Assembly (NCBI GenBank): GCA_937951415.1
Contig: CALFBW010000307.1
Span: 1 to 10,412, forward strand
Source of the DNA: an uncultured Chitinophagales bacterium
Lineage (GTDB): Bacteria > Bacteroidota > Bacteroidia > Chitinophagales > UBA2359
Direction: 5' to 3'
Length of the DNA stretch: 10,412 bases
The notes under the pieces were generated by a model. It saw nothing but the letters and a program-made list of their open reading frames with translations, searched no databases and was not told the origin of the DNA. Shown piece by piece: positions 1 through 10,412 of this stretch. Within the stretch, counting starts at the first letter, position 1. Each line of letters opens with the position of its first letter. The translations under genes and the position numbers were made by a program.

Positions 1-102
1 GTAAAGGGAATAAAAAATCAAGAATTCAACAAAGGTGAAATCGCGGTTATTGTGGATCAACTAGAGGATAAAAAAATATTCTTAATCGACAATATCAAAT
101 AA
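1..102 (+). CDS. 3' end of an upstream gene (partial, 33 codons, stop TAA at 100-102). The product cannot be determined. The tail ...KGEIAVIVDQLEDKKIFLIDNIK* could fit the C-terminal beta-barrel of an NfeD-like flotillin partner, but this is speculative.
   Basis: Frame 1 is the only frame open from base 1 to the stop at 100-102. The composition is protein-like. The stop lies 26 bp upstream of the flotillin ATG on the same strand, which would suit an operon. No motif is long enough to assign a function. Confidence 0.35.
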   Translation, partial: VKGIKNQEFNKGEIAVIVDQLEDKKIFLIDNIK

Positions 103-128
103 AAAATAAATAAACAAAAGATATTCAA

Positions 129-2258
129 ATGAGCGGAACAATGTTAGGTTTAATAGCAGTAGGAATTTTACTTGTAATCATAGCAGGTCTCCTCTACTGG
201 CTTGCAGGTATGTACAAAAAAGTACCCCAAGGAGAAGTTATTGTAAAAACAGGTTCCGGAGGAACCAAAGTAATTACTACTGGAGGCTTCGTTTACCCAC
301 TACTTCATAAAATGGAGTTAATGGATATTCGAGTAAAGAAAATCGAAATATCCAGAATCGGAAAAGACGGCTTGATTTGTCAAGACAATATGCGGGCCGA
401 TATTAAAGTGGCCTTTTTCCTAAGGGTAAATGAGGACCCCGAAGACATTAAGAAGGTAGCTTCTACCATTGGTTGCGAGCGTGCTTCAGACATTGAAACA
501 CTAAATACACTTTTTGAAGCGAAATTTTCAGAAGCCTTGAAAACCGTAGGTAAACGTTTTGACTTTGTCGAACTTTACGATTCTCGAGAAAAATTCAAGC
601 GAGAAATTATCGACGTTATTGGTACAGATTTAAATGGTTATCGTTTGGATGACTGCGCGATTGACTACCTAGAACAAACACCATTGGAGTTCTTGAAAAA
701 AGACAACATTCTAGATGCCGAGGGTATTAAGAAAATTACGGAGTTAACTGCTGACCAAAACATGAAGGCGAATTTGATTCGTCGTGATGAAGAAAAAACA
801 ATTACGAAGCAAAATGTTGAGGCACGTGAAGCTATTCTGGAATTAGAAAAACAATTAGCGGAGCAAGAGCAAAAACAACAAAGAGAAATTGCTAACATTA
901 CGGCCAGGGAAGAAGCCCAGGTATTAAAGGTGAATGAAGAAGAACGTTTATTATCTGAAACCGCTCGCTTAGAAACGGAAGAGAAAATTCGAATTGCAGA
1001 AGAAAACATGGAGCGACAAGTAATTGTTGCAGCGAAAAATAAAGAACGAACGGAAGCCGTTGAAACGGAAAGAGTAGAAAAAGATCGTTTGTTAGAAGTT
1101 ACAGAAAGAGATCGCATTGTTACTTTGGCCGAAATCGAAAAAGAAAAAGCCATTGAAGAAGAGCGCAAGCAAATTCAAGATGTTATTCGCGATCGAGTGA
1201 TGGTGGAAAAAGGCGTGGTCGAAGAACAAGAAAAAATCAAAGATCTACAAGCCTTTAAAGAAGCGGATCGTCAAAAACAAGTAGCCATTACCAAAGCAGA
1301 GGAATTAGCAGAAGAGACTTTAGTACAAACCATAAAAGCTGCAGAAGCTTCTCGTCAAGCCGCAGAGTTTACAGCGAAGCAACGTATCATTGAAGCACAT
1401 GCTGCGGAAGAAGCTGCCACCAAAGAAGCGGAAGCTATCAAAATAATGGCAGAAGCGGAAGCAAAGAAATTTGCAGCACAAGGATTATCAGAAGCGGAGG
1501 TAAAGGAAGCAATGGCTACTGCCTTGAAGCACGAGGGAGAAGCCGAGGCTTCTATTATTGAAGCAAAAGCAGAGGCTGAAGCCAAAGGAATTGAAGCGAA
1601 GGCAATTGCTCAAGCACAAGCTGATCAGCAATTAGGATTGGCAGAAGCGAAAGTTATTGAGGCAAAAGCTAGCGCGATGCGCGAGCAAGGACTAAAAGAA
1701 GCCGAGGTAATTGAAGCACAAGCCAAAGCGGAAGCACAAGGAATTTCTGATAAAGCAGAAGCCATGAAACAATTGGACGGTGTTGGAAGAGATCACGAAG
1801 AGTTCAAATTGCGTTTGGAGAAAGACAAAGAAGTAGAAATGGAGCACATCAGAGTACACGAGCACATTGCAGAGGCACAAGCGAGAGTACTTTCAGAAGC
1901 CTTGAAAAGCGCGAAGATCGACATTGTTGGCGGTGAAGCTACCTTCTTTCAAAACATCATGGGAGCCATTTCACAAGGAAAGCAAATTGATCGTTTGATT
2001 GACAGCAGTGAAAATCTCCAAGATGTAAAAAGGGCCTTAATAAATAACGGAGATGCTAGCTTGATCGATTCGGTAAAAGCACTGATCGCCAAAGTAGGAT
2101 TAAGCTCAGAAGACATTAAGAATTTGTCGGTCTCTAGCCTAATTCTCAATCTGCAAGATGAGTTGACGAGTGACAAAGACAAGTCAACTTTGAAAAAGCT
2201 AAAAGCTGCCACCTTAGAGATGGGCATCGGAAATGCCTTGCTCAAGGACGTACTTTAA
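129..2258 (+). CDS. floT: Flotillin-family (FloT/YqiK-type) SPFH/Band-7 membrane scaffold protein, 709 aa
   Basis: ATG at 129 is the first start after an in-frame stop at 111-113. Residues about 5-27 (LGLIAVGILLVIIAGLLYWLAGM) form a single N-terminal transmembrane helix. The motif KKVPQGEVIVKTGSGG...ITTGGFVYPLL...MELMDIRVKKIEI and the rest of the SPFH core follow the FloT/YqiK pattern. A long, charged EA-rich coiled coil follows (AEAEAK, EAKAEAEAKGIEAK, QGLSEAEVKEA and QGLKEAEVIEA repeats), which is the hallmark flotillin EA-repeat domain. The C-terminal region (ATFFQNIMGAISQGKQIDRLI...) resembles the FloT tail. Stop TAA at 2256-2258. No Shine-Dalgarno sequence. Confidence 0.9.
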   Translation: MSGTMLGLIAVGILLVIIAGLLYWLAGMYKKVPQGEVIVKTGSGGTKVITTGGFVYPLLHKMELMDIRVKKIEISRIGKDGLICQDNMRADIKVAFFLRVNEDPEDIKKVASTIGCERASDIETLNTLFEAKFSEALKTVGKRFDFVELYDSREKFKREIIDVIGTDLNGYRLDDCAIDYLEQTPLEFLKKDNILDAEGIKKITELTADQNMKANLIRRDEEKTITKQNVEAREAILELEKQLAEQEQKQQREIANITAREEAQVLKVNEEERLLSETARLETEEKIRIAEENMERQVIVAAKNKERTEAVETERVEKDRLLEVTERDRIVTLAEIEKEKAIEEERKQIQDVIRDRVMVEKGVVEEQEKIKDLQAFKEADRQKQVAITKAEELAEETLVQTIKAAEASRQAAEFTAKQRIIEAHAAEEAATKEAEAIKIMAEAEAKKFAAQGLSEAEVKEAMATALKHEGEAEASIIEAKAEAEAKGIEAKAIAQAQADQQLGLAEAKVIEAKASAMREQGLKEAEVIEAQAKAEAQGISDKAEAMKQLDGVGRDHEEFKLRLEKDKEVEMEHIRVHEHIAEAQARVLSEALKSAKIDIVGGEATFFQNIMGAISQGKQIDRLIDSSENLQDVKRALINNGDASLIDSVKALIAKVGLSSEDIKNLSVSSLILNLQDELTSDKDKSTLKKLKAATLEMGIGNALLKDVL
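1400..1765 (+). repeat. Internal coding tandem repeats (Glu/Ala heptad-like EA repeats) within the flotillin coiled coil
   Basis: Peptide units recur: EAEAIKIMAEAEAKKFAAQGLSEAEVKEA, EAKAEAEAKGIEAKAIAQAQ, LAEAKVIEAKASAMREQGLKEAEVIEAQAKAEAQGI. At DNA level caaggattatcagaagcggaggtaaaggaagca (about 1480-1512) matches caaggactaaaagaagccgaggtaattgaagca (about 1686-1718), showing a roughly 200-nt internal duplication. This is low-complexity gaagc(g/a)gaagc sequence. Confidence 0.6.
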
Positions 2259-2266
2259 AGTAAAAA

Positions 2267-2320
2267 GGGCGAAACGCTAGAAGAATGGAATCCCAGCTCC
2301 TTTCGGAATGCGTTTCGCCT
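2267..2320 (+). terminator. GC-rich stem-loop in the flotillin-ATPase intergenic region: a putative intrinsic terminator or attenuator, or an RNA processing or stability element
   Basis: The 10-bp perfect inverted repeat ggcgaaacgc (2268-2277) pairs with gcgtttcgcc (2310-2319). A G-U pair at 2267/2320 extends it, and the loop is 32 nt. It starts 9 nt after the flotillin stop and is followed by a T-rich stretch, cattactcttcatttattattcg. The long loop and the lack of a clean U-tract make terminator strength uncertain. Confidence 0.35.
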
Positions 2321-2365
2321 ACATTACTCTTCATTTATTATTCGCCTTAAACAGACAGCATAAGC

Positions 2366-5300
2366 ATGGCCGACCAGCAGGATAGCGTTCAACTGGAACA
2401 GGGAAATTATGAGATTATACGCAAGCGCTTGCAGCAACATGGAAAAGTGTTGCAAGAGCGTTTGAATGCCCTAAACCTTGTTCGAAAGGAAGTTTTTGGA
2501 AACATCGAATTCAGTCTCAAATCAACCGACCGTATACAAACAGCAAACAATTGCCAAGCGGCAGATATTGTTGCCTTGGAAAAAATTTGCCTGTTCGGGT
2601 ACAATGTGCATATTGGTCTTCGTGCTGAAGTAAAAGTAGAAGATGTATTTAGTGCTTACGCATTCAATGGTGAACACTTCGATGCTGGCAGTATTGAATT
2701 CATAAAAAAACCAGAGTTTGATTCTGATTTCCAGAACCTATATCGTTATTATCGAAATACTGTTTTCCGCAGATTTATTTTGCAAAACGGTTTTCTCTAT
2801 ATGCTTTTCCAGACCAGTGACAAATCTTACGATCTCAAAGCCTTTAAATGGTTAATAAATGGCGACAGCCTTGACTATATTGACGACAGGAGCTTCCATG
2901 AAATAAAGGAAGCCCCGCAGCATGAGTTTCGTTGGAAAAAAGCAGGACATGAAAATTACCGAAAGGGTCGCTTTCCACATGTTTCCATATTAGATCGAGT
3001 ATTCGTAGAAACCACTGGTGGTGATTTGACCATAAAAATCGAAAACAATACGGACTCCGGGGAAGGTTTGTATGCCGAAGAAGTCGACCAAAAAGATCAA
3101 ACATTAGATGATGCAGAATTCGCTTATGCTGATTTGGGCAACCTCATTGCATTACGGATAAAACCTTATCAAGAAAAGGCACGCCATTATGTTTATAATG
3201 AAAAGGCGCAAGCGGTCCGGAGAATTGAGACCCTAAAAGATTCGGCTGTCCTGTTACCAGATAATCATGGAATACTTTTTCCCGATGGTTATTATTTGCA
3301 AACAGGAGATTTCAAACGCTTTGACCACGGCCTCAAAAATCTGCGGTTTGAAAGACGCATCTCTTCTCCCAACGGGGAAGACATTCTGTACGTTTTCCAT
3401 GATGAAGATCGCGACTATTTATTACTATCATACAATGTCATTAACCAAGAGATAGCCACCCCTATTTCCTGTAATGGATTCACCGTATTTGAAAAAGGGC
3501 AATTGTGTTATTTCAAGGCAGAAAATCAAGCCACGAAACATCACATGATCCAAATCTGGGATACTCCCTTTATGAAATTGGAGTTTCTCCCGCAGGGAAA
3601 TACCGACAATTATTTATTTAAAGTCGGAAACAAAGAGATCGTGAAAGGAATGGCAGAAAGTAATGAGCTGCTAGTTCTTTTGCAAAAGGACGACAGCTAT
3701 TCCATGCTCTACAGTGAATTGGTCAAGCGTTCGACCGATCTTGTAGATTCCTATTACTGGCTCGACCAGGAAGACGCTAAGCAATTGGCTGCTCCAATAA
3801 AAGAAATTCGGAATACGGCGAATGCTGCCATTGATGAATACGAAAAAGTTCGAAAACTACGAGCACAAGCACAGCATCAGATTCAGGAATTAAATGCAAG
3901 CTCTAAAGAACTATTCAAACGATGTAAATCCGGATACTTCGAATCCATTAACGACTTCGTGGAAGCCATAGCGGCTCTTCGAAAACTGCGCGGCTCTTTG
4001 ATATCTGCCAAAGAAACTCGATATATCAACATTGGTCAAATAGAAACACTAGAGGCCTCTACGGGTCAAATTACCGAAGAATTGAGTCAAAAGTGTGTGG
4101 CCTTTTTATTAAAAGAAGAGTCTCTTGCACCCTACGAAAAAAGAATAGCAGAAAGTAATGCAGCAATAAATAAATGCGAAACGGCCAAGCAATCGCAGGA
4201 GTTGCTAGAAAACTTCAATCAACTGGCGAGTGAATTGGAAATGCTGATTGAAGTAGTGAGTAATCTAAAAATCGAAGATGCTACACAAAGCACTCGAATC
4301 ATAGAACAGATTTCTGCGATCTTCGGCCAACTAAACAGTTCAAAAGCAAGACTCAAAAAGCACGAAAAGAGTTTACGTGGTACGGAAGCGGTAGCAGAGT
4401 TCGGCGCTCAATTAAAACTAGTTGATCAGGCGGTAGTGAGCTATTTGGATATTTGTGAAAGTCCGAAAAACTGCGAAGATTACTTGACCAGAGTAATGGT
4501 GCAATTGGAGGAGCTAGAAGGGCGCTTTGCCGATTACGAAGAGTTTACCGCACCACTCGCTGAAAAGCGCGAGGAGATTTACAGCATTTTCGAAACAAGG
4601 AAAATCGCCTTACTCGAAAAACAAAATCGACGTGCGACCAGTCTCGAATTAGCAGCCGACCGAATACTGAAAGGGATTTCTAATCGCAGTCTTCAATTAA
4701 AAGAAGTAGATGAAATAAACAGTTATTTCGCTTCTGATCTAATGATCGAAAAGACGCGAGAAATCATTCAACAACTGCGTGACCTCAACGACACGGTAAA
4801 AGCCGAAGACATTGAAAGCCGTCTAAAGGCAATCAAAGACGAAAGCATTCGCCAACAAAAGGATAAAAAGGATTTATTTGTAGAAGGAGAGGATGTAATA
4901 AAATTGGGTAAGCATAGATTCTATGTCAATACCCAATCGTTGGACCTGACTATAGTTCACAAAAATAAAGAACTCTTTTATCACATTACTGGAACCGCTT
5001 TTTTCGAACAAATCGAAGACGCAAGATTGCGTGAACTTCGCAACTATTGGGATTGGCAAATTCCTAGTGAAAACAAAAACGTTTATCGTGCAGAATTTCT
5101 GTCTTACCAGTTTTACCAGAAATGGAAAAACGATTTTGATTTACAAGAAGAGCTGTATTTATTAGAAGAAGAAAACCTTAAGAAACGACTTTTACGTGAA
5201 GTACAAATAATCATGGAACAAAAATTCCATGAGGGTTATTCGAAAGGAGTACATGATGTAGACGCCATAAAAATTTTACTGCCCTTACTCTCTTTGGCTA

Positions 5301-7243
5301 GAGAACTCAAGGTGCTTTCCTTTGCTCCACAACAGCGAAGTCTAGGAAGATTCTATTGGCAGTTTCATACAAATCCCAACAAAGAGAAATTAAAAGATCA
5401 AATAAAAGGGACAGGGTTACTTTTAAAAAGCTTTCCTAATGCACCTGCTGCCACAATCTTGATGGAACATTTAGGGAAAGAACTCAAGGCCTTTCAAGAA
5501 CAGGAAAAATTGTTACCAGAAGCCACTCCTAGATTATCTGCAGCTTATCTAATTGAAGAATTATCGAATGACGAAGAATTTCAATTAAGCCAGGAAAGCA
5601 TTCAATTGAAAAATGCATTCATAGCGCATTTAGATAAAAGGAAAGCTTTGCGAACATTCGCGAGGAGTCTAGCGAGTCTTGAGGCTCATCCTGCTGCTCA
5701 ATTTCAGTTATTGCATGAATGGCTAGAGGCATTTACGCAGCAAGAAGCAAAGAGCGAATGGAGCTTCTTCATTCCAGAAGCTGCTCTAGAAATTCAAAGC
5801 AGGAAATTTAAAAACTCTAAAGAAAATAGACAGCTTTCAGAAATTGTCATTTCGGATTTCCTAGGAGAACATCCTCAATTCGAGAACGGAGAATGGAAAG
5901 TTAATTTATCGAGCTTCCTAGATAAAATGCACCATTTCTCTACCTATGAATCTCCTAGGTTTACGGAGTACTTGGAATTAAAAAAGGCCTGCAATCGCAC
6001 AAGAAAAGAGGAGTTACGTTTGTCAGAATTCGAACCTAGAATATTAAGCTCCTTTGTCAGAAATCAACTAATCGACGAACTGTATTTACCCTTGTTTGGC
6101 GACAATTTAGCGAAACAAATCGGAACCGCAGGCAGTGATAAGCGAGCCGATAGAATGGGACTTCTCTTATTGATCTCCCCTCCTGGTTATGGTAAGACTA
6201 CCTTGATGGAATATGTCGCCAATCGCTTGGGATTAATCTTTGTGAAAATAAATGGGCCAGCCATTGGACACTCTGTTACGTCGATTGATCCATCGGCGGC
6301 TGATAATGCCGCGGCTAAAGAAGAATTACATCGCTTAAACCTAGCGCTGGAAATGGGTGATAATATCATGCTTTATCTAGATGATATTCAGCATTGTCAT
6401 CCAGAGTTTCTACAGAAGTTTATTTCTCTATGTGATGCCCAACGAAAAATAGAAGGTGTATTCAAGGGGAGAAGCAAGACCTATGATTTAAAAGGAAAAC
6501 GGGTCTGTGTTGTAATGGCTGGAAACCCTTATACGGAAAGCGGTGAAAAATTCCAGATTCCTGATATGTTGGCAAACCGTGCAGACATCTATAATTTAGG
6601 AGATATTATCGGCGACAACTTGGAAGCCTTCAAATTAAGTTATCTAGAAAATGCTGCCAGTTCTAATAGTAGTTTAGCTAGATTGGCTGGCAAGAATCGG
6701 GAGGATTTTATTGCTTTAATTAAAATTGCAGAAACCGGAAACAGGGATGCCAACGAATTAAAGGGCAATCATTTACCAGAGGAACTAGAAGAGTATTTAT
6801 CGGTAATAAAAAAGGCTTTAGCTGTTCGTGATGTGATTTTGAAAGTAAATCAAGCTTATATCAAATCCGCAGCACAAGCTGACGAATATCGTACAGAACC
6901 TCCGTTCCGTTTACAGGGCTCTTATCGTGATATGAATAAAATGATCGAAAAAATTGTCCCTATCATGAACGAGCGGGAATTGCAAAGCATGATCGTTTCG
7001 CATTATGAAAATGAGTCCCAAACGCTGACCAGTGGAGCAGAATCTAATTTCCTAAAATTCAAAGAGCTCCATGGAATTTTAGAAGGAGAAGAACTAAATA
7101 GATGGGAAGATATTAAAGCTACCTTCCAGCAGAAAAATAAAACGGGCAGCAGTCCTGAAGAACGAATGGCTCAGGTAATTTCGGAAATGCGTCAATATTC
7201 TCAAGAGATGTTGCAGATGATTGAAAAGAAATTGGATAAGTAG
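2366..7243 (+). CDS. Giant (1625 aa) soluble protein: N-terminal domain of unknown function, extended helical or coiled-coil region, and a C-proximal MoxR/McrB-clade AAA+ ATPase module
   Basis: The start is unambiguous: ATG at 2366 is the first start after an in-frame TAA at 2348-2350. The 4.9-kb ORF is uninterrupted and ends at TAG 7241-7243. No hydrophobic transmembrane segments are apparent. About 800 residues are rich in E/K/Q/L heptad-like sequence. The P-loop module carries Walker A LLLISPPGYGKTTL (GYGKTT at 6185-6202), Walker B IMLYLDDIQH (6371-6394), sensor-1 VCVVMAGNPY (6509-6532) and an Arg-finger-like FQIPDMLANRADI (about 6560-6589). This motif order and spacing match the AAA_3/AAA_5 (MoxR, McrB, CbbQ/NorQ) clade. 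Confidence 0.85.
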   Translation: MADQQDSVQLEQGNYEIIRKRLQQHGKVLQERLNALNLVRKEVFGNIEFSLKSTDRIQTANNCQAADIVALEKICLFGYNVHIGLRAEVKVEDVFSAYAFNGEHFDAGSIEFIKKPEFDSDFQNLYRYYRNTVFRRFILQNGFLYMLFQTSDKSYDLKAFKWLINGDSLDYIDDRSFHEIKEAPQHEFRWKKAGHENYRKGRFPHVSILDRVFVETTGGDLTIKIENNTDSGEGLYAEEVDQKDQTLDDAEFAYADLGNLIALRIKPYQEKARHYVYNEKAQAVRRIETLKDSAVLLPDNHGILFPDGYYLQTGDFKRFDHGLKNLRFERRISSPNGEDILYVFHDEDRDYLLLSYNVINQEIATPISCNGFTVFEKGQLCYFKAENQATKHHMIQIWDTPFMKLEFLPQGNTDNYLFKVGNKEIVKGMAESNELLVLLQKDDSYSMLYSELVKRSTDLVDSYYWLDQEDAKQLAAPIKEIRNTANAAIDEYEKVRKLRAQAQHQIQELNASSKELFKRCKSGYFESINDFVEAIAALRKLRGSLISAKETRYINIGQIETLEASTGQITEELSQKCVAFLLKEESLAPYEKRIAESNAAINKCETAKQSQELLENFNQLASELEMLIEVVSNLKIEDATQSTRIIEQISAIFGQLNSSKARLKKHEKSLRGTEAVAEFGAQLKLVDQAVVSYLDICESPKNCEDYLTRVMVQLEELEGRFADYEEFTAPLAEKREEIYSIFETRKIALLEKQNRRATSLELAADRILKGISNRSLQLKEVDEINSYFASDLMIEKTREIIQQLRDLNDTVKAEDIESRLKAIKDESIRQQKDKKDLFVEGEDVIKLGKHRFYVNTQSLDLTIVHKNKELFYHITGTAFFEQIEDARLRELRNYWDWQIPSENKNVYRAEFLSYQFYQKWKNDFDLQEELYLLEEENLKKRLLREVQIIMEQKFHEGYSKGVHDVDAIKILLPLLSLARELKVLSFAPQQRSLGRFYWQFHTNPNKEKLKDQIKGTGLLLKSFPNAPAATILMEHLGKELKAFQEQEKLLPEATPRLSAAYLIEELSNDEEFQLSQESIQLKNAFIAHLDKRKALRTFARSLASLEAHPAAQFQLLHEWLEAFTQQEAKSEWSFFIPEAALEIQSRKFKNSKENRQLSEIVISDFLGEHPQFENGEWKVNLSSFLDKMHHFSTYESPRFTEYLELKKACNRTRKEELRLSEFEPRILSSFVRNQLIDELYLPLFGDNLAKQIGTAGSDKRADRMGLLLLISPPGYGKTTLMEYVANRLGLIFVKINGPAIGHSVTSIDPSAADNAAAKEELHRLNLALEMGDNIMLYLDDIQHCHPEFLQKFISLCDAQRKIEGVFKGRSKTYDLKGKRVCVVMAGNPYTESGEKFQIPDMLANRADIYNLGDIIGDNLEAFKLSYLENAASSNSSLARLAGKNREDFIALIKIAETGNRDANELKGNHLPEELEEYLSVIKKALAVRDVILKVNQAYIKSAAQADEYRTEPPFRLQGSYRDMNKMIEKIVPIMNERELQSMIVSHYENESQTLTSGAESNFLKFKELHGILEGEELNRWEDIKATFQQKNKTGSSPEERMAQVISEMRQYSQEMLQMIEKKLDK
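6143..6640 (+). other. AAA+ P-loop NTPase domain (MoxR/McrB-like) within the giant protein, about residues 1260-1425
   Basis: It has the Walker A GYGKTT, a Walker B hhhhDD (DDIQH, where the canonical form is DEINR), sensor-1 AGNPY (MoxR has ATQNP) and ANR (MoxR has LDRF), in the expected order and spacing. Confidence 0.7.
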
Positions 7244-7433
7244 ATAATAAATTATTTATTCGCCCTTGTATTGAACAAGATTCATAAGTTGATTAAGATG
7301 CGCAATATTTGATATTCCTAGCTTAGAGAATCAGATCAATATTGTTTGTTCACGTATGAGTATATGGAGAAACCCGAGTACTGGATGCAAGAAATAGTTT
7401 TATGTCTTGTTCTTTCATTAAGGAAAACCCTAG

Positions 7434-8753
7434 TTACGCTCGCGCTTCCAAACCCCCATACAAAGAAGCAGTAGATTCATTCTTCATCGGAATCACACCC
7501 ATCGTAAAGGCAGCCACTACGGCAATAGAAAGAATGAAATAAATAGCTAGAATATAGTTCTCATACAAACCTGTATTTATTCCAAACCAATTGCCATAAA
7601 CGTACAAGATGCCGATTCCGAAAACGGACTTAAATACTTCGAAAAACAAAGCAACTCGCTCATTGTCCATCAAGGAACAATAGGCATAAATTAAGCTAAA
7701 TATAAATGCTCCGTAAACAAAGAGACTTGGAAAACCAATGGCGCTAAAGTTGTACAAAACATGCGCTAAGAATAAATTAGTCAGGATAAATTGAATCCAA
7801 GTCCATGCAGTTAAATAGCTGGAAGGATTGTTGTCGTATTTCACATGTGTATAAGGATCGTCAATTCCTTGAACTGGGTATTTCTCCTTTACATCTTCCG
7901 GTCGCCAGCCAGTAGGCATAAACCAAATACGGGCTTTGTCCCACCAACTTTCTGCACGCCAAGCATCTTTTATTAAGCCCCAAACATGTTGGTAATTAAT
8001 TCTTATCGGATTCCAGGTTTCTGGTGCTTTTAATACTCCATAAACGCAAGGCACATCGTCGAGCTCTTCTTGGAAAGTGCCGAACATTCGATCCCAAATG
8101 CAAAAAACCGCCGATAAATTTTTGTCGATATATTCGGCGTTGATGGCATGATGCACTCTGTGCTGAGAAGGGGTTACGATAATGTACTCTAGAAAACCTA
8201 ATTTGGGAATGTGGCGTGTGTGATACCAGAATTGCATAAATAAATGCAGCGGCGCAATTACCGCTATCACCTTTGCAGGAACACCTACTATGGCAGCGGG
8301 AATCAAGAATATGGCGCTAAAACCAATCGTTTCAGAAATCTCTTGTCTCAAGGCACAAGGCAAATTGAATTCCTCGCTGCTGTGATGAATCATATGGCGG
8401 TTCCAGAAAATATTCATGTAATGACTCAATCGATGCGAACAATAAGAGGCAAAATCGATGGCAACAAAACCTACTAAGTACATCCATATTTCGCTCTCCA
8501 TTTGCATAAAAGCAATACGGTCCACCAAAAACTCATAACTAAGCACCACGATCAGAAGACCGAGCAGATTGACCAAAGTATTCGTCATTCCCGAGCTCAA
8601 ACTAGAAATCGTGTCCATAGTCCGTAAGGTCTGATGGCCCTTCCACCAACCGTACAGAAATTCAATCAAGATCAACACGAAAAAGAAAGGCACTGCATAC
8701 AGCAATACATTGGCGTAGGTTTCCATAGCTCTTAAAATAGAAAAAATGGGCAT
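7434..8753 (-). CDS. Fatty-acid hydroxylase / sterol desaturase family integral membrane protein (di-iron His-box enzyme) with an additional C-terminal multi-transmembrane extension, about 440 aa
   Basis: Three histidine boxes typical of the family are present: HRLSH (HX3H), HMIHH (HX2HH) and HRVHH (HX2HH). They are embedded in hydrophobic helices in the N-terminal roughly 230 aa. The remaining roughly 200 aa has several more predicted transmembrane helices (NLFLAHVLYNFSAIGF, LFVYGAFIFSLIYAY, FGIGILYVYGNWFG, ILAIYFILSIAVVAAFTMGVI). Stop TAA is the reverse complement of 7434-7436. The start is ambiguous: the ORF runs to GTG at 8762, with TTG at 8756 and ATG at 8753 in frame. I chose the ATG; the six-frame track uses 8762. 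Confidence 0.85.
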   Translation of the reverse strand: MPIFSILRAMETYANVLLYAVPFFFVLILIEFLYGWWKGHQTLRTMDTISSLSSGMTNTLVNLLGLLIVVLSYEFLVDRIAFMQMESEIWMYLVGFVAIDFASYCSHRLSHYMNIFWNRHMIHHSSEEFNLPCALRQEISETIGFSAIFLIPAAIVGVPAKVIAVIAPLHLFMQFWYHTRHIPKLGFLEYIIVTPSQHRVHHAINAEYIDKNLSAVFCIWDRMFGTFQEELDDVPCVYGVLKAPETWNPIRINYQHVWGLIKDAWRAESWWDKARIWFMPTGWRPEDVKEKYPVQGIDDPYTHVKYDNNPSSYLTAWTWIQFILTNLFLAHVLYNFSAIGFPSLFVYGAFIFSLIYAYCSLMDNERVALFFEVFKSVFGIGILYVYGNWFGINTGLYENYILAIYFILSIAVVAAFTMGVIPMKNESTASLYGGLEARA

Positions 8754-8760
8754 CAAATGC

Positions 8761-8799
8761 ACTTATCCGCACAGCTAAATCCAAACTTTTGCGATAAGT
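8761..8799. promoter_or_regulatory. Imperfect palindrome in the divergent desaturase/topB intergenic region: a candidate operator or a 5'-UTR hairpin
   Basis: acttatc-c-gc (8761-8770) pairs with gcgataagt (8791-8799), giving 9 bp with one bulged base and a 20-nt spacer. It sits at or just upstream of the desaturase start codon on the minus-strand mRNA, inside the 125-bp divergent promoter region. Confidence 0.25.
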
Positions 8800-8887
8800 A
8801 TTCGCATTTATTACCAATTCAAGGACAACTGATCTTATTCTCAGCATAAAAGAAGTCCAAAGCATATCTTTATGGAAAGCTGAAGAA

Positions 8888-10412
8888 TTGAAAGTCTGCA
8901 TTGCGGAAAAGCCAAGTGTCGCGCGAGAAATCGCCTTTATTCTCGGGGCTAGCCAACGAAAAGATGGCTATCTGGAAGGAAACGGCTATGCTGTTACTTG
9001 GACCTTTGGGCATTTTTGTGGCTTAAAAGCTCCCGACGATTATCGAGCAGATTGGAAGAAGTGGGATCTCCACAGTTTACCCATGCTACCCGAAAAGTTT
9101 GAAACTAAACTAATGAAGGACAAAGGCGTGCGCAAGCAATTTGCCGTCATCAAAAAACTCTTCCAATCAGCCAGTCTGGTCATTAACTGTGGTGATGCTG
9201 GTCAAGAAGGCGAACTCATTCAACGATGGGTAATCAAGGAAAGCAAGTACAAAGGTCCTGTGCAGCGCTTGTGGATTTCTTCCTTAACTGCCGAATCTAT
9301 CCGAAAGGGATTTCAGAATCTAAAAAATGCTGCTGATTATGACGATTTGTTTTTTGCTGGCAGCGCGCGAGCCATCGGCGATTGGTTGTTGGGAATGAAT
9401 GCCACGCGCTTATATACTTTAAAGTATGGTGGCTACAAACAAGTTTTATCGGTAGGTCGCGTGCAAACCCCTACCCTTGCCATGATCGTAAAACGGCACT
9501 GGGAAATTGAGCGTTTTGTTTCAAAGCCATTTTGGGAATTAAAGACCATTTATAGAGGAACTAGTTTCCAATTGATTAGCGGAAAATTCGACAAAAAGGA
9601 AGATGGAGAAGCGATCCTAAAAAAGATAACTGGACAGCCGTTTGTTATTTTGTCGGTCCAAAAGAAACCTGGTAAAGAATACGCGAAAAGGCTTTTCGAC
9701 TTGACGGGTTTACAAGTTTATTGCAACAGTCGCTTTGGTTTCAGTGCCGATAAGACCCTCAAAATTGCGCAAAAACTTTACGAGCAAAAACTCATTACTT
9801 ATCCCAGAGTTGATACCACTTATTTACCCAATGATGTTTATCCCAAATGCCCCGGGATATTGCAAAAAATGACGCAATATGCAAAGTTTACGGCTCCTTT
9901 AGCGAACAGCAAATTGCGCAAACCAAAACGTGTTTTTGATGATAAAAAGATCACCGATCATCACGCCATTATTCCTACTGGTTACGAATCGCATTTAACG
10001 GCTGATTTTCAAAAAGTTTATGATATAATTGCTCGGAGATTCATTGCCATTTTTTATCCTGACTGTGAATTCAATACTACGGAGGTAAAAGGAGAAACCG
10101 CAAAATTGAAATTCAAAACAACAGGCAAGGAAATTACAAAGGAAGGTTGGAAGGTGCTATTTCCCAAAAAGAAAAACACGAATTCGGATAATAAAAAAGA
10201 AGGCGCCTCTAACAAAAAGGACGAAGACGAAAAGATACTTCCGAGTTTTGTCGTTGGGGAAAGTGGTCCACACAAACCACATTTGAGCGAAGGAAAAACA
10301 CATCCACCGAAATACCATACAGAAGCCACTTTACTGAAGGCTATGGAAACAGCAGGAAAGGTGGTGGACGATGAAGAGTTGAGCGCCTTGATGAAAGAAA
10401 ACGGCATTGGCC
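8888..10412 (+). CDS. topB: DNA topoisomerase III (type IA), N-terminal roughly 508 aa; the 3' end runs beyond the window
   Basis: The translation LKVCIAEKPSVAREIAFILG...GYAVTWTFGHFCGLKAPDDY matches the Toprim N-terminus of TopB (E. coli has MRLFIAEKPSLARAIADVL). The Toprim acidic Glu lies in IAEKPS, and DxD-like CGDAGQEGE is present. The active-site Tyr lies in the KLITYPRVDTTYLP motif (tat at 9800-9802), and DDKKITDHHAIIPT is a TopB signature. The frame is open from an in-frame TAA at 8795-8797 with no in-frame ATG before 9074, so the start is assigned to TTG at 8888 (L/M-KVCIAEKPS). The frame stays open to the window edge. Confidence 0.9.
   Translation, partial: MKVCIAEKPSVAREIAFILGASQRKDGYLEGNGYAVTWTFGHFCGLKAPDDYRADWKKWDLHSLPMLPEKFETKLMKDKGVRKQFAVIKKLFQSASLVINCGDAGQEGELIQRWVIKESKYKGPVQRLWISSLTAESIRKGFQNLKNAADYDDLFFAGSARAIGDWLLGMNATRLYTLKYGGYKQVLSVGRVQTPTLAMIVKRHWEIERFVSKPFWELKTIYRGTSFQLISGKFDKKEDGEAILKKITGQPFVILSVQKKPGKEYAKRLFDLTGLQVYCNSRFGFSADKTLKIAQKLYEQKLITYPRVDTTYLPNDVYPKCPGILQKMTQYAKFTAPLANSKLRKPKRVFDDKKITDHHAIIPTGYESHLTADFQKVYDIIARRFIAIFYPDCEFNTTEVKGETAKLKFKTTGKEITKEGWKVLFPKKKNTNSDNKKEGASNKKDEDEKILPSFVVGESGPHKPHLSEGKTHPPKYHTEATLLKAMETAGKVVDDEELSALMKENGIG

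Follow-up and report, generated by a model that had tools for sequence, protein, structure and literature searches.

The window analyzed here, a stretch of 10,412 nucleotides from an uncultured Chitinophagales bacterium (GenBank assembly GCA_937951415.1, contig CALFBW010000307.1), carries the 3' part, amounting to two-and-a-bit genes, of a conserved operon in which a yqiJ/yuaF (NfeD-family) gene is followed by a flotillin gene and then by a gene for a DUF3686 MoxR-type AAA+ ATPase. The features of the locus are collected in Table 1. The two long open reading frames, which a preliminary description made from the letters of the window had presented as a co-directional flotillin and AAA+ gene pair, are both located as that description had them, and the one-strand order YqiJ-like, flotillin, propeller-AAA+ is also found in 57 to 63 related loci and in Pseudomonas aeruginosa. 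Downstream of the ATPase gene the window contains a convergent fatty-acid hydroxylase gene, and a topoisomerase gene also lies near the ATPase gene.

Table 1. Positions of the genes, domains and RNA element in the window (orthologues are those assigned by sequence comparison)
Feature	Position	Strand	Remarks
YqiJ/YuaF (NfeD-family) membrane protein gene, 3' end	1..102	+	last 33 codons and stop; cut by contig end; bacC/PA3730 orthologue
Flotillin-family SPFH protein, 709 aa	129..2258	+	bacD/PA3729 orthologue
Intercistronic stem-loop	2267..2320	+	11-bp G+C-rich stem, structured 33-nt interior, no U-tract
Soluble AAA+ ATPase, 1625 aa	2366..7243	+	annotated "DNA repair ATPase"; bacE/PA3728 orthologue
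Predicted beta-propeller, DUF3686 core, residues ~50-400	2513..3565	+	all-beta, pLDDT >90
MoxR-clade AAA+ module, residues ~1240-1500	6083..6865	+	motifs, fold search
Sensor-2 candidate QGSYR (1517-1521)	6914-6928	+	just past AAA+ module

The proteins encoded at the locus

The flotillin consists of an anchor (residues 4-27), an SPFH/Band_7 domain (residues ~30-172), a long E/A/K-rich helical region and a C-terminal tail. The anchor is a single N-terminal hydrophobic segment (Kyte-Doolittle 2.78), in agreement with the earlier view of the protein as TM-anchored. The full-length protein has no match in Pfam, NCBIfam or, by sequence, the PDB, which could be taken as evidence against an SPFH assignment, but this objection was overturned by a scan of the N-terminal 244 residues alone, which match Band_7 (PF01145) with E=1.1e-15 and 58.6 bits, where the cut-off is 23.6. 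The full-length score is probably depressed by the long helical region; Band_7 is matched at full length by 3 of 27 flotillin orthologues. The family profile aligns to the helical region of QmcA, the homologues carry the name "flotillin family protein", and P. aeruginosa BacD is 47% identical over 644 aa (E=8e-172).

The frame-1 translation of the first 102 nucleotides, VKGIKNQEFNKGEIAVIVDQLEDKKIFLIDNIK followed by a stop, aligns to the C-terminus of a protein family (f2) whose gene lies upstream of the flotillin gene in 57 related loci. Pfam YqiJ_N (PF21001) is matched by 9 of 23 members of this family (best E=3.6e-8) and NfeD (PF01957) by 2 of 23 (E=0.005), while the family profile matches B. 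subtilis YuaF (2k14) weakly (E=0.075) and BacC with an hhalign probability of 99.4%. The gene is complete in the closest relative (locus L085), where it encodes 213 aa. The preliminary description had set the locus apart from the classical NfeD-flotillin pairing; because the fragment appears to come from an NfeD-family partner, the window is instead read as a classical NfeD-flotillin pair with an ATPase added.

The ATPase matches DUF3686 (PF12458; E=6.7e-172) and DUF7902 (PF25472; E=1e-26) in Pfam, and it fits the DUF3686 family, in which DUF3686 precedes DUF7902, with an AAA domain at the C-terminus, within a protein of ~1600-1900 aa; the family comprises 673 clusters at 50% identity, and its full-length members have 1600-1930 aa. 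The protein was rightly described as TM-less, since no Kyte-Doolittle window exceeds 1.6. Its predicted layout runs from a helix (13-44) through the beta-propeller (~50-400), helical bundles (416-836, with DUF7902 at 586-668), a small beta domain (845-882) and a helical domain (908-1144) to the AAA+ module and C-terminal helices. The AlphaFold models (pLDDT 83.6 and 87.8) do not bear out a protein that is mostly helical or coiled-coil: in its first quarter, residues ~50-400 are predicted to form an all-beta propeller, and the helical parts are modelled as stacked bundles with helices of 20-58 residues and no single long coiled coil. A beta-propeller has likewise been assigned to the N-terminus of the ATPase by Ravi et al. 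(PMC11237479). Foldseek matches to the propeller segment are WD40, Kelch and CyRPA propellers (E~1e-5); the search with the 1195-residue N-terminal model returned generic propeller matches only, with low TM-scores. A likeness to the NPC, COPI and IFT proteins, which combine a propeller with a helical solenoid, was considered, but the Foldseek matches were too weak to interpret.

The AAA+ module has a Walker A motif SPPGYGKTT (K1277), a Walker B motif YLDDIQH (D1339, D1340), a sensor 1 MAGNPYTE (N1387), an arginine finger candidate (R1405) and a sensor-2 candidate residue (R1521). All of these residues are invariant in 21 sequences, and the active site is intact. ATP hydrolysis may nevertheless be slow or regulatory, given a Walker B motif that ends in D-D rather than D-E. 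A fold search with the model places the module closest to MoxR/AAA_5 members, so that motifs and fold together uphold its description as MoxR-type; a sequence search of the PDB, whose matches were confined to the Walker A region of p97 and RuvB, was misleading with regard to clade. MoxR ATPases usually operate with a VWA partner. No VWA/MIDAS partner gene occurs among the conserved neighbour families of the ATPase loci, and the protein is thus MoxR-like in fold without belonging to a canonical MoxR-VWA system.

Conservation of the gene neighbourhood

A genome scan for relatives of the ATPase yielded 80 loci, 66 of which have enough upstream sequence for the neighbourhood to be tested. In 63 of these 66 loci the ATPase gene is directly preceded, in the same orientation, by an orthologue of the flotillin (47-62% identity), a near-obligatory linkage; an NfeD-like gene is also present upstream in 57 of them, and the ATPase gene stands without an adjacent flotillin in 3. 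The scanned loci span seven phyla, to which Pseudomonadota, Actinomycetota and Deinococcota add three, so that the neighbourhood conservation analysis which the preliminary description had called for finds the pairing kept in at least 10 phyla. The full triad was also found on the Pseudomonas plasmid pQBR103 and in Streptomyces, Deinococcus and P. aeruginosa. Distances between loci are correlated from one of the three proteins to another (r=0.75-0.81, Mantel p=0.001), as shared species phylogeny alone would likewise predict.

The genes found just upstream among the 80 loci include PspA (30 loci), CesT/Tir (26 loci) and a divergent HTH-S24 regulator (28 loci), a neighbourhood that agrees with Table S3 of Ravi et al. 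for Dokdonia (PMC11237479). No PspA or CesT gene is adjacent in the closest relative, locus L085, and the window therefore probably represents the "abbreviated" form of the PspA/CesT-Tir/Band-7/AAA+ operon class defined by those authors. Abbreviated operons with flotillin and YqiJ/YuaF, with or without the AAA+ gene, are widespread (PMC11237479).

Sequence comparison shows the three genes to be orthologous to bacC-bacD-bacE (PA3730-PA3728) of the Psp-like bac operon of P. aeruginosa. The P. aeruginosa ATPase (P0243) is 41% identical to that of the window over 1630 aa, and its gene sits between the flotillin and PLD genes, upstream of yaeQ-recJ-lasB. RT-PCR has shown that bacD and bacE are co-transcribed in P. 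aeruginosa PA14 (PMC10948618), which, together with the same-strand synteny, sustains the earlier proposal that the pair is a conserved functional unit. The bac operon is sigma54-dependent, with a sigma54 site, and BacB-F are jointly up-regulated in a bacA mutant (PMC10948618); osmotic shock induces PA3731 (PMC2587700), and within the operon mutant phenotypes have been described for bacA and bacB only (PMC2587700; PMC10948618). PA3729 also appears in a paper on the Arc pathway, as a background protein in a pull-down only.

The distribution of the ATPase gene bears on the suggestion, raised in the preliminary description, of a membrane-associated conflict or defence system; in an anti-phage or conflict system of this kind the MoxR/McrB-like ATPase would be the motor. 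Phage infection up-regulates PA3728-PA3732 (PMC12041424), the ATPase has a weak PADLOC match to mad8 (E=0.0036, 14.9 bits), and some loci have insertions of selfish or defence-type genes (AbiEii, DMP19, DUF559, IS200) at the flotillin-ATPase junction. However, no PADLOC family is matched above a meaningful threshold, the flotillin has no PADLOC match at all, and the Pfam scan contains no effector domain (nuclease, protease or pore). The ATPase gene has no match in 50,697 phage records, and of 72,556 plasmid records just 13 contain it, mostly chromids or megaplasmids, while in P. aeruginosa it is a core gene whose 90% cluster holds 3222 members. The protein retains 40-50% identity over 1600 aa between phyla, unlike fast-evolving defence genes, its conserved neighbours are envelope-stress genes, and induction by phage is the defining property of Psp stress systems rather than of immunity. 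We therefore see no support for a defence function and regard it as very improbable.

The same neighbourhood data speak to the annotation of the 1625-aa protein. That it is a DNA repair ATPase lying next to a flotillin gene by coincidence is suggested by the Pfam description of DUF3686 and the NCBI name, which both read "DNA repair ATPase", and by the proximity of the topoisomerase gene in the window and of recJ in P. aeruginosa. These two neighbours are not kept between loci, however, and the sole conserved neighbours are membrane proteins; DNA-binding, nuclease and helicase domains are all absent from the Pfam, NCBIfam and fold searches, and the literature searched contained no paper mentioning DUF3686. 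The chance that the annotation is correct appears very slight, and the DUF3686 ATPase is in our view mis-annotated across databases.

The flotillin-ATPase junction

The spacer between the flotillin and ATPase genes measures 107 nt, and it does contain the structured RNA element that had been noticed in it, a stable stem-loop which begins 9 nt past the flotillin stop. The stretch 2250-2370 folds with dG -30.8 kcal/mol (z=-2.7), and the first 90 nt past the stop codon of the flotillin gene have a folding z of -4.9. A stem-loop with z<-2 follows the flotillin stop in 40 of 62 loci (65%), compared with 8% of coding controls (p=2e-12) and with 27% of loci after the ATPase stop; its position is kept while its sequence is not conserved. 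In P. aeruginosa the flotillin gene is likewise followed by a structured spacer. No Rfam family matches the stem-loop or the rest of the window, and a tRNA scan of the window was also empty. The spacer was said to lack an obvious promoter, and this stands: scans with sigma70-like and terminator consensus sequences scored no better than on shuffled sequence, and the Bacteroidota promoter motif TAnnTTTG was not found. The junction-specific stem-loop is a new observation of this analysis and lends itself to testing as a device that sets an expression ratio.

Such a stem-loop could act as a terminator that splits the operon into two transcription units in some species, and this has to be weighed against co-expression. 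If the two genes were generally independent units without functional coupling, a strong stem-loop 3' of the flotillin stop (65% of loci) and the interruption of the junction by unrelated genes (IS200 transposase, AbiEii, DMP19, beta-lactamase and others) in 22 of 62 loci would be readily explained. These insertions, together with the 3 loci without an adjacent flotillin, do mean that strict co-transcription is not universal. Same-strand adjacency is nevertheless kept in at least 10 phyla, in Clostridia loci the two genes either overlap or are at most ~12 nt apart, at least 5 U within 10 nt downstream are found for only 10 of 52 strong hairpins, and the RT-PCR product in P. aeruginosa spans the orthologous junction (PMC10948618). 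General independence of the two genes is accordingly most improbable.

A possible role for the ATPase

The window very probably belongs to the known YqiJ/YuaF-flotillin-ATPase module, a membrane-stress module, and the most reasonable reading of the ATPase is a membrane-associated, ATP-driven remodelling role. By analogy with other SPFH-NfeD pairs, the flotillin and its NfeD partner would assemble into an oligomeric scaffold or holdase in the membrane. The ATPase, soluble and probably arranged as a hexameric ring, would dock onto it via the propeller and the helical arm and would use ATP to remodel the scaffold or its clients under envelope stress, whether by opening or recycling the assembly, by releasing or extracting held membrane proteins, or by acting on PspA polymers where PspA is present. 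The stem-loop would most likely reduce the amount of ATPase relative to the scaffold protein, through partial termination or through a stabilized 3' end of the upstream mRNA. NfeD-flotillin proteins have been described as forming a scaffold or holdase, and FloA-NfeD of S. aureus acts on unfolded proteins as a holdase that needs no ATP (PMC11222466), so that there is still a place for a partner that does. In the literature searched, no report was found in which the ATPase physically contacts flotillin, NfeD or PspA, and a search on MoxR and flotillin returned nothing relevant.

Taken as a whole, the account that combines the known three-gene operon with remodelling of scaffold or clients by the ATPase in envelope stress is the best explanation of the locus and a reasonably probable one, while the remodelling of the flotillin-NfeD scaffold or its clients, taken by itself, is put forward tentatively. 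An alternative is that the ATPase mainly remodels polymers of PspA, the bacterial ESCRT-III, in the manner of Vps4, with flotillin and NfeD serving only as a membrane platform. PspA is directly upstream in 30 of 80 loci and CesT/Tir in 26 of 80, both are present in P. aeruginosa, and the ESCRT-III/Vps4 analogy has been drawn by Ravi et al. for PspA-linked AAA+ ATPases (PMC11237479); we consider this alternative unlikely. Within the preferred reading, remodelling of the flotillin-NfeD scaffold, a more specific and rather doubtful proposal is that the DUF3686 ATPase is an ATP-driven "uncoating" or client-release machine for flotillin-NfeD assemblies, whose sub-stoichiometric expression is set by the conserved stem-loop. 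If this were true, it would be the energy-dependent partner of an ATP-independent membrane holdase, comparable to a coat-disassembly ATPase or to a holdase/disaggregase pairing.

The opening, loading and recycling of SPFH/flotillin assemblies matters in bacteria and eukaryotes alike. Nearly always encoded beside flotillin and NfeD genes, and this in at least 10 phyla, the giant MoxR-type ATPase is the obvious candidate for the energy-consuming step. We know of no biochemical study of a DUF3686 ATPase to date.

Comparison with known systems

The window represents no new system. The suggestion that it might be an undescribed module is overtaken by the comparative genomics of Ravi et al. (2024, mSystems, PMC11237479), who report the order [quoted passage not shown] as part of their class PspA/CesT-Tir/Band-7-flotillin/YqiJ-YuaF/AAA+; the architectures and order that they list for Dokdonia donghaensis match the window exactly. 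Their work is purely comparative and does not include an assignment of the AAA+ clade (MoxR-like here), linkage figures or the junction stem-loop. The orthologue of the ATPase also has a name, bacE/PA3728. The operon bacABCDEF (PA3732-PA3727; Mace 2008, PMC2587700; PMC10948618) contains orthologues BacC, BacD and BacE in the order and on the strand seen in the window, with additional DUF2170/CesT-Tir (bacA), PspA (bacB) and PLD-family (bacF) genes; the window differs in having no PLD gene downstream, and its upstream part is cut off. What is gained is a tie between a Bacteroidota locus and the P. aeruginosa bac operon, for which genetics is available, together with an AAA+ clade assignment, a quantified linkage and the stem-loop.

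E. coli yqiJK, B. subtilis yuaF-floT and S. aureus floA-nfeD share with the window an NfeD-family gene directly 5' of a TM-anchored SPFH/flotillin gene, but the flotillin of the window is longer (~700 aa) than the classical ones, with an extended E/A-rich helical region. To our knowledge, classical NfeD-flotillin operons have no third gene encoding an ATPase. Canonical MoxR proteins (CbbQ, NorQ, RavA) have ~300-500 aa and function together with a VWA/MIDAS protein, whereas the ATPase of the window has 1625 aa, including an N-terminal extension of ~1200 residues, a D-D Walker B motif and no VWA gene nearby. In HflK/C-FtsH and prohibitin/m-AAA, SPFH cages enclose AAA+ proteases at the membrane, and the window resembles these systems in its putative pairing of an SPFH protein with an AAA+ machine. 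FtsH is a membrane-embedded protease of the classical AAA+ clade, while the ATPase of the window is soluble, belongs to the MoxR clade and carries, in place of a protease domain, a propeller and a helical arm.

Linkage of the flotillin and ATPase genes

A scan of a genome collection with the ATPase alignment as query yielded 80 loci. They fall in seven phyla (Bacteroidota, Planctomycetota, Verrucomicrobiota, Desulfobacterota, Kiritimatiellota, Omnitrophota and Clostridia) and have full-length ATPase identities of 44-53%; their neighbourhoods were analyzed by tblastn and ORF clustering. The available upstream sequence reaches at least 2.3 kb in 66 loci, and in 63 of these a same-strand flotillin orthologue (47-62% identity) lies directly upstream. 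The exceptions are L028, whose ATPase gene is broken, L033 and L047 (L-numbers denote the related loci compared with the window), and in seven further loci the flotillin is interrupted by the contig end. The adjacency is conserved across the scanned phyla, and the functional coupling that the preliminary description had inferred from an observation that was largely right is strongly supported.

In 57 loci the flotillin is itself preceded by a member of a third family (about 220 aa), with 18 nt as the median gap. Proteins of this family combine TM helices with an acidic D-rich loop, and their C-terminal domain is rich in beta structure; 9 of 23 members match YqiJ_N in Pfam and 2 of 23 match NfeD, and the family profile matches B. 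subtilis YuaF weakly. Window bases 1-102 encode a 33-residue C-terminus which aligns to this YqiJ/NfeD-like family, and the closest relative, a Chitinophagales MAG (65% and 82% identity), has the same gene complete (213 aa). The NfeD-family partner is therefore present and truncated by the contig end, and the pair had been wrongly set apart from the classical NfeD-flotillin pairing.

Many Bacteroidota loci extend further upstream, with PspA in 30 loci (PF04012, E=5e-42), a CesT/Tir-like gene in 26 (E=2e-56) and a divergent HTH plus S24-like regulator in 28. Annotated replicons of Streptomyces and Deinococcus, and the Pseudomonas megaplasmid pQBR103, also carry the flotillin-ATPase pair, with a small hypothetical gene ahead of it at the NfeD-like position. 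The operon class, which had been thought possibly undescribed, was already reported by Ravi et al. (2024; PMC11237479; preprint 2020), and abbreviated forms that lack PspA are widespread (PMC11237479); the locus very probably belongs to this known module.

The flanks differ between loci. DUF4178, an unknown lipoprotein, DUF350 and a TM-fused spermidine-synthase-like gene lie downstream of the ATPase in L003, L013, L017 and L060, and DUF2491, DUF350, DUF1190 and glutathionylspermidine synthase lie upstream on pQBR103 (L081); in these loci the flotillin-ATPase module is fused to the second PspA-linked polyamine operon class that Ravi et al. describe. In the window, the PF04116 protein weakly resembles the ornithine-lipid hydroxylase OlsE, which places a lipid-modifying hydroxylase gene beside a membrane-stress module, an adjacency kept in only 4 loci. 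The neighbouring topoisomerase gene also lies beside a fatty-acid hydroxylase gene in the relative L086.

A membrane-associated conflict or defence system, the other role suggested in the preliminary description, is the weaker reading, because searches of PADLOC and of phage gave no match, no effector domain is present, and the ATPase gene is a very conserved core gene which is rare on plasmids.

Architecture of the two proteins

The window spans an entire contig, 10,412 bp long, from a Bacteroidota organism, and both ORFs had been placed exactly. The ATPase was modelled as two overlapping AlphaFold models built from 120-sequence alignments (residues 1-1195, pLDDT 87.8; residues 1150-1625, pLDDT 83.6). 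Its description as mostly helical or coiled-coil fails for the N-terminal quarter, which is all-beta and which Ravi et al. label a "beta-propeller" (PMC11237479), consistent with the Foldseek matches.

Features of the window and of the encoded ATPase
Feature	Position	Strand	Details
Flotillin ORF	129..2258	+	709 aa
Stem-loop	2267-2320		11-bp G+C-rich stem, structured interior; within 107-nt flotillin-ATPase gap
ATPase ORF	2366..7243	+	1625 aa
DUF3686	ATPase residues 29-464		Pfam, E=7e-172
All-beta domain	ATPase residues ~50-400		AlphaFold; Foldseek matches WD40, Kelch and CyRPA propellers
Helical bundles	ATPase residues 416-836		Model
DUF7902	ATPase residues 586-668		Pfam
Small beta domain	ATPase, between 416-836 bundles and 908-1144 domain		Model
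Second helical domain	ATPase residues 908-1144		Model; least conserved part, 22-30% identity
AAA domain, single	ATPase residues 1267-1387		Pfam, weak score
Walker A	ATPase		SPPGYGKTT, invariant in 21/21
Walker B	ATPase D1339-D1340 (nt 6380-6385)		YxDDIQH; Asp-Asp in 21/21 instead of the usual Asp-Glu
Sensor 1	ATPase		MAGNPYTE, invariant in 21/21
Arginine	ATPase R1405		Invariant in 21/21
Sensor-2-like motif	ATPase		QGSYR, invariant in 21/21
Fatty acid hydroxylase family (PF04116)	7434-8762	-	442 aa, multi-pass membrane protein; convergent
Type IA DNA topoisomerase	~8798-10412	+	538-codon open frame; Toprim plus Topoisom_bac, E=2e-92; continues past contig 3' end and, being truncated, is missing from the ORF list

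Motif invariance was scored in 21 ATPase sequences from about nine phyla, among which the AAA+ core is 73-82% identical. The protein in which a MoxR-type module was recognized earlier is an intact MoxR-like ATPase with a propeller and a helical arm, and its Asp-Asp Walker B may reflect slow or regulated hydrolysis. The annotation of the protein as a DNA repair ATPase offers a competing function, but this label derives only from a DUF description, and the absence of nucleic-acid domains and of conserved DNA-metabolism neighbours makes repair the weaker reading.

The flotillin has one hydrophobic segment, N-terminal (residues 4-27), and the ATPase has none, in agreement with the membrane anchoring proposed for the flotillin alone. 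Pfam and NCBIfam searches with the full-length flotillin gave no match, while residues 1-244 alone match Band_7/SPFH (E=1.1e-15); this match, together with the database names of the orthologues (flotillin or SPFH), establishes that the SPFH assignment was correct. The E/A/K-rich helical region appears to suppress the full-length matches. In L002, L043, L067, L075 and L076 the flotillin gene also yields long antisense ORFs that are spurious (family f10, up to ~720 aa), and the window minus-strand ORFs 665-1168 (-) and 1949-2245 (-), entirely within the flotillin gene, probably arise in the same artefactual way. Automatic annotation can be misled by both effects. Split or frameshifted genes in MAG contigs (flotillin in L043 and L076, ATPase in L028 and L044) could be assembly errors or pseudogenes.

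The intercistronic stem-loop

The structured, apparently promoterless element seen earlier between the genes is borne out: the window spacer folded over 2250-2370 gives dG -30.8 kcal/mol (z=-2.7), and the stem-loop in the 107-nt spacer has no U-tract, Rfam match or promoter motif. The two closest relatives form strong hairpins at the same junction from unrelated sequences, so the feature is not idiosyncratic. When 90-nt regions were compared across loci with a cut-off of z<-2, 40 of 62 (65%) passed after the flotillin stop (median z -3.3), compared to 8% of coding controls (median about -0.06; p=2e-12) and 27% of regions after the ATPase stop (median -0.5). The median hairpin start is 5 nt past the flotillin stop codon, and only 10 of 52 hairpins have at least 5 U within the next 10 nt. 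They recur in loci of at least 5 phyla, and their sequences are not conserved. The two genes overlap or nearly abut in the Clostridia loci.

Between the two genes, 22 of 62 loci (L001, L005, L010, L012, L014, L041, L048, L049, L055, L070 and L072 among them) carry 0.5-2.4 kb of genes that are unrelated, not conserved and often mobile, including an IS200-like transposase, AbiEii toxin, DMP19, a DUF559 endonuclease-like protein, a beta-lactamase and an esterase, and the junction seems to be an insertion hotspot. The stem-loop may be a device that keeps ATPase expression below that of the scaffold protein, and it may set the flotillin:ATPase expression ratio; either partial termination or protection of the upstream transcript's 3' end could be the means.

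The Pseudomonas bac operon and a possible role of the ATPase

In P. aeruginosa the ATPase orthologue is P0243 (1746 aa), a protein in a 90% cluster of 3222 members. Its neighbourhood, in the order DUF2170, PspA, a 213-aa protein, a 688-aa protein, the DUF3686 ATPase, a PLDc_2 protein, yaeQ, recJ and lasB, is PA3732 to PA3724, and BacE (PA14_16190/PA3728) of bacABCDEF is therefore the DUF3686 ATPase. The bac operon has a sigma54 site upstream and is co-transcribed across every junction by RT-PCR, and BacB-F rise jointly in a bacA mutant (PMC10948618). That flotillin and ATPase are independent genes is contradicted by this RT-PCR result as well as by the synteny, and is the weaker reading. PA3731 responds to osmotic shock and influences biofilm and virulence (PMC2587700), and phage infection induces PA3728-PA3732 (PMC12041424). 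The searched literature yielded no characterisation of the ATPase itself and no occurrence of "DUF3686".

The module combines a near-obligatory triad, a Psp-type envelope-stress neighbourhood and co-regulation in Pseudomonas. SPFH proteins and their NfeD partners form large membrane assemblies, and SPFH cages are paired with AAA+ machines, as in HflK/C-FtsH. In S. aureus, FloA-NfeD acts on unfolded proteins as a holdase that does not depend on ATP (PMC11222466). Taken together with the MoxR-like ATPase, these points suggest that the ATPase would supply an energy-dependent step, in which the flotillin-NfeD assembly is remodelled or recycled, or its clients are released; such scaffold or client remodelling is advanced tentatively, with a probability below even. 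Secondarily, the ATPase might act on PspA polymers.

The MoxR-clade assignment, the explicit link between BacE and DUF3686, the figures for the linkage and the stem-loop specific to the junction are new here, and the module is an attractive uncharacterised target. The P. aeruginosa ATPase is 41% identical to that of the window over 1630 aa, the P. aeruginosa flotillin 47% over 644 aa, and the P. aeruginosa NfeD-like protein matches the NfeD-like family with an hhalign probability of 99.4%. The Bacteroidota cluster is matched gene for gene by the Dokdonia entry in Table S3 of Ravi et al. (PMC11237479). The window locus is an unexceptional example of a module that already has a computational description and, for P. 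aeruginosa, some experimental study.
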